A program made the translations under genes and the position numbers. This document shows positions 1-44,728 of a stretch of 44,728 bases of DNA, piece after piece. The notes beneath the pieces are model-generated. The model was not told where the DNA came from and did no database searches. It saw only the letters and a program-made list of their open reading frames with translations. Positions within the stretch are counted from its first letter, which is position 1, and each line of letters begins with the position of its first letter. Source of the stretch: Escherichia phage ULINTec6; the sequence record MZ997840.1. The stretch is one strand, 5' to 3'.

Positions 1-39
1 TTCACTCGCTCACGTGTACCTTATGTTATTCCTTGATGG

Positions 40-160
40 ACAGCTTAGGTTAGCCTTAGTAGGATACCTTAGTTAAAGCCTTAGTGCTTAGCTTAGTATC
101 AACTTAGTAGTGTACCTTAGTTAGTCTTAGTGTCAGACCTTAGTGATTGCATAGCTAAAG
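40..160. repeat. Cluster of about 8 short direct repeats containing CTTAGT, spaced 10-15 bp apart, near the left genome end
   Basis: Repeated ccttagt/cttagtg motifs read directly; comparable to short-repeat arrays flanking terminal repeats in T7-like genomes. Confidence 0.5.
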
Positions 161-290
161 CTATAAGATGCTAATAGGTCGCGGTCGGTAGACCGCTAAG
201 AAGAGTAATAGTAATAAGATGCAGTAGGAGGAACACCAGAAACCTAGCCAACCTAGCCTATCCTAGCTCTGTATCTATTGCTTCTCCTTA

Positions 291-306
291 GTCTCACATG
301 TTAGAC
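291..306. repeat. Degenerate copy (GTCTCACATGTTAGAC) of the dispersed 16-bp palindrome
   Basis: 15/16 match to GTCTCACATGTGAGAC found six times elsewhere. Confidence 0.4.
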
Positions 307-373
307 AGCCTAGGTTTGTCTTAGTAGTTGTGACATGTATCACATAAATAATCTATCTTAGTGAAACTTAGTG

Positions 374-402
374 TTGACACAGGCAATCAACAGGTATACA
401 TT
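374..402 (+). promoter_or_regulatory. Host sigma70-type early promoter (TTGACA-17 bp-TACATT)
   Basis: Perfect -35 TTGACA at 374-379, 17-bp spacer, -10 TACATT at 397-402; upstream of the first early ORFs, as for the T7 A promoters. Confidence 0.6.
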
Positions 403-552
403 AGCAATCACTGAGACGGACCTAGCAAGCTGTCTCAGGTTATAAGCAGGAGAATTGATGCGTAAGCCATAGCTAGTGGATGTAGTCGCATGAAGGCTTG
501 AGTAAGGGGCCGTTCAATACCTTCTTCCTCTGGAGACAACGCTTATAACATT

Positions 553-564
553 GCTCTTTAACAA
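553..564 (+). promoter_or_regulatory. Conserved early-region motif GCTCTTTAACAA, copy 1 (candidate RNase III processing site)
   Basis: Identical 12-mer three times in early intergenic spaces, flanked by inverted repeats. Confidence 0.35.
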
Positions 565-623
565 CTTGCTTAGTGTAACCTATGTATGCCGTGGTTAATC
601 ACTTATTGAATGAGGAATTAACT

Positions 624-755
624 ATGAGTTTAGCAACGCTGAGTTATGAAGAAATGTATGCAGCCTACTACAACGCATTAGATGAAGGAGAAGAAGCATT
701 GACCTTCGCTGAGTTTATGGAGGCTTTATGGAGTTTCTATCATGACTCTAAATAA
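624..755 (+). CDS. Small early hypothetical protein (43 aa)
   Basis: ATG with GAGGAA RBS 7 nt upstream; stop overlaps the start of the next ORF (translational coupling); below the ORF-track size cutoff. Confidence 0.3.
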   Translation: MSLATLSYEEMYAAYYNALDEGEEALTFAEFMEALWSFYHDSK

Positions 756-924
756 CCGTGAACTATCCGTTCTCTTCACTCTGTTATGCTACATGATTCG
801 TAACAACGAATTGCTTACAGATGATGAGTTGGCACTATATCACCGCTTTCTTAACGAAGGTTGGACAGATACAGTTAACCATAAACGTGACTTGATGAAG
901 GAGTTAAGCAATGTATCAGCATGA
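742..924 (+). CDS. Early hypothetical protein (60 aa)
   Basis: ORF track; chain of overlapping early ORFs downstream of the host promoter. Confidence 0.45.
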   Translation: MTLNNRELSVLFTLLCYMIRNNELLTDDELALYHRFLNEGWTDTVNHKRDLMKELSNVSA

Positions 925-1135
925 GGTTTTCTTTGAATCAGCTAAAGAAGCTATTCGTTTGCATGATGATATGAAGTTAGCAGATATGAAGGTTGGCTTG
1001 ACCAGCTTCCTGCTGGATTACAACATGGAATATCACCGAGTTACCTTAGTATCTGAGTATGACAACCAAGTCATTACTGAGTATCTAGGCAGTGAAGATT
1101 ACGATTACGATGAAGTAATCACGACAAATCTCTAA
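911..1135 (+). CDS. Early hypothetical acidic protein (74 aa)
   Basis: ORF track; start overlaps the previous stop by 14 nt. Confidence 0.45.
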   Translation: MYQHEVFFESAKEAIRLHDDMKLADMKVGLTSFLLDYNMEYHRVTLVSEYDNQVITEYLGSEDYDYDEVITTNL

Positions 1136-1143
1136 ATTAACTA

Positions 1144-1172
1144 TTGACAACCACGGCATACAAGGCTACATT
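1144..1172 (+). promoter_or_regulatory. Host sigma70-type early promoter (TTGACA-17 bp-TACATT), second copy
   Basis: Same architecture as the promoter at 374-402: TTGACA 1144-1149, 17-bp spacer, TACATT 1167-1172. Confidence 0.6.
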
Positions 1173-1205
1173 AAGCATCAAGACGGCGACGTCTTTAAAC
1201 ATCCC

Positions 1206-1217
1206 GCTCTTTAACAA
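1206..1217 (+). promoter_or_regulatory. Conserved early-region motif GCTCTTTAACAA, copy 2 (candidate RNase III site)
   Basis: Motif lies inside the inverted repeat atcaagac ... gtcttgat. Confidence 0.35.
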
Positions 1218-1261
1218 TCTGGTTTGTGTCTTGATAGGCTTACTAACAAAGGTGAACTATC

Positions 1262-1426
1262 ATGACTAACGCACAACGTAAACGCTATGATGCATTGCAA
1301 GAGAAACTTGCTGTTGCTTATGCCGCTTGGCAAGCTAACACAGATAAGAGCAAACACGATAAACTTTATAGTAAAGTGGTTGCAATTAATGCTAAAATAG
1401 ATAAACTTGTGAATAGTATCTTATAA
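1262..1426 (+). CDS. Small early hypothetical protein (54 aa)
   Basis: ATG preceded by AAAGGTGA RBS; translated by hand to TAA at 1424-1426. Confidence 0.35.
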   Translation: MTNAQRKRYDALQEKLAVAYAAWQANTDKSKHDKLYSKVVAINAKIDKLVNSIL

Positions 1427-1468
1427 GATAGTTGCTGGCATTAGCCAGCCTATCAAGGCACAAGCCAC

Positions 1469-1480
1469 GCTCTTTAACAA
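1469..1480 (+). promoter_or_regulatory. Conserved early-region motif GCTCTTTAACAA, copy 3 (candidate RNase III site)
   Basis: Motif flanked by cctatc ... ggatag inverted repeat. Confidence 0.35.
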
Positions 1481-1575
1481 TATGGATAGAAGCTTCTTAG
1501 TCTGGATAGGTTAAACCTAGGGTATTCTTTTGAGTACCCTATAATGTAACCTAACTAACTAATGAGGATTAAATC

Positions 1576-1905
1576 ATGGAACGCAATGCTAACGCTTACT
1601 ACAATCTTCTGGCTGCAACTGTTGAAGCATTCAACGAGCGCATCAAGTACGATGAGATTCGTGAAGACGATGATTACTCTGATGCACTGCATGAGGTTGT
1701 AGATAGCATGGTGCCAGTTTATTACAGCGAAATCTTTACTGTGATGGCTGCGGATGGTATTGATGTTGATTTTGAAGATGCTGGTTTGATTCCTGATACG
1801 AAGGATGTAACCAAGATTCTACAAGCTCGCATCTATGAAGCTCTTTATAATGATGTACCAAATGACAGCGATGTAGTTTGGTATGAAGGCGAAGAAGAGG
1901 AATAA
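1576..1905 (+). CDS. ocr: Ocr-like anti-restriction protein (T7 gene 0.3 homologue, DNA mimic)
   Basis: 109-aa highly acidic protein; blocks IKYDEIRED, VPVYYSEIFTVMAADGID, FEDAGLIPDTKDV and ILQARIYE closely match T7 Ocr as I recall it; acidic C-terminus. Confidence 0.8.
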   Translation: MERNANAYYNLLAATVEAFNERIKYDEIREDDDYSDALHEVVDSMVPVYYSEIFTVMAADGIDVDFEDAGLIPDTKDVTKILQARIYEALYNDVPNDSDVVWYEGEEEE

Positions 1906-2013
1906 TAAGATGGAAAGGCAATATAACTTCATATTTTCAGACGGTGTGACCTTAAAATGTTCCTTGCGATTTGCACAGATTCGTGAGGAAGTACTAGGAA
2001 CTACATACAAGCT

Positions 2014-2036
2014 ATTTAGCTGACACTATAAGAGAA
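2014..2036 (+). promoter_or_regulatory. Degenerate phage-promoter-like sequence (ATTTAGCTGACACTATAAGAG)
   Basis: Matches the phage promoter consensus except around the start site (TATAAG instead of TATAG); may be weak or non-functional. Confidence 0.3.
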
Positions 2037-2099
2037 GGCTTAACAAGGCGTTACTACGGTAGCGCCTGATTAAACTTTCATTTATTAGGAGTTGAGATT

Positions 2100-2285
2100 A
2101 TGAAAACCTTGATTGGATGCCTGTTGTTGTCTTCACTTGTCCTTGCTTTTGCTGCAAAGGCTGGCTATGACGCTTACAAGATAGAACAAGCTCAGCAAAA
2201 GTGGGCTGAGAAATACACCTTATGCAGTAAGAGTCATACTTATGAGTACTGCAATAAGGCATTAAAACACCTTTGGAGAGAGTAA
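2100..2285 (+). CDS. Small early protein with N-terminal hydrophobic signal/TM segment (61 aa)
   Basis: ORF track; N-terminus MKTLIGCLLLSSLVLAFAA is signal-peptide-like. Confidence 0.4.
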   Translation: MKTLIGCLLLSSLVLAFAAKAGYDAYKIEQAQQKWAEKYTLCSKSHTYEYCNKALKHLWRE

Positions 2286-2346
2286 CTAGCCTATAGCCTG
2301 CCTGTGTGGGCTATGTGATATTTACTTACACTATAAGGTGATTACT

Positions 2347-3231
2347 ATGACTACTGAAAACGTCCTCCTGTCTGTCCGCGAAGCTGCAACCGCTGAGATT
2401 AAGCAACATTTGGATAATATCGGCACTTCTTACATCAAAGTTGGCGCTTGTCTGAATGAATTACGCGGTGATTTCGAAGGTCAAAAAGACTTTTTAGCTT
2501 ATGTAGAATCAGAGTTCGGCATCAAGAAGGCACAATGCTACAAGCTGATGAGTGTAGCCCGTGTCTTTGAAGGAGACGAACGCTTTAAAGGTGTGGCTAT
2601 GCGTGTAATGCTGGCGCTTGTTCCTTTCGCTGATGAAAATATAATCATGGAGAAGGCCGCAGAACTCGCCGCAGATGGCAAGCTGGACACTAACGCCGTA
2701 AACGCTCTGATTGATCCTAAGAAAGAGACAAAGGCTGAGACGGTACAATCTAAGGCTGAGACAGTAAAACCGCAGGAGAACGCGACTGAGGCCGCAGAAT
2801 CACAGGAAATGCAAGCGCCGCAGGTAGTGCCACCCGCGAGCGAGCAGGAGGCCGACGAATCAGCACCGTGGGAAGAGGAAAGCAAGCCTGAAGCACCGAA
2901 GTCCGCGCCGCTGGATAACACGGCTAATACTGAGAATGCCGCTATTGCCGGTCTGCTGGCACAAATTAAGGCACTGACTGAGCAATTACAGGCAGCTAAT
3001 GACCGCATCGCCTCCTTAAGTAGCGCACGCGAAAGCAAGAAGGCAGCCGCGCCTATGCTGCCGCAATTCAAATCTTCCTGCTTCTATGCTCGCTTAGGTT
3101 TAAGCGCCGAGGAGGCAACGAAGAAAACAGCAGTTAACAAGGCACGCCGCGAACTGGTTAAGCTAGGCTATGGTGAAGGCCATGAAGCATGGGCCTTAAT
3201 ATCTGAGGCAGTAGAAGAATTAACTAAGTAA
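2347..3231 (+). CDS. Early hypothetical protein with globular N-terminal domain and low-complexity A/E/K/P/Q-rich C-terminal half
   Basis: ORF track (start adjusted to ATG 2347 after AAGGTG RBS); occupies the position of T7 gene 0.7 upstream of RNAP but shows no kinase motifs. Confidence 0.55.
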   Translation: MTTENVLLSVREAATAEIKQHLDNIGTSYIKVGACLNELRGDFEGQKDFLAYVESEFGIKKAQCYKLMSVARVFEGDERFKGVAMRVMLALVPFADENIIMEKAAELAADGKLDTNAVNALIDPKKETKAETVQSKAETVKPQENATEAAESQEMQAPQVVPPASEQEADESAPWEEESKPEAPKSAPLDNTANTENAAIAGLLAQIKALTEQLQAANDRIASLSSARESKKAAAPMLPQFKSSCFYARLGLSAEEATKKTAVNKARRELVKLGYGEGHEAWALISEAVEELTK

Positions 3232-3294
3232 CCTTATCGGTGGCATCTTCTTAGGTGTCACCTATTAAGGTTTCTTTCACTAGGAGTAAACAAG

Positions 3295-5922
3295 ATGCAA
3301 GACCTACACGCTATTCAACTTCAACTTGAAGAAGAAATGTTTAACGGCGGTATCCGTCGCTTTGAAGCGGACCAACAACGCCAGATTGCATCCGGTAATG
3401 AATCAGACACGGCATGGAATCGCCGCTTATTGTCCGAACTAATCGCACCTATGGCTGAAGGTATTCAGGCATACAAGGAAGAGTATGAAGGTAAAAGAGG
3501 CCGTGCACCGCGTGCATTGGCTTTCATTAACTGCGTAGAAAACGAAGTGGCAGCATATATCACGATGAAAATCGTTATGGATATGCTGAATACAGACGTT
3601 ACCTTACAAGCTATCGCTATGAATGTAGCGGACCGCATCGAGGACCAAGTACGTTTTAGCAAGCTGGAAGGTCACGCAGCTAAGTACTTTGAGAAAGTAA
3701 AGAAGTCACTTAAGGCGAGCAAGACGAAATCTTATCGTCATGCACACAACGTAGCGGTAGTGGCTGAGAAGTCTGTAGCTGACCGCGACGCGGATTTCTC
3801 CCGCTGGGAAGCATGGCCTAAAGATACCTTGCTGCAAATCGGTATGACCTTGCTCGAAATCTTGGAGAATAGCGTATTCTTCAATGGTCAACCTGTCTTC
3901 CTTCGTACCTTGCGCACTAACGGCGGCAAACATGGTATCTACTACTTACAGACTAGTGAGCACGTAGGCGAGTGGATTACAGCGTTCAAAGAGCACGTAG
4001 CACAACTAAGCCCAGCTTATGCACCTTGCGTTATCCCTCCGCGCCCTTGGGTGTCTCCTTTTAATGGTGGGTTTCACACTGAGAAGGTGGCTAGCCGCAT
4101 CCGCCTTGTTAAAGGCAACCGTGAGCACGTCCGTAAACTGACCAAAAAGCAGATGCCAGCAGTTTACAAGGCCGTTAACGCTTTGCAGGCGACTAAATGG
4201 CAGGTTAACAAGGAAGTATTGCAGGTGGTAGAGGACGTTATACGTCTCGACCTCGGCTATGGTGTACCTTCCTTTAAACCACTAATCGACCGCGAGAACA
4301 AACCGGCTAATCCCGTGCCGTTAGAATTTCAGCACCTTCGCGGACGTGAACTGAAAGAAATGCTTACGCCGGAACAGTGGCAATCCTTCATTAACTGGAA
4401 AGGTGAATGCACCAAGCTGTACACCGCAGAAACTAAGCGTGGCAGCAAGTCGGCGGCTACGGTCCGCATGGTTGGTCAGGCCCGTAAATATAGCCAGTTC
4501 GACGCAATCTACTTCGTGTATGCACTGGACAGCCGCAGCCGCGTCTACGCGCAATCTAGCACTCTCTCACCGCAATCAAACGACTTAGGCAAGGCACTCC
4601 TACGGTTTACCGAAGGGCAGCCGCTAAATAGCGCTGAGGCGCTTAAGTGGTTTTTGGTGAACGGAGCTAATAACTGGGGTTGGGATAAGAAAACTTTCGA
4701 CGTGCGCACCGCTAACGTGCTGGACGGCGAGTTTCAAGACATGTGCCGCGACATTGCAGCGGATCCTCTGACCTTCACTCAATGGGTAAATGCCGATTCC
4801 CCTTATGGCTTCCTTGCATGGTGCTTTGAATATGCGCGTTATCTGGATGCACTGGATGAAGGCACGCAAGACCAATTCATGACGCACCTCCCAGTCCATC
4901 AAGATGGTAGTTGTTCTGGTATCCAGCACTACAGTGCTATGCTACGCGATGCAGTAGGTGCGAAAGCAGTAAACCTTAAGCCCTCTGACTCCCCTCAAGA
5001 TATTTATGGTGCCGTTGCGCAGGTAGTAATTCAGAAGAATTATGCATACATGAATGCAGAGGATGCGGAAACCTTCACTTCTGGCAGCGTGACTTTAACA
5101 GGTGCGGAACTGCGTAGCATGGCTAGTGCGTGGGATATGATAGGAATCACTCGCGGCCTGACCAAAAAGCCCGTAATGACACTACCTTACGGCAGCACAC
5201 GTCTAACCTGCCGTGAGTCAGTGATTGATTATATCGTTGATTTAGAAGAAAAAGAGGCCCAACGGGCTATTGCGGAAGGGCGTACCGCCAACCCTGTACA
5301 TCCTTTTGATAATGACCGTAAGGACAGCCTGACACCTAGCGCAGCTTATAACTATATGACAGCTCTAATCTGGCCTTCTATCTCGGAAGTGGTTAAAGCT
5401 CCTATAGTGGCAATGAAAATGATTCGTCAGCTTGCACGTTTCGCAGCTAAAAGAAACGAAGGCTTAGAATATCCCTTACCAACTGGCTTCATCTTGCAAC
5501 AAAAGATAATGGCTACCGATATGCTCCGCGTATCCACTTGCTTGATGGGTGAAATCAAGATGAGTCTCCAGATTGAAACAGATGTAGTTGATGAAACGGC
5601 AATGATGGGTGCGGCTGCTCCTAACTTCGTCCACGGTCACGATGCTAGCCACCTGATTCTGACTGTATGTGACCTAGTGGATAAAGGTATTACATCCATT
5701 GCAGTCATCCATGATTCTTTCGGTACTCATGCAGGGCGTACCGCAGACCTGCGGGATAGCTTAAGGGGAGAAATGGTTAAGATGTATCAAAACCATAATG
5801 CCCTGCAAAACCTGCTAGATGTGCACGAAGAGCGTTGGTTAGTAGACACCGGAATCCAAGTACCAAAGCAAGGGGAGTTTGACCTTAACGAAATCTTAGT
5901 TTCAGACTATTGTTTCGCATAA
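3295..5922 (+). CDS. Phage single-subunit DNA-dependent RNA polymerase (T7 gene 1 family)
   Basis: 875 aa; C-terminus ...[12 protein letters not shown] matches T7 RNAP ...LRDILESDFAFA; [18 protein letters not shown] and IHDSFGTH catalytic motifs present. Confidence 0.97.
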
Positions 5923-5930
5923 TATTAATA

Positions 5931-5965
5931 GGCCATTCCTTCGGGAGTGGCCTTTCCTTTTACCT
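5931..5965 (+). terminator. Intrinsic terminator after the RNAP gene (9-bp stem, UUCG loop, U-rich tail)
   Basis: ggccattcc-ttcg-ggagtggcc followed by tttccttttacc, immediately after the RNAP stop; analogous to the T7 early terminator. Confidence 0.65.
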
Positions 5966-5995
5966 ACTACCTGTAACATTTCATTAACATAAAGT

Positions 5996-6011
5996 GTCTC
6001 ACATGTGAGAC
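5996..6011. repeat. 16-bp perfect palindrome GTCTCACATGTGAGAC (copy 1), immediately upstream of a phage promoter
   Basis: Read directly; one of six near-identical dispersed copies. Confidence 0.8.
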
Positions 6012-6013
6012 TT

Positions 6014-6036
6014 ATTTACCGGACACTATAGGATAG
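6014..6036 (+). promoter_or_regulatory. Phage RNAP promoter (ATTTACCGGACACTATAGGA)
   Basis: Match to the SP6-type consensus GACACTATAG with upstream ATTTAC. Confidence 0.75.
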
Positions 6037-6186
6037 CCGTCGGAGACGGGAAAGAAAGGGAAGATAAAGGATATAAAGGAAGTAATAGGTATTAAAGGTT
6101 ATATAGGTTATCTAGGAATACCTAGGAATACCTATTACCTTCTTCCTTCCTCTTATTACCACTTAGAGGAAGGGCAGACCTAGGTT
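6034..6186. other. Candidate primary origin of replication (purine-rich/AT-rich segment with inverted and direct repeats between two phage promoters)
   Basis: ggaaagaaagggaagataaagg purine tract, inverted repeat gaagtaataggta ... tacctattaccttc, direct repeat aggaatacct x2; sits between RNAP and gene 1.1 as the T7 primary origin does. Confidence 0.45.
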
Positions 6187-6202
6187 GTCTCACATGTGAG
6201 AC
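6187..6202. repeat. 16-bp palindrome GTCTCACATGTGAGAC (copy 2)
   Basis: Read directly; again followed by a promoter-like sequence. Confidence 0.8.
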
Positions 6203-6207
6203 TTCGT

Positions 6208-6230
6208 ATTTACCGGACAGTATAGATAAG
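6208..6230 (+). promoter_or_regulatory. Phage promoter variant (ATTTACCGGACAGTATAGATAAG)
   Basis: One substitution in the core (GACAGTATAG); precedes the gene 1.1-like ORF. Confidence 0.5.
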
Positions 6231-6255
6231 ACTAACTTACTTTGGAGATTTAACC

Positions 6256-6393
6256 ATGCGTAACGTAGAAAAGATTACCCGTAGAAGCCGTCATGAGTGC
6301 GATGTAGATATTAGCACCCTTAAGAATCGTGCCAAAAAGTGGGTACAACAACGCGGCGGTGTCAATCGTAATATGAAACGTAATTGGAACTAA
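6256..6393 (+). CDS. T7 gene 1.1-like small basic protein (45 aa)
   Basis: MRNVEKITRRSRHE... resembles T7 gp1.1 (MRNFEKMTKRS...) as I recall it; GGAG RBS; directly after RNAP and origin region. Confidence 0.6.
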   Translation: MRNVEKITRRSRHECDVDISTLKNRAKKWVQQRGGVNRNMKRNWN

Positions 6394-6403
6394 AGGGCAG
6401 ACC

Positions 6404-7557
6404 ATGGCTATTATTAATAACATCCCATGTCCTCAATGTCAGAAGAATGGACACGATAAATCAGGCAACCACCTTATGATATTCGAGGATGGTGCTGGGT
6501 ACTGTAACCGTGGTCACTTCCATGATAATGGCAGACCTTACTACCATAAGCCTGAAGGGGGCATCGAGATAACCGAGTTGCCTATTACTGGCAATATCAA
6601 ATATACACCTTCCCAGTTTAAAGAGATGGAGAAGGAAGGGAAGATTAGCGACCCTAAGCTACGCGCCATCGCACTTGGTGGTATGCGTATGAAAGACCGT
6701 TGGGAGGTTATGAATGAGCAAGAAAGGGCAGACCAAGAAACAGAGTGGAAACTTGATGTTGAATGGTTCCTCACGCTTAAGCGTAAGAATCTTGTTTCCC
6801 GACACATTCGCGGCGACATTTGCGCATTGTATGATGTACGGGTCGGACACGATGAAGAAGGTAGAGTCTCACGGCATTACTATCCACGCTTCGAAAAAGG
6901 TGAGCTAGTAGGCGCTAAGTGTCGCACATTACCTAAAGACTTTAAGTTTGGTCATTTAGGTAAACTATTTGGTATGCAAGATCTTTTCGGTATGAATACT
7001 TTGTCTCACGTGTTAGACAAGGGAAGACGAAAGGATTGCTTGCTTATTGTCGGCGGCGAACTGGATGCACTAGCAGCACAGCAAATGCTCCTTGATTCTG
7101 CCAAGGGTACTAAGTGGGAAGGCCAGCCTTACCATGTATGGTCTGTCAATAAAGGTGAGTCTTGCCTTGAAGAGATAGTACAGAACCGTGAACACATCGC
7201 CCAATTTAAGAAGATTATATGGGGTTTTGATGGAGATGAGGTAGGGCAGAAGCAGAATCAGCAAGCGGCTCGCCTGTTTCCTGGCAAATCCTATATCCTT
7301 GAGTACCCTTCTGGTTGCAAAGATGCCAACAAGGCATTGATGGCTGGCAAGGCTAAAGAGTTTGTTGATGCATGGTTTAATGCCAAGTCATCTGATGAAG
7401 TCTTTGGTAGCCAGATTAAATCTATCGCATCTCAAAGGGATAAGCTCAAGGCTGCACGTCCAGAGCAAGGACTATCATGGCCTTGGCCTAAGCTGAACAA
7501 GGTAACGCTAGGTATTCGTAAGAACCAACTTATCATTGTAGGCGCAGGCTCTGGCGT
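6404..7557 (+). CDS. Primase-helicase (T7 gene 4 family), exon 1: zinc-ribbon, TOPRIM primase and start of the helicase P-loop (GAGSGV)
   Basis: IPCPQCQKNGHDKSGNHL...YCNRGHFH zinc ribbon and LLIVGGELDALA / FDGDEVGQ / CKDANKALM TOPRIM motifs match T7 gp4; the reading frame hits a stop 7 codons after GAGSGV. Confidence 0.85.
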
Positions 7558-8344
7558 TAACATTAGCGCCGCCATGTAGTAATACATGGGCAATAATCGT
7601 GTGAACTCAGGGGAAGACTAGAACAGTTAATCCTGAGCCAAGCTAGGCACACCTCAAATTCAAAGGAGGTGTTATGCAATTTAAAGAAGTACCAGATCAC
7701 AGTAATTATATTTGTTATGAGAATGGCACGGTTGTTAATCGTAAGACTGGAAAGGTCTTGAAAGAAGATACAACTAACCGAGGTTATAAGCGGATTACAG
7801 TAAGCAAGGGCAACAAGGTAACACGTTGGAGTGTGCACCGTTTAGTTGCTTTACTGTTTATCCCTAACCCTCATAATTATGAAACTGTTAATCACATATC
7901 GGGAGATAAGACGGATAACTCTGTTAGTAATCTTGAGTGGATGAGCCAAGAACAGAACCAAGCCCATGCTAAATATACAGGACTGTGTCCTAAAGGTGAG
8001 GCTGTTGGCACTAATAAGTTCAAAGAGGCAACTATTCAGCAAGTGTGCAAGCTAATAGAGAAAGGTTTATCTCGCGGTGAAATTATGAAAGCAACGAGCA
8101 TCTCTAAAGCAACCTTTGATGACATTCGTAGAAGGAAGACTTGGAAGCACGTATCTTGTTCATATAAATGGTGACAATCTGGTGTGCCTAGAAGGTGCAA
8201 CGACTATCCCGAAAGGGAGTACAGCCAAGCGGCTGGAAGCGCACGACACCCATCGTGGGTGATGATATAGTCTGGTCTATATGGGGACATATAGCAGTTC
8301 ATAAGAGAACGGGCGTGGCTTAGCGAACCACGTCGAACATAACG
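7558..8344 (+). mobile_element. Putative self-splicing group I intron (787 nt) interrupting the helicase Walker A motif, with an HNH homing endonuclease ORF in the P6 loop
   Basis: Exon end GGCGU 7553-7557 pairs with GCGCC 7566-7570 (P1, U-G at splice site); P-like CTCAGG 7606-7611 pairs with Q-like AATCCTGAG 7629-7637; R-like GTGCAACGACTATC 8195-8208 and S-like GATGATATAGTCTGG 8261-8275 form P7 (GACTA/TAGTC); intron ends with G 8344; splicing restores GAGSGVGKTEF. Confidence 0.75.
7674..8174 (+). CDS. Intron-encoded HNH homing endonuclease (166 aa)
   Basis: HNH motif VHRLVALLFIPNP...VNHISGDKTDNSVSNLEWMSQEQN; own RBS AAAGGAGGTG; C-terminal helix-turn-helix-like region. Confidence 0.85.
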   Translation: MQFKEVPDHSNYICYENGTVVNRKTGKVLKEDTTNRGYKRITVSKGNKVTRWSVHRLVALLFIPNPHNYETVNHISGDKTDNSVSNLEWMSQEQNQAHAKYTGLCPKGEAVGTNKFKEATIQQVCKLIEKGLSRGEIMKATSISKATFDDIRRRKTWKHVSCSYKW

Positions 8345-9170
8345 AGGTAAGACTGAGTTCCTCCGCGAAGTGGTTAAACACCTCATTGAAGAGCACGGTG
8401 AATCTGTAGGCATCATTTCTACAGAAGACCCGATGGTCAAGGTGTCCCGTGCTTTTATCGGTAAGTGGATTGATAAGCGCATTGAGTTACCGCCAACCAA
8501 TGACCCGAAAGAAGACGGATACCGTGAGGTGTTCGACTACACCGAGGAAGAAGCTAACGCTGCCATTGATTATGTGGCTGATACAGGAAAGCTATTTGTG
8601 GCCGACCTAGAAGGCGACTATTCTATGGAGAAGGTAGAGCAAACTTGCCTAGAGTTTGAGGCTATGGGCATTTCTAATATCATCATTGATAACTTAACGG
8701 GGATTAAATTAGATGAGCGTGCTTTTGGTGGGAAGGTTGGTGCACTTGATGAATGCGTCAAACGAATTGGTACTATCAAAGACCGACATGCGGTTACGAT
8801 TTTCCTTGTCTCTCACCTTACACGTCCTCCGGCAAACCGTACCCAACACGAAGAAGGTGGCGAAGTTATCCTTTCTGACTTCCGAGGCTCAGGCGCTATC
8901 GGATTCTGGGCATCTTACGCCTTGGGGATTGAGCGTAATACAAGAGCTGAAACGCTTGATGAAAGGACTACCACGTACATCTCGTGTGTCAAAGACCGCG
9001 ATCAAGGTGTGTGGACTGGCACTAAAGTGAAACTTAAAGGGGATATGACCACAGGTAGGTTATTGGAATGGGAAGATCGTGTTTCTAGATTTGACACAGG
9101 TATACCTAAGGAGCAAAGTGTACCTGATGAAAACACAGGAGAGTTGAATGAAGAAACTTCAGAGTTTTGA
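8345..9170 (+). CDS. Primase-helicase exon 2: remainder of the helicase domain, beginning (A)GKTEFLREV...
   Basis: In-frame upstream extension of the 8370 ORF reads GKTEFLREVVKHL, the second half of the Walker A motif; DnaB-family blocks LVSHLTRP and ILSDFRGSGAIGF match T7 gp4 helicase; no canonical start codon of its own. Confidence 0.8.
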
Positions 9171-9639
9171 GGAAGCAGGATATGTCGTCAAGGAAGACGG
9201 CACGATCTTAAACCCAAAGGGTTTAGTCAGAAAACCATCCTTCGCAGGTAAGAATGTTAAATACTATGTAGTATCTTGGAGGGATAAACATTCTAAGAAA
9301 ACAATCATAGATTTAGTTCACAGATTGGTTGCTAAGAAGTACATACCTAATCCACATGGTTTACCAGAAGTTCATCATAAAGACTTTAATCCTCTTAATT
9401 GTCATAAGGATAATTTGGAATGGACAGATGGGAAAACCAATTGTGAGTATAGTTATTCCAGGGTAGAGGCTGCGCTTGCACGAAGTGCTACCTTACTCTC
9501 ACCTGATGGGGTTAAGCATGAGGTATTTAATGTTCGTAAGTTCTGCCGTGAACATAGCCTCAATCCACCTAGCATATTTGAAGTGCTTAGTGGTAAGCGT
9601 AAATCACACAAAGGATGGACTATTTACCGGACACTATAG
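9148..9639 (+). CDS. Free-standing HNH homing endonuclease (163 aa)
   Basis: HNH motif VHRLVAKKYIPNP...VHHKDFNPLNCHKDNLEW; GGAGAG RBS; overlaps the helicase stop; the last codons are encoded by the phage promoter at 9622-9644. Confidence 0.8.
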   Translation: MKKLQSFEEAGYVVKEDGTILNPKGLVRKPSFAGKNVKYYVVSWRDKHSKKTIIDLVHRLVAKKYIPNPHGLPEVHHKDFNPLNCHKDNLEWTDGKTNCEYSYSRVEAALARSATLLSPDGVKHEVFNVRKFCREHSLNPPSIFEVLSGKRKSHKGWTIYRTL

Positions 9640-9644
9640 AAGAG
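9622..9644 (+). promoter_or_regulatory. Phage RNAP promoter (ATTTACCGGACACTATAGAAGAG)
   Basis: Full consensus match. Confidence 0.8.
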
Positions 9645-9673
9645 ACAAACTTTGAAGATGAACAGGAGTTTTA

Positions 9674-9817
9674 ATGGAAATTATTAAACCAGTATTGAAT
9701 ATCGGTATTGAGATCCTATTCATGCTTGTGATCGCAGATTATGCTGCACGAGTGAAACTTATCGTTGCATCTGGTTTTATGATGTCAATGTTCTTTATTG
9801 TAACACGCCTTATCTAG
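9674..9817 (+). CDS. Small hydrophobic membrane protein (47 aa)
   Basis: AGGAG RBS 6 nt upstream of ATG; predicted protein almost entirely hydrophobic; below ORF-track cutoff. Confidence 0.3.
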   Translation: MEIIKPVLNIGIEILFMLVIADYAARVKLIVASGFMMSMFFIVTRLI

Positions 9818-9834
9818 TGTATTTATCAGGGCTT

Positions 9835-9850
9835 GTCTCACATGTGAGAC
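9835..9850. repeat. 16-bp palindrome GTCTCACATGTGAGAC (copy 3), extended stem gcttgtctcaca/tgtgagacaggc, followed by TCTTATT
   Basis: Read directly; hairpin plus U-rich tail is terminator-like. Confidence 0.8.
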
Positions 9851-9889
9851 AGGCTCTTATTAAGTACATTAAATAACTGGAGATTGATT

Positions 9890-10612
9890 ATGTATAAATT
9901 AGTATTGAATGCAGGTGATTATGTTCGTAACATCAATGAAGCCTCACGTCGTTATCGTTGCCGTGGTGTAGTAGCTCGTGTAAGTGAGAACATGTATCAT
10001 GTAGAATATGATGATGGTATTAAGGCTTCTTATCACAAGAAAACCGCACATAAATATCTTGAAAAGGTTGTAGAGGTAAACAATCAATGTAAGTGCATAC
10101 ATGATGAGGTTTGCGATAAGTGTGCACGTCAGGTAGTTAAAGCCTTTACCTTTGCTCAACGCTATGGTTCTATGTATGGTGCTGGTAACAAGACCCTTGC
10201 AGAAGCAGCTTGGAAGACATTGCAGTTTGAGCGTTCAAATGGACGACGCACCACACTTAAGAAAGAGCGCCGCAATGTAATCACTGGTAAGACTCAAAGT
10301 GAGATGATTAAGCAATATGGCACTGCATTAGGTGTTACACAGTTCAATACTCGTGCATTGGGTAAATCCACAGGGCAAGCTATGGTGAAAATTGGTGAAG
10401 CTATGCTGCACCCAAATGTGCCTGTGCGAATCTTGGATGTTGACCATGCAATCACAGAGCATGGCACACCACGGCGTGTAGCTAATAATCATTTCGCCGA
10501 CACTATAGAAGGCATTATTCATAAGCAAGGGTTGAAAGGTCTTCACATCTTAAATGGTGAAGAATTACTGTACCTACCTATCGTTACTGAAGAAACATAC
10601 GTGAATATCTAA
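9890..10612 (+). CDS. Hypothetical protein (241 aa)
   Basis: ORF track, start adjusted to ATG 9890 after CTGGAG RBS; no confident family assignment. Confidence 0.55.
   Translation: MYKLVLNAGDYVRNINEASRRYRCRGVVARVSENMYHVEYDDGIKASYHKKTAHKYLEKVVEVNNQCKCIHDEVCDKCARQVVKAFTFAQRYGSMYGAGNKTLAEAAWKTLQFERSNGRRTTLKKERRNVITGKTQSEMIKQYGTALGVTQFNTRALGKSTGQAMVKIGEAMLHPNVPVRILDVDHAITEHGTPRRVANNHFADTIEGIIHKQGLKGLHILNGEELLYLPIVTEETYVNI
10491..10512 (+). promoter_or_regulatory. Promoter-like sequence inside a CDS (ATTTCGCCGACACTATAGAAGG)
   Basis: Core GACACTATAGAAG intact, upstream half diverged; within ORF 9890..10612. Confidence 0.35.
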
Positions 10613-10622
10613 GGAGTTAATC

Positions 10623-10841
10623 ATGACTAAGGTATTAATTTATATGCGTGGACCTCATAAATGCTATGCAGTTGTAGCACCAGATGGTGTTAAGACCTAT
10701 GGTACTTCAAAGGGGTTTGCATTAATAGGTGCCCGTCTTAGTGCAAGTTTTCAGATGGAACTTTTCGGTCATTTGACTGAAAAAGAGTTCCGTGAGGATT
10801 TTAAAGTTGTTGGCAGCTTTATGGTGAAACATGCAAAATAA
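10623..10841 (+). CDS. Hypothetical protein (72 aa)
   Basis: ORF track; GGAG RBS upstream. Confidence 0.45.
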   Translation: MTKVLIYMRGPHKCYAVVAPDGVKTYGTSKGFALIGARLSASFQMELFGHLTEKEFREDFKVVGSFMVKHAK

Positions 10842-11040
10842 ACACAGTCTTAAGATGTTTGATGGTCACGAAGATCTGCAAGCACAAATTACTAATCAAG
10901 CCTTCCTGTTTGCACAGTTAACTATGGCTGAAGCAAAGAAGAATAGTCTGACGCGTGAGCAGGTTATCAAGGAGGCAACTTGGGAGCCACACCAAGGTAA
11001 ATATATGGGCCAGAAATTAACTGTAACACGCAGTCGATAA
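10831..11040 (+). CDS. Hypothetical protein (69 aa)
   Basis: ORF track; start overlaps the preceding stop. Confidence 0.45.
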   Translation: MQNKHSLKMFDGHEDLQAQITNQAFLFAQLTMAEAKKNSLTREQVIKEATWEPHQGKYMGQKLTVTRSR

Positions 11041-11050
11041 GTAAAGGGTT

Positions 11051-11066
11051 GTCTCACGTGTGAGAC
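11051..11066. repeat. Palindrome variant GTCTCACGTGTGAGAC (copy 4), extended stem ggttgtctcac/gtgagacagcc, followed by TTTCATCAT
   Basis: Read directly. Confidence 0.7.
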
Positions 11067-11097
11067 AGCCTTTCATCATATTGATTGGAGGTGCATT

Positions 11098-11205
11098 ATG
11101 CCACGTGATTATGATTCTGATTGGGACTATTATGACTCAATGAATCCAAAACCCGAACGTTCAGATGATTACTACGAAACAGAGGCAATGTATGAAGACT
11201 ATTAA
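11098..11205 (+). CDS. Small acidic hypothetical protein (35 aa)
   Basis: GGAGGTG RBS then ATG; below ORF-track cutoff. Confidence 0.25.
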   Translation: MPRDYDSDWDYYDSMNPKPERSDDYYETEAMYEDY

Positions 11206-11410
11206 ATTAAGCAAGGTTTGCTCTTGCGGTAAAGGCTATCGCAGTCGTATTGATGGTAAGTGTGGACATTGTAGGTCTAAGAAAGAGGCTGCTTTGTTTG
11301 ACAAGTACCACAATGAATTAGCCTATAACCACCCACATCTAACACCTAATTCTTTATTAGGACTTGGTTATAGGGCTAAATACTTTGGAGCAATCTATGA
11401 AATCAATTGA
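11192..11410 (+). CDS. Small Cys-rich (zinc-ribbon-like) protein
   Basis: CSCGKGYRSRIDGKCGHC motif; in-frame ATG 11192 with GAGG RBS preferred over the track start at 11165. Confidence 0.45.
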   Translation: MKTIKLSKVCSCGKGYRSRIDGKCGHCRSKKEAALFDKYHNELAYNHPHLTPNSLLGLGYRAKYFGAIYEIN

Positions 11411-13943
11411 TTGGAAGAAGGAAGCAGAAGGCCGTATTCTAGTGATGGATGCGGAAGCTAAAGGCCTCCTTGATGCTATCCGATATGGACACCGCGAAGA
11501 TGTGCATATCATTTGCTGTATGGACTTGCTTACTACCGAGGAGTTCCTCTTCTTCGACCCATATGAGATGCGTGACCCTGAAGCAAGAGAGCGTCTCAAG
11601 GAGTGGGAAGGACACCAAGACGGTGATTTGGTTGACGGTGTTAACTTTCTGAAGTACTGTGAAGCTATTGTGTCACAGAACTTCCTAGGGTACGATGGGC
11701 TTCTCTTTGAGAAAGCATTCCCTGACATCTGGAAGGGCTTTAACTACACCGAGAGGCGCGGCAAGGGCAGACTACGTGCTGACCTGTGCCCTGTTCGAGT
11801 CATGGATACGCTGGTCATGAGTCGCCTATTAAACCCCGATAGACGCCTTCCTCCGCAAGCATATGCCAAAGGTATGGGTAACGTCGCCCCTCACTCAATT
11901 GAGGCGCACGGCATCCGTATAGGCCGCTATAAACCGGAGAACGAGGACTGGTCTAAACTAACTGACCACATGGTTCACCGTGTACGTGAGGACGTGGCGA
12001 TTGGTCGTGACTTGTTCCTCTGGCTCTTTAACGGGGAATGGATGGAGCACAAACGCCGTGGCGTGAATAAACGCACTGGCCTAGGCATTGAGACAGCCTT
12101 CCACATGGAGTCCATTGTGGCGCTGGAGATGAGCCGTCAGGCAGAGCGTGGATTCCGTCTGGATATTGACAAAGCACTAGCGCGATGCGAAGAACTGGAC
12201 GCTAAGATTGATGAGACAGTCGCAGCGTTCCGCCCTCACATGCCTATGCGTATCAAGTCTAAACCTTTTAAACCGGAAGAAAAGAATGAAGTATGCCAAC
12301 GCGCAAATGAGTATGGAGCTAGCAACAATATACCTACTGTCCTTGACCCCTCACACTTTCTTCATGCCGAGAGACGAGGAGATCGCAAGACAGTATGGAG
12401 TGTCACTACTAAGTCTGGTGATTGGTCGGCTAGTGTCAAGAAAGACTTTCCTCACCTTAGAGGAAACCGTAATGACACGCCAAGTATCAAGTGGATTGGC
12501 GCTTACTCGCCTGTTACTTTCGAAGAGATTCCCTTGGGTAACAGGGATACAGTTAAGCAAGTGCTCTATGATTATGGGTGGAAAGGTGTTGAATTTAACG
12601 ATACCGAGCAAGCGCATCTGGATGAGTATGGAGTGTTACCCAAACCTTGGAGTGGGAAGATAAATGAAAAGTCCCTTACTTTATGGCAAGAGAGAGCCGC
12701 ACGTGAAGGTAAAACAGTCCCTGATTGGTGCTTGGGTATCGCTGCATGGTACATACTCGTATCCCGTCGTGGTACGATCCTTAACCGTGGTGACGTTGAA
12801 GCCTTCGACCAGAAGGGGGTGTGGCCTTCGCAAGCTGGTGTACGAAAGTGTCGCGGCCTTGTACCTGTAGCATTTAACAAGGAGTTAGGAATCAATGCGC
12901 AGCAATACTATGAGAGGTATGGGTGTTGGCCTACGTCTGACAAGGATGACGGGGAGTGGCGTGTTCCAGCTATTGCTATTAGTATTGGTACTTCTACGTT
13001 CCGTATGCGTCATCGTAACGTGGTTAATATTCCTGCCCGTGGTTTGTATCCTTTACGTGATTTATTCATAGCAGGTAAAGGTAAGCTAATCCTTGGTTGT
13101 GATGGCGCTGGTCTTGAACTACGTGTACTATCTCACTTCATGAATGACCCTGAGTATCAAGATATTGTACTGCATGGTGATATACATACTCATAACCAGA
13201 TGAAGGCTGGTCTTCCCAAGCGTGACATGGCGAAGACATTTATATATGCCTTCCTATATGGGTCTGGTATAGCTAACCTTGCAGCAGTATGCGGTGTTAC
13301 TGAGGAAGAAATGAAGGAAGTTGTGGCAAGATTTGAGATTGAACTACCATCTCTTGCACGTCTTCGTGAGAATGTTATCGCACAAGGTAACAAGTTTGGC
13401 TATCTACAAGCACCTGATGGGCATTGGGGTCGCATCCGTATGTCTGGTGGTGAACTTAAAGAGCACACTATGCTTAACGTATTGCTCCAGATGACTGGCT
13501 CTCTGTGTATGAAATACGCATTGGTCAGAGCGTTTGCGGTGATGCGCAAGGAAGGTGTGGCTCTAGATAGTATGGGAAACCCTTGCGGTGTGGCTAACGT
13601 GCACGATGAAATCCAAATGGAAGTTCCTGAAGATGAGGTCTTGTATCTCAACTATGACTTGCCTTTCACCTTAGAAGGGTTCGAAACAGAGAAGGCTGCT
13701 GTGAAAGCAGTGTTCGATGCAGAGGAGAAACGTGTTCATGTTGATTCCGAAGGGCGCATGTGGTCTGCTGCAAATCTCATTAGCGTTGATGCTGATGCTG
13801 GTGTACTTCATTGCCAGCGTCGTTATCACCGTGCAGGACATATCATTGCCGATGCAATGACTTGGGCTGGTTATTATTTGAAGATGCGTTGTCCGATGGC
13901 AGGTGAGTATAAGATTGGTGCAAGCTGGAAGGAAACACACTGA
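11397..13943 (+). CDS. DNA polymerase (family A, T7 gene 5-like) with 3'-5' exonuclease domain
   Basis: Motif B-like RDMAKTFIYAFLYGSG, motif C-like VHDEIQMEV, N-terminal exonuclease motif LVMDAEAKGL; start set to ATG 11397 after GGAG RBS. Confidence 0.93.
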   Translation: MKSIDWKKEAEGRILVMDAEAKGLLDAIRYGHREDVHIICCMDLLTTEEFLFFDPYEMRDPEARERLKEWEGHQDGDLVDGVNFLKYCEAIVSQNFLGYDGLLFEKAFPDIWKGFNYTERRGKGRLRADLCPVRVMDTLVMSRLLNPDRRLPPQAYAKGMGNVAPHSIEAHGIRIGRYKPENEDWSKLTDHMVHRVREDVAIGRDLFLWLFNGEWMEHKRRGVNKRTGLGIETAFHMESIVALEMSRQAERGFRLDIDKALARCEELDAKIDETVAAFRPHMPMRIKSKPFKPEEKNEVCQRANEYGASNNIPTVLDPSHFLHAERRGDRKTVWSVTTKSGDWSASVKKDFPHLRGNRNDTPSIKWIGAYSPVTFEEIPLGNRDTVKQVLYDYGWKGVEFNDTEQAHLDEYGVLPKPWSGKINEKSLTLWQERAAREGKTVPDWCLGIAAWYILVSRRGTILNRGDVEAFDQKGVWPSQAGVRKCRGLVPVAFNKELGINAQQYYERYGCWPTSDKDDGEWRVPAIAISIGTSTFRMRHRNVVNIPARGLYPLRDLFIAGKGKLILGCDGAGLELRVLSHFMNDPEYQDIVLHGDIHTHNQMKAGLPKRDMAKTFIYAFLYGSGIANLAAVCGVTEEEMKEVVARFEIELPSLARLRENVIAQGNKFGYLQAPDGHWGRIRMSGGELKEHTMLNVLLQMTGSLCMKYALVRAFAVMRKEGVALDSMGNPCGVANVHDEIQMEVPEDEVLYLNYDLPFTLEGFETEKAAVKAVFDAEEKRVHVDSEGRMWSAANLISVDADAGVLHCQRRYHRAGHIIADAMTWAGYYLKMRCPMAGEYKIGASWKETH

Positions 13944-14041
13944 TGGACAGGCTTGATATTGTTTGCTTATTCTTTACCTTCTTTCTTTCTTATATTCCTT
14001 ATGCTTGCTTGCTATGGAAGTATGCGATTAGATATACCTGA
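13943..14041 (+). CDS. Tiny hydrophobic ORF (32 aa)
   Basis: Hand translation; start overlaps the DNAP stop; speculative. Confidence 0.2.
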   Translation: MDRLDIVCLFFTFFLSYIPYACLLWKYAIRYT

Positions 14042-14062
14042 TGAAGAGGAGGGTTACGATTG

Positions 14063-14161
14063 ATGCAGACATCTTTTATCATTCTTGGGACCATATTATT
14101 TATGGTAGTATTCTGGTCTTTCTCTGGCATTGACCCAGATTGTGATGGTAACTACGACTGA
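14063..14161 (+). CDS. Tiny hydrophobic ORF (32 aa)
   Basis: GAGGAGGG RBS upstream; hand translation; speculative. Confidence 0.25.
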   Translation: MQTSFIILGTILFMVVFWSFSGIDPDCDGNYD

Positions 14162-14229
14162 GTTATACTCAAGGTCACTTACGAGTGGCCTTTATGAATA
14201 ACTTATTCCTACTTATTTTGTCTAACATG

Positions 14230-14252
14230 ATTTACTGGACACTATAGAAGGA
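14230..14252 (+). promoter_or_regulatory. Phage RNAP promoter (ATTTACTGGACACTATAGAAGGA)
   Basis: Full consensus match. Confidence 0.8.
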
Positions 14253-14316
14253 AAGCCTAGGTAATCTAGGTTTATAAGGTAGTATAGGTAATTAAGTAAA
14301 TATAGGAGATATAAAT

Positions 14317-14694
14317 ATGTCTATGGTAACTACTCTGGTATTCGTGGCTCAATACTTTCGTGGTCTGGCTAATAAGTTCAAGTCCAAGGCCATCAAAGCT
14401 ATTGAGGCTCGCATCGAAGCAGTACAGGCAGAGCAAGTTAAAGTTGAAGAACATCGTAGTTCTCAAATGATTGACTGCCACAACCGATACTATGTATCTC
14501 GTGATGACCTTAATGCACGCCAAGTCAAAGAGGTTGAAGATATGATGGCACGTCACCAGCAAGAGCGTGACAGCCTGAAAGCTGAATTTGAAGAGAACAA
14601 GGCATCCATTGCCCTTGTACATCAAGCTGCATCTGACAGTCTGAAGAAAGAGATTGTTATGCTGGAAATCGAACTGGATAACCTGACCAAATAA
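14317..14694 (+). CDS. Hypothetical coiled-coil protein (125 aa)
   Basis: ORF track; AGGAG RBS. Confidence 0.5.
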   Translation: MSMVTTLVFVAQYFRGLANKFKSKAIKAIEARIEAVQAEQVKVEEHRSSQMIDCHNRYYVSRDDLNARQVKEVEDMMARHQQERDSLKAEFEENKASIALVHQAASDSLKKEIVMLEIELDNLTK

Positions 14695-14700
14695 GGAGTT

Positions 14701-15000
14701 ATGATGGAAGAAGTAATTCAAGCTAAACATGTAGGTATCATCTTTCGTGATCTAGAGCAGCGTAAAGTTGCAGGTCATACTCGTCTGGCTAAAGAGGAAG
14801 ACACCGCAATCACTACTGTAGAACAAGCAGACGCCTATCGTGGGCCAGAGTTCACTCAAGGTGAAACTTGTCACCAATTGAGCCTGTCACTTTGTGACAC
14901 TATGGCTATTGTAAATGTGCAAGAAGTCGAAGAAGGTGAGTGTGTCAGTTACATCTACCCTTTAGATACTATTGCACGCATTAAGGTAATCCATAAGTAA
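14701..15000 (+). CDS. Hypothetical protein (99 aa)
   Basis: ORF track; AAGGAG RBS. Confidence 0.5.
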   Translation: MMEEVIQAKHVGIIFRDLEQRKVAGHTRLAKEEDTAITTVEQADAYRGPEFTQGETCHQLSLSLCDTMAIVNVQEVEEGECVSYIYPLDTIARIKVIHK

Positions 15001-15021
15001 TTACTGGACACTATAGAACAA
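14999..15021 (+). promoter_or_regulatory. Phage RNAP promoter (AATTACTGGACACTATAGAACAA)
   Basis: Consensus match. Confidence 0.75.
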
Positions 15022-15162
15022 TAGGTCGGCTTAGTTCGGCCTATGATTGTAAAGTGTTGAACCTTATTGTGCATCTTGCACAACCCGATACCATATCGGG
15101 CTTTCTAGTGAGTACATGCTTGTGCTCAGTACAAAGCTAACTGACAATAGGAGACTAAATAA

Positions 15163-15969
15163 ATGGCACGTGGTGATTTTGATTTTGGTGCTTCCGTATC
15201 TAAAGCTGAAGGTAAAGTTTTTAAGAATCCAGAAGTAGGTGATCATGAAGCAGTAATCTCTGGCATCATTCATGTTGGTTCCTTCCAAGACATCTTTAAG
15301 AAAGGTAATACCACTGAAGTTAAGAAGCCAGCAAACTTTGTTCTGGTTAAGATTGTCCTGATGGGTGACGATGACAAGAATGAAGATGATTCTCGCATGG
15401 AACAATGGATGGCTGTGCCTCTGAAGTCTGGTGATAAGGCAACACTGACTAAGTTCCTGAATGCAGTTGACCCTAAAGAGTTGCTGGGTGGCTTCGACGA
15501 TTTCATTGGTGAATGCCTGACTGCAACGATGGTTGGTTCTGGTGACAAGAATGACGATGGCTCATTCAAGTATGTTAACTGGAAGGGGTTTGGTGGCATG
15601 CCGGACAAACTGAAGAAACTTGTCATTGCTCAGGTTGAAGAAGAGGGTCTGTCTATGACAGGTCACATCACCTTCGACAAGCTGACCAAAGAAATCCTTG
15701 ATGACATCCCAGCTAACTTGGTGCGTCAATACTTCCTGAACGAGACTCCTCGTGGTAAGAACCTGTCTGTTGCTGGTTCTCACGTAGAGGCAATCATTAA
15801 AGCTGCTCGTGAAGAAGACCCAGAGTGGAAGAAGGCTAAGAAGAAAGATGAGGAAGATGCTACCCCAGCTAATCGTAAGTCTCTGGACACTGGTGAGTCT
15901 GTTCCACAGGAAGTGCCGGAAGCAGATAATGCACCTGCACCGGAAATGGATGAAGACGCGGAATACTAA
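15163..15969 (+). CDS. Putative single-stranded DNA-binding protein (acidic C-terminal tail ending in an aromatic residue)
   Basis: 268 aa; C-terminus ...PEMDEDAEY is like the acidic, aromatic-terminated tail of T7 gp2.5; function inferred only from this feature and context. Confidence 0.4.
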   Translation: MARGDFDFGASVSKAEGKVFKNPEVGDHEAVISGIIHVGSFQDIFKKGNTTEVKKPANFVLVKIVLMGDDDKNEDDSRMEQWMAVPLKSGDKATLTKFLNAVDPKELLGGFDDFIGECLTATMVGSGDKNDDGSFKYVNWKGFGGMPDKLKKLVIAQVEEEGLSMTGHITFDKLTKEILDDIPANLVRQYFLNETPRGKNLSVAGSHVEAIIKAAREEDPEWKKAKKKDEEDATPANRKSLDTGESVPQEVPEADNAPAPEMDEDAEY

Positions 15970-15978
15970 GGAGGGCTG

Positions 15979-16197
15979 ATGAAAGTACAAATAGTAACCC
16001 TGCACTGCAAGAAAGGCATCACAACTCTCGGCGGTGGCACTTTCCACTCCTTCTCTGAAGGGGAGATTTATGCTGACCTGCACTACATCTGGCGCGACGG
16101 ACAGCACGTGGTGAACTATAGCGACCCTGCGACTGGTAAACGCCACGGCGTGTCGCTTCCGGCGCACGACATTGCGCAGGTGAACACAGTTTTATAA
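15979..16197 (+). CDS. Hypothetical protein (72 aa)
   Basis: ORF track; GGAGGG RBS. Confidence 0.45.
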   Translation: MKVQIVTLHCKKGITTLGGGTFHSFSEGEIYADLHYIWRDGQHVVNYSDPATGKRHGVSLPAHDIAQVNTVL

Positions 16198-16198
16198 A

Positions 16199-16214
16199 GT
16201 CTCACACGTGAGAC
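16199..16214. repeat. Palindrome variant GTCTCACACGTGAGAC (copy 5), just upstream of a phage promoter
   Basis: Read directly. Confidence 0.7.
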
Positions 16215-16229
16215 AACTAGGTGTCCGGT

Positions 16230-16252
16230 ATTTACTGGACACTATAGAAGAG
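16230..16252 (+). promoter_or_regulatory. Phage RNAP promoter (ATTTACTGGACACTATAGAAGAG)
   Basis: Full consensus match. Confidence 0.8.
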
Positions 16253-16302
16253 AAGAATTTTAATCGGCGATAATGCCATAACCAACAAAAGGAGAATTTA
16301 AT

Positions 16303-16674
16303 ATGTTCGCTATTGAAACTATCGTAAACCGTGTTGTTAAAGGTGCTGCTCTGGTATCCGTTGAGTCTTTCATTATCGTCGATGAAGTTGGCTCTCTGGT
16401 AGCTGGTACTAAGGCCTATGATACCCGTGAAGAGGCGCAGGCTAAGATTGATAGCATGGGTAACTTCGCTGCTGGTCTGGAGTTTGCTCGTGCTTGCTTC
16501 CCTGAGCAGGCTGACAAAGCCCAGATCGGTAAGGCTAACATCGTAGCTGAATACCTGGATTGGATTGCTGCTGGTAAACCAGTGAAAGAAGTTAAGGCTA
16601 CTGAAGAAGCTGAAGCTCCGGCAGCAGAAGTGTCTGCACCGGAAGCTCCGGTTAGCGAAGAGGAAGAGTTTTGA
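16303..16674 (+). CDS. Hypothetical protein with acidic C-terminal tail (...SEEEEF)
   Basis: ORF track; AAGGAG RBS; C-terminal acidic tail ending in Phe, as in T7-type SSB tails. Confidence 0.55.
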   Translation: MFAIETIVNRVVKGAALVSVESFIIVDEVGSLVAGTKAYDTREEAQAKIDSMGNFAAGLEFARACFPEQADKAQIGKANIVAEYLDWIAAGKPVKEVKATEEAEAPAAEVSAPEAPVSEEEEF

Positions 16675-16732
16675 TAATAGCAGGTGTTGCCTCTGTTAGT
16701 CCTAGTTGACTATCACGCTCACCTCATCTAAT

Positions 16733-16766
16733 GCCCTGTCTGCCTTAGTGTAGGCAGGGTCTTTTG
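16733..16766 (+). terminator. Terminator-like hairpin with U-tract (ccctgtctgcc..ggcaggg TCTTTT)
   Basis: Imperfect GC-rich stem followed by tcttttg, downstream of the 16303 ORF. Confidence 0.4.
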
Positions 16767-16791
16767 CGTAATAGTTATTGGAGAATGAATT

Positions 16792-17097
16792 ATGCCGACT
16801 ATTAGATCTCGTTTAGTAGCAGACTATGTTTATGGTCGTGACTTAAAGTTAATGCAAGATTATTTTAAAGTAATTATCTTGCTGGATGGAGAGGTATTTC
16901 ACACTAAAACATTCACCCTACCTGAGTTGTTTGATTTAGGTTATTGGGGTTATACTTATCAGGCCATAGCAGACAAGGTGCTACTCAGTGTGTTAGAGGA
17001 GTGGCCTACATGCGACCAAACTTCGACTTCGGAGCTACAGTATCGGAAGACAATAATCTCATCCTGTGGCCAACTGAAGGTAATAGAATCGCTTTAA
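16792..17097 (+). CDS. Hypothetical protein (101 aa) overlapping the exonuclease start
   Basis: ORF track; GGAGA RBS; the 88-nt out-of-frame overlap with the next gene lowers confidence. Confidence 0.3.
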   Translation: MPTIRSRLVADYVYGRDLKLMQDYFKVIILLDGEVFHTKTFTLPELFDLGYWGYTYQAIADKVLLSVLEEWPTCDQTSTSELQYRKTIISSCGQLKVIESL

Positions 17098-18038
17098 TAG
17101 ATGCTGATATGTTACCTTACATCGTCGGGTACACTATCAGTGACATGACTTATGTGCGAGCCACAACTCGTGTTAAGTCGGGACAAGTCCCATCGATCAA
17201 AGATACACCTGAGTGTAAGCAAGCATGTGACCGTGTGAACTCCTTGCTTAACTCTTGGGTGTATGCAGCAGAGTGTGATGCAGCTAAGCTATTCATGACG
17301 AAATCAGAAGCTAACTTCCGTGTTCGCCTCGCCTTCACCAAGCCTTATAAGGGTCAACGTAAGACCGAGAAGCCTCCATTCTTCTATGAATTGCGAGAGC
17401 ATCTCTTAGAGGTTCACGGTGCAATCTTGGCAGATGGAGAGGAAGCAGACGACCTCATGAGTATCGCACAATGGGACAGCCACCGCCGCTTCCAGCAAGA
17501 TACAGGTAACGAGTTCCCTATCGGTAGTCCAGAGCATAAGGCATTCTCTGACACTTGCATCGTTTCCTTGGATAAGGATTTGATGATTGTCCCCGGTTGG
17601 CACCTACAGCCGGGTCAAGAGAAGAAGTGGGTAGAGCCTATGGGTTGGCTTGAGTTACGCCGCAAAGCTAATGGTCAAGTCAAAGACCTAAAAGGTGCTG
17701 GCCTCATGTTCCATTATGCACAGATGATTATTGGTGATGACATTGATAACTATGCTGGCATACCTAGTCGTGGTGCTAAGTACGCCTATGACCTTCTCAA
17801 AGACTGTAAGACAGAGAAAGAATTGTACATGGCAGTGCTTGGCGCTTACAAGGCTAAGTTCGGACATGGACAAGTTAAGATTAAGAATTACCGAGGTGGT
17901 TATCGTATCGGCAAAGCCTTTGACCTAATGCTTGAATGCGGTCGTCTTGCTCATATGGCAAGGTTCAAAGGGGATATATGGCGAGCCGATAAGAACCCAA
18001 TCTTGTGGGGAGATGATGCGGAATGGTTAGCAAATTAA
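17010..18038 (+). CDS. 5'-3' exonuclease (T7 gene 6 / FEN-like)
   Basis: Blocks ALIDADMLPY, EADD, SLDKDL and IIGDDIDNYAGIP parallel T7 gp6 (ILVMDGDWLVF, EGDD, SCDKDF, IKGDITDGYSGIA); start set to ATG 17010 after GAGGAG RBS. Confidence 0.85.
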   Translation: MRPNFDFGATVSEDNNLILWPTEGNRIALIDADMLPYIVGYTISDMTYVRATTRVKSGQVPSIKDTPECKQACDRVNSLLNSWVYAAECDAAKLFMTKSEANFRVRLAFTKPYKGQRKTEKPPFFYELREHLLEVHGAILADGEEADDLMSIAQWDSHRRFQQDTGNEFPIGSPEHKAFSDTCIVSLDKDLMIVPGWHLQPGQEKKWVEPMGWLELRRKANGQVKDLKGAGLMFHYAQMIIGDDIDNYAGIPSRGAKYAYDLLKDCKTEKELYMAVLGAYKAKFGHGQVKIKNYRGGYRIGKAFDLMLECGRLAHMARFKGDIWRADKNPILWGDDAEWLAN

Positions 18039-18436
18039 AAGCATCGGAGGTGGCAGCTTATAAGAAGGAATTGCTAGATAAGCAAGGATGGAAATGCCCT
18101 CTGTGTGGCGGCAGTCTCAAAGCTGTCACACCTGTAAACCGTGTACTTGACCATGACCATGAGACAGGATTCTGCCGTGCTGTTGTATGCCGAGGCTGCA
18201 ATGGTGCGGAAGGGAAGATTAAGGGTGTTATCTCTGGTTATGGCAAGGCGGGTAATAATCGTTACTTCCAGCTTCAATGGTTAGAGAGATTGTATGAATA
18301 CTGGAAGTTACATAGTACGCCTCAGACAGATAAGTTATATCACAAACATCAAACGGAGGCAGAGAAGCGCGAGGCTAAGAACCGTAAGGCACGCCTTGCT
18401 TATGCAAGAAAGAAGAAGGAGGTTAAAGTTGGGTAA
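18023..18436 (+). CDS. Endonuclease VII-type Holliday-junction resolvase
   Basis: CPLCGG...DHDHETGFCRAVVCRGCNGAEG zinc-binding/catalytic pattern typical of T4 endonuclease VII-family proteins. Confidence 0.75.
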   Translation: MVSKLKASEVAAYKKELLDKQGWKCPLCGGSLKAVTPVNRVLDHDHETGFCRAVVCRGCNGAEGKIKGVISGYGKAGNNRYFQLQWLERLYEYWKLHSTPQTDKLYHKHQTEAEKREAKNRKARLAYARKKKEVKVG

Positions 18437-19436
18437 GCTTCGCAGCTTGTACAAAGACTCCGAGGTACTTGATGCAATCGAGCAAGCTACCGACGAGAAA
18501 GGTAATGTTAACTACAATGAGATGGCACGTGTATTATCGTGTCATCCTGTGGGTAAGAAGATTACCCGCCAGTTGGCTAGATACTGGCATGGTCAATTCA
18601 AGAAGACCAAGAAGAATGGAGAGTACTACCAGACTCTTCTGCAAGAAGATAAGCGTATCAAAGAAGAGCGTAAGCTCAGGACTCCTGACCGCTACGAGGA
18701 TTTGGCTATTGTACCATTGCCTGACTCGCCTCATCGAAGTGTACTGGTAATACCTGACACTCATGCACCTTACGAACACCCAGATACCTTAGAGTTTCTG
18801 GCAGCGGTGGCAGCACGTTACCGTCCAGACACTGTAGTTCATCTGGGTGATGAGGCGGATAAACATGCCTTATCATTCCACGATTCGGACCCCAATCTGG
18901 ATAGCGCTGGCATGGAGTTAGAGAAGGCCCGTGTCTTTATGCATAAATTACACAAGATGTTTCCTGTGATGCGCCTGTGTCATTCTAATCACGGCTCTAT
19001 GCACTTCCGTAAGGCAAGCGCCAAAGGTATTCCTGTACAATATCTGCGTACCTATCGTGAAGTCTTCTTCCCGCAGGGAGGTGGAGATCAGTGGGATTGG
19101 CAGCATACTCATGTGCTTGAGTTGCCGAACGGTGAACAGGTGGCATTCAAGCATCAACCTGCTGGCTCTGTCTTAGCAGATGCAGCGCATGAGCGTATGA
19201 ACCTGGTGTGTGGTCACTTGCACGGTAAGATGTCTGTGGAGTACGCACGTAATACACATGAACAGTATTGGGCTGTGCAGGGTGGCTGCTTAATTGATGA
19301 GTCATCCCGTGCATTTGCCTATGGGCGTGAGTCTAAATACAAGCCAGCATTAGGTTGTGTGGTTATTCTGGAAGGTGTGCCTCATATTGTCCCGATGCAA
19401 ACCAATAGCGACAACCGTTGGATTGGCAAGATTTAG
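18429..19436 (+). CDS. Calcineurin-like metallophosphoesterase
   Basis: Motifs VIPDTHAPY (DxH), HLGDEADKH (GDxxD), CHSNHG (GNH-like) and GHLHG; start uncertain (TTG 18429 after AAGGAGG, or in-frame ATG near 18518). Confidence 0.65.
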   Translation: MGKLRSLYKDSEVLDAIEQATDEKGNVNYNEMARVLSCHPVGKKITRQLARYWHGQFKKTKKNGEYYQTLLQEDKRIKEERKLRTPDRYEDLAIVPLPDSPHRSVLVIPDTHAPYEHPDTLEFLAAVAARYRPDTVVHLGDEADKHALSFHDSDPNLDSAGMELEKARVFMHKLHKMFPVMRLCHSNHGSMHFRKASAKGIPVQYLRTYREVFFPQGGGDQWDWQHTHVLELPNGEQVAFKHQPAGSVLADAAHERMNLVCGHLHGKMSVEYARNTHEQYWAVQGGCLIDESSRAFAYGRESKYKPALGCVVILEGVPHIVPMQTNSDNRWIGKI

Positions 19437-19453
19437 TTGACACTATAGAACAA
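19431..19453 (+). promoter_or_regulatory. Phage RNAP promoter (ATTTAGTTGACACTATAGAACAA)
   Basis: Close to the classical SP6 promoter form; followed by a 9-bp inverted repeat (aagggctag ... ctagccctt) in the leader. Confidence 0.75.
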
Positions 19454-19536
19454 AGGGCTAGGTAAGACTTTATCGGCTGGCGTATCCAAATGATATTGCA
19501 CTAGCCCTTGATTGTATAGTGAATGGAGGGTTCAAT

Positions 19537-20040
19537 ATGTCACACTATGAATGTAAGAAGTGTCATAAGCGTTATGATTACTGTACTTGTGGTCAAGAGA
19601 AAACATCTTTTAAAGTTGGAGACAAGGTATTTCGTAATGAAAAAGATTCTATTCCTTGGAATCAATACTGCAAAGAAGCTGGTATTGACCCTGATAGCCC
19701 TGTAACCATAGATGATATTGATGGCATTAACTTGTGCTTTCGTGAGGTGAGGGGTACAGGTTGGGATTCCAAAAAATTCAAACTTGCATCTGATAAGTTA
19801 GACAACAATATGGTAACTCAGCCTAAGCACTACGAGTTCTTTGATGGTGTAGAGGCAATCACTATCATTGCCCGCAGTATGACTGAAAAGCAATTCGCTG
19901 GGTACTGCATGGGTAATGCCCTTAAGTATCGCCTGCGTGCAGGTAAGAAGTTCAATACTGAAGAAGACTTGAAGAAGGCAGACTATTATAAAGAGTTATT
20001 CCAGAAGCATCGTCACGAATGTATTGATGAGGATATTTAA
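19537..20040 (+). CDS. Hypothetical protein with N-terminal Cys cluster (CKKCHKRYDYCTCG)
   Basis: ORF track, start adjusted to ATG 19537 after GGAGGG RBS. Confidence 0.55.
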   Translation: MSHYECKKCHKRYDYCTCGQEKTSFKVGDKVFRNEKDSIPWNQYCKEAGIDPDSPVTIDDIDGINLCFREVRGTGWDSKKFKLASDKLDNNMVTQPKHYEFFDGVEAITIIARSMTEKQFAGYCMGNALKYRLRAGKKFNTEEDLKKADYYKELFQKHRHECIDEDI

Positions 20041-20041
20041 T

Positions 20042-20215
20042 ATGGAAGGTAAACTGTATAGAGGGTACTTCGGTAACTTATATAAAGTAAGCTCTCGCGG
20101 TTTTGTATTGACCTCTGATGATGAAGGTGCAATGTGGCACCTAAGTGCATATGGTTCTAACTTAGCACACTTTAAAGAGGCAATAGTCAAAGGTGTGATG
20201 AAGGAGGTGAAATGA
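20042..20215 (+). CDS. Hypothetical protein (57 aa)
   Basis: In-frame ATG within the track ORF 20024..20215; overlaps neighbours at both ends. Confidence 0.4.
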   Translation: MEGKLYRGYFGNLYKVSSRGFVLTSDDEGAMWHLSAYGSNLAHFKEAIVKGVMKEVK

Positions 20216-21159
20216 ACATCTTCCAATTCCTAGGTCTTCCAGAAGACCACCGCAATCATCCATTCATGCTGGTGAAGCATCGCGGTGAAGTTCCTGAGAA
20301 GAAACTTACTTTTCCATGTTATGCACAGGTGAAACGAGATGGAATATTCAGTGCTGTTGTGGTGCGCAATGATGGTGCTGTTGCCGTCTTTGGTCGTACT
20401 GGTAAGAAGCTCTCAAATGTTGAAGCCTTGGAAAAGACATTTAGTGTATTTCCTGTCGGGTTGTATCTTGGTGAGTTGCAATCTATGGCTGTTGATGTTT
20501 ATCTTGAAGCTCTGTCAGGAGTGGTAAACCCTAATCGTACAGAGCCACTTGACTTCATAGGCCAGCAGATTAAAGACAACCTGTATATCGACTTCTTCGA
20601 TATGTTAACTATTAAGGCATTCCATGATGGATTCACTGATGTTTCTTATCTCAAACGTTACGATGCTTTACATCGTCGTATCGGCACTCATCTTAGCGGG
20701 TGCAACGCTATCCTTCCTATCACTCCTTGCCATAATGAGCGAGAAGTTGAAGCGTTTGCGCAAGAGCAAATAGATGCAGGACGTGAGGGTGCTGTATTCA
20801 AACTGGACTGCGATTATGAAGCAGGACACAAAGGTTATCGTCAGACTAAAGAAGTCCGTAAGGTAACTTATGACCTTACTTGTATTGGCTTTGAAGAAGG
20901 TAAAGGTAAATACAAAGGTAAGGTAGCTAACCTCATTTTCAAGTGGAAAGGGGGCAAGACAATCAAAGCTATGCTCGGTAAAGGGTGGACTCATGCAGAT
21001 GCAGAACAGATGTTCCACGATATTAAACATGGCGGACGGTTGAATGTCATTGGTAAAATCTTTGAAGTCAAAGGTCTTCAGGATTCAAGCAAGGGCAACA
21101 TTCGTCTGCCCAAAGCGGGAGAATTAAGACATGACAAAGATGAACCAGATTTCTTTTGA
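20212..21159 (+). CDS. ATP-dependent DNA ligase
   Basis: Adenylation motif I AQVKRDGIF (KxDG); size similar to T7 ligase; GGAGGTG RBS. Confidence 0.85.
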   Translation: MNIFQFLGLPEDHRNHPFMLVKHRGEVPEKKLTFPCYAQVKRDGIFSAVVVRNDGAVAVFGRTGKKLSNVEALEKTFSVFPVGLYLGELQSMAVDVYLEALSGVVNPNRTEPLDFIGQQIKDNLYIDFFDMLTIKAFHDGFTDVSYLKRYDALHRRIGTHLSGCNAILPITPCHNEREVEAFAQEQIDAGREGAVFKLDCDYEAGHKGYRQTKEVRKVTYDLTCIGFEEGKGKYKGKVANLIFKWKGGKTIKAMLGKGWTHADAEQMFHDIKHGGRLNVIGKIFEVKGLQDSSKGNIRLPKAGELRHDKDEPDFF

Positions 21160-21346
21160 TAGCATGAAGGCAACTCGTGCAGTTGAGGTAGCAGAAGCTA
21201 TCTTTGAAACTTTATCATGTGGCATGGAAGTGCCATATACTTTACTTGCTGATGCAGAAGAACTTGGTCTTTCTGTAGAAGCTATCCAAGAGAAGGTTGA
21301 CGAATTATATGGTACAGACGAAGAAGAAACCGACGATTTCATTTGA
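21131..21346 (+). CDS. Hypothetical acidic protein (71 aa)
   Basis: ORF track. Confidence 0.4.
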   Translation: MTKMNQISFDSMKATRAVEVAEAIFETLSCGMEVPYTLLADAEELGLSVEAIQEKVDELYGTDEEETDDFI

Positions 21347-21475
21347 AGGAATGGAGATGCTTGAGATGATTCTCAAGCCTTCTTCTCCGAAGGTGACTAA
21401 GACTCATGAAGAGTTAATCGTTGATGAAGTGAAGCGTTACATCATGGATTGTGTCAGAGCACAACTGGTGGTCCA

Positions 21476-21937
21476 ATGATACGTCCAGCTTCCTTCCTAG
21501 ATATTCCTGAGATTATAAACCTTGGGAATAAATATGTGGAAGAGGAAGTCAAGGTAGTGGCCCATCACTCAGCATCATGGAATGCAGAACAAAGCGCACA
21601 TAACCTTTGCGCATCTCTTAGTAGAGAAGATTTATTCCTATGGGTTGCTGTAGATGAAGGGCGGATTGTAGGGTTCCTGTGGGCTGGCTATCACGAGTTG
21701 GCCCCTTGGACACCTGTAAGGGTTGCCTCTGACATTCTCTTTTATATTATACCAGAGAAGCGAGGAACCCTACTTGGTATGCGTCTCATCAAAGCCCTAA
21801 AGCAATGGGCTAGTGATAATGAATGCTCTGAGGTTCGCCTGTCTATCGCCTCTGGTATTAATGAAGAACGTGTCGGACGTATGTATAAGCGACTTGGCTT
21901 TGAACCGTTTGGCACTGTGTACAACCTGAAGTTCTAA
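21476..21937 (+). CDS. GNAT-family N-acetyltransferase
   Basis: Acetyl-CoA-binding-like core RIVGF...IIPEKRGTLLGMRLIKAL...RVGRMYKRLGFEP; start set to ATG 21476. Confidence 0.6.
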   Translation: MIRPASFLDIPEIINLGNKYVEEEVKVVAHHSASWNAEQSAHNLCASLSREDLFLWVAVDEGRIVGFLWAGYHELAPWTPVRVASDILFYIIPEKRGTLLGMRLIKALKQWASDNECSEVRLSIASGINEERVGRMYKRLGFEPFGTVYNLKF

Positions 21938-21946
21938 GGAGATAAC

Positions 21947-22156
21947 ATGGGTGTTGTAAAGAAAGCATTTAAGGCTATCGGTCTTGCTCAAGATGCACCA
22001 CGTATTGAAGCCAAAGTCCCAGCACAGCAGCTTGAGCGTAAGCCTGAGACTGAAGCTGAAGATATTCAAATTGGTGCAGGTGGTGATGATTCGACTGCAT
22101 CTGCAAAAGGTAAGCGCGGCCTTGTCCGTCCGGTAGCTTCTAGCTTGAAGGTGTAA
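21947..22156 (+). CDS. Small hypothetical protein upstream of portal (69 aa)
   Basis: ORF track; AAGGAG RBS. Confidence 0.5.
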   Translation: MGVVKKAFKAIGLAQDAPRIEAKVPAQQLERKPETEAEDIQIGAGGDDSTASAKGKRGLVRPVASSLKV

Positions 22157-22157
22157 T

Positions 22158-23708
22158 ATGAAACAGAGCACAGATTTGGAGTATGGAGGTAAGCGGTCTA
22201 AGATACCTAAGCTATGGGAGAAGTTCTCCACTAAACGTAGCTCTTTCCTTGATAGGGCGAAGCATTACTCCAAATTAACCTTGCCCTATCTGATGAATGA
22301 CAAAGGTGATAACGAGACTTCGCAGAATGGATGGCAAGGTGTAGGTGCTCAGGCAACCAACCATCTAGCCAACAAGCTAGCGCAAGTACTATTCCCTGCA
22401 CAGCGTTCCTTCTTCCGTGTAGACTTAACTGCACAAGGTGAGAAGGTTCTTAATCAGCGTGGCCTGAAGAAGACAGAGCTAGCTACTATCTTCGCTCAAG
22501 TGGAAACACGGGCAATGAAAGAGTTAGAGCAACGTCAATTCCGGCCTGCTGTAGTGGAAGCATTCAAGCATCTTATTGTTGCTGGTAGCTGTATGCTATA
22601 CAAGCCGAGCAAAGGTGCAATCAGTGCTATCCCAATGCATCACTATGTAGTTAACCGTGATACCAATGGCGACCTGTTAGACATTATCTTACTGCAAGAG
22701 AAAGCCTTACGCACATTTGACCCAGCCACACGTGCTGTAGTTGAGGTCGGCTTGAAAGGTAAGAAGTGCAAGGAAGATGACAGAATTAAGCTGTACACAC
22801 ATGCTAAGTATCTTGGTGATGGATTTTGGGAACTCAAGCAATCTGCTGATGATATCCCTGTTGGTGAGGTAAGTAAAATCAAATCAGAAAAGTTACCATT
22901 TATCCCACTGACTTGGAAGCGAAGCTATGGTGAAGATTGGGGTCGTCCTTTAGCAGAGGATTACTCTGGTGATTTATTCGTTATCCAATTCTTATCTGAA
23001 GCGGTTGCCCGTGGTGCTGCACTGATGGCAGATATCAAGTACCTGATTCGTCCAGGTGCTCAAACTGATGTTGACCATTTTGTTAACTCTGGCACTGGTG
23101 AGGTTGTCACTGGTGTAGAAGAAGATATCCATATTGTACAGTTAGGTAAGTACGCAGACCTCACACCTATTAGCGCGGTTCTAGAGGTGTACACTCGCCG
23201 TATCGGTGTCGTCTTCATGATGGAGACAATGACACGCCGTGACGCCGAACGTGTTACTGCTGTAGAAATCCAGCGAGATGCGCTAGAGATTGAGCAGAAC
23301 ATGGGCGGTGTATACTCCCTCTTTGCTACTACTATGCAATCGCCAGTAGCGATGTGGGGTCTGCTGGAGGCTGGTGACTCATTCACAAGTGACCTAGTTG
23401 ACCCTGTGATTATAACAGGTATTGAAGCACTAGGCCGCATGGCTGAATTGGATAAACTGGCAAACTTCGCGCAGTATATGTCGCTACCTCTGCAATGGCC
23501 TGAGCCTGTCTTAGCTGCTGTGAAATGGCCTGACTATATGGATTGGGTACGTGGTCAAATCTCTGCTGAGCTGCCATTCCTTAAATCGGCTGAAGAGATG
23601 GAACAAGAACAGGAAGCACAAATGCAAGCACAGCAAGCACAGATGCTTGAAGAAGGTGTGGCTAAAGCCGTGCCGGGTGTAATTCAACAAGAACTTAAGG
23701 AGGCGTAA
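22158..23708 (+). CDS. Portal (head-to-tail connector) protein, T7 gene 8 family
   Basis: 516 aa; GWQGVGAQATNHLANKLAQVLFP parallels T7 gp8 TPWQAVGARGLNNLASKLMLALFP; Gln/Ala-rich C-terminus; precedes scaffold and capsid. Confidence 0.9.
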   Translation: MKQSTDLEYGGKRSKIPKLWEKFSTKRSSFLDRAKHYSKLTLPYLMNDKGDNETSQNGWQGVGAQATNHLANKLAQVLFPAQRSFFRVDLTAQGEKVLNQRGLKKTELATIFAQVETRAMKELEQRQFRPAVVEAFKHLIVAGSCMLYKPSKGAISAIPMHHYVVNRDTNGDLLDIILLQEKALRTFDPATRAVVEVGLKGKKCKEDDRIKLYTHAKYLGDGFWELKQSADDIPVGEVSKIKSEKLPFIPLTWKRSYGEDWGRPLAEDYSGDLFVIQFLSEAVARGAALMADIKYLIRPGAQTDVDHFVNSGTGEVVTGVEEDIHIVQLGKYADLTPISAVLEVYTRRIGVVFMMETMTRRDAERVTAVEIQRDALEIEQNMGGVYSLFATTMQSPVAMWGLLEAGDSFTSDLVDPVIITGIEALGRMAELDKLANFAQYMSLPLQWPEPVLAAVKWPDYMDWVRGQISAELPFLKSAEEMEQEQEAQMQAQQAQMLEEGVAKAVPGVIQQELKEA

Positions 23709-24628
23709 TGTCTTTCTCATTTAATGAACCGTCAACCACTCACCCTACTGCTGAAGCGAATCCGGCAGAAACCAAGGAGGTAACAACTAATGCTGCTACT
23801 ACTGATGTTCCTGCTGACGCTGGCACTGATGTACAAGATGACAATGCTGGTGCACAACCTATTGAAGACGCCGGAGGAGAAGCTTCTGGACAGCCTTCAG
23901 AAGAAGGAGACAATGGCGGAGAGAATGGTGAATCTAAGCCAGATGATACCACGACCGACACTGAGGAAGTGCAATACTTCTTTGGAGAGCATGAAGTAAC
24001 AGTAGACATCCCACAGGATGTAACTGATAGTCTTAAAGAGAAAGGCATTGATGCTAAGCAGGTTGCCAAGGAACTCTATGCCAAAGATGGCAAGTTTGAA
24101 CTGTCCGATGCAACCAAGCAGAAGCTATATGATGCCTTTGGCAAGTTTGCAGTAGATGCCTACCTTTCTGGCCTTAAGGCACAGAACGAGGCTTTCTTCC
24201 TGAAGGAAGCCAATGCTGCTAAGGAACTGGAAGCAGCTAACACTCAGCGCTTCTCTGATGTTTCTAAGGAAGTTGGTGGTGAAGAAGGTTGGTCCCGTCT
24301 TGAGGCGTGGGCGCTTGAAGCACTGTCCGATGATGAACTCACAGCCTTCAATGCTGTGATGGAGTCTGGCAACCAGTACCTACAGCAGTACGCTGTGCGT
24401 GAACTGGAGAGCCGCCGTAAGGCTGCACAAGGTGATGACAAGCCAAACCTGATTGAACCCTCTGCACCTGCTGCTGCATCTGAAGATAACGGCCCTCTCT
24501 CGCGTGAGCAATACCTGCGTGAGATGATGACCCTTAGCTCTCGCTTCGGCACAGACAAGAAAGCTGCTGCTGAGTATCAGGCTAAACTGGATGCTCGCCG
24601 CCGCGCTGGTATGGCTCGCGGATTATAA
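23708..24628 (+). CDS. Capsid scaffolding (assembly) protein
   Basis: Acidic, low-complexity 306-aa protein between portal and major capsid genes (T7 gene 9 position). Confidence 0.75.
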   Translation: MSFSFNEPSTTHPTAEANPAETKEVTTNAATTDVPADAGTDVQDDNAGAQPIEDAGGEASGQPSEEGDNGGENGESKPDDTTTDTEEVQYFFGEHEVTVDIPQDVTDSLKEKGIDAKQVAKELYAKDGKFELSDATKQKLYDAFGKFAVDAYLSGLKAQNEAFFLKEANAAKELEAANTQRFSDVSKEVGGEEGWSRLEAWALEALSDDELTAFNAVMESGNQYLQQYAVRELESRRKAAQGDDKPNLIEPSAPAAASEDNGPLSREQYLREMMTLSSRFGTDKKAAAEYQAKLDARRRAGMARGL

Positions 24629-24633
24629 TCAGT

Positions 24634-24656
24634 ATTTACTGGACACTATAGAAGGG
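24634..24656 (+). promoter_or_regulatory. Phage RNAP promoter driving the capsid gene (ATTTACTGGACACTATAGAAGGG)
   Basis: Full consensus; transcript starts with the stem-loop gggagaaatgtctccc, analogous to the T7 gene 10 leader. Confidence 0.85.
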
Positions 24657-24704
24657 AGAAATGTCTCCCTAAATTATCAATTTGATTTATAAGGAGGTTT
24701 ATTA

Positions 24705-25910
24705 ATGTCTACACCGAATACTCTGACCAACGTTGCAGTCTCCGCTTCCGGTGAGGTAGACAGCCTGCTCATTGAGAAATTCAATGGTAAGGTGAATGAG
24801 CAGTACCTGAAAGGTGAGAACATCATGTCCTACTTCGATGTTCAGACTGTTACTGGTACTAACACGGTAAGCAACAAATACTTGGGTGAAACAGAGTTGC
24901 AGGTTCTGGCACCGGGCCAGTCTCCGGCTGCAACCTCTACTCAGGCCGATAAAAACCAGCTGGTAATTGATGCCACTGTTATCGCTCGTAACACCGTTGC
25001 ACACCTGCATGATGTACAGGGTGATATTGACAGCCTGAAACCGAAGCTGGCTACCAACCAAGCTAAGCAGCTTAAGAAGATGGAAGATGAAATGCTGATT
25101 CAGCAGATGCTTCTGGGCGGTATTGCTAACACTCAGGCTAAACGTACCAATCCGCGTGTGAAGGGTCATGGCTTCTCTGTCAACGTAGAGGTCAATGAAG
25201 GAGAAGCACTGGTTAACCCACAGTATGTAATGGCAGCTGTAGAGTTTGCTCTGGAGCAGCAGCTTGAGCAGGAAGTTGATATCTCTGATGTAGCTATCCT
25301 GATGCCGTGGCGCTACTTCAACGTACTGCGTGATGCGGATCGTATCGTTGACAAGAGCTACACCATTAGCCAGTCTGGTGCAACCATTCAGGGCTTCGTA
25401 CTGTCTTCCTACAACTGTCCAGTTATCCCATCTAACCGATTCCCGAAATTTGCTCAAGGCCAGAAGCATCACCTGTTGTCTAACGAAGACAACGGCTACC
25501 GCTATGACCCTATTGCAGAAATGAACGGCGCGATTGCTGTACTGTTCACTGCCGATGCACTGTTGGTGGGACGCTCTATTGATGTTACTGGTGATATCTT
25601 CTATGAGAAGAAAGAGAAGACCTACTACATCGACACCTTTATGTCTGAGGGTGCAATCCCTGATCGTTGGGAAGCAGTTTCTGTTGTGACCACTAAGCGT
25701 AATGTCACTACTGGTGCTGCTGACAGTACCGCTGCTGCACAGCATACTCAGGTTCTGAACCGTGCACAGCGCAAAGCTGTATACGTCAAGAGTGCTGCTC
25801 CGGCAGGTGATGCCGCTGCTGCTACTCTTTCTGCTGAAGACTTGGTTGCTGCTGTCCGTGCTGTAATGGCAAATGACATTAAGCCGACTGCAATGAAACC
25901 TACTGAGTAA
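24705..25910 (+). CDS. Major capsid protein
   Basis: 401 aa, strong AAGGAGG RBS, downstream of scaffold with its own strong promoter and followed by a terminator (T7 gene 10 arrangement). Confidence 0.9.
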   Translation: MSTPNTLTNVAVSASGEVDSLLIEKFNGKVNEQYLKGENIMSYFDVQTVTGTNTVSNKYLGETELQVLAPGQSPAATSTQADKNQLVIDATVIARNTVAHLHDVQGDIDSLKPKLATNQAKQLKKMEDEMLIQQMLLGGIANTQAKRTNPRVKGHGFSVNVEVNEGEALVNPQYVMAAVEFALEQQLEQEVDISDVAILMPWRYFNVLRDADRIVDKSYTISQSGATIQGFVLSSYNCPVIPSNRFPKFAQGQKHHLLSNEDNGYRYDPIAEMNGAIAVLFTADALLVGRSIDVTGDIFYEKKEKTYYIDTFMSEGAIPDRWEAVSVVTTKRNVTTGAADSTAAAQHTQVLNRAQRKAVYVKSAAPAGDAAAATLSAEDLVAAVRAVMANDIKPTAMKPTE

Positions 25911-25915
25911 TACCT

Positions 25916-25950
25916 ATGCCCTATCTACCCTGCGTAGGTAGGGTTCTTTT
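25916..25950 (+). terminator. T-phi-like terminator after the capsid gene
   Basis: Hairpin ccctatctacc-ctgcgta-ggtaggg followed by TTCTTTTT. Confidence 0.55.
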
Positions 25951-25964
25951 TGTTAGGAGGGTTC

Positions 25965-26702
25965 ATGCCTGTAATTAGACAAACCAGTAAAGTAGGACAT
26001 ATGATGGAAGATGTGGCCTTCCAGATTATTGATAGTAAGCTGGAAGCGGTAAACTTGTGTATGCGAGCTATTGGTCGTGAGGGTGTGGACTCTCTCGACT
26101 CAGGTGACTTGGACGCAGAAGACGCAAGCAAGATGATCGACATCGTATCCCAGAGGTTCCAGTACAACAAAGGAGGTGGCTGGTGGTTCAATCGTGAACC
26201 AAACTGGCAGATTGCACCTGATACCAATGGTGAAGTCAATTTACCTAACAACTGCCTAGCAGTATTGCAGTGTTACGCTTTGGGTGAGAAGAAAGTGCCC
26301 ATGACTATGCGAGCAGGTAAGCTCTACTCTACATGGAGTCATACCTTTGATATGCGTAAGCATGTGAATGCTAACGGTATGATTCGTCTTACCTTACTCA
26401 CCTTACTTCCATATGAGCATCTACCTACTAGTGTAATGCAGGCTATTGCCTATCAAGCTGCTGTAGAGTTTATTGTGTCTAAGGATGCAGATCAGACTAA
26501 GTTAGCCACTGCACAGCAGATTGCCACTCAGCTTCTTATGGATGTGCAATCAGAACAAATGTCACAAAAGCGATTGAATATGCTTGTGCATAATCCTACG
26601 CAGCGTCAGTTCGGTATTATGGCTGGTGGTTCTCAGAATGTACCTGCTTACTCTCATTCACCATATGATAGTTGGACTCTTCGTCCGTGGGAGGATCGGT
26701 AA
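25965..26702 (+). CDS. Tail tubular protein A (T7 gene 11 family)
   Basis: Synteny directly after capsid; AGGAGG RBS then ATG 25965; size near T7 gp11. Confidence 0.75.
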   Translation: MPVIRQTSKVGHMMEDVAFQIIDSKLEAVNLCMRAIGREGVDSLDSGDLDAEDASKMIDIVSQRFQYNKGGGWWFNREPNWQIAPDTNGEVNLPNNCLAVLQCYALGEKKVPMTMRAGKLYSTWSHTFDMRKHVNANGMIRLTLLTLLPYEHLPTSVMQAIAYQAAVEFIVSKDADQTKLATAQQIATQLLMDVQSEQMSQKRLNMLVHNPTQRQFGIMAGGSQNVPAYSHSPYDSWTLRPWEDR

Positions 26703-29104
26703 TGGAAGTACAAGGTTCATTAGGGAGGCAAATCCAAGGGATTAGCCAGCAACCTCCAGCAGTACGTCTTGATGGTCAATGCACGACTATGGTGAACATG
26801 GTTCCCGATGTAGTGAATGGGACTCAATCCCGCATGGGTACAACTCACATTGCTAAGCTCTTGGATGAAGGTACAGATAATATGGCAACGCACCATTATC
26901 GCAGGGGCGAGGGGGATGAAGAGTATTTCTTCACCTTAAAGAAAGGGCAAGTGCCAGAGATATTTGATAAGCATGGACGCAAGTGCAATGTCGTCTCTCA
27001 AGATGCACCTATGACCTACCTTTCTGAAGTTGTCAGCCCTAGGGAAGATGTGCAATTCATGACTATAGCTGATGTTACTTTTATGCTTAACCGTAGGAAA
27101 GTGGTTAAAGCTAGTAATAGGAAGTCACCTAAAGTCGGAGATAAAGCCATTGTGTTTTGTGCATATGGTCAATATGGTACATCTTATTCTATCATAATTG
27201 ATGGAACTACAGCTGCTAGTTTTAAAACACCAGACGGTGGAAGTGCAGAACATGTTGAACAAATCCGAACGGAACGTATCACTTCTGAGTTATATTCCAA
27301 GTTACAGCAATGGAGTGAGGTAGGTGACTATGAAATACAAAGAGATGGTACGAGCATATTTATAGAGAGACGCGATGGTACAAGTTTCACAGTAACAACT
27401 ACCGATGGTGCAAAAGGTAAGGATTTAGTGGCTATCAAGAATAAAGTTAGCTCTACTGACCTACTCCCTTCTCGTGCGCCTGCTGGCTATAAAGTGCAAG
27501 TGTGGCCTACTGGCAGCAAACCTGAGTCTCGTTACTGGCTGCAAGCTGAGCCTAAAGAGGGAAACCTTGTGTCTTGGAAAGAAACAATAGCTGCTGATGT
27601 ATTACTTGGGTTTGATAAAGACACCATGCCTTACATTATTGAACGTACAGGTATTATTGACGGCATAGCTCAATTCACGATAAGACAAGGTGATTGGGAA
27701 GATCGTAAAGTAGGGGATGACTTGACCAACCCTATGCCCTCTTTTATTGATGAGGAAGTGCCCCAGACAATAGGTGGAATGTTCATGGTGCAGAACCGCC
27801 TATGCTTTACAGCAGGTGAAGCGGTTATTGCTTCTCGTACATCATACTTCTTCGATTTCTTTCGTTATACGGTTATCTCTGCATTGGCAACTGATCCATT
27901 TGATATTTTCTCAGATGCGAGTGAAGTCTACCAGCTAAAACATGCAGTAACCTTAGATGGCGCTACCGTGTTGTTCTCTGATAAGTCACAATTCATTTTG
28001 CCAGGAGATAAACCGCTAGAGAAATCCAACGCCCTACTCAAGCCTGTCACAACATTTGAAGTCAACAATAAAGTTAAACCAGTGGCTACTGGTGAGTCTG
28101 TAATGTTTGCTACGAATGACGGTGCTTACTCTGGTGTCCGAGAGTTCTATACAGACTCTTATAGTGACACTAAGAAGGCACAAGCAATCACAAGTCATGT
28201 GAATAAACTTATCGAAGGTAACATTACCAACATGGCAGCAAGTACCAATGTCAACCGATTGCTTGTCACTACAGATAAATATCGTAACATAATTTACTGC
28301 TACGATTGGTTATGGCAAGGCACAGATCGTGTACAATCAGCATGGCATGTATGGGAGTGGCCTATGGGTACAAAGGTGCGAGGTATGTTTTACTCTGGTG
28401 AATTACTTTATCTACTCCTTGAGCGAGGCGGTGGCGTCTATCTGGAGAAGATGGACATGGGGGATGCACTAACCTATGGTTTGAATGACCGCATCCGAAT
28501 GGATAGGCAAGCAGAGTTGATCTTCAAGCATTTTAAAGCAGAAGATGAGTGGGTATCTGAACCACTTCCTTGGACTCCTACTAACCCAGAACTTTTGGAT
28601 TGCATCTTAATAGAAGGGTGGGATTCATATATTGGAGGTTCTTTCCTATTCAAATATAACCCTAGTGATAATACCTTGTCTACAACCTTTGATATGTATG
28701 ATGATAACCTCGTAAAAGCGAAGGTTATTGTTGGGCAGATTTACCCTCAAGAGTTTGAACCTACACCTGTAGTCATCAGAGACAGGCAAGACCGTGTATC
28801 CTATATTGATGTACCTGTTGTGGGATTAGTTCACCTTAATCTTGATATGTATCCTGATTTCTCCGTGGAGGTTAAGAATGTGAAGAGTGGTAAAGTACGC
28901 AAGGTGCTAGCGTCAAACCGTATAGGTGGTGCTCTCAACAATACAGTAGGTTATGTTGAACCAAGAGAGGGTGTCTTCAGATTCCCACTGAGGGCTAAGA
29001 GTACGGATGCTGTTTATCGTATTATTGTAGAATCACCTCACACATTCCAGCTCCGCGATATTGAGTGGGAAGGGAGCTACAATCCAACCAAAAGGAGGGT
29101 CTAA
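26702..29104 (+). CDS. Tail tubular protein B (T7 gene 12 family)
   Basis: N-terminal GISQQPP and C-terminal FRFPL...WEGSYNPTKRRV parallel T7 gp12 (GISQQPD ... YRFPV...WEGNYLRRSSGI). Confidence 0.88.
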   Translation: MEVQGSLGRQIQGISQQPPAVRLDGQCTTMVNMVPDVVNGTQSRMGTTHIAKLLDEGTDNMATHHYRRGEGDEEYFFTLKKGQVPEIFDKHGRKCNVVSQDAPMTYLSEVVSPREDVQFMTIADVTFMLNRRKVVKASNRKSPKVGDKAIVFCAYGQYGTSYSIIIDGTTAASFKTPDGGSAEHVEQIRTERITSELYSKLQQWSEVGDYEIQRDGTSIFIERRDGTSFTVTTTDGAKGKDLVAIKNKVSSTDLLPSRAPAGYKVQVWPTGSKPESRYWLQAEPKEGNLVSWKETIAADVLLGFDKDTMPYIIERTGIIDGIAQFTIRQGDWEDRKVGDDLTNPMPSFIDEEVPQTIGGMFMVQNRLCFTAGEAVIASRTSYFFDFFRYTVISALATDPFDIFSDASEVYQLKHAVTLDGATVLFSDKSQFILPGDKPLEKSNALLKPVTTFEVNNKVKPVATGESVMFATNDGAYSGVREFYTDSYSDTKKAQAITSHVNKLIEGNITNMAASTNVNRLLVTTDKYRNIIYCYDWLWQGTDRVQSAWHVWEWPMGTKVRGMFYSGELLYLLLERGGGVYLEKMDMGDALTYGLNDRIRMDRQAELIFKHFKAEDEWVSEPLPWTPTNPELLDCILIEGWDSYIGGSFLFKYNPSDNTLSTTFDMYDDNLVKAKVIVGQIYPQEFEPTPVVIRDRQDRVSYIDVPVVGLVHLNLDMYPDFSVEVKNVKSGKVRKVLASNRIGGALNNTVGYVEPREGVFRFPLRAKSTDAVYRIIVESPHTFQLRDIEWEGSYNPTKRRV

Positions 29105-29826
29105 TGGCTATAGGTTCAGCCGTTATGTCTGGTATGTCTTCTATTGGTAGTATGTTTGCAGGCAGCGGTGCAGCAGCCGCTGCTGGAGGCACTGCCGCAG
29201 GTGGCGGAGGTTTGCTAGGTTCACTAGGTGGATTCCTAAGTGGTTCCACTGCTGGCTTCTCTAATGCTGGCCTCCTTGGTGCTGGCCTTCAAGGTTTAGG
29301 CTTGATTGGTGATCTCTTTGGTGGAAGTGATGAAGCCAAGGCAATGAAGAAAGCACAAGAAGAGCAATGGCGGCAGCAGCTTATTGCTACACAAGAGGCG
29401 TACAAGACAGTGGCAGACGCAGAGCGTTCTGCTGCTAAACAATATCATGCAGATGCAATAAGCAATCAGGCTTCACTACTACAGCAGCGAGCACAGGTTG
29501 CATTACTAGCAGGTGCTACTGGTACTGGTGGTAACTCTGTATCTTCTATGCTGAATGACTTAGCAGCAGAGGGCGGAAGGAACCAGAGTACAATTATTGA
29601 TAACTATGAGAATCAGAAGATTAACTTCACTAATCAGCTTAAGTCCATCCAGCGAGGTGGGCAAATGCAGATGCGTGAGTTTAAGAAACCTTCTGCTGTG
29701 AGCACCTTGGTTCAAGGTATCCCAAGTCTGGCTTCTGCTTATGTAACTGGTAGCAAGTCGGGTATGGCTTTAGGTAAAGCTCTAACGGATTCTCGTACAT
29801 ATTCATCTGGAACAAGAGGTATTTAA
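29104..29826 (+). CDS. Internal virion protein (Gly/Ala-rich)
   Basis: Position after the tail tubular genes; Gly/Ala-rich N-terminus; AGGAGG RBS then ATG 29104. Confidence 0.65.
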   Translation: MAIGSAVMSGMSSIGSMFAGSGAAAAAGGTAAGGGGLLGSLGGFLSGSTAGFSNAGLLGAGLQGLGLIGDLFGGSDEAKAMKKAQEEQWRQQLIATQEAYKTVADAERSAAKQYHADAISNQASLLQQRAQVALLAGATGTGGNSVSSMLNDLAAEGGRNQSTIIDNYENQKINFTNQLKSIQRGGQMQMREFKKPSAVSTLVQGIPSLASAYVTGSKSGMALGKALTDSRTYSSGTRGI

Positions 29827-32774
29827 TGGCAATTGAGCGACAAGCAGTACAAGGTCTGCCACAAGTGCAGGCCACTTCTCCTAATGTCATGACCTTTGCA
29901 CCTCAGCAAGTTGGAGGTGTGGAGGCTGGCGTAGCTTCTACCTCCGGTAGTCGATTTATCGAAGACCTTATTCGAGCAGCCAGTAGTGTAGCTGATGTAA
30001 CCACTGGTATCCTTAATCAAAAGATTGAGGAAGATAAGGTTGTTCAAATGGAACGGGCATATAATGGACTGATGCCTTCTGAGGATGCAACTCGTGGTGG
30101 CGCTCGTGCTAACATGCTTGTCAAAGCTCAACTGCTAGCTAATGATGAAGCAGCACGAATGAAAGACATGGCTACTCGTTTCCAAGGAACAGATGACGAG
30201 TGGACACAACTCATGGTTGACTCTCGTAATGAGATGCAGAATAAGCTGTTCCAGCAATACCCTGAGTTGCAAGGTGACAAAGATACTATGCGTATGGTCA
30301 CTAATGTCTTCCAAGAACAGCAGCCGCAGATTTGGGCCACACGAACCCAGCATAAACTTGACCGTGAACAAGCAGACCGAGAAGATACATTCGATGGGCG
30401 AGTGGCCTCCACTTGGGATTCTAGTATTGACCCAGAAGCATCGGGATATGCTTTACAGGAACGAATCCGTGAAGGTCTTACCCAAGGTTTGCTTCCAGAA
30501 CAGATGCATAAGAAGCTAGTTGAACGGGCTATCTCTCTTGCACAAGGCGGTGATATCAGCATGGCTGAAGCCTTGAAATATGTTAAGGATGACAAGGGTG
30601 TTTCTGTATATGCAAAGAACCCGCAGCTTATCACAGCTATCACTAATGGTAATGCAGCTTGGGCTAGAAATAATGTAGCTGATGTAACTCGTATGTCTTT
30701 CGAAGTTAAAGAGTCCTACCTTGCAGGTGATTTAACTGATGAAGAATTATTGGAACGAGCACAGCACATTAATAGTCTGACAGGTAACTCTGTGTTCTCT
30801 AATCCAGAACTTGAAGCACTCATGCGTCAAAGAGCTAAACAAAATGCAGAGCTAGGTGCAATGCAGGATATGCGACGTGAACTTTACTCTGACCGCATGA
30901 CTGGCTTCCAAGGTAAGACAGATAAAGAGAAGAAAGCCTACATTGATGTTATCAAACAGGATAGTCAACTCTATGCAGACCAGCAAATTAAGCAACGAGG
31001 TTTGGACCCTTACAGCCAAGAGGCTGAAGCTATCCGTGGTGCAGTAGAAGTGCAGCGCCTGCAATTCATGAACTCCAAAGGCTTAGTGGATGATACTTTT
31101 GAGTCTCGTATCAAAGCCATGGAGTCTATGCTATCACCTGAGCACTTCGCTAAAGGCGAACCACAGGAGTTAATGACTATTCGTCAGTTGTGGGAACAGT
31201 TACCAGAAGAAAGCCGAGGTGTCTTTGGTGATACGGTGAATGGCTATATGGATAACTACAACACTGCATTACAAATGGGAGAGACGCCTTTGCAGGCTGC
31301 AAGGTTTGCCCGTGAAGCACAGCAGAAATTCTCTCGTACTGAGAAAGAAACCAAGAAGTTCAACTCAGCTATTGGAGATGCACTGGATGAGGTATCGGGT
31401 GCTGGCTGGTTTGATGGTAAAACCGAAGTGTCTGACTTAGGTAAATCTATTGCAGAAGAAGAGTTACGAGCTAAGGCCAATATGCTGTGGTCTAGCGGTA
31501 TGCGTAACATGGATTCCATCAAGAAGGCTTTAATTACTTGGGGCAATAAACGCTACACTCAATCAGAGGATGCAAAGACTTCCGGTGGTTATTTCATTAA
31601 AGGTGATTACACTTCTGCATCTGACATGCTTATGTCTGTTGGGAAAGGTGTAAACCCTACCGATGTACCTCTGGCGCTTGGTAGGTATGTAGAAACACAA
31701 ATGCCAGAATTGAAGAAGGAACTTCAAGAGTGGGAAACTAAGGATGATGTATACATTGATTACAATGAACAGAAAGGTACTTTCGTGATTCGTGCTGGTG
31801 CAGCAGGTCGCCCTCTTTCTGGAGTAATCCCTGTCACCTCTTTAGATACCACTTCACTGCTAGACTCTGCCTATCAGAAGAAAGTAGAAGAACGAGATAA
31901 AGGTGAATATGTTCACCCATATCGTACAGATATCGGTGCACAAGAACCCATGCCAGCTAAGCCAACTGCCAAGGATATTGGTAAATTTGGACTAGCTAAT
32001 TTCCTCATGTCTTCTGCCTTTGCTTCTGGTGAGAATCTACCTTCTAACTTCGAGATTAACTATAGAGGCAATATGCAACAATTCTATGACAAGCTAGCTA
32101 TGGCTGAGAATGGCGATAAGCTGGGCTTCAACAAAGCCACAGGAACCTTCACACCGTACAAAGATGCACATGGCGAGTCGGTAGGCTACGGTCACTTCCT
32201 TACGGAAGAAGAAAAGAGAAATGGGTACATTAAGATTGGCGACGAACTGGTTCCGTATCGCGGCTCTATGTCTCAGCTCACTGAGAGTAAGGCCCGTGCT
32301 CTTATGGAACAAGATGCCAAGAAGCATGTACCTCCAACTCGTGATTGGAAAATCCCATTCGACCAGATGCATCCGGCACAGCAGCGCGGTTTAATGGATT
32401 TAACCTATAACTTAGGTAAAGGTGGAATCCAGAATGCACCGCGTGCTCTTGCTGCATTCAAGGCAGGTAAGCTTACAGAAGGCTTTATCGAAATGCTGGG
32501 TACTGCATCCAGTGAAGGTAAGCGTATTCCTGGTTTACTGAAGCGACGCGCTGAGGCTTACAATATGGCATCTGCCGGTGGTGTACCTAAGATTACCGAA
32601 GTAGAGACTCGTGAAGATGGGTCTATGTGGGTTAAGTTCGGTGGACCTATGCCAGCAGGTTCTGTATCTGCATGGACTCATAAACGTATTGGCGCTGATG
32701 GCTGGTATCAGGTTTATGAGGCTGCACCTACCAAGTTAGCTAAAGGCTCTAAGGTAGGTAAAGTTAAGTTGTAG
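29826..32774 (+). CDS. Internal virion (ejection/core) protein with C-terminal lysozyme-like domain
   Basis: 982 aa; C-terminal GESVGYGHFLT and QQRGLMDLTYNLGKGG resemble the T4-lysozyme (GH24) fold signature (TEGYYTIGIGHLLT ... ALINMVFQMGETG). Confidence 0.75.
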   Translation: MAIERQAVQGLPQVQATSPNVMTFAPQQVGGVEAGVASTSGSRFIEDLIRAASSVADVTTGILNQKIEEDKVVQMERAYNGLMPSEDATRGGARANMLVKAQLLANDEAARMKDMATRFQGTDDEWTQLMVDSRNEMQNKLFQQYPELQGDKDTMRMVTNVFQEQQPQIWATRTQHKLDREQADREDTFDGRVASTWDSSIDPEASGYALQERIREGLTQGLLPEQMHKKLVERAISLAQGGDISMAEALKYVKDDKGVSVYAKNPQLITAITNGNAAWARNNVADVTRMSFEVKESYLAGDLTDEELLERAQHINSLTGNSVFSNPELEALMRQRAKQNAELGAMQDMRRELYSDRMTGFQGKTDKEKKAYIDVIKQDSQLYADQQIKQRGLDPYSQEAEAIRGAVEVQRLQFMNSKGLVDDTFESRIKAMESMLSPEHFAKGEPQELMTIRQLWEQLPEESRGVFGDTVNGYMDNYNTALQMGETPLQAARFAREAQQKFSRTEKETKKFNSAIGDALDEVSGAGWFDGKTEVSDLGKSIAEEELRAKANMLWSSGMRNMDSIKKALITWGNKRYTQSEDAKTSGGYFIKGDYTSASDMLMSVGKGVNPTDVPLALGRYVETQMPELKKELQEWETKDDVYIDYNEQKGTFVIRAGAAGRPLSGVIPVTSLDTTSLLDSAYQKKVEERDKGEYVHPYRTDIGAQEPMPAKPTAKDIGKFGLANFLMSSAFASGENLPSNFEINYRGNMQQFYDKLAMAENGDKLGFNKATGTFTPYKDAHGESVGYGHFLTEEEKRNGYIKIGDELVPYRGSMSQLTESKARALMEQDAKKHVPPTRDWKIPFDQMHPAQQRGLMDLTYNLGKGGIQNAPRALAAFKAGKLTEGFIEMLGTASSEGKRIPGLLKRRAEAYNMASAGGVPKITEVETREDGSMWVKFGGPMPAGSVSAWTHKRIGADGWYQVYEAAPTKLAKGSKVGKVKL

Positions 32775-32791
32775 TACCTAACTCAAGGCTT

Positions 32792-32807
32792 GTCTCACAT
32801 GTGAGAC
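32792..32807. repeat. 16-bp palindrome GTCTCACATGTGAGAC (copy 6), extended stem, followed by TCTTTAT
   Basis: Read directly; between two internal virion protein genes. Confidence 0.8.
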
Positions 32808-32838
32808 AGGTCTTTATGATAGGCACTATGGAGGAACT

Positions 32839-35800
32839 ATGGAACAAGATATTAATACTAATTGGGCTGGTTATGTCCAGTCTACTCCTGAGCCGTTTTC
32901 TATTGAGGCGGCTCCGGTATCGGCTCCTACGATACGCCAGCGTAATGAGCTACAAGAGCAAGTCCTTGAAGCTAAAGCAGACGCGGATATCTTAGGTGCT
33001 ATAGGTGCTGCCTTCCAGAATGAGTGGCTGGCATTCGGAGGTAAGAGATGGTATGACCGTGCCACTGCTGACTTCACACCTCAACCTGACTTTGAAATCC
33101 AACCAGAGCAACGTGAAGCTCTTCGCTTCAAATACGGAACGGATATGATGCAGACAATCACTGAGGGTGTTAGGTCCGAGGATGAATTAAACTTCCGTAT
33201 TCAGAACGCTGATGAAGACCTTGAGCGTAATAAACGTATTGCGCAGGCTGGCTGGGCTGGCTCTGTGGCAACGATTGGCGCTGCTGTGCTTGACCCAGTG
33301 GGTTGGGTTGCCTCTATCCCAACTGGCGGTGCAGCCAAAGCCGGCCTCGTAGGTCGTGCCGTGCGTGGCGCTATCGCCGCTGGCGTGAGCAATGCCGCTA
33401 TTGAATCCGTGTTAGTACAAGGCGACATGACTCGTGATTTAGATGACATTATGGTAGCACTAGGCTCCGGTATGGCTATGGGTGGCGTTATTGGCGCTGT
33501 AGCGCGTGGTAGGGCCACTAAGCTCAGTGAGCAAGGGGATGACAGGGCTGCGAGTGTTGTGCGCAGTGCAGACGCAGGTGATCAGTATGTCCGTGCCGTT
33601 GCCGATGACAGTATAGGTGCGATGCGTGTTAAGGACGCAGAGGTACTCACTGAGGGTGCATTTGATATCTCTAGTAAAGGTGAAGACTTGCTGAAAACAT
33701 TGCAGAGGGAAGGGAACGCTATTGACATGACCCCTCGCCGCTGGGCCGGAACTCTGTCTGCCCTTGGTACTGTCGTACACTCCTCTCAGGATGCAAGTGT
33801 ACGCGGTCTTGGTGCTCGCCTGTTTGAGTCCCCGCAAGGCTTAGGTGCACAGAAGGCATCGGCTAGTCTCATGCAGAATACTAACTTGAACCGTCTGAAA
33901 TCTGCTGATATGAATCGTTTCAACGATGGGTTCGATTTATGGCTCAAAGAGAATAATATCAATCCGGTTGCAGGTCATACTAACTCTCACTATGTGCAGC
34001 AATATAATGAGAAGGTATGGGAAGCGGTACGCATCGGTATGAATGAGTCTACGCCTAAGTCTATCCGTATGGCAGCAGAGGGGCAGCAAGCTATGTATCG
34101 TGAAGCCTTAGCATTACGTCAACGCTCTGGTGAAGCTGGGTTTGAAAAGGTTAAAGCAGATGATAAGTACATGCCTGATATTTTTGACAGTATGAAGGCT
34201 CGTCGTCAATTCGGTATGCACGATAAAGAGGACATCATTGAGCTATTCTCTCGTGCATACCAGAATGGTTCTCGTAAGGTTCCAAAGGAAGTGGCTGATG
34301 ATATTGCACGTGCACAAGTAAACCGCGTGGCTGATGCCACCCTGACTGGACAGCTTAGCTTTGAAAAGGCCATGTCTGGTCAAACCAAAGCAGAATATGA
34401 AGCACTCATGCGCAAGGCAGGCTTCAGTGATGAAGAAATTGAAAAGATGGTAGAAGCTCTGGATAATAAAGAAACCAGAGATAATATCTCTAACCGAGCT
34501 AAGATGAGTTTAGGCTTAGATGTTACTCAAGAGTACAATGGCATTCGTATGCGTGACTTTATGAATACTAACGTGGAAGAGTTAACAGATAACTACATGA
34601 AGGAAGCGGCAGGTGGTGCTGCCTTGGCTCGTCAAGGTTTCTCTACCTATCAGGCTGCACTTAGTGCAATTGACCTTGTAGAGCGAAATGCACGAAATGC
34701 AGCTAAAGATACAAAAGCACACGCACAATTTGAAGCGGAGTCGGCTAAGATTCGTCAATCAGAGCCTGATTACAAGAAGGCACAAGAGAAGATTGAAGAG
34801 TTAAAGAAGCAACTTAAATTGAAAGAGAAAGATGAAGCAGCGGGTCTGGCTATTGATGAAGAAATCCGTCAGATGCGAGAAGGGCTTCGCTTGATTATGG
34901 GTAAATCTATCGATTCAAACCCACAAGATTTGTCTACTAAAATGCTGCGTCGTGGGCGTGACATTACAGGTGTACTTCGCTTAGGTCAGATGGGCTTCGC
35001 ACAGCTAGGTGAACTTGCTAACTTCATGGGTGAGTTTGGTATTGCTGCAACCACCATAGCTTTAGGTAAGCAATTCCGCTTTACATCTAAGGCTTTGCGG
35101 AGCGGTGATGGCTTCTTCCGAGATAAGAACTTGGCAGAAGTAGAGAGGATGGTAGGTTACATTGGTGAGGATAACTGGCTAACAACCAAGGGTGCACGTC
35201 CAGATGAGTTTGGTGATGTAACCACAGTAAGAGGGATGATGGTTCACTTTGACCAATCCATGAACTCAATACGTCGTGCTCAGACCAACCTATCACTCTT
35301 CCGCATGGCACAGGGTTCTCTGGAGCGAATGACCAATAGGCAAATAGCCTTGTCTTTCATTGACCACCTTGAAGGCAAGAAGGTTATTCCTCAGAAGAAA
35401 CTGGAGGAACTTGGTCTTACTCAGGAGTTCATGACTAATCTACAGAAGCACTATGATGCTAACTCTAAAGGTTCTGGCTTGCTTGGATTTGATACAATGC
35501 CTTATGCCATGGGTGAAACTTTAGCTAATGCCATTCGTCGTAAGTCAGGTCTAATTATCCAACGTAACTTCATTGGTGATGAAGGGATCTGGATGAACAA
35601 AGCGCTTGGTAAAACTTTTGCACAGCTTAAGTCTTTCTCTTTGGTATCTGGTGAGAAGCAATTTGGTCGAGGCATTCGCCACGATAAGATTGGTCTTGCT
35701 AAGAAGACAGCCTATGGGTTCGCTTTAGGTTCAATAGTATATGCAGCGAAAGCTTATGTGAACTCTATTGGACGAGAAGACCAAGATGAATATCTGGAAG

Positions 35801-36147
35801 AGAAACTATCCCCTAAAGGGTTGGCTTTTGGTGCTATGGGTATGATGAGTACAACTGCTGTGTTTAGCTTAGGTGGAGACTTCTTAGGCGGCCTAGGTGT
35901 TCTCCCTTCTGAGTTAGTACAATCCCGTTATGAGGCTGGCTTTCAGACTAAGGGTTTGATAGACCAAATACCACTAGTAGGTGTTGGTCAAGATGCATAT
36001 CGTTTAGCAGATTCTATAACTAAATATGCAGAGGGTGATACAGAAGGTGTAGATGTGGCACGTAGGGCTTTACGCTTAGTGCCTCTAACTAATGTAATAG
36101 GAATCCAGAACGCATTGCGTTATGGCTTAGATGAACTGGAGGATTGA
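32839..36147 (+). CDS. Large internal virion (core) protein
   Basis: 1102 aa, largest structural protein, at the position of T7 gene 16. Confidence 0.75.
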   Translation: MEQDINTNWAGYVQSTPEPFSIEAAPVSAPTIRQRNELQEQVLEAKADADILGAIGAAFQNEWLAFGGKRWYDRATADFTPQPDFEIQPEQREALRFKYGTDMMQTITEGVRSEDELNFRIQNADEDLERNKRIAQAGWAGSVATIGAAVLDPVGWVASIPTGGAAKAGLVGRAVRGAIAAGVSNAAIESVLVQGDMTRDLDDIMVALGSGMAMGGVIGAVARGRATKLSEQGDDRAASVVRSADAGDQYVRAVADDSIGAMRVKDAEVLTEGAFDISSKGEDLLKTLQREGNAIDMTPRRWAGTLSALGTVVHSSQDASVRGLGARLFESPQGLGAQKASASLMQNTNLNRLKSADMNRFNDGFDLWLKENNINPVAGHTNSHYVQQYNEKVWEAVRIGMNESTPKSIRMAAEGQQAMYREALALRQRSGEAGFEKVKADDKYMPDIFDSMKARRQFGMHDKEDIIELFSRAYQNGSRKVPKEVADDIARAQVNRVADATLTGQLSFEKAMSGQTKAEYEALMRKAGFSDEEIEKMVEALDNKETRDNISNRAKMSLGLDVTQEYNGIRMRDFMNTNVEELTDNYMKEAAGGAALARQGFSTYQAALSAIDLVERNARNAAKDTKAHAQFEAESAKIRQSEPDYKKAQEKIEELKKQLKLKEKDEAAGLAIDEEIRQMREGLRLIMGKSIDSNPQDLSTKMLRRGRDITGVLRLGQMGFAQLGELANFMGEFGIAATTIALGKQFRFTSKALRSGDGFFRDKNLAEVERMVGYIGEDNWLTTKGARPDEFGDVTTVRGMMVHFDQSMNSIRRAQTNLSLFRMAQGSLERMTNRQIALSFIDHLEGKKVIPQKKLEELGLTQEFMTNLQKHYDANSKGSGLLGFDTMPYAMGETLANAIRRKSGLIIQRNFIGDEGIWMNKALGKTFAQLKSFSLVSGEKQFGRGIRHDKIGLAKKTAYGFALGSIVYAAKAYVNSIGREDQDEYLEEKLSPKGLAFGAMGMMSTTAVFSLGGDFLGGLGVLPSELVQSRYEAGFQTKGLIDQIPLVGVGQDAYRLADSITKYAEGDTEGVDVARRALRLVPLTNVIGIQNALRYGLDELED

Positions 36148-37109
36148 TGAGTTATACTTTCACAGAACATATAGCCAACGGTACGCAAGTAACCTATCCC
36201 TTTAGCTTTGCTGGTAGGGATAAAGGTTATCTTCGTGCCTCAGATGTGATAGTGGAATCTCTTCAAGGTAACACTTGGATTGAGGTTACATCTGGCTGGC
36301 AACTAACTGGCACGCACCAGATTACTTTTGATGTAGCACCAGTTGCAGGTTTGAAGTTCCGTATTCGAAGGGAGGTACAAAAGGAATATCCATACGCTGA
36401 GTTTGACCGTGGTGTTACCTTGGATATGAAGTCTTTAAATGGTTCTTTCATTCATATACTGGAGATTACACAGGAGTTACTTGACGGGTTTTATCCAGAA
36501 GGATACTTCATTAAACAGAATGTAAGCTGGGGCGGCAATAAGATTACTGATTTGGCTGATGGCACAAATCCGGGAGATGCAGTAAATAAAGGGCAGCTTG
36601 ATGCCATTGACAAGAAGCATACAGATTGGAACACCAAACAGGATATTGAGATTGCTGGCCTTAAAGCAGGTATGACTTCTGGTATTGCGCACAGAACTAT
36701 CCCTTGGTACACGATCGCCCAAGGAGGTGAGGTTTCCGTAAAACCTCCTTATGAATTTCAAGATGCACTAGTTTTCCTTAATGGGGTCTTGCAACACCAA
36801 ATCATAGGCGCATACTCTATAAGCAGCAACACTATCACTTTCGCAGAGCCACTTGTGGCTGGCACAGAGGTGTATGTGCTGGTTGGTAGTCGTGTGGCTA
36901 CATCTGAACCTAATATTCAGTTAGAGTTGAACTTTGACTTAGTAGAAGACCAACAAGTAGTACAGATTGGCTCTGCATTTAAGTACATTGAGGTCTACCT
37001 TGATGGATTATTACAACCTAAACTTGCTTATCAGGTAGACGGTGACATTGTTACTTTCTCAGAAAGAGTACCAGAATGCCGGATGACTGCTAAGATTATC
37101 ACAGCATAA
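36147..37109 (+). CDS. Tail fibre adapter protein (homologue of the N-terminal tail-attachment domain of T7 gp17)
   Basis: N-terminus YTFTEHIANGTQVTYPFSFAGRDKGYLRASDVIV and ITDLADGTNPGDAVNKGQLD parallel the T7 gp17 N-terminal domain; no long receptor-binding region. Confidence 0.7.
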   Translation: MSYTFTEHIANGTQVTYPFSFAGRDKGYLRASDVIVESLQGNTWIEVTSGWQLTGTHQITFDVAPVAGLKFRIRREVQKEYPYAEFDRGVTLDMKSLNGSFIHILEITQELLDGFYPEGYFIKQNVSWGGNKITDLADGTNPGDAVNKGQLDAIDKKHTDWNTKQDIEIAGLKAGMTSGIAHRTIPWYTIAQGGEVSVKPPYEFQDALVFLNGVLQHQIIGAYSISSNTITFAEPLVAGTEVYVLVGSRVATSEPNIQLELNFDLVEDQQVVQIGSAFKYIEVYLDGLLQPKLAYQVDGDIVTFSERVPECRMTAKIITA

Positions 37110-37118
37110 GGAGGTGGG

Positions 37119-37313
37119 ATGATTAACTCCGAACTGGTAGATAGTGGTGTGAAGCTTGCGCCACCTGCATTAGTCTCAGGTGGGTACTTCCTCGGTATCA
37201 GTTGGAATGATTGGGTTCTTATAGCTACATTCATTTATACTGTATTACAAATTGGCGATTGGTTTTATGTAAAATACAAAGCTAGGAGAGATAAGCGTGA
37301 GCGTACACAATAA
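37119..37313 (+). CDS. Putative holin (small membrane protein with charged C-terminus)
   Basis: 64 aa with hydrophobic segments and a highly charged tail (KYKARRDKRERTQ); at the T7 gene 17.5 position. Confidence 0.55.
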   Translation: MINSELVDSGVKLAPPALVSGGYFLGISWNDWVLIATFIYTVLQIGDWFYVKYKARRDKRERTQ

Positions 37314-37596
37314 ACATGCAGCTACAGAGGACGAGGTTGGCATTCTGCATGGTGCTATTACCAAAATCTTTAATAAGAAAGCACAGGCAATACTGGACAC
37401 TATAGAAGGAGATCCAGATGCAGCACTGCATTTAGTGTCTGGTAAAGACATTGGAGCTATGTGTAAGTGGGTTCTTGATAATGGTATTACCGCTACACCT
37501 GCTGCACAGCAGGAAGAGTCCAAGTTATCTAAGCGCCTCAAGGCTATCCGAGAGGCATCCAGTGGTAAGATAATTCAATTCACTAAGGAGGGCTGA
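37297..37596 (+). CDS. Terminase small subunit
   Basis: 99 aa, immediately upstream of and overlapping the large terminase; GTG start after AGGAGAG RBS; assignment by position. Confidence 0.6.
   Translation: MSVHNKHAATEDEVGILHGAITKIFNKKAQAILDTIEGDPDAALHLVSGKDIGAMCKWVLDNGITATPAAQQEESKLSKRLKAIREASSGKIIQFTKEG
37389..37410 (+). promoter_or_regulatory. Phage promoter embedded in the small terminase CDS (AATACTGGACACTATAGAAGGA)
   Basis: Near-full consensus inside the coding sequence. Confidence 0.55.
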
Positions 37597-39494
37597 TGGC
37601 TAAGGCAAGAGAGTCACAAGCGGAGGCTCTTGCCAGATGGGAGATGCTACAGGAGTTACAGCAGACCTTTCCGTACACATCGGAAGGTTTGCTTCTCTTT
37701 GCAGACACAGTTATCCATAACTTGATTGCAGGCAACCCTCATCTGATTCGTATGCAGGCTGACATCTTGAAGTTCCTATTCTACGGACATAAGTATCGCC
37801 TCATCGAAGCGCCTCGTGGCATCGCTAAGACAACATTATCAGCAATCTATACAGTCTTCCGTATCATACATGAACCTCACAAACGTATCATGGTGGTATC
37901 CCAAAATGCTAAGCGAGCAGAGGAAATCGCAGGTTGGGTAGTTAAAATCTTCCGTGGCTTAGACTTTCTTGAGTTTATGCTGCCGGATATCTACGCTGGG
38001 GACCGTGCATCCGTTAAGGCGTTCGAGATTCATTACACCCTACGTGGTAGTGATAAGTCTCCCTCTGTATCCTGTTACTCAATCGAAGCAGGTATGCAGG
38101 GTGCTCGTGCTGATATTATTCTAGCGGATGACGTAGAGTCGATGCAGAATGCTCGTACGGCAGCGGGCCGTGCCTTGCTTGAGGAACTGACTAAGGAGTT
38201 TGAATCTATCAACCAGTTTGGGGATATCATTTACCTTGGTACGCCTCAGAACGTAAACTCTATCTACAACAACCTACCTGCTCGTGGTTACTCTGTTCGT
38301 ATCTGGACTGCGCGTTATCCTTCAGTAGAGCAAGAGCAATGTTATGGTGACTTCCTTGCACCTATGATTGTTCAAGATATGAAGGACAACCCAGCACTTC
38401 GCTCAGGGTACGGGTTGGATGGTAATAGTGGTGCACCTTGTGCCCCTGAAATGTATGATGATGAAGTCCTGATTGAGAAGGAAATCTCTCAGGGTGCGGC
38501 TAAGTTCCAGCTTCAGTTCATGCTTAACACTCGCATGATGGATGCAGACCGCTACCCGCTTCGCTTGAACAACCTTATCTTCACTTCATTCGGTACTGAG
38601 GAAGTCCCTGTGATGCCTACGTGGAGCAACGACTCCATCAACATCATTGGAGATGCACCGAAGTATGGCAATAAACCTACAGACTTCATGTATAGACCTG
38701 TGGCCCGTCCTTATGAATGGGGGGCTGTTACCCGCAAGATTATGTATATCGACCCAGCGGGTGGTGGTAAGAACGGAGATGAAACAGGCGTGGCTATAGT
38801 CTTTCTGCACGGCACATTCATTTACGTGTATCAGTGCTTCGGTGTGCCAGGCGGATACCGTGAATCGTCCCTGAATCGCATTGTGCAGGCCGCAAAGCAG
38901 GCGGGTGTTAAAGAGGTATTCATTGAGAAGAACTTTGGTCATGGCGCGTTTGAGGCCGTTATAAAGCCATACTTTGAACGAGAGTGGCCTGTAACTCTGG
39001 AAGAGGATTACGCCACAGGACAGAAAGAGTTGCGTATCATTGAGACGCTGGAGCCACTCATGGCGGCCCACAGGCTCATCTTTAACGCAGAGATGGTGAA
39101 ATCGGACTTTGATTCGGTACAGAACTATCCGCTTGAGCTACGCATGTCCTACAGTCTTTTCAATCAAATGTCGAACATCACGATTGAGAAGAACAGCCTC
39201 CGGCACGATGACCGCCTAGACGCTCTGTATGGCGCTATACGGCAATTAACTTCTCAGATAGACTATGACGAGGTTACACGGATTAATCGCCTCAGAGCGC
39301 AGGAGATGCGCGATTACATCCATGCTATGAACACACCTCACCTCCGTAGGGCTATGCTCTATGGAGATTATGGCACTGAGCGAAGAGTAACCAACACTTC
39401 CGTGGCTATGCAGCAAAGAGTGTACGGTCAGAATTACAGGAGTAAATCGGCCAACCGAAATACACTTTCTGCAAGGATTTCAAGGACTTATTAA
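37596..39494 (+). CDS. Terminase large subunit
   Basis: 632 aa; Walker A-like EAPRGIAKTT; late position as for T7 gene 19. Confidence 0.9.
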   Translation: MAKARESQAEALARWEMLQELQQTFPYTSEGLLLFADTVIHNLIAGNPHLIRMQADILKFLFYGHKYRLIEAPRGIAKTTLSAIYTVFRIIHEPHKRIMVVSQNAKRAEEIAGWVVKIFRGLDFLEFMLPDIYAGDRASVKAFEIHYTLRGSDKSPSVSCYSIEAGMQGARADIILADDVESMQNARTAAGRALLEELTKEFESINQFGDIIYLGTPQNVNSIYNNLPARGYSVRIWTARYPSVEQEQCYGDFLAPMIVQDMKDNPALRSGYGLDGNSGAPCAPEMYDDEVLIEKEISQGAAKFQLQFMLNTRMMDADRYPLRLNNLIFTSFGTEEVPVMPTWSNDSINIIGDAPKYGNKPTDFMYRPVARPYEWGAVTRKIMYIDPAGGGKNGDETGVAIVFLHGTFIYVYQCFGVPGGYRESSLNRIVQAAKQAGVKEVFIEKNFGHGAFEAVIKPYFEREWPVTLEEDYATGQKELRIIETLEPLMAAHRLIFNAEMVKSDFDSVQNYPLELRMSYSLFNQMSNITIEKNSLRHDDRLDALYGAIRQLTSQIDYDEVTRINRLRAQEMRDYIHAMNTPHLRRAMLYGDYGTERRVTNTSVAMQQRVYGQNYRSKSANRNTLSARISRTY

Positions 39495-39516
39495 TTACTG
39501 GACACTATAGAAGGAA
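39494..39516 (+). promoter_or_regulatory. Phage RNAP promoter after the terminase (AATTACTGGACACTATAGAAGG)
   Basis: Full consensus; followed by an AT-rich repeat region and an 8-bp perfect hairpin (gggtgtac-tcct-gtacaccc). Confidence 0.8.
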
Positions 39517-39654
39517 GGCCCAGATAATAAGAGAAATAACAAGGATAATATAGGTTAACCTAGGGTATATAGGTATGCCTTAGTATGGGTGTACTCCTGT
39601 ACACCCTATTCCTTACTTCCTTACTATACTCACATAATAGGAGAGAGAAAAAAA

Positions 39655-39933
39655 ATGTCTAATAGTTATAGCACACAACCCCTTACAGGTAAGTCTGCTC
39701 GTAAGCAGATACAACCTGTGAGTGAAGCCCTGATGCTTCCTGTAGTTTACGAGGACACTGTTGAGAAGAAAGGTGATGTTATTAATGATGCCACCAAATC
39801 AGGTAAGCAGAAAGGAGCCATGGTGTGTCTTGATACACATGATACACTGGTTATTGCTATCGCAGTTGATGGCAAAGAAGATTCCAATTGGCTGACCACG
39901 TTATTAGCGGTCACTACTATTACCCCAGCTTAA
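39655..39933 (+). CDS. Hypothetical protein, member A of a tandem paralogous pair
   Basis: AGGAGAG RBS then ATG 39655; shares MSN..TG...SGKQKG.MV...L.IAIA...TP.A pattern with the next gene. Confidence 0.55.
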   Translation: MSNSYSTQPLTGKSARKQIQPVSEALMLPVVYEDTVEKKGDVINDATKSGKQKGAMVCLDTHDTLVIAIAVDGKEDSNWLTTLLAVTTITPA

Positions 39934-39945
39934 GAGGAGAATTAC

Positions 39946-40233
39946 ATGTCTAATTATGGAAACGCAGGTACTGTTACTGGTCAAGCTTTTCGAGTAAAAA
40001 CTGTACAAACCACTGCAACGGCAATCCCTTTGCCTATTGTTGCTGAAGCAGACCTTAAGAAGAAAGATCACCCTATCAACATTAAACACCTATCTGGCAA
40101 ACAGAAAGGCTCCATGGTTGCTGTAGAGAAAGCAGACAACTCCTTGTACATCGCTATTGCACGTGGTAGTGAACCAACTGACCCTTGGGATGCAACCACT
40201 ATGGAGGAGACACCTGTAACCCCTATAGCTTAA
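39946..40233 (+). CDS. Hypothetical protein, member B of a tandem paralogous pair
   Basis: GAGGAG RBS; clear similarity to 39655..39933. Confidence 0.55.
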   Translation: MSNYGNAGTVTGQAFRVKTVQTTATAIPLPIVAEADLKKKDHPINIKHLSGKQKGSMVAVEKADNSLYIAIARGSEPTDPWDATTMEETPVTPIA

Positions 40234-40242
40234 TTGTAACAG

Positions 40243-40599
40243 ATGAGGTCGGTGGTGCTTAATAGATACTTCAAGCGACGCGAGTTCGCTTGCCGTTGTG
40301 GATGCGGTACATCCACTGTTGATGCTGAGTTACTACAGGTAATCACAGATGTGCGTGAGCACTTTGGCGCACCTGTAGTTATTACCTCTGGTCATCGCTG
40401 TGCAAAGCACAATGCCAACGTAGGTGGAGCAAAAGGTTCCATGCATCTTACTGGTAAGGCTGCTGACATTAAGGTACAAGGTATTACACCTTACCGTGTA
40501 TGGTCTTACCTAACAGCACGATACCCTAATAGGTATGGTATTGGGTCTTACCCTAACTTCACTCACATTGATGTACGAGATGGGTGTGCACGATGGTAA
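40243..40599 (+). CDS. Peptidase M15-type zinc peptidoglycan hydrolase (putative endolysin)
   Basis: SGHRCAKHN, SMHLTGKAADI and FTHIDVRD motifs typical of M15 D-Ala-D-Ala carboxypeptidase / L-Ala-D-Glu peptidase-like enzymes. Confidence 0.7.
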   Translation: MRSVVLNRYFKRREFACRCGCGTSTVDAELLQVITDVREHFGAPVVITSGHRCAKHNANVGGAKGSMHLTGKAADIKVQGITPYRVWSYLTARYPNRYGIGSYPNFTHIDVRDGCARW

Positions 40600-40707
40600 G
40601 ATGTATTGAATGGTGCGAGCGCATGGTTACTCAAGCTGCCGAGGATGGCAACTATGATGACTGGAAGAATTACTCTGACTTGTTAGCTCAATGGAAAGGG
40701 AGATGCA

Positions 40708-40857
40708 ATGAAAAAGCTGTTTAAGTCTAAGAAAGTGGTAGGTGCGCTGGTTGCACTGGTGATTGCTCTTGTTTCTGTAGGTCTTGGCGTAGACCTAGGT
40801 GGAGGTACGGAAGGTTCCGTCACTGACGTGGTATGCCAAGTAATCACCTGTGAATAA
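40708..40857 (+). CDS. Small single-pass membrane protein (49 aa; holin/antiholin-like)
   Basis: GGAG RBS; MKKLFKSKKVVGALVALVIALVSVGLG; below ORF-track cutoff. Confidence 0.35.
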   Translation: MKKLFKSKKVVGALVALVIALVSVGLGVDLGGGTEGSVTDVVCQVITCE

Positions 40858-41071
40858 GGTGCTTGAGGTGGTGGCAGGCCTTATTGGCCTGCTGCTTGCC
40901 GCTAAGAATAAGAAGGAAGAGAAGGAGGCACAAAGTGAGGCGAATCATGCTAGCGACAATCCTGCTGATTGGTTCGCTGATCACTTCAGGGTGTCAGACG
41001 GCGTTACCAGAGAATCCAAAGGTAAAGCCCCTGAAGCCGACGCTGACGGCAGTTTACGAGGTGGACGATAA
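40850..41071 (+). CDS. Putative i-spanin (Rz-like)
   Basis: N-terminal TM helix VLEVVAGLIGLLLAA then charged domain; contains the o-spanin start in the +1 frame; exact start uncertain. Confidence 0.5.
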   Translation: MNKVLEVVAGLIGLLLAAKNKKEEKEAQSEANHASDNPADWFADHFRVSDGVTRESKGKAPEADADGSLRGGR

Positions 41072-41144
41072 AGTCTGCTTCAGTAAGCCTGACGCTACAA
41101 AATTAGGTCTGTACATTCTCTCGCTAGAAAGCGGGTATAATTAA
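40947..41144 (+). CDS. Putative o-spanin (Rz1-like outer-membrane lipoprotein)
   Basis: Lipoprotein signal with lipobox LITSGC, proline-rich mature part QTALPENPKVKPLKPTL; starts inside the i-spanin ORF in another frame and extends past it. Confidence 0.6.
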   Translation: MLATILLIGSLITSGCQTALPENPKVKPLKPTLTAVYEVDDKVCFSKPDATKLGLYILSLESGYN

Positions 41145-41173
41145 TACATAGTTTTATGTATCAGTGTCTTACG

Positions 41174-41196
41174 ATTTACTGGACACTATAGAAGAG
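41174..41196 (+). promoter_or_regulatory. Phage RNAP promoter upstream of the tailspike module (ATTTACTGGACACTATAGAAGAG)
   Basis: Full consensus. Confidence 0.8.
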
Positions 41197-41275
41197 ATAA
41201 GATAGTGCCGTTCTTTTGAGCGGCCTATTACTAGCCAATCTTCATAGTGAGGGTTGGGAAGTAATAGGAGATTAT

Positions 41276-41611
41276 ATGGCTAAGTTAACTAAACCAAAGA
41301 CAACTGGCTTACTACACGGAGACACTGTACTAGCTACATTGTTAGATAATTTACTATCTAAAAGGCGTGTTACCTTTGAAGGTGTAGTTACAAGTGAAGA
41401 TACTAAAATTGAGATAGAAGTACCTTCAACGGGAGATTTAGATTCTTCGTGGGCATCGCTTGTATCACTAAGTACACCTGCACTTTGTACAGCTTGGATC
41501 ACTAAAGTGTCAGATACAAGATTAGAAGTACATGTGTTCCATACAGCACAAGTTGAAATAGACATAGAGGTAGATGTTTACGTCCTAGGTAAACACACTG
41601 TCAGTGCGTAA
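41276..41611 (+). CDS. Hypothetical protein (111 aa) upstream of the tailspike
   Basis: AGGAG RBS then ATG 41276; no recognisable motifs. Confidence 0.5.
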   Translation: MAKLTKPKTTGLLHGDTVLATLLDNLLSKRRVTFEGVVTSEDTKIEIEVPSTGDLDSSWASLVSLSTPALCTAWITKVSDTRLEVHVFHTAQVEIDIEVDVYVLGKHTVSA

Positions 41612-41678
41612 GCACTGCTTTTCGCGCAACTTTTCTTAAAGGTTATCATGATGGTAGCCTTTCAGAAAAGGAGGTTAC

Positions 41679-44114
41679 ATGATTCAAAGACTAGGTTCTT
41701 CATTAGTTAAATTCAAGAGTAAAATAGCAGGTGCAATCTGGCGTAACTTGGATGACAAGCTCACAGAGGTTGTGTCGCTTAAAGACTTTGGAGCCAAAGG
41801 CGATGGTAATACAAACGACCAAGATGCAGTAAATGCAGCGATGGCTTCAGGTAAGAGAATTGACGGTGCTGGTGCTACTTACAAAGTATCATCTTTACCT
41901 GATATGGAGCGGTTCTATAATACACGTTTCTTATGGGAACGTTTAGCGGGTCAACCTCTTTACTATGTGAGTAAAGGTTTTATCAATGGTGAACTCTATA
42001 AAATCACGGATAACCCTTATTACAATGCTTGGCCTCAAGACAAGGCGTTTGTATATGATAATGTGATATATGCACCTTACATGGGTAGCGACCGTCACGG
42101 TGTTAGTCGTCTGCATGTATCATGGGTTAAGTCTGGTGACGACGGTCAAACATGGTCTACCCCAGAGTGGTTAACTGATCTGCATCCAGATTACCCTACA
42201 GTGAACTACCATTGTATGAGTATGGGTATATGTCGCAACCGTCTGTTTGCCATGATTGAAACACGTACTTTAGCCAAGAACGCACTAACCAATTGTGCAT
42301 TGTGGGACCGCCCTATGTCTCGTAGTCTGCATCTTACGGGTGGTATCACTAAGGCTGCAAATCAGCGATATGCAACAATACATGTACCAGATCACGGACT
42401 ATTCGTTGGCGATTTTGTTAACTTCTCTAATTCTGCGGTAACAGGTGTATCAGGTGATATGACTGTTGCAACGGTAATAGATAAGGACAACTTCACGGTT
42501 CTTACACCTAACCAGCAGACTTCAGATTTGAATAACGCTGGAAAAAGTTGGCACATGGGTACTTCTTTCCATAAGTCTCCATGGCGTAAGACAGATCTGG
42601 GTCTGATCCCTCGTGTCACAGAGGTGCATAGCTTTGCTACTATTGATAATAATGGCTTTGTTATGGGCTATCATCAAGGTGATGTAGCTCCACGAGAAGT
42701 TGGGCTTTTCTACTTCCCTGATGCTTTCAATAGCCCATCTAATTATGTTCGTCGTCAGATACCATCTGAGTATGAACCAGATGCGTCAGAACCATGCATC
42801 AAGTACTATGACGGTGTATTATACCTTATCACTCGTGGCACTCGTGGTGACAGACTTGGAAGCTCTTTGCATCGTAGTAGAGATATAGGTCAGACTTGGG
42901 AGTCACTAAGATTTCCACATAATGTGCATCATACTACTTTACCGTTTGCTAAGGTAGGAGATGACCTTATTATGTTTGGTTCAGAACGTGCAGAAAACGA
43001 ATGGGAAGCAGGTGCACCAGATGATCGTTACAAGGCATCTTATCCTCGTACCTTCTATGCACGATTGAATGTAAACAAATGGAATGCAGATGATATTGAA
43101 TGGGTTAACATCACAGACCAAATCTATCAGGGTGACATTGTTAACTCCAGTGTAGGGGTAGGTTCTGTTATAGTTAAAGACAGCTACATTTACTATATCT
43201 TTGGTGGTGAAAACCATTTCAACCCAATGACTTATGGTGACAACAAAGATAAAGACCCATTTAAAGGGCACGGACACCCTACTGATATATACTGCTATAA
43301 GATGCAGATTGCAAATGACAATCGTGTATCTCGTAAGTTTACATATGGTGCAACTCCTGGTCAGGCTATACCTACTTTCATGGGTACTGATGGCATCCGA
43401 AATATTCCTGCACCTTTGTATTTCTCAGATGACATTGTTACAGAGGATGCTAAAGTTGGACACTTAACACTTAAAGCAAGCACAAGTGCCAATATACGGT
43501 CTGAAGTGCAGATGGAGGGTGAGTATGGCTTTATTGGCAAGTCTGTTCCAAAGGATAACCAAACAGGTCAACGTTTGATTATTTGTGGTGGCGAAGGTGC
43601 TTCATCTTCTTCAGGTGCACAGATAACTTTGCACGGCTCTAATTCGAGTAATGCTAAGCGTATCACTTATAACGGAAATGAGCACCTATTCCAAGGTGCA
43701 CCAATCATGCCTGCTGTAGATAACCAGTTTGCTGCCGGTGGACCTAGTAACCGATTCACTACCATCTACCTAGGTAGTGACCCTGTTACAACTTCAGATG
43801 CTGACCACAAGTACGGTATCTCTAGTATTAATACCAAGGTGTTAAAGGCTTGGAGTAGGGTTGGTTTTAAACAGTATGGTTTGAATAGTGAAGAAGAGAG
43901 GAACCTTGATAGCATACACTTCGGTGTCTTGGCTCAGGATATTGTAGCTGCTTTTGAAGCTGAAGGATTGGATGCCATTAAGTATGGAATTGTGTCCTTC
44001 GAAGAAGGTAGGTATGGTGTAAGGTATAGTGAAGTTCTAATCCTAGAGGCTGCCTATACTCGCCATCGTCTTGATAAATTAGAGGAGCTGTATGCCACTA
44101 ATAAAATCAGTTAA
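41679..44114 (+). CDS. Tailspike protein with Asp-box (sialidase-like) motifs and C-terminal intramolecular chaperone domain; likely capsule-depolymerising endosialidase
   Basis: 811 aa; Asp boxes SGDDGQTWS and SRDIGQTWES; N-terminal DFGAKGDGNTNDQDAV; C-terminal SDADHKYGISSINTKV...IHFGVLAQDIVAAFEAEG resembles the autocleaving chaperone domain of phage tailspikes/endosialidases. Confidence 0.8.
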   Translation: MIQRLGSSLVKFKSKIAGAIWRNLDDKLTEVVSLKDFGAKGDGNTNDQDAVNAAMASGKRIDGAGATYKVSSLPDMERFYNTRFLWERLAGQPLYYVSKGFINGELYKITDNPYYNAWPQDKAFVYDNVIYAPYMGSDRHGVSRLHVSWVKSGDDGQTWSTPEWLTDLHPDYPTVNYHCMSMGICRNRLFAMIETRTLAKNALTNCALWDRPMSRSLHLTGGITKAANQRYATIHVPDHGLFVGDFVNFSNSAVTGVSGDMTVATVIDKDNFTVLTPNQQTSDLNNAGKSWHMGTSFHKSPWRKTDLGLIPRVTEVHSFATIDNNGFVMGYHQGDVAPREVGLFYFPDAFNSPSNYVRRQIPSEYEPDASEPCIKYYDGVLYLITRGTRGDRLGSSLHRSRDIGQTWESLRFPHNVHHTTLPFAKVGDDLIMFGSERAENEWEAGAPDDRYKASYPRTFYARLNVNKWNADDIEWVNITDQIYQGDIVNSSVGVGSVIVKDSYIYYIFGGENHFNPMTYGDNKDKDPFKGHGHPTDIYCYKMQIANDNRVSRKFTYGATPGQAIPTFMGTDGIRNIPAPLYFSDDIVTEDAKVGHLTLKASTSANIRSEVQMEGEYGFIGKSVPKDNQTGQRLIICGGEGASSSSGAQITLHGSNSSNAKRITYNGNEHLFQGAPIMPAVDNQFAAGGPSNRFTTIYLGSDPVTTSDADHKYGISSINTKVLKAWSRVGFKQYGLNSEEERNLDSIHFGVLAQDIVAAFEAEGLDAIKYGIVSFEEGRYGVRYSEVLILEAAYTRHRLDKLEELYATNKIS

Positions 44115-44241
44115 GCAATCTGCTGTACGCCAGAACACAGAAGAACTTATTCAATCAGGACGTGACCCTAAGCAGGCTTATGCCATTGCCAAGGGTATAC
44201 AACGTCGTGCCTTGAATAAACCTTCTGCATCTTCTGCTTAA
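44092..44241 (+). CDS. Small basic ORF (49 aa) overlapping the tailspike 3' end
   Basis: GAGGAG RBS 5 nt upstream of ATG; hand translation; speculative. Confidence 0.25.
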   Translation: MPLIKSVKQSAVRQNTEELIQSGRDPKQAYAIAKGIQRRALNKPSASSA

Positions 44242-44640
44242 GCAGGTTAATATCTTAGTGTACACAAGGGCAGACTTAGGTTTGCTCTTAGTGTCATCAA
44301 AGGAGGTTGTAGGTATGTTATCGTTGTTGTGTATACTCAGTGATGTCCTAGGTCGTAAGAGGTACATTCTTAGTGAAGACCAAATAAGGGACGAGAAGAT
44401 ACGGAGGTCGCTCACAAAGTAACCAAAGTCAAAATTTTGATATAGGCGTGTGTGGGGTGTCTCGCCCTCGCCCTCGCCGGGTTGCCCCCATAGGGTGGCC
44501 TGAGGGAATCCGTCTTCGACGGGCAGGGCTGATGTACTCCTTGGATAGTACAAGGGAGGCGGAGGGAACGCCTAGGGAGGCCTAGGAATGACTTAGTGGT
44601 GGACAAGGTGATTACCTTAGTGAAGCCTCTTAGTGCATTC
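44240..44640. repeat. Right-end region with CTTAGTG short repeats and a GC-rich CGCCCT tandem motif
   Basis: cttagtg at about 44247, 44283, 44594, 44617 and 44628; cgccctcgccctcgcc at about 44462; same motif family as the left end. Confidence 0.45.
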
Positions 44641-44728
44641 CTGAGGCCATTCAGGGCGTTTATGAGGTATTGACAGGGTGGATGGGTGTGGGCTATCTGT
44701 TCGTTTCGTTCACTCCGCTTGCGCTACG

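Follow-up and report, generated by a model that had tools for sequence, protein, structure and literature searches.

The lysis genes of the podophages K1E, K1-5 and SP6 share one layout, in which a gp17.5-type holin gene precedes the small terminase subunit gene (terS) and the genes for an M15 peptidase, a 49-aa protein and a 69-aa lipoprotein follow the large terminase subunit gene (terL) (Kongari et al. 2018, supplementary tables). The 49-aa protein of K1-5, K1E and SP6 has been curated as an i-spanin and flagged ‘Too small?’, the lipoprotein of K1E and K1-5 has been curated as an o-spanin, and in UAB_Phi78 a homologue of the 73-aa open reading frame (ORF) described below has been accepted as an i-spanin of the overlapped kind (Kongari et al. 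2018, BMC Bioinformatics 19:326). A characterised enzyme close to the peptidase is LysPM1 of Proteus phage Homer (M15A, characterised in 2026), which is experimentally lytic and Zn-dependent (PMC13461873).

The DNA analysed here (44,728 nt; hereafter, the window) is the whole genome of a K1E/K1-5-like Vectrevirus, Escherichia phage ULINTec6, with 93%–94% identity to K1E and ULINTec7. Its lysis region had 89% DNA identity to that of K1-5, the annotated genes were the same as in K1-5, K1E and ULINTec7, and genes and order agreed with those of K1E and K1-5 (89%–94% DNA identity) and SP6 (about 74%; genes 38/41–45) without substantial difference, although terL is split by a homing endonuclease in K1E and uninterrupted in the window. 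The window thus very probably carries the SP6-type holin/endolysin/spanin set of a K1E/SP6-like coliphage. Judged from sequence, this set, divided between two sites, appears to be standard for SP6/K1E-like (Molineuxvirinae) podophages, and a layout already known from K1-5, K1E and SP6 is an ordinary finding. An earlier sequence-only reading of this DNA had drawn attention to the split arrangement, which is real but not unusual, being standard in the T7 supergroup and in SP6-like phages. Every ORF that it listed was present, with coordinates that were exact or within 12 nt. Less ordinary was the 73-aa ORF overlapping the lipoprotein gene, which is small and unannotated, yet real and widely conserved.

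Holin, terminase genes and transcription unit

The first site contained a class II T7 gp17.5-type holin gene (37119..37313, + strand; 64 aa), located downstream of the tail-fibre gene, preceded by a strong Shine–Dalgarno sequence (GGAGG) and overlapping terS. The protein matched Pfam PF10746 (T7 holin) at 4.8e-25 and phrog_920 (‘holin’) at 5e-27 and was 37% identical to T7 gp17.5, in agreement with the previously proposed holin at the T7 gene 17.5 position; its homologues in K1-5, LL11 and ULINTec7 bear the holin annotation. The terminase genes (37297..39494), which are not lysis genes themselves, separate the holin gene from the remaining lysis genes. The small (37297–37596, + strand) and large (37596–39494, + strand) subunits were assigned from PF11123/PF22530 matches for the pair and from the annotations of relatives.

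The post-terminase cassette is headed by a phage-RNA-polymerase promoter core, GACACTATAGAAG (39501..39513, + strand), and the next copy of this core (41182–41194) marks its end. The core occurred 13 times, where chance predicts 1.26, and 12 of the 13 were on the + strand. The cassette, which possesses its own phage promoter (39501) and stops before the next one (41182), encodes two small paralogues, the M15A endolysin, a 43-aa protein, the 49-aa membrane protein, the 73-aa protein and the 69-aa lipoprotein in this order. The order from the peptidase to the lipoprotein was kept in Vectrevirus, Zindervirus, Acadevirus and Klebsiella Molineuxvirinae. In every small ORF, nucleotide diversity among 37 relatives decreased from codon position 3 to position 1 to position 2, which argues that all of them are more than chance frames. 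Sequence or homology establishes which proteins are the holin, peptidase and lipoprotein and that every ORF is coding.

Endolysin and neighbouring small genes

The endolysin (40255..40599, + strand; 114 aa) is a single-domain M15A zinc peptidase, matching PF08291 (Peptidase_M15_3) at 1.6e-31 and phrog_894 (‘endolysin’) at 3.2e-43. Translation from GTG 40255 was considered likelier than from the alternative ATG 40243, because GAGG lies 6 nt upstream and the resulting length of 114 aa is that annotated in K1E, K1-5 and ULINTec7. The protein is predicted to be soluble, with neither a signal sequence nor a transmembrane segment. Its motifs were intact (S62-x-H64-x-x-G-x-A-x-D71, F102-x-H104 and R48) and agreed with the Zn triad reported for LysPM1, which likewise consists of a single Peptidase_M15_3 domain of 114–116 aa with SxHxxGxAxD and FxH zinc/catalytic motifs (PMC13461873), although the hosts of the two phages differ. 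The match to 1LBU was weak, and a homologue from Proteus Acadevirus was about 76% identical. Since a tblastn search of the window gave no match to the T7 gp3.5 amidase, the earlier assignment to an M15 zinc peptidase instead of a T7-type amidase held. No gp18.5/18.7 homologue was matched by tblastn in the window either.

Two small paralogues (39655–39933, 92 aa; 39946–40233, 95 aa; both + strand) lie between terL and the peptidase gene in the same transcription unit as the endolysin. They were 39% identical to each other (E 8e-16), belong to phrog_2725, which carries the inherited label ‘acetyl-CoA acetyltransferase’, and were kept upstream of the peptidase in all relatives. Between the peptidase and 49-aa genes lies an ORF for a 43-aa soluble protein with a CxxWC motif (40593..40724, + strand; phrog_1312, 7.4e-19), whose ATG overlaps the endolysin stop codon (ATGGTAA). 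Its coding signature was 0.313/0.241/0.436, and the protein was found in Vectrevirus, Zindervirus, Acadevirus and Klebsiella relatives. Neither this ORF nor the two paralogues had been mentioned in the sequence-only reading.

49-aa membrane protein, 73-aa ORF and lipoprotein

The 49-aa protein (40708..40857, + strand), whose gene precedes the 73-aa ORF, has one solid transmembrane segment; its hydrophobic 19-mer scored −1.58, within the range of lambda Rz. Five N-terminal Lys residues predict an N-in/C-out topology, with about 21 residues in the periplasm and a conserved CxxxxC at the C-terminus. The coding signature of the gene was 0.205/0.159/0.526. The protein matched phrog_4712 (‘holin’) at 2.3e-26 and is also labelled holin in RefSeq, whereas its homologues are annotated as i-spanin in LL11 and, for the 47-aa version of Proteus phage Premi, by the Texas A&M Center for Phage Technology (CPT). 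It may thus be either a mini i-spanin, as in the current expert annotation, or a holin-class protein, as in the PHROG and RefSeq labels.

The 73-aa ORF (40850..41071, + strand; phrog_9219, labelled as of unknown function, 1.2e-34) starts with a GTG that overlaps the stop codon of the 49-aa gene (GTGAATAA) and was kept in 36 of 36 distinct relatives. In the protein, an N-terminal helix of weakly hydrophobic or amphipathic character is followed by a basic cluster, the conserved motif AQxEA..DxPxDWFxxHFRV and a tail that is variable and disordered, and its AF2 model showed helices at residues 3–36 and 38–45 followed by a disordered tail (mean pLDDT 60.5). The ORF is present in K1E, K1-5 and SP6 but missing from the RefSeq annotations inspected, and the K1-5 and K1E RefSeq records, LL11 and Premi carry no annotation for it. 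This would suit a mere chance open frame across the lipoprotein gene and the upstream gap. However, the part outside the lipoprotein overlap had a dN/dS of 0.09–0.49 and a diversity by codon position of 0.17/0.064/0.328, and the 81 nt free of other genes required at least 17, 9 and 37 changes at codon positions 1, 2 and 3 (chi-square about 20, p about 5e-5). The ORF is under purifying selection. Moreover, the frame remained open in four genera at 62%–72% DNA identity, and a profile search with the family yielded 159 clusters at 50% identity. Given the selection, the conserved start and these clusters, a chance frame was rejected; its probability is close to nil.

The lipoprotein gene (40935..41144, + strand) encodes a 69-aa outer-membrane lipoprotein of the o-spanin type, matching phrog_8971 (‘Rz-like spanin’) at 4.5e-38. 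Although its frame opens at TTG 40863, translation actually starts at GTG 40935, downstream of the Shine–Dalgarno sequence GAAGGAGG (40921–40928). The signal peptide, MRRIMLATILLIGSLITSG|C, ends in the lipobox ITSG|C with Cys20 and Gln at +2, leaving a mature protein of 50 aa whose C-terminal half is highly conserved (KPTLTAVYEVDDKVCFSKPDATKLGLYILSLE.GYN). It is the only lipoprotein ORF on the + strand of the window. The unique part of the gene showed diversities of 0.108/0.0/0.279 and a dN/dS of 0.05–0.26 was obtained for the gene. The protein is named O-spanin in UniProt and NCBI sources, which, together with the phrog_8971 match and the published curation, supports the o-spanin proposed from the sequence. 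The gene starts within the 73-aa ORF in the +1 register and extends 73 nt past its end; with the coding signature of the 73-aa ORF, this bears out the earlier claim of an out-of-frame overlap with a real upstream gene.

We infer the activities of all lysis proteins as follows. The holin would build up in the inner membrane and then trigger; the signal-less peptidase would reach the wall via the holin lesions and cleave peptidoglycan peptides; and the outer membrane would be disrupted by the lipoprotein together with a phage-encoded partner, whose identity we also infer.

Candidate partners of the lipoprotein

Expert annotation takes the 49-aa protein as the i-spanin and leaves out the 73-aa ORF, whereas the sequence-only reading assigned the i-spanin role to the 73-aa protein and saw in the 49-aa protein a possible antiholin or second holin. 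The latter assignment was not established: co-inheritance of the 73-aa protein and the lipoprotein stood in its favour, while the features of the 73-aa family spoke against a canonical i-spanin. Among 112 family representatives, the longest uncharged run before the DPxxWF motif had a median of 9 residues and reached 15 in only 18, and examples such as MRAFVELLNRILALLESALRRRE are unable to span a membrane; the helix in the window has 12 uncharged residues, or 15 if Glu6 is counted. Because most members thus lack a transmembrane segment, the 73-aa protein is not a canonical i-spanin. In addition, the conserved basic cluster after the helix would, by the positive-inside rule, put the conserved domain on the cytoplasmic side, apart from the lipoprotein. 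In lambda, Rz and Rz1 make contact by their C-termini, unlike the 73-aa protein, in which the C-terminus is the variable part. Nevertheless, in ten of ten distant metagenomic loci, the 73-aa family member was overlapped out of frame by a lipoprotein ORF that shares the C-terminal motif, and the two families always occurred together as an overlapping pair in the loci examined, whereas the small membrane protein upstream was of three or four unrelated types. Moreover, of 528 two-component spanin systems, 228 have overlapped i-spanin/o-spanin genes, more than any other architecture, and the UAB_Phi78 homologue has been accepted as an i-spanin. Given also the 159 clusters of the 73-aa family, we tentatively regard the 73-aa protein and the lipoprotein, a conserved overlapping pair, as the outer-membrane-disruption unit, although overlapping genes are inherited together whatever their function. 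If so, the 49-aa protein would be an exchangeable small membrane protein, either of the holin class or an anchor, and even then the 73-aa protein would fall short of a canonical membrane-anchored i-spanin.

A somewhat doubtful but substantial alternative follows the current expert annotation (Kongari et al. 2018, BMC Bioinformatics 19:326; also LL11 and Premi), in which the 49-aa protein is a miniature i-spanin, the lipoprotein its o-spanin in a ‘separated’ architecture, and the 73-aa protein has another or minor role. The transmembrane segment, the Lys-rich N-terminus with its predicted topology and the CxxxxC motif, which fits a periplasmic location, agree with this annotation, as do the homologue in Vibrio phage ICP3, which directly adjoins another lipoprotein precisely at the T7 18.5/18.7 spanin position without a third ORF, and Lelliottia phage phD2B, which combines a 49-aa homologue with an ICP3-like lipoprotein; all but the CxxxxC motif also count against the 73-aa protein as the partner. 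However, the periplasmic part of about 21 residues is uncharged, and besides questioning the size of the protein, the curators flagged the pair as ‘Too short’, with 71 periplasmic residues in total (Kongari et al. 2018). Elsewhere, the lipoprotein family follows 2-TMD or N-out/C-in membrane proteins with almost no periplasmic part, and Klebsiella phage K44PH129C1 retains a 49-aa family member with no lipoprotein at all, which is easier to reconcile with the 73-aa/lipoprotein pair. The annotation also fails to explain why the ‘77-nt gap’ should hold an ORF that is conserved and under selection. It is improbable that the 49-aa and 73-aa proteins constitute another holin/antiholin pair or, like the cytoplasmic antiholin RIII of T4, regulate the timing of lysis, with the lipoprotein acting alone or with a host protein. 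The ‘holin’ labels on the 49-aa family, the holin-like 2-TMD proteins (with weak Holin_SPP1 and DUF7940 matches) upstream of the 73-aa family in other cassettes and the suggested cytoplasmic domain of the 73-aa protein point in this direction; yet the labels are putative, the charged C-terminal tail typical of holins is missing from the 49-aa protein, the phage already encodes a gp17.5-type holin, and the maintained overlap with the lipoprotein gene is not accounted for. Rather improbable as well is a three-part, holin-gated device, in which the 73-aa protein, soluble or peripheral in the cytoplasm, would enter the periplasm only via holin lesions, bind the conserved C-terminal domain of the lipoprotein and lay its amphipathic helix on a membrane, perhaps with the 49-aa protein as the inner-membrane anchor. 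Such a device would suit a family mostly devoid of transmembrane segments yet always paired with the lipoprotein, and large holin lesions are expected anyway for a signal-less endolysin. The 73-aa start overlaps the end of the upstream membrane-protein gene in the window and in six of the ten loci (L050, L053, L056, L057, L059 and L060), which suggests coupled translation; L052, L058 and L063 have a gap and L054 a deeper overlap. However, the device is purely conjectural, we know of no precedent for it, the AF2 monomer of the 73-aa protein is of low confidence, and an apparent fusion of a membrane protein with a 73-aa family member (P0162) was rejected as a gene-calling artefact with an in-frame stop.

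Comparison with known spanin systems

The window resembles T7 in its homologous holin at the same position, in lysis genes that are scattered and not gathered in one cassette, and in an o-spanin gene that shares DNA with another gene in a different frame. In T7, however, the endolysin is the early gp3.5 amidase, which also regulates RNA polymerase, whereas that of the window is an M15A peptidase encoded after terL. T7 has the embedded spanins gp18.5/18.7, whereas nothing lies between terS and terL in the window; apart from the lipobox, its small proteins do not resemble gp18.5 or gp18.7 in sequence, and its lipoprotein gene overlaps the neighbouring gene, whereas the T7 o-spanin gene is embedded in its own neighbour. 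The ‘mini-spanin’ of ICP3/VP4 consists of a 47-aa membrane protein and a 65-aa lipoprotein, and this pair, like that of the window, was flagged by curators as ‘too short’. The 47-aa protein of Vibrio phage ICP3 could be aligned with the 49-aa protein over the whole length, terminal Cys pair included, but the ICP3 lipoprotein is unrelated to that of the window and the pair occupies the T7 18.5/18.7 slot with no 73-aa-type ORF. Lambda Rz combines a firm N-terminal transmembrane segment with a periplasmic coiled coil of about 130 aa; members of the 73-aa family instead carry an amphipathic or weakly hydrophobic helix plus some 50 residues, of which half are disordered. The likeness to lambda Rz/Rz1 lies in the gene arrangement: in both, the lipoprotein gene stands distally among the lysis genes, and its start falls inside the preceding gene, in the +1 frame.

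Core lysis genes and their genomic setting

The window was recognised as a complete, 44.7 kb genome of a K1E/K1-5-like podophage (Autographiviridae, Molineuxvirinae, Vectrevirus), with nearly all large ORFs on the + strand and an endosialidase gene (41679–44114) as its last gene. The 4.3 kb region under study was 93.7% identical to ULINTec7, 93.4% to K1E and 89% to K1-5, and its more remote matches reached SP6 and Proteus and Klebsiella relatives. Every ORF that a sequence-only reading had proposed for this region was present in the window, at or near the position proposed.

The 64-aa product of the gene at 37119–37313 matched the T7 holin family (PF10746; 87.5 bits against a curated cut-off of 25.4, E = 4.8e-25) and phrog_920 ('holin'), and was 37% identical to T7 gp17.5. 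It contains a hydrophobic core (WVLIATFIYTVLQIG) and a charged C-terminal tail (KYKARRDKRERTQ). Its gene has a GGAGG ribosome-binding site, lies 3' of a 321-aa tail-fibre gene and overlaps terS. These matches and neighbours bear out the proposal of a holin-like gene at the T7 gene 17.5 position, and by sequence the protein is a T7 gp17.5-type class II holin with predicted membrane-lesion activity. The holin gene is followed directly by terS and then terL, with no gene between the two terminase genes; thus, the slot of T7 genes 18.5/18.7 is empty in the window. The terL gene (37596–39494) is uninterrupted here and encodes 632 aa; the homing-endonuclease gene 40.5 divides its counterpart in K1E (NC_007637) and several relatives into 40A and 40B, and the K1E match therefore falls into two pieces.

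The phage-polymerase promoter core GACACTATAGAAG was found just 3' of the terL stop (39501–39513), with exact copies just beyond the lipoprotein stop (41182–41194) and inside terS (37396–37408); the promoter motif occurred 13 times in the window against 1.3 expected. The promoters at 39501 and 41182 indicated that the genes from 39655 to 41144 constitute one late transcription unit. Its order is two paralogues of 92 and 95 aa, a peptidase, a 43-aa ORF, a 49-aa ORF, a 73-aa ORF and a lipoprotein ORF. Consecutive genes of the unit abut or overlap; for example, the start of the 43-aa ORF overlaps the peptidase stop (ATGGTAA), and that of the 73-aa ORF overlaps the 49-aa stop (GTGAATAA).

Several other features of the unit were observed. 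A G+C-rich hairpin (39587–39606) with a T-rich run behind it, located 75 nt 3' of the 39501 promoter and before the first cassette gene, may serve as a terminator or attenuator, or as a processing site. The tandem paralogues (39655–39933, 92 aa; 39946–40233, 95 aa), lying between terL and the endolysin gene, are 39% identical and carry the inherited phrog_2725 label 'acetyl-CoA acetyltransferase', which looks like a misnomer given the small size of the proteins. One or two copies are present in every relative, and in some Klebsiella phages a copy is enlarged to 178–233 aa. The 43-aa soluble protein (40593–40724; phrog_1312), not mentioned in the sequence-only reading, has a conserved CxxWC motif and a coding signature; it is kept in four genera, is absent from Lelliottia phage phD2B and is possibly a lysis accessory.

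The peptidase was assigned to PF08291 (Peptidase_M15_3; 109.1 bits against a cut-off of 23.2, E = 1.6e-31) as a single-domain M15A enzyme, and also matched phrog_894 ('endolysin'). The enzyme type is common among phages (710 records). The zinc and catalytic motifs were S62-M-H64-L-T-G-K-A-A-D71, F102-T-H104 and R48 (114-aa numbering). The counterparts in LysPM1, the 116-aa endolysin of Proteus phage Homer for which lytic, Zn-dependent activity was demonstrated in 2026 (PMC13461873), are H63/D70/H104/R47, with SxHxxGxAxD, FxH and the substrate Arg at matching positions in the ULINTec6 enzyme. No hydrophobic stretch occurs in the N-terminus (MLNRYFKRREFACRCGCG), and neither a signal peptide, a SAR domain nor an anchor was found; accordingly, the peptidase would need a holin. 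No T7 gp3.5-type amidase was detected in the window by tblastn, and the idea that one lies hidden outside the lysis region was rejected. The expectation of an M15 zinc peptidase in place of a T7-type amidase was thus upheld, and only its start at 40243 was revised: the likeliest start is the GTG at 40255, with GAGG 6 nt upstream, yielding 114 aa (40255–40599) as annotated in K1E, K1-5 and ULINTec7. The protein is predicted to be a holin-dependent M15A endolysin; peptidoglycan degradation has been shown for the related LysPM1.

The lipoprotein gene starts at the GTG at 40935 behind GAAGGAGG rather than at the ORF-opening TTG at 40863, giving a product of 69 aa (40935–41144) with the lipobox cysteine at position 20. 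The signal peptide MRRIMLATILLIGSLITSG is followed by C-Q-T, that is, by the lipobox Cys without an Asp at +2. The Thr at −3 is unusual but has been accepted by curators, and the Cys and the flanking Gly were invariant among 12 relatives. The genome has no other lipoprotein ORF on its + strand. The mature product is 50 aa long; its gene closes the cassette, behind that of the endolysin, and is placed likewise in 10 distant cassettes. The last 35 residues are nearly invariant over four genera. The protein matched phrog_8971 ('Rz-like spanin'), is named O-spanin in UniProt and NCBI sources, and has been curated as an o-spanin in K1E, K1-5 and SP6 (Kongari et al. 2018; PMC6139136). These features characterise it as a putative outer-membrane lipoprotein of the o-spanin class. 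It is highly probable that the core of the system consists of the gp17.5-type holin, the M15A endolysin and the o-spanin-class lipoprotein, which are predicted to be active and would act in the usual order.

Coding status of the overlapping 73-aa gene

The 73-aa ORF (40850–41071) and the lipoprotein gene overlap out of frame by 137 nt, an arrangement conserved in all loci examined. Nucleotide diversity per codon position was calculated from an alignment of 37 distinct relatives with 62%–94% DNA identity. At the first, second and third positions, diversity was 0.176, 0.132 and 0.48 in the peptidase, 0.313, 0.241 and 0.436 in the 43-aa ORF, and 0.205, 0.159 and 0.526 in the 49-aa ORF. The parts free of any overlap gave 0.277, 0.114 and 0.434 for the 73-aa ORF and 0.176, 0.043 and 0.383 for the lipoprotein. 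In the 81 nt of the 73-aa ORF without overlap, at least 17, 9 and 37 changes were counted at positions 1, 2 and 3 (gap-free subset, n = 24). Pairwise dN/dS was 0.09–0.49 in the part belonging to the 73-aa ORF alone and 0.05–0.26 in that belonging to the lipoprotein alone. Where the DNA of the lipoprotein signal peptide lies over the 73-aa motif DNPADWFADHFRV, diversity was low at all positions, in an order that fits the 73-aa frame. Furthermore, the GTG start of the 73-aa ORF was kept in 36 of 36 distinct sequences. Together, codon-position diversity, dN/dS and start conservation indicate that both overlapping frames are translated and selected, and the codon-position and dN/dS evidence rules out a chance ORF in the 73-aa frame.

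The SP6 homologue of the 73-aa protein (P0042, 65 aa) is named 'o-spanin' by NCBI and UniProt. It has no lipobox and its frame differs from that of the real lipoprotein; the name is probably an error that will be passed on to other records.

Membrane anchorage of the 73-aa protein

The sequence-only reading had taken the 73-aa protein and the lipoprotein as an overlapping i-spanin/o-spanin pair. The o-spanin lipobox and the out-of-frame start inside the 73-aa ORF stood, whereas the i-spanin assignment fared less well. The helix of the ULINTec6 protein (MNKVLEVVAGLIGLLLAAKNKK) has 12 uncharged residues between Glu6 and Lys19, or 15 counting Glu6. Its best 15-mer scored +0.21 against +1.63 for T7 gp18.5, and on a crude scale was comparable to the known T7 gp18.5 and holin spans. 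This copy is among the more hydrophobic members of its family. In 112 motif-bearing representatives, the longest stretch before the motif without Asp, Glu, Lys or Arg had a median of 9 residues; it was ≤ 11 in 69% and reached ≥ 15 in only 18. MRAFVELLNRILALLESALRRRE and MGAIIRILDAIIALLTKYQQEKE exemplify family helices that are amphipathic and do not span the membrane. An N-terminal transmembrane segment is therefore predicted to be marginal in the ULINTec6 protein and lacking in most relatives.

Given the basic cluster C-terminal to the helix and the positive-inside rule, the conserved domain would be cytoplasmic. The AlphaFold2 monomer consisted of helices at residues 3–36 and 38–45 followed by a disordered tail (mean pLDDT 60.5), a model of too low a confidence to fix the topology. 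With approximately 54 charged residues after the helix and 50 in the mature lipoprotein, the pair (54 + 50) lies at the short extreme among curated spanins. The 73-aa protein is not a textbook i-spanin. A search of published work for spanins lacking a transmembrane anchor returned nothing relevant.

In hhalign comparisons of the 73-aa protein, the 49-aa protein and the lipoprotein with gp18.5 and gp18.7, the lipobox region alone was matched (probability 0.2% in both gp18.5 comparisons, 31.5% where the lipobox region matched gp18.7), and homology to the T7 spanins was rejected. Pfam searches with the small proteins and the distant neighbours yielded nothing at threshold, with weak matches to DUF6732, DUF7940 and Holin_SPP1.

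Distribution of the 73-aa family

A word-indexed search recovered 69 relatives of the 73-aa protein, nearly all of 53–77 aa. For 25 of them the longest contig exceeded 40 kb and was ca. 42–46 kb, an SP6-like genome size; the remaining contigs were shorter. An HMMER profile search of 1.84 billion representatives returned 159 clusters at E ≤ 0.001, nearly all of 58–95 aa. A tblastn search against phage records, in which the low-complexity filter masked residues 1–31, found SP6-like phages alone. The family members are built alike, with a Leu-rich helix at the N-terminus, a cluster of basic residues, (A/V)Q.EA(D/N), D/N-P-x-x-W-F-x-x-H-F and a polar disordered tail in that order.

Ten distant metagenomic loci were compared (L050, L052, L053, L054, L056, L057, L058, L059, L060 and L063). 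In all ten, a lipoprotein ORF begins ca. 70–95 nt into the 73-aa-family gene, in another frame, and extends beyond its end, and the lipoprotein carries the same C-terminal signature as in ULINTec6, ..GG(V/I)x(F/L)..DA..LG.YI(L/I)(E/D)LE(R)GY. The constancy of overlap and signature indicates that the pair is old and stable.

The surroundings of the pair varied. A small membrane-protein gene lies directly upstream in seven of the ten loci; its stop or last codons overlap the start of the 73-aa-family gene in six of these, whereas 3 nt separate the two genes in L063. In L052 a 70-aa ORF ends 5 nt 5' of the 73-aa-family gene, in L054 a 5'-truncated ORF overlaps that gene by 29 nt, and in L058 there is a gap of ca. 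140 nt. The upstream proteins comprised the 49-aa type (L057), a ca. 70-aa type with two TMDs ('WWQSKxxWGG'), a ca. 66-aa type ('TPTxKDD'), in which the upstream ORFs of L052 and L054 were placed by resemblance alone, and a 112-aa type. Six of the ten loci encode an enzyme just upstream, of the M15_3, Amidase_3 or DUF5675 type; a PF16083 holin gene takes this position in L059, and an unassigned 152–160-aa ORF lies two genes upstream in L057. The short contigs L052, L054 and L063 yielded no recognisable enzyme.

Proteins of 107–112 aa that combine a single hydrophobic segment at the N-terminus with a long coiled coil are encoded 5' of the 70-aa ORF in L052 (186–509) and of the M15_3 peptidase in L053 (3046–3384). 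They had weak XhlA and coiled-coil Pfam matches and could be holins or classical i-spanins; if the latter, the lipoprotein family would have a conventional partner elsewhere in those cassettes. The apparent fusion of a membrane protein with a 73-aa-family protein (P0162, 157 aa; L063 214–687) was discarded, as an in-frame stop under table 11 divides it into two ORFs and translation of the locus did not reproduce the query protein; it is either a gene-calling artefact or from a stop-codon-recoded phage.

Overall, the 73-aa family is selected, widely conserved, mostly unannotated and mostly without a membrane anchor. The gene, under purifying selection and recurring as an overlapping pair with the lipoprotein family in very distant phage cassettes, overlaps the o-spanin gene and is missing from several reference annotations.

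Candidate partners of the lipoprotein

We tentatively favour the overlapping 73-aa protein as the functional partner of the lipoprotein, at somewhat less than even confidence; the partner would then be non-canonical. The annotated alternative, in which the 49-aa protein (40708–40857) serves as a mini i-spanin, seems somewhat less likely, although it has points in its favour. The 49-aa protein has a solid span (the 19-mer VVGALVALVIALVSVGLGV scored −1.58), five Lys before it that predict an N-in/C-out topology, and a conserved CxxxxC in a C-terminus ending CQVITCE. Its family occurs with an o-spanin in SP6-like phages, ICP3 and phD2B. In Vibrio phage ICP3, a 47-aa protein that aligns with it over its full length is encoded directly 5' of a 65-aa lipoprotein unrelated to that of ULINTec6, with no third ORF, and the ICP3 pair lies between genes 18 and 19, the exact position of the T7 spanins. 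Phage phD2B has a 45-aa homologue after the peptidase and a 38-aa lipoprotein ORF similar to that of ICP3 before it (1387–1503 of the phD2B locus). Against this role, the 49-aa protein lacks a long charged helical periplasmic domain, with only ca. 21 residues, largely uncharged, predicted to face the periplasm. Furthermore, Klebsiella phage vB_Kpl_K44PH129C1 retains the peptidase and the 43-aa and 49-aa homologues without the 73-aa/lipoprotein pair; no lipoprotein ORF was found in its whole genome by a scan that recovered three of three positive controls, and it is apparently a spanin-less relative.

The remaining likelihood is shared by a three-part or holin-gated device and by a holin/antiholin-type pair of the 49-aa and 73-aa proteins. 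The sequence-only reading had likewise suggested an antiholin or second holin for the 49-aa protein. Its span and five Lys confirm a membrane protein, but the charged cytoplasmic C-terminal tail of holins and antiholins is absent, the charge being N-terminal and the C-terminus neutral; the PHROG label 'holin' of its family is annotation only. It is improbable that the 73-aa protein is a true partner without a membrane anchor or, in an alternative form, that the 49-aa protein, the 73-aa protein and the lipoprotein make up a three-part spanin. A soluble or amphipathic 73-aa partner would not encounter the lipoprotein until the inner membrane had been opened by the holin. If so, outer-membrane disruption would be gated by the holin and not by a pre-assembled bridge across the periplasm, and the 73-aa protein would belong to a widespread, so far unnamed class of 'spanin partners' with at least 159 clusters.

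Comparison with known lysis systems

The system is a near-copy of that of K1E and already known. The RefSeq records of K1-5 and K1E annotate the holin, terminase, endolysin, 'holin' (the 49-aa protein) and 'Rz-like spanin', and the separate positions of the lysis genes in SP6-like phages were remarked on in a 2015 paper; the 'split lysis system' is thus a known trait. The core gene identities of the sequence-only reading agreed with our results, and its allocation of roles is one of two already in the literature. The spanin census classed K1-5, K1E and SP6 as 'separated' two-component systems and UAB_Phi78 as 'overlapped', with a 69-aa i-spanin homologous to the 73-aa protein (Kongari et al. 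2018; PMC6139136). In later annotations from the same laboratory (LL11, Premi), the 49/47-aa protein is the i-spanin and the intervening ORF is unannotated. Several of these phages have been used in K1 and K5 phage-therapy work. The census described the accepted K1-5/SP6 pair as 'too short' to cross the periplasm (PMC6139136), and the missed third gene therefore offers a lead on how these phages breach the outer membrane.

Follow-up and report, generated by a model that had tools for sequence, protein, structure and literature searches.

A predicted phage RNA polymerase promoter within the small terminase gene of Escherichia phage ULINTec6

SP6-like phages transcribe their middle and late genes with a single-subunit RNA polymerase of their own. 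That a promoter for a phage polymerase can lie inside coding sequence is already established for T7: in the T7 RefSeq record, phi4c (12671) falls within the gene 4 coding sequence (11565-13265). This class II promoter of gene 4A/4B has been mapped experimentally, points in the direction of the genes and feeds those located downstream. T7 also has two intergenic sites of consensus strength, phi13 and phi17, ahead of genes 13 and 17, which lie beyond the strong terminator after the capsid gene (Tphi) and re-supply the distal late genes. In the SP6 and K1-5/K1E promoters (ATTTAGGTGACACTATAGAAG and ATTTACTGGACACTATAGAAG), the core from -9 to +4 is GACACTATAGAAG, and the two types are distinguished by a specificity triplet at -12 to -10, which is C-T/C-G in the K1-5 type (Vectrevirus) and G-G-T in SP6. 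No promoters are annotated in the GenBank records of K1E, K1-5, SP6, LL11 and 11 other Vectrevirus phages. The literature searched, which did not extend to the K1-5 and K1E genome papers, yielded no promoter map of K1-5, K1E or SP6 naming the site described below, and no transcript data for any Vectrevirus or other Molineuxvirinae phage were found in it. Here we describe a segment of the small terminase gene (terS) of Escherichia phage ULINTec6 that carries the same core as these promoters and differs from them in being intragenic and in having CAA for ATT at -17, -16 and -15. We consider it likely that the phage's own RNA polymerase uses this segment, placed within the terS reading frame, as a working promoter.

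The window, i.e. the whole stretch of 44,728 nucleotides that was analysed (MZ997840.1), is by sequence comparison a Vectrevirus genome of the SP6-like K1-5/K1E group. Around the terS site, a 4-kb stretch shares 92-97% identity with Vectrevirus phages (ULINTec7, K1-5, K1E and others; Autographiviridae, Molineuxvirinae), and the gene order of the window agrees with that of K1E throughout. A sequence-only reading of this DNA had placed a promoter within the small terminase gene, at 37389-37410. The sequence given for these positions (AATACTGGACACTATAGAAGGA, + strand) is exact and the gene assignment holds, as the product matches PHROG 891 'terminase small subunit' (E 1e-25) and Pfam PF11123 DNA_Packaging_2 (57 bits, compared with a cut-off of 27.5), and the K1E and K1-5 records label the homologue gp39/small terminase. 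The peptide assigned to the segment, AILDTIEG, is likewise encoded there (codons GCA ATA CTG GAC ACT ATA GAA GGA). The features considered here are listed in Table 1.

Table 1. Coordinates of promoters, promoter-like sites, genes and a terminator in the window
Feature	Position	Strand	Remarks
Promoter-like site	2014-2036	+	ATTTAGCTGACACTATAAGAGAA; 28.8 bits; precedes two small genes and the RNA polymerase gene
Single-subunit RNA polymerase gene	3295-5922		
Promoter-like site	6208-6230	+	ATTTACCGGACAGTATAGATAAG; 22.1 bits; intergenic, ~190 nt 3' of the 6014 promoter; also in K1E
Gene-10 homologue (PHROG 6703)	9884..10612	+	Hosts the 10491 site
Second intragenic promoter-like site	10491..10513	+	ATTTCGCCGACACTATAGAAGGC; predicted start 10508, 115 nt before next gene
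Canonical promoter ahead of major capsid gene	24634..24656	+	37.6 bits; last promoter upstream of the terS site
Terminator (predicted), just after major capsid gene	25918..25944	+	Strong hairpin with 11-bp stem, then T-run TCTTTTTGTT
Small terminase gene (terS, gp39 homologue)	37297..37596	+	GTG start, 99 aa; predicted promoter in codons 31-38
Intragenic promoter (predicted), -17 to +6	37388..37410	+	CAATACTGGACACTATAGAAGGA
Large terminase gene (terL)	37596..39494	+	Own AAGGAGG ribosome site; ATG overlaps terS stop
Canonical intergenic promoter just after terL	39493..39515	+	AATTACTGGACACTATAGAAGGA; closest sequence match to the terS site

Promoter copies were scored with a 23-bp matrix derived from 10 copies located between genes or at the end of one, referred to here as intergenic. 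The segment had been described as a near-consensus phage promoter, and this description is borne out: it scores 25.0 bits and is a member of the phage's own promoter class in the orientation of the genes. When the whole window was scanned, the terS site ranked 11th of ~89,000 positions. Thirteen sites scored at least 20 bits, all of them on the + strand, and no site fell between 10 and 20 bits; the best non-promoter position reached 9.1 bits and the maximum among 200 dinucleotide shuffles was 17.1 bits. In K1E, the same 13 sites are found at homologous places. Scores of the intergenic promoters range from 28.8 to 38.6 bits, so that the terS site lies just below the weakest copy, which itself drops to 23.7 bits once it is excluded from the matrix. 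No sigma-70-like site was detected near 37389 on the + strand and counts were at the level of shuffled sequence, leaving a host-type promoter unsupported.

As can be seen from the alignment of copies, the terS site has the consensus base at every position from -14 to +6. The core is matched exactly (13 of 13 positions, 37396-37408), with G at +1. This 13-mer occurs in 8 exact copies and, when up to two mismatches are allowed, 12 times on the + strand, with ~1.3 matches expected by chance; one further copy with two mismatches, located on the - strand at 5399-5411, scores 5 bits and is not promoter-like. The specificity triplet at the terS site is CTG, as in 6 of the 10 intergenic promoters, which makes it K1-5-type. 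The upstream element from -17 to -13 reads CAATA (two of five positions at consensus, four of five A/T), compared with ATTTA in the consensus, or AATTA in two copies. The terS site shares 21 of 23 bases with the promoter just after terL and differs from it at -17 and -15 only; this promoter was found in all related loci that reach that far. Transcription had been proposed to begin at about 37406. The aligned copies give the consensus ATTTACTGGACACTATAGAAGRR, in which +1 is the G that follows TATA, and the predicted start is therefore the G at 37405. From there to the ATG of terL the distance is 191 nt; for the intergenic copies, the next ORF is 25-373 nt away.

Some indication of the expected strength comes from a library of T7 promoter variants. 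Active variants retained the original base at -17 to -15 in 78-85% of cases, the input being 70%, and at -9 to -7 in ~99% (PMC5937735). A T-to-C change at -17 gave an RNA/DNA ratio of 149 (wild type, 141-188), and a C-to-T change at -7 gave a ratio of 0.9, i.e. ~0.5% activity (PMC5937735). By analogy, the upstream mismatches of the terS site should be tolerated and at most have a weakening effect. Since -17, -16 and -15 all differ from consensus, the strength of the site is probably below that of the intergenic promoters.

The segment had also been suggested to be under both coding and regulatory constraint. Codon choice, change at silent sites and the nature of the residual mismatches agree with this, the silent-site signal being modest (empirical p ~0.045). 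Given the peptide ILDTIE and the codon usage of the window, the probability of the codons ATA CTG GAC ACT ATA GAA is ~4e-4. ATA accounts for 15.6% of Ile codons, and both Ile codons of the site are ATA in 32 of 32 Vectrevirus sequences. When 30 distinct holin-terS-terL sequences were arranged on a neighbour-joining tree, the third positions of the six core codons required 2 parsimony steps, compared with a mean of 12.5 per six-codon window. Windows at least as quiet make up ~4.5% of those in the holin, terS and terL genes (3.3% in a version of the test based on pairwise diversity), and silent-site conservation at the terS site is thus suggestive, not overwhelming. Zero silent-site variation across 30 Vectrevirus sequences was also observed at the 3' end of terS (37530-37557) and within terL (39245-39275); both stretches are as quiet as the promoter codons or quieter, and no motif was found that accounts for their quietness.

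Of the three mismatches that remain at the terS site, two cannot be removed silently: -17 falls on the second base of the Ala codon and -15 on the first of the Ile codon, and the codons fix both. At -16, which is a silent site, three lineages (L010, L014 and L067) carry the consensus T. Apart from -16, the predicted promoter is therefore as good as the protein allows. It could be argued that selection on the peptide AILDTIE, or an RNA or translational signal, is what conserves the segment, and that its resemblance to a promoter is incidental. The AIL-D-x-I-E peptide is indeed conserved well beyond the genus. However, outgroups encode nearly the same peptide with other codons, e.g. ATC CTC GAT GCT ATC GAG, and the protein therefore does not dictate the bases of the terS site; as to a signal in the RNA, the predicted leader has an unremarkable fold and Rfam gave no matches anywhere in the window. 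We regard this explanation as very improbable.

Conservation and origin of the site were assessed in 32 Vectrevirus terS sequences, comprising the window, K1E, K1-5, 12 IMG/VR contigs, 6 metagenome contigs and 11 further GenBank genomes; the metagenome scan yielded 12 loci only. The offset of the site from the terS start is +91 in all Vectrevirus loci, and the sequence from -15 to +4 is intact in 29 of the 32. Each of the three exceptions has a single substitution: a silent C-to-T change at -7 (L008), an A-to-G change at -8 that replaces Asp with Gly (L014) and an A-to-G change at +3 (L004). By the T7 analogy, the promoter is probably inactive in L008 and L014, in which case the element would be dispensable; that core positions (-8, -7 or +3) are substituted in natural variants indicates in any event that the site can be lost.

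Outside the core Vectrevirus sequences, the promoter is absent from the homologous place in SP6, PST_H2, a Proteus/Klebsiella-type clade, PP1 and the contig L028, with 9-12 mismatches. The homologous peptide is AILAAVEE in SP6 and AILDAIED in the Proteus/Klebsiella-type clade, which has SP6-type promoters; in Salmonella phage PST_H2 the homologous place scores -19 bits. Pectobacterium phage PP1 has a promoter motif of its own (AATTAGGGCGGACTATAGAAGG), of which there is no copy in its terS. In L028, the terS gene is 85% identical and the promoter that follows terL belongs to the Vectrevirus type (TAATTACTGGACACTATAG); the homologous place reads CAATTCTTGATGCTATCGAGG, with 10 mismatches. As all outgroups are without the site, it is derived within core Vectrevirus, having arisen there from coding sequence that already matched in part. 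These relatives manage without a promoter in terS, which indicates that the site is not essential. Compared to outgroup sequences such as CAATCCTCGATGCTATCGAGGAC, about six changes are found (at -13, -10, -7, -6, -1 and +3), all of which go towards the consensus; five leave the protein unaltered, and the other turns an Ala codon (GCT) into a Thr codon (ACT).

Two further observations concern the neighbourhood of terS in these phages. In several Vectrevirus loci (L057, L061, L064, L022 and L008), a 444-nt ORF for an HNH homing endonuclease is located exactly between terS and terL, directly 3' of the internal promoter, and a different endonuclease splits terL in K1E, vB_EcoP_C and PST_H2 (within-terL loci L001/L036, L065 and L066); the ULINTec6 window has neither. 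In Escherichia phage EC120 (L064, locus 1844-2236), ~390 nt are present between the holin gene and terS that have no counterpart in other Vectrevirus phages, where the two genes overlap.

The dispensability of the site in variants and outgroups raises the possibility that the segment is a promoter look-alike with negligible activity, which arose by drift or by a single short conversion in the Vectrevirus ancestor and persists in a young genus in a stretch that varies little. A look-alike would accord with silent-site conservation that places the core codons only in the lowest 3-5% of windows, with the equally quiet patches at 37530-37557 and 39245-39275 that hold no known signal, and with the three mismatches in the AT-rich upstream part. 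On the other hand, six independent positions have all moved to the consensus, at the cost of an Ala-to-Thr replacement in one case, the two ATA codons are invariant within an improbable set of codons, the stretch from -14 to +6 is perfect, and the upstream positions that are mismatched here are those at which T7 promoters tolerate change (PMC5937735).

An additional argument against a look-alike comes from a second internal site. A weaker internal copy had been noted at 10491-10512 and proved to be real (ATTTCGCCGACACTATAGAAGG, 20.0 bits); it lies within the gene-10 homologue, where it encodes FADTIEG. This copy is kept in all 9 Vectrevirus loci aligned at that place, and an SP6-type version (TTACGTGACACTATAGG, LRDTIG) occupies almost the same position in SP6 gp11 and in related clades, although protein identity is only 41-57%. 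Judged from these alignments, it is evolutionarily older and more widely conserved than the terS site. Its retention in the same genomes across much deeper divergence indicates that internal promoter copies are maintained in this group, and we consider it unlikely that the terS segment is an inactive look-alike.

SP6 (L003) has a late intragenic promoter-like site of its own in gp36 (29393-29415; CGCTAGGTGACACTATAGGTG, LGDTIG). It is intact in the closest relatives of SP6 only; the next clade has GACGCTATAGG (DAIG), again with a Thr/Ala difference at -6 to -4, and nothing was found in the window at the homologous place (31605). The internal sites in gene 10, gp36 and terS all point with the genes and all read Asp-Thr-Ile (GAC ACT ATA); the third reading frame would hold a TAG stop. 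They either score towards the weak end of the range or have GGTG for GAAG at the start. The gene-10 site is common to Vectrevirus and SP6-type phages, the gp36 site is limited to SP6 and its closest relatives and the terS site to core Vectrevirus, a distribution that suggests lineage-specific turnover of internal late promoters. Through the site at 2014, found likewise in K1E (2779) and carrying A rather than G where transcription should start, the polymerase could transcribe the gene that encodes it.

If the terS segment is a working promoter, as we favour, the polymerase would bind from -17 to -5, melt the DNA from -4 to +2 and initiate at 37405. The resulting RNA would begin with a 191-nt untranslated leader consisting of the 3' two-thirds of terS, followed by terL, the first complete gene, with its own ribosome site, and then by all downstream genes. 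Consistent with the claim that transcripts would read through terL, the terminator scan detected no hairpin with a good T-run from 37405 to the end of terL and no convincing terminator before the next promoter. The predicted 5' region of 216 nt folds no better than shuffled sequences (z = -1.38). A new ORF on the predicted transcript was considered and rejected: the first AUG (37418), preceded by AAGGAG, opens an out-of-frame ORF of 5 codons, and AAGGAG is not conserved, most relatives having GAAGAAGA.

The layout of capsid promoter, terminator and long late operon is common to T7 and the window, whose terminator takes the place of T7 Tphi. In the window, the matrix scan found no promoter-like site other than the terS site between the terminator at 25918-25944 and the end of terL (39494). 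As the sole phage promoter in the 11.5 kb between this terminator and terL, the terS site would top up terL independently of terS, and its role is most likely a modest boost of terL transcription. Like T7 phi13 and phi17, it lies downstream of the post-capsid terminator and would re-supply distal late genes; T7 uses two intergenic sites of consensus strength for this, whereas the window has a single one, within terS, that would serve terL only. The terS site is thus most likely a booster promoter of the phi13/phi17 kind, probably weaker. Its resemblance to phi4c lies in being a coding-embedded promoter for a single-subunit polymerase that points with the genes and would feed those downstream; the two differ in polymerase, consensus, host gene (primase/helicase for phi4c) and temporal class (middle for phi4c), and phi4c has been mapped by experiment whereas the terS site is predicted.

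In terms of stoichiometry there is no obvious reason to raise terL relative to terS, which argues against a boost of terL and leaves room for a use at the DNA level. For some T7 promoters, roles as replication origins and in concatemer processing and packaging have been proposed. The polymerase might likewise be recruited to the terS site mainly for a transcription-primed secondary origin, or for concatemer processing or packaging near the right end: the site is in the right-hand fifth of the genome, adjoining the packaging genes, and the tandem promoters at 6014 and 6208, in the gap after the RNA polymerase gene, recall T7 phi1.1A/B at the primary origin, so that promoters in this phage may have replication roles. 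Yet consensus promoters at 39493 and 41174 are already nearer to the right end, the sequence beside the site showed neither AT-rich nor repeat features of the kind typical of origins, and the structure of the leader is unremarkable (z = -1.4). We consider a primarily DNA-level function rather improbable, and retain a promoter that boosts terL as the preferred reading.

With phi4c as precedent, the terS site is a lineage-specific case of a phage-polymerase promoter inside coding sequence. It might in addition be taken as a clear-cut case in nature of a promoter born within an essential gene, although we doubt that it is one. A segment that matched at 13 of 23 positions may have been converted, perhaps in one step by short-patch gene conversion from a canonical copy. 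The price would have been one Ala-to-Thr replacement and two less-used ATA codons for Ile, and the gain an uncoupling of terL from terS; SP6 appears to have gained a counterpart in gene 36 independently. If true, this would suggest that a late booster promoter has been selected for repeatedly among SP6-like phages, with turnover from lineage to lineage.

Phages of the K1-5/K1E type are used in therapy and as polymerase and promoter toolkits. Recoding or codon-optimising terS would silently destroy the predicted promoter, and a fragment carrying it, if cloned beside the K1E polymerase, could give rise to unexpected transcription. The understanding of T7-like phage transcription is unchanged by the terS site; the arrangement is an ordinary one for T7-like phages. 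At this locus, a putative regulatory signal and a protein are written on the same bases, the compromise between them is visible, and the origin of the signal can be dated to within one genus.

Follow-up and report, generated by a model that had tools for sequence, protein, structure and literature searches.

The two small genes that follow the terminase gene of Escherichia phage ULINTec6 have direct orthologues in well-known phages, namely gp41/gp42 of K1E, gp44/gp45 of K1-5 and genes 41/42/42.3 of SP6 (PHROG 2725). The HMM E-values lie between 1e-41 and 1e-47 for K1E and K1-5 and between 1e-8 and 1e-26 for SP6. K1E shares 93% DNA identity with ULINTec6 across the whole region, and the order of terminase, promoter, gp41, gp42 and endolysin is the same. 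There are also differences: the terminase gene of K1E is split by a homing endonuclease while that of ULINTec6 is intact, and SP6 carries a third, truncated module gene (42.3) which is absent from ULINTec6. No function has been defined by experiment for any of the K1E, K1-5 and SP6 orthologues, and databases wrongly name them thiolase.

Klebsiella phage Kp7 encodes members of the same family, gp45, gp46 and gp47, at the same position after the terminase gene. It differs from ULINTec6 in sequence (about 48% identity) and in having a third copy, which bears an Ig domain. Kp7 has the only set of members with experimental evidence: in a preprint, mass spectrometry of purified virions detected gp45 and gp46, which were named minor capsid proteins. 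Both are homologues of the ULINTec6 proteins (HMM E about 1e-21, 48% identity) and are labelled 'minor capsid protein' in GenBank. The Kp7 assignment combines the mass spectrometry of a preprint with naming, and the proteins of ULINTec6, K1E, K1-5 and SP6 are placed by homology to it.

Results

Layout of the locus

We analysed a 44.7-kb stretch of ULINTec6 DNA (the window), which is a near-complete Vectrevirus (K1E/SP6-like) genome. The features of the locus are collected in Table 1. The two open reading frames were found exactly where the initial annotation had placed them, each with its own ribosome-binding site as stated there, and the AGGAG in front of the gp41 start codon is kept in all relatives examined. 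Since the endolysin gene lies directly 3' of gp42, there is no third module gene in ULINTec6.

Table 1. Features of the ULINTec6 locus between the terminase and endolysin genes (window coordinates).
Feature	Position	Strand	Remarks
Terminase large subunit gene	37596..39494	+	632-aa ORF; carries this label in every related record
Phage RNA-polymerase promoter (SP6/K1E type)	39493..39513	+	overlaps terminase stop codon; predicted +1 at ~39510
Structured 5' leader of the gp41-gp42 transcript	39510..39654	+	RNAalifold consensus, 10 phages
Imperfect 10-bp stem-loop CTAGGGTATA-TAGG-TATGCCTTAG	39560..39583	+	3' arm inside conserved block AGGTAnGCCyTAGT
Perfect 8-bp hairpin GGGTGTAC-TCCT-GTACACCC	39587..39606	+	pyrimidine-rich tract 3' of stem
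Tandem TTCCTTAC x2	39609..39624	+	pyrimidine tract
gp41 ribosome-binding site AGGAG	39639..39643	+	11 nt before ATG at 39655
gp41-type module gene, 92 aa	39655..39933	+	first position after terminase gene
gp42 ribosome-binding site GAGGAG	39934..39939	+	6 nt before ATG at 39946
gp42-type module gene, 95 aa	39946..40233	+	second position
Endolysin (Peptidase_M15_3) gene	40243..40599	+	Pfam E=1.6e-31; phrog_894

gp41 and gp42 are ancient paralogues of one family

BLASTP aligned gp41 and gp42 with 36 identities in 93 positions (39%, E=7e-16). The motifs by which the pair had been recognised as paralogous (MSN, TG, SGKQKG-MV, IAIA, W and TP) are all present in this alignment and in an alignment of 28 family members, where T11, G12, R16, K18, S50-G51-K52-Q53, M57, A72, W81 and P93 are invariant. 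Both proteins match the phrog_2725 profile (E=3e-40 for gp41 and 3e-46 for gp42), and the match is significant over the whole module of about 90 residues. Close homologues numbered 87 for gp41 and 93 for gp42. The two proteins form one family without a relative in Pfam, NCBIfam or the PDB: neither gave a meaningful Pfam, NCBIfam or PADLOC match (best PADLOC E=0.03, 12 bits), and the PDB yielded no relative when it was searched by sequence with gp42, Kp7 gp45 and gp46, JSF38 orf7 and the family profile.

Both genes are under purifying selection. The dN/dS values were 0.24-0.39 for gp41 and 0.14-0.38 for gp42, compared with 0.03-0.06 for the terminase; the combined range of 0.14-0.39 is as expected for functional but exposed proteins. 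The duplication is ancient, with two positional lineages conserved across the genera of Molineuxvirinae, and the positional clades g1, g2 and g3 are likewise kept across genera. The initial annotation was thus right to propose duplication and divergence of true paralogues, but the event was not a recent local one, as the lineages span genera and the copy number varies.

Copy number, fusions and added domains

The module genes stand directly after a T7-type terminase gene in all 14 annotated phage loci and in one metagenome locus (L010). The set covers phages of Escherichia, Salmonella, Klebsiella, Proteus, Lelliottia, Erwinia, Vibrio and Pectobacterium together with the metagenome contig. In JSF38 and PP99 a knob-domain gene separates the module gene from the terminase gene.

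A comparison of copy number among related genomes, proposed in the initial annotation, showed that SP6-like and related phages encode the module either in tandem genes, from one to three in number, or as three modules fused into a single protein. The third gene lies between the gp42 position and the endolysin gene in CC1, PSK8, HY, Kp7 and SP6. Many proteins of 256-300 aa consist of exactly three modules, and a search of the encoding contigs placed one three-module protein right after terminase genes. In ULINTec6 gp41 and gp42 share one reading frame. We considered a fusion by stop-codon read-through and rejected it, since the gene coordinates of CC1, SP6 and Kp7 do not keep this frame relation.

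ULINTec6 has only two bare modules, and further domains are carried by copies in sister phages. The third Kp7 copy (gp47) contains an Ig_3/Ig_2 domain and matches Hoc-like head-decoration PHROGs. Gene 2 of phiEa1H has an extension resembling the phi29 head fibre (phrog_4366, E=4.5e-11; PDB 3qc7, E=2e-4), and the proteins P0310 and P0258 carry an Sf6-type knob (PF16532).

Predicted structure of the module

AlphaFold gave a compact and confident model of the three-module fused protein encoded right after terminase genes (pLDDT 84, pTM 0.80), and the pTM is what points to a putative three-fold pseudo-symmetry of this protein. When gp42 was modelled alone, as the initial annotation had suggested, the pLDDT was 68 and the N-terminal arm was disordered. 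The module is predicted to be a small barrel with two short helices. We found no fold match to the known decoration families, namely the beta-tulip of gpD/SHP, Soc, the OB-fold of Dec, Ig/Hoc and the base of phi29 gp8.5. The locus is an ordinary kind of feature that encodes a structurally uncharacterised family, with neither a solved structure nor a known fold match.

Promoter and structured leader

The consensus promoter noticed initially proved genuine. Its 13-mer GACACTATAGAAG at 39501-39513 has nine exact copies on the plus strand of the window, and with up to two mismatches allowed there were 13 matches against 1.26 expected. Like the other copies, it has ATTACTG upstream. The promoter is kept at the same position in K1E, K1-5, CC1, PSK8, SP6 and Kp7, and by analogy with the known SP6 promoter transcription would start at about position 39510. 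With a consensus phage promoter of their own and strong ribosome-binding sites, gp41 and gp42 are predicted to be expressed late and strongly within the structural block.

The perfect 8-bp hairpin is likewise real. The window contains just one other perfect 8-bp hairpin with a loop of 3-6 nt, and when the 160-nt spacer was shuffled, such a hairpin arose in only 1.1% of cases. Related phages keep its pairing although the stem has five different sequences among them: all eight pairs form, with differing sequences, in SP6, Kp7, phiEa1H and phiA318, and six of eight in PM85 and HY. These pairs were counted by script, as the SP6 hairpin, with its loop of 3 nt, was wrongly aligned by MAFFT. Tracts rich in C and T, comparable to the one at 39609-39624, follow the hairpin in all relatives examined. 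RNAalifold further predicted that the purine-rich 5' end of the leader, GAAGGAAGG, pairs with the CCTTACTTCC tract. The single-sequence fold of the leader (-34.2 kcal/mol, z=-0.92 versus shuffles) was not significant on energy alone. Because the energy of the whole leader is no better than that of shuffles, we claim only the hairpins and not a global RNA structure. The interval 39300-40400 has no match in Rfam.

The AT-rich repeat region of the initial annotation turned out to be a mild dip with few repeats. The minimum GC of the spacer is 0.35 per 100 nt versus 0.45 for the genome, which places it in the lowest 4% of windows of that size, but about 29 comparable GC troughs occur within the analysed stretch. 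The repeats comprise two 8-mers (ATATAGGT x2 and TTCCTTAC x2) and one 22-mer at 77%.

In T7 the phiOR promoter sits after gene 19. The ULINTec6 promoter lies immediately after the terminase gene, positionally like phiOR, and together with the low GC of the spacer this could indicate a secondary replication origin of the phiOR type. Alternatively, the hairpin might be an intrinsic or phage-polymerase class I terminator for read-through from the terminase operon: with its T/C-rich tail, TATTCCTTAC, it was flagged as weakly terminator-like, and the authors of phiA318 predicted a terminator at the equivalent hairpin. The four 27-bp tandem repeats that phiEa1H has at this place also count in favour of such readings. 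We nevertheless consider both roles improbable. The AT-richness is ordinary among the intergenic regions of the ULINTec6 genome, and the hairpin tail, with five T in eight positions, is not a U-run. Moreover, the terminator would sit between gp41/gp42 and the promoter that they need, and therefore efficient termination there would defeat the promoter. The predicted pairing of the leader 5' end with the pyrimidine tract is typical of a stabilising leader, and the conserved leader resembles a structured 5' untranslated region more than a replication origin.

Discussion

We consider gp41 and gp42 to be most likely small capsid-surface proteins expressed in abundance, either decoration or minor capsid proteins, made of anciently duplicated modules that probably act as a three-module unit. 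The suggestion of the initial annotation that they could be minor virion or decoration proteins is thus the reading that we favour, on the strength of the Kp7 homologues in virions and of the sister copies with Hoc-like Ig, head-fibre or knob domains. Presence in virions is taken from the literature on the Kp7 homologue, and we infer the surface location, the trimer-like unit and the role of the leader. Binding to the capsid exterior is suggested by the head-type fusion partners. Our literature search returned no usable virion proteomics or capsid cryo-EM for K1E, K1-5 or SP6, and no Kp7 capsid structure is deposited in the PDB.

We propose that gp41 and gp42 would represent a virion-anchoring module of about 85-90 residues used by SP6-like and related Autographiviridae. 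A phage-polymerase promoter of their own would drive late, strong transcription through the structured leader, and each gene would be translated from its own ribosome-binding site. As small decoration (minor capsid) proteins, the products most likely take their place on the outside of the T=7 HK97-type capsid. They probably work as a trimer-like body of three modules; since ULINTec6 has two module genes and not three, this does not follow from the gene count. In such a body the small beta-barrel core would bear the invariant SGKQKG.MV...A.A...W motif, and the conserved N-terminal arm (TG..R.K) may contact other subunits or the capsid. In sister phages a further module copy would display the Ig, head-fibre or knob domain.

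A more general version of this proposal is tentative, and we would sooner bet against it than for it. It holds that the module is a widespread capsid-anchoring fold which, as a trimer or a single-chain pseudo-trimer, forms a universal three-module socket for Ig, knob or fibre domains, with paralogues adapted to distinct quasi-equivalent positions in the T=7 shell. If true, the fold would be new among decoration proteins, and therapeutic phages of K1 strains, Klebsiella and Salmonella would gain a ready-made scaffold for display.

It is rather unlikely that the module instead anchors to the tail or neck, with gp41 and gp42 as small tail-associated accessory or adaptor pieces near the site of tailspike attachment. 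We give still less credence to a non-structural late role, in which the proteins would be assembly chaperones, lysis-timing factors or host-interaction factors and not stable components of the virion. The genes do adjoin the lysis cassette, their products are small and fast-evolving, and virion detection concerns the Kp7 homologues only. However, those homologues were found in purified virions, the fusion partners are surface-display domains, and the profile searches gave no meaningful match to a defence-related or other function.

Thiolases, at about 390 aa, have a two-domain fold (Pfam Thiolase_N and Thiolase_C) and use catalytic cysteines. The identification of gp41 and gp42 as acetyl-CoA acetyltransferases, for which the only argument is a propagated label in RefSeq and PHROGs, is refuted by their length of 92-95 aa, by the missing domains (no Pfam match at E<=1, no NCBIfam thiolase match and no PDB sequence match) and by the missing catalytic residue, as gp42 has no cysteine and the single one of gp41 is not invariant in the 28-sequence alignment. 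Judged by sequence, the label is an annotation error. It started with K1E gp42 ('putative Acetyl-CoA acetyltransferase'), is now the name of phrog_2725 and stands in many related RefSeq/GenBank phage records, where it could mislead surveys of viromes for metabolic or auxiliary genes.

Phage therapy makes use of K1E-, SP6- and Kp7-like phages, which also serve as sources of depolymerases. If gp41 and gp42 are head-surface proteins, they would affect particle stability and immunogenicity, and display engineering would have a natural site in them. The gradation from separate genes to a fused triple module also illustrates cleanly the evolution of oligomeric virion parts through duplication and fusion.

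Comparison with known systems

The locus resembles T7 phiOR in having a phage promoter directly 3' of the large terminase gene, followed by a spacer of lower GC. It differs in that the ULINTec6 promoter plainly serves conserved downstream structural genes via a structured leader. A putative origin role is only a positional analogy.

P2_50 of Vibrio phage Peru-2 is a minor capsid protein of about 12 kDa that caps the pentons of a T7-like phage. Like the putative role of gp41 and gp42, it is a small, highly abundant, capsid-decorating virion protein of a podophage that encodes its own RNA polymerase. By description, which is how the two were compared, P2_50 is a seven-stranded Ig-like sandwich that forms pentamers, whereas the module is predicted to be a small barrel. 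Vibrio phage JSF38 was considered as a stand-in for Peru-2 and rejected, since its gene map lacks the pair of a 931-aa spike and a 473-aa lipase.

The classical decoration proteins compared were lambda gpD/SHP, T4 Soc and Hoc, phage L Dec, the phi29 gp8.5 head fibre and T5 pb10. The module has no sequence or fold similarity to any of them, and a resemblance, to the phi29 fibre, is seen only in the extension of the phiEa1H paralogue. However, they too are small, abundant, late surface proteins of the dispensable type, as gp41 and gp42 would be with their putative capsid binding. Many of them are trimers at three-fold or quasi-three-fold sites, and they combine a capsid-binding base with a displayed Ig or fibre domain, as the extended module paralogues appear to do.

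Genome identity and gene order

Over the 901 bp around gp41 and gp42, identity is 98% with several unannotated Vectrevirus genomes and 93% with Escherichia phage K1E, whose genes in this region are named 40B (terminase), 41, 42 and 43. By these matches the window is a near-complete genome of a K1E-like (SP6-like, Molineuxvirinae) podophage. Its terminase gene is uninterrupted, whereas homing-endonuclease genes split those of K1E (L001, 451-3095) and Lelliottia phage phD2B (L013).

Features of the gp41/gp42 region and the second perfect hairpin of the window
Feature	Position	Remark
Terminase large subunit	37596-39494	632 aa, intact
Promoter 13-mer	39501	GACACTATAGAAG, part of a promoter that overlaps the terminase stop codon
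Leader	39510-39654	from predicted promoter +1 to gp41
Leader hairpin	39587-39606	perfect 8-bp stem, TCCT loop
gp41	39655-39933 (+)	92 aa
Gap between gp41 and gp42	39931-39945	TAA + 12 nt only
gp42	39946-40233 (+)	95 aa, before endolysin gene
M15 endolysin	40243-40599	after gp42
Holin and spanin		3' of endolysin
Further promoter and K1E gp46-like stub		after holin/spanin
ORF	41679-44114	811-aa product, position of K1E gp47 endosialidase tailspike
Other perfect 8-bp hairpin (3-6 nt loop)	21359-21378	GCTTGAGA-TGAT-TCTCAAGC

gp41 and gp42 are ancient paralogues by sequence

Aligned end to end, the two proteins are 39% identical (E=7e-16), which bears out the initial annotation in calling them paralogous. 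In an alignment of 28 family members, the motif pattern it listed falls on the columns that vary little or not at all (T11, G12, R16, K18, S50-G51-K52-Q53, M57, A72, W81 and P93). As had been stated, a separate Shine-Dalgarno sequence precedes each gene, and all the features described there were found where it had placed them. Purifying selection acts on both genes (dN/dS 0.14-0.39), and their proteins evolve about 5-10 times faster than the adjoining terminase (0.03-0.06). They share a reading frame, as they do in K1E, K1-5 and PSK8. Since this agreement is absent in CC1, SP6 and Kp7, it is probably coincidental and not a read-through device.

To count the module, the unit of about 85-90 residues common to both proteins and their homologues, we turned the family alignment into an HMM and scanned loci from related phages with it. 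Module genes lie directly 3' of a T7-type terminase gene in all scanned loci, with a knob gene in between in JSF38 and PP99. One module gene is present in Vibrio phages phi-A318 and JSF38, two in the window, K1E, K1-5, Proteus phage PM85 and phD2B, and three in SP6 (41, 42, 42.3), Kp7, F4M1D, vB_EcoP-CC1, PSK8 and KpnP_HY. Erwinia phage phiEa1H has one bare and one extended copy, and four metagenomic contigs (L008-L011) carry one gene with three fused modules. The comparison with related genomes suggested by the initial annotation therefore gives one to three module genes or a three-module fusion.

These fusions are single proteins of 256-300 residues (P0180, P0183, P0186, P0190 and about 30 more), and we found none in the cultured-phage collection or IMG/VR. 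In L010 the fused gene lies immediately 3' of the small and large terminase genes; in L009 and L010 it is followed by another gene that starts with the module. In JSF38 and PP99 the first gene 3' of the terminase (orf6, L007 2346-2954; orf48, L018 1846-2457) encodes a 203-aa protein that ends in a 150-residue knob of the Sf6 tail-needle type (PDB 3rwn, E=3e-42), and the sole module gene comes after it.

In a noisy neighbour-joining tree of 69 modules, first genes cluster together, as do second and third genes. First and second modules of the fused proteins also cluster, the third only partly. Because modules group by position across phages, the duplication and divergence proposed in the initial annotation are clearly ancient on this tree, older than the Molineuxvirinae genera and neither recent nor local. 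gp41 and gp42 are the orthologues of K1E gp41 and gp42.

A natural hybrid, P0092, has residues 1-58 of gp41 and a gp42-like remainder, joined at the conserved SGKQKGAMV. Its gene is the only one between those for terminase and endolysin on two independent metagenome contigs, both of low coverage (L020 1632-1919, L021 1023-1310). Either the tandem paralogues recombined unequally or the assembly collapsed them; if it did not, one hybrid copy can be enough.

The thiolase label

Neither protein matched Pfam, NCBIfam or PDB sequences, and PDB searches, which included the family profile, found no deposited structure of any family member. Both match PHROG 2725, named "acetyl-CoA acetyltransferase". 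The name goes back to the 2006 K1E record (gp42, "putative Acetyl-CoA acetyltransferase") and is carried by many related RefSeq/GenBank phage records (e.g. NC_007637, NC_008152, NC_019403). We rejected a thiolase identity: the proteins are about a quarter of thiolase size, a thiolase domain is absent from both, and gp42 is cysteine-free. On size and composition, these proteins of 92-95 aa have been annotated wrongly.

Word-indexed searches gave 93 close homologues for gp42 and 87 for gp41; where the contigs are long, most measure about 44 kb, as a complete phage genome would. Among 1.8 billion cluster representatives, all searched with the family profile, 218 members scored E<=1e-3.

Promoter and leader

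The consensus promoter reported before gp41 was recovered. Its 13-mer has nine exact copies on the + strand of the window (13 matches at <=2 mismatches, 1.26 expected), and the copy before gp41 has the upstream consensus common to the others. The promoter is conserved in K1E, K1-5, CC1, PSK8, SP6 and Kp7.

The leader hairpin, also reported initially, is one of only two perfect 8-bp hairpins (3-6 nt loop) in the window, and only 1.1% of spacer shuffles contained one. All eight pairs are kept with five different stem sequences, in the window, SP6 (GGGAGGTA/TACCTCCC), Kp7 (GGGTACTC/GAGTACCC), phiEa1H and phi-A318; PM85 and HY keep six of eight. Such compensatory change indicates that the structure itself is under selection. 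A pyrimidine-rich tract follows the hairpin in every lineage, and RNAalifold pairs it with the first, purine-rich nucleotides of the transcript (GAAGGAAGG). We infer that the transcript start would be hidden in this pairing, as happens in stabilising leaders. Alternatively, the hairpin could terminate transcription, as the phi-A318 authors predicted for the equivalent hairpin, and a simple scan flags that of the window as terminator-like. However, no U-run follows it, and it lies 3' of the gp41/gp42 promoter, which termination would defeat.

Downstream of other promoter copies, too, there are short hairpins or stretches rich in TAGGT (14251-14300, 24655-24672, 41195-41225); GGGAGA-AATG-TCTCCC, for one, begins 1 nt after the 13-mer starting at 24642, at about transcript position +6. 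Late transcripts of this genome seem in general to have structured 5' leaders.

The AT-rich repeat region claimed for the spacer is indeed low in GC (0.35 per 100 nt, lowest 4% of windows), but it is not distinctive, with about 29 comparable troughs and only short repeats. The phiEa1H leader (L016, about 1545-1665) has four perfect tandem 27-bp units (TCTATAGGTAGGCCCAGGTTATCCAGG) between promoter and hairpin, with a TATAGG motif similar to the promoter's initiation region, whereas in their place the window has no more than two copies of ATATAGGT. The origin analogy with T7 phiOR is one of position only.

Probable virion role and comparison with known systems

The initial guess of a minor virion or decoration protein proved the best-supported reading. 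Mass spectrometry of purified Kp7 virions identified the homologues gp45 and gp46 and the third copy, gp47; the authors classed them, and deposited them, as minor capsid proteins, apart from tail proteins. Behind its module, Kp7 gp47 carries an Ig domain with matches to head-decoration PHROGs of the Hoc-like kind; in phiEa1H, the extension of gene 2 resembles the phi29 head fibre (phrog_4366, E=4.5e-11; PDB 3qc7, E=2e-4); and several metagenomic module proteins carry an Sf6-type knob (PF16532). By these matches, what sister copies carry behind the module are domains for surface display. That fusions join three modules, and that knob and fibre partners are trimeric, suggests a working unit of three modules. 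AlphaFold gave a confident compact body for a fused three-module protein (pLDDT 84, pTM 0.80). In gp42 alone (pLDDT 68) the conserved N-terminal 29 residues were predicted to be disordered, which would fit an arm that orders only against a partner. Within the late block, gp41 and gp42 are served by a consensus promoter of their own and by strong ribosome-binding sites. These four lines of evidence point to a role on the virion surface, most probably at the head. The window phage has two modules and the fused proteins three; gp41 and gp42 may combine in mixed units or build separate homo-oligomers at different quasi-equivalent sites. The family is widespread and misannotated, and probably consists of capsid-surface proteins.

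In the T7-like Vibrio phage Peru-2, the ~12-kDa P2_50 is highly abundant in virions and caps the 11 non-portal pentons; the virions are also rich in a GDSL lipase that is invisible in the map (PMC13320782). In Pseudomonas phage uligo, a module match (H90) falls under a gene annotated 'lipase'. A link between the Peru-2 proteins and the module family is possible.
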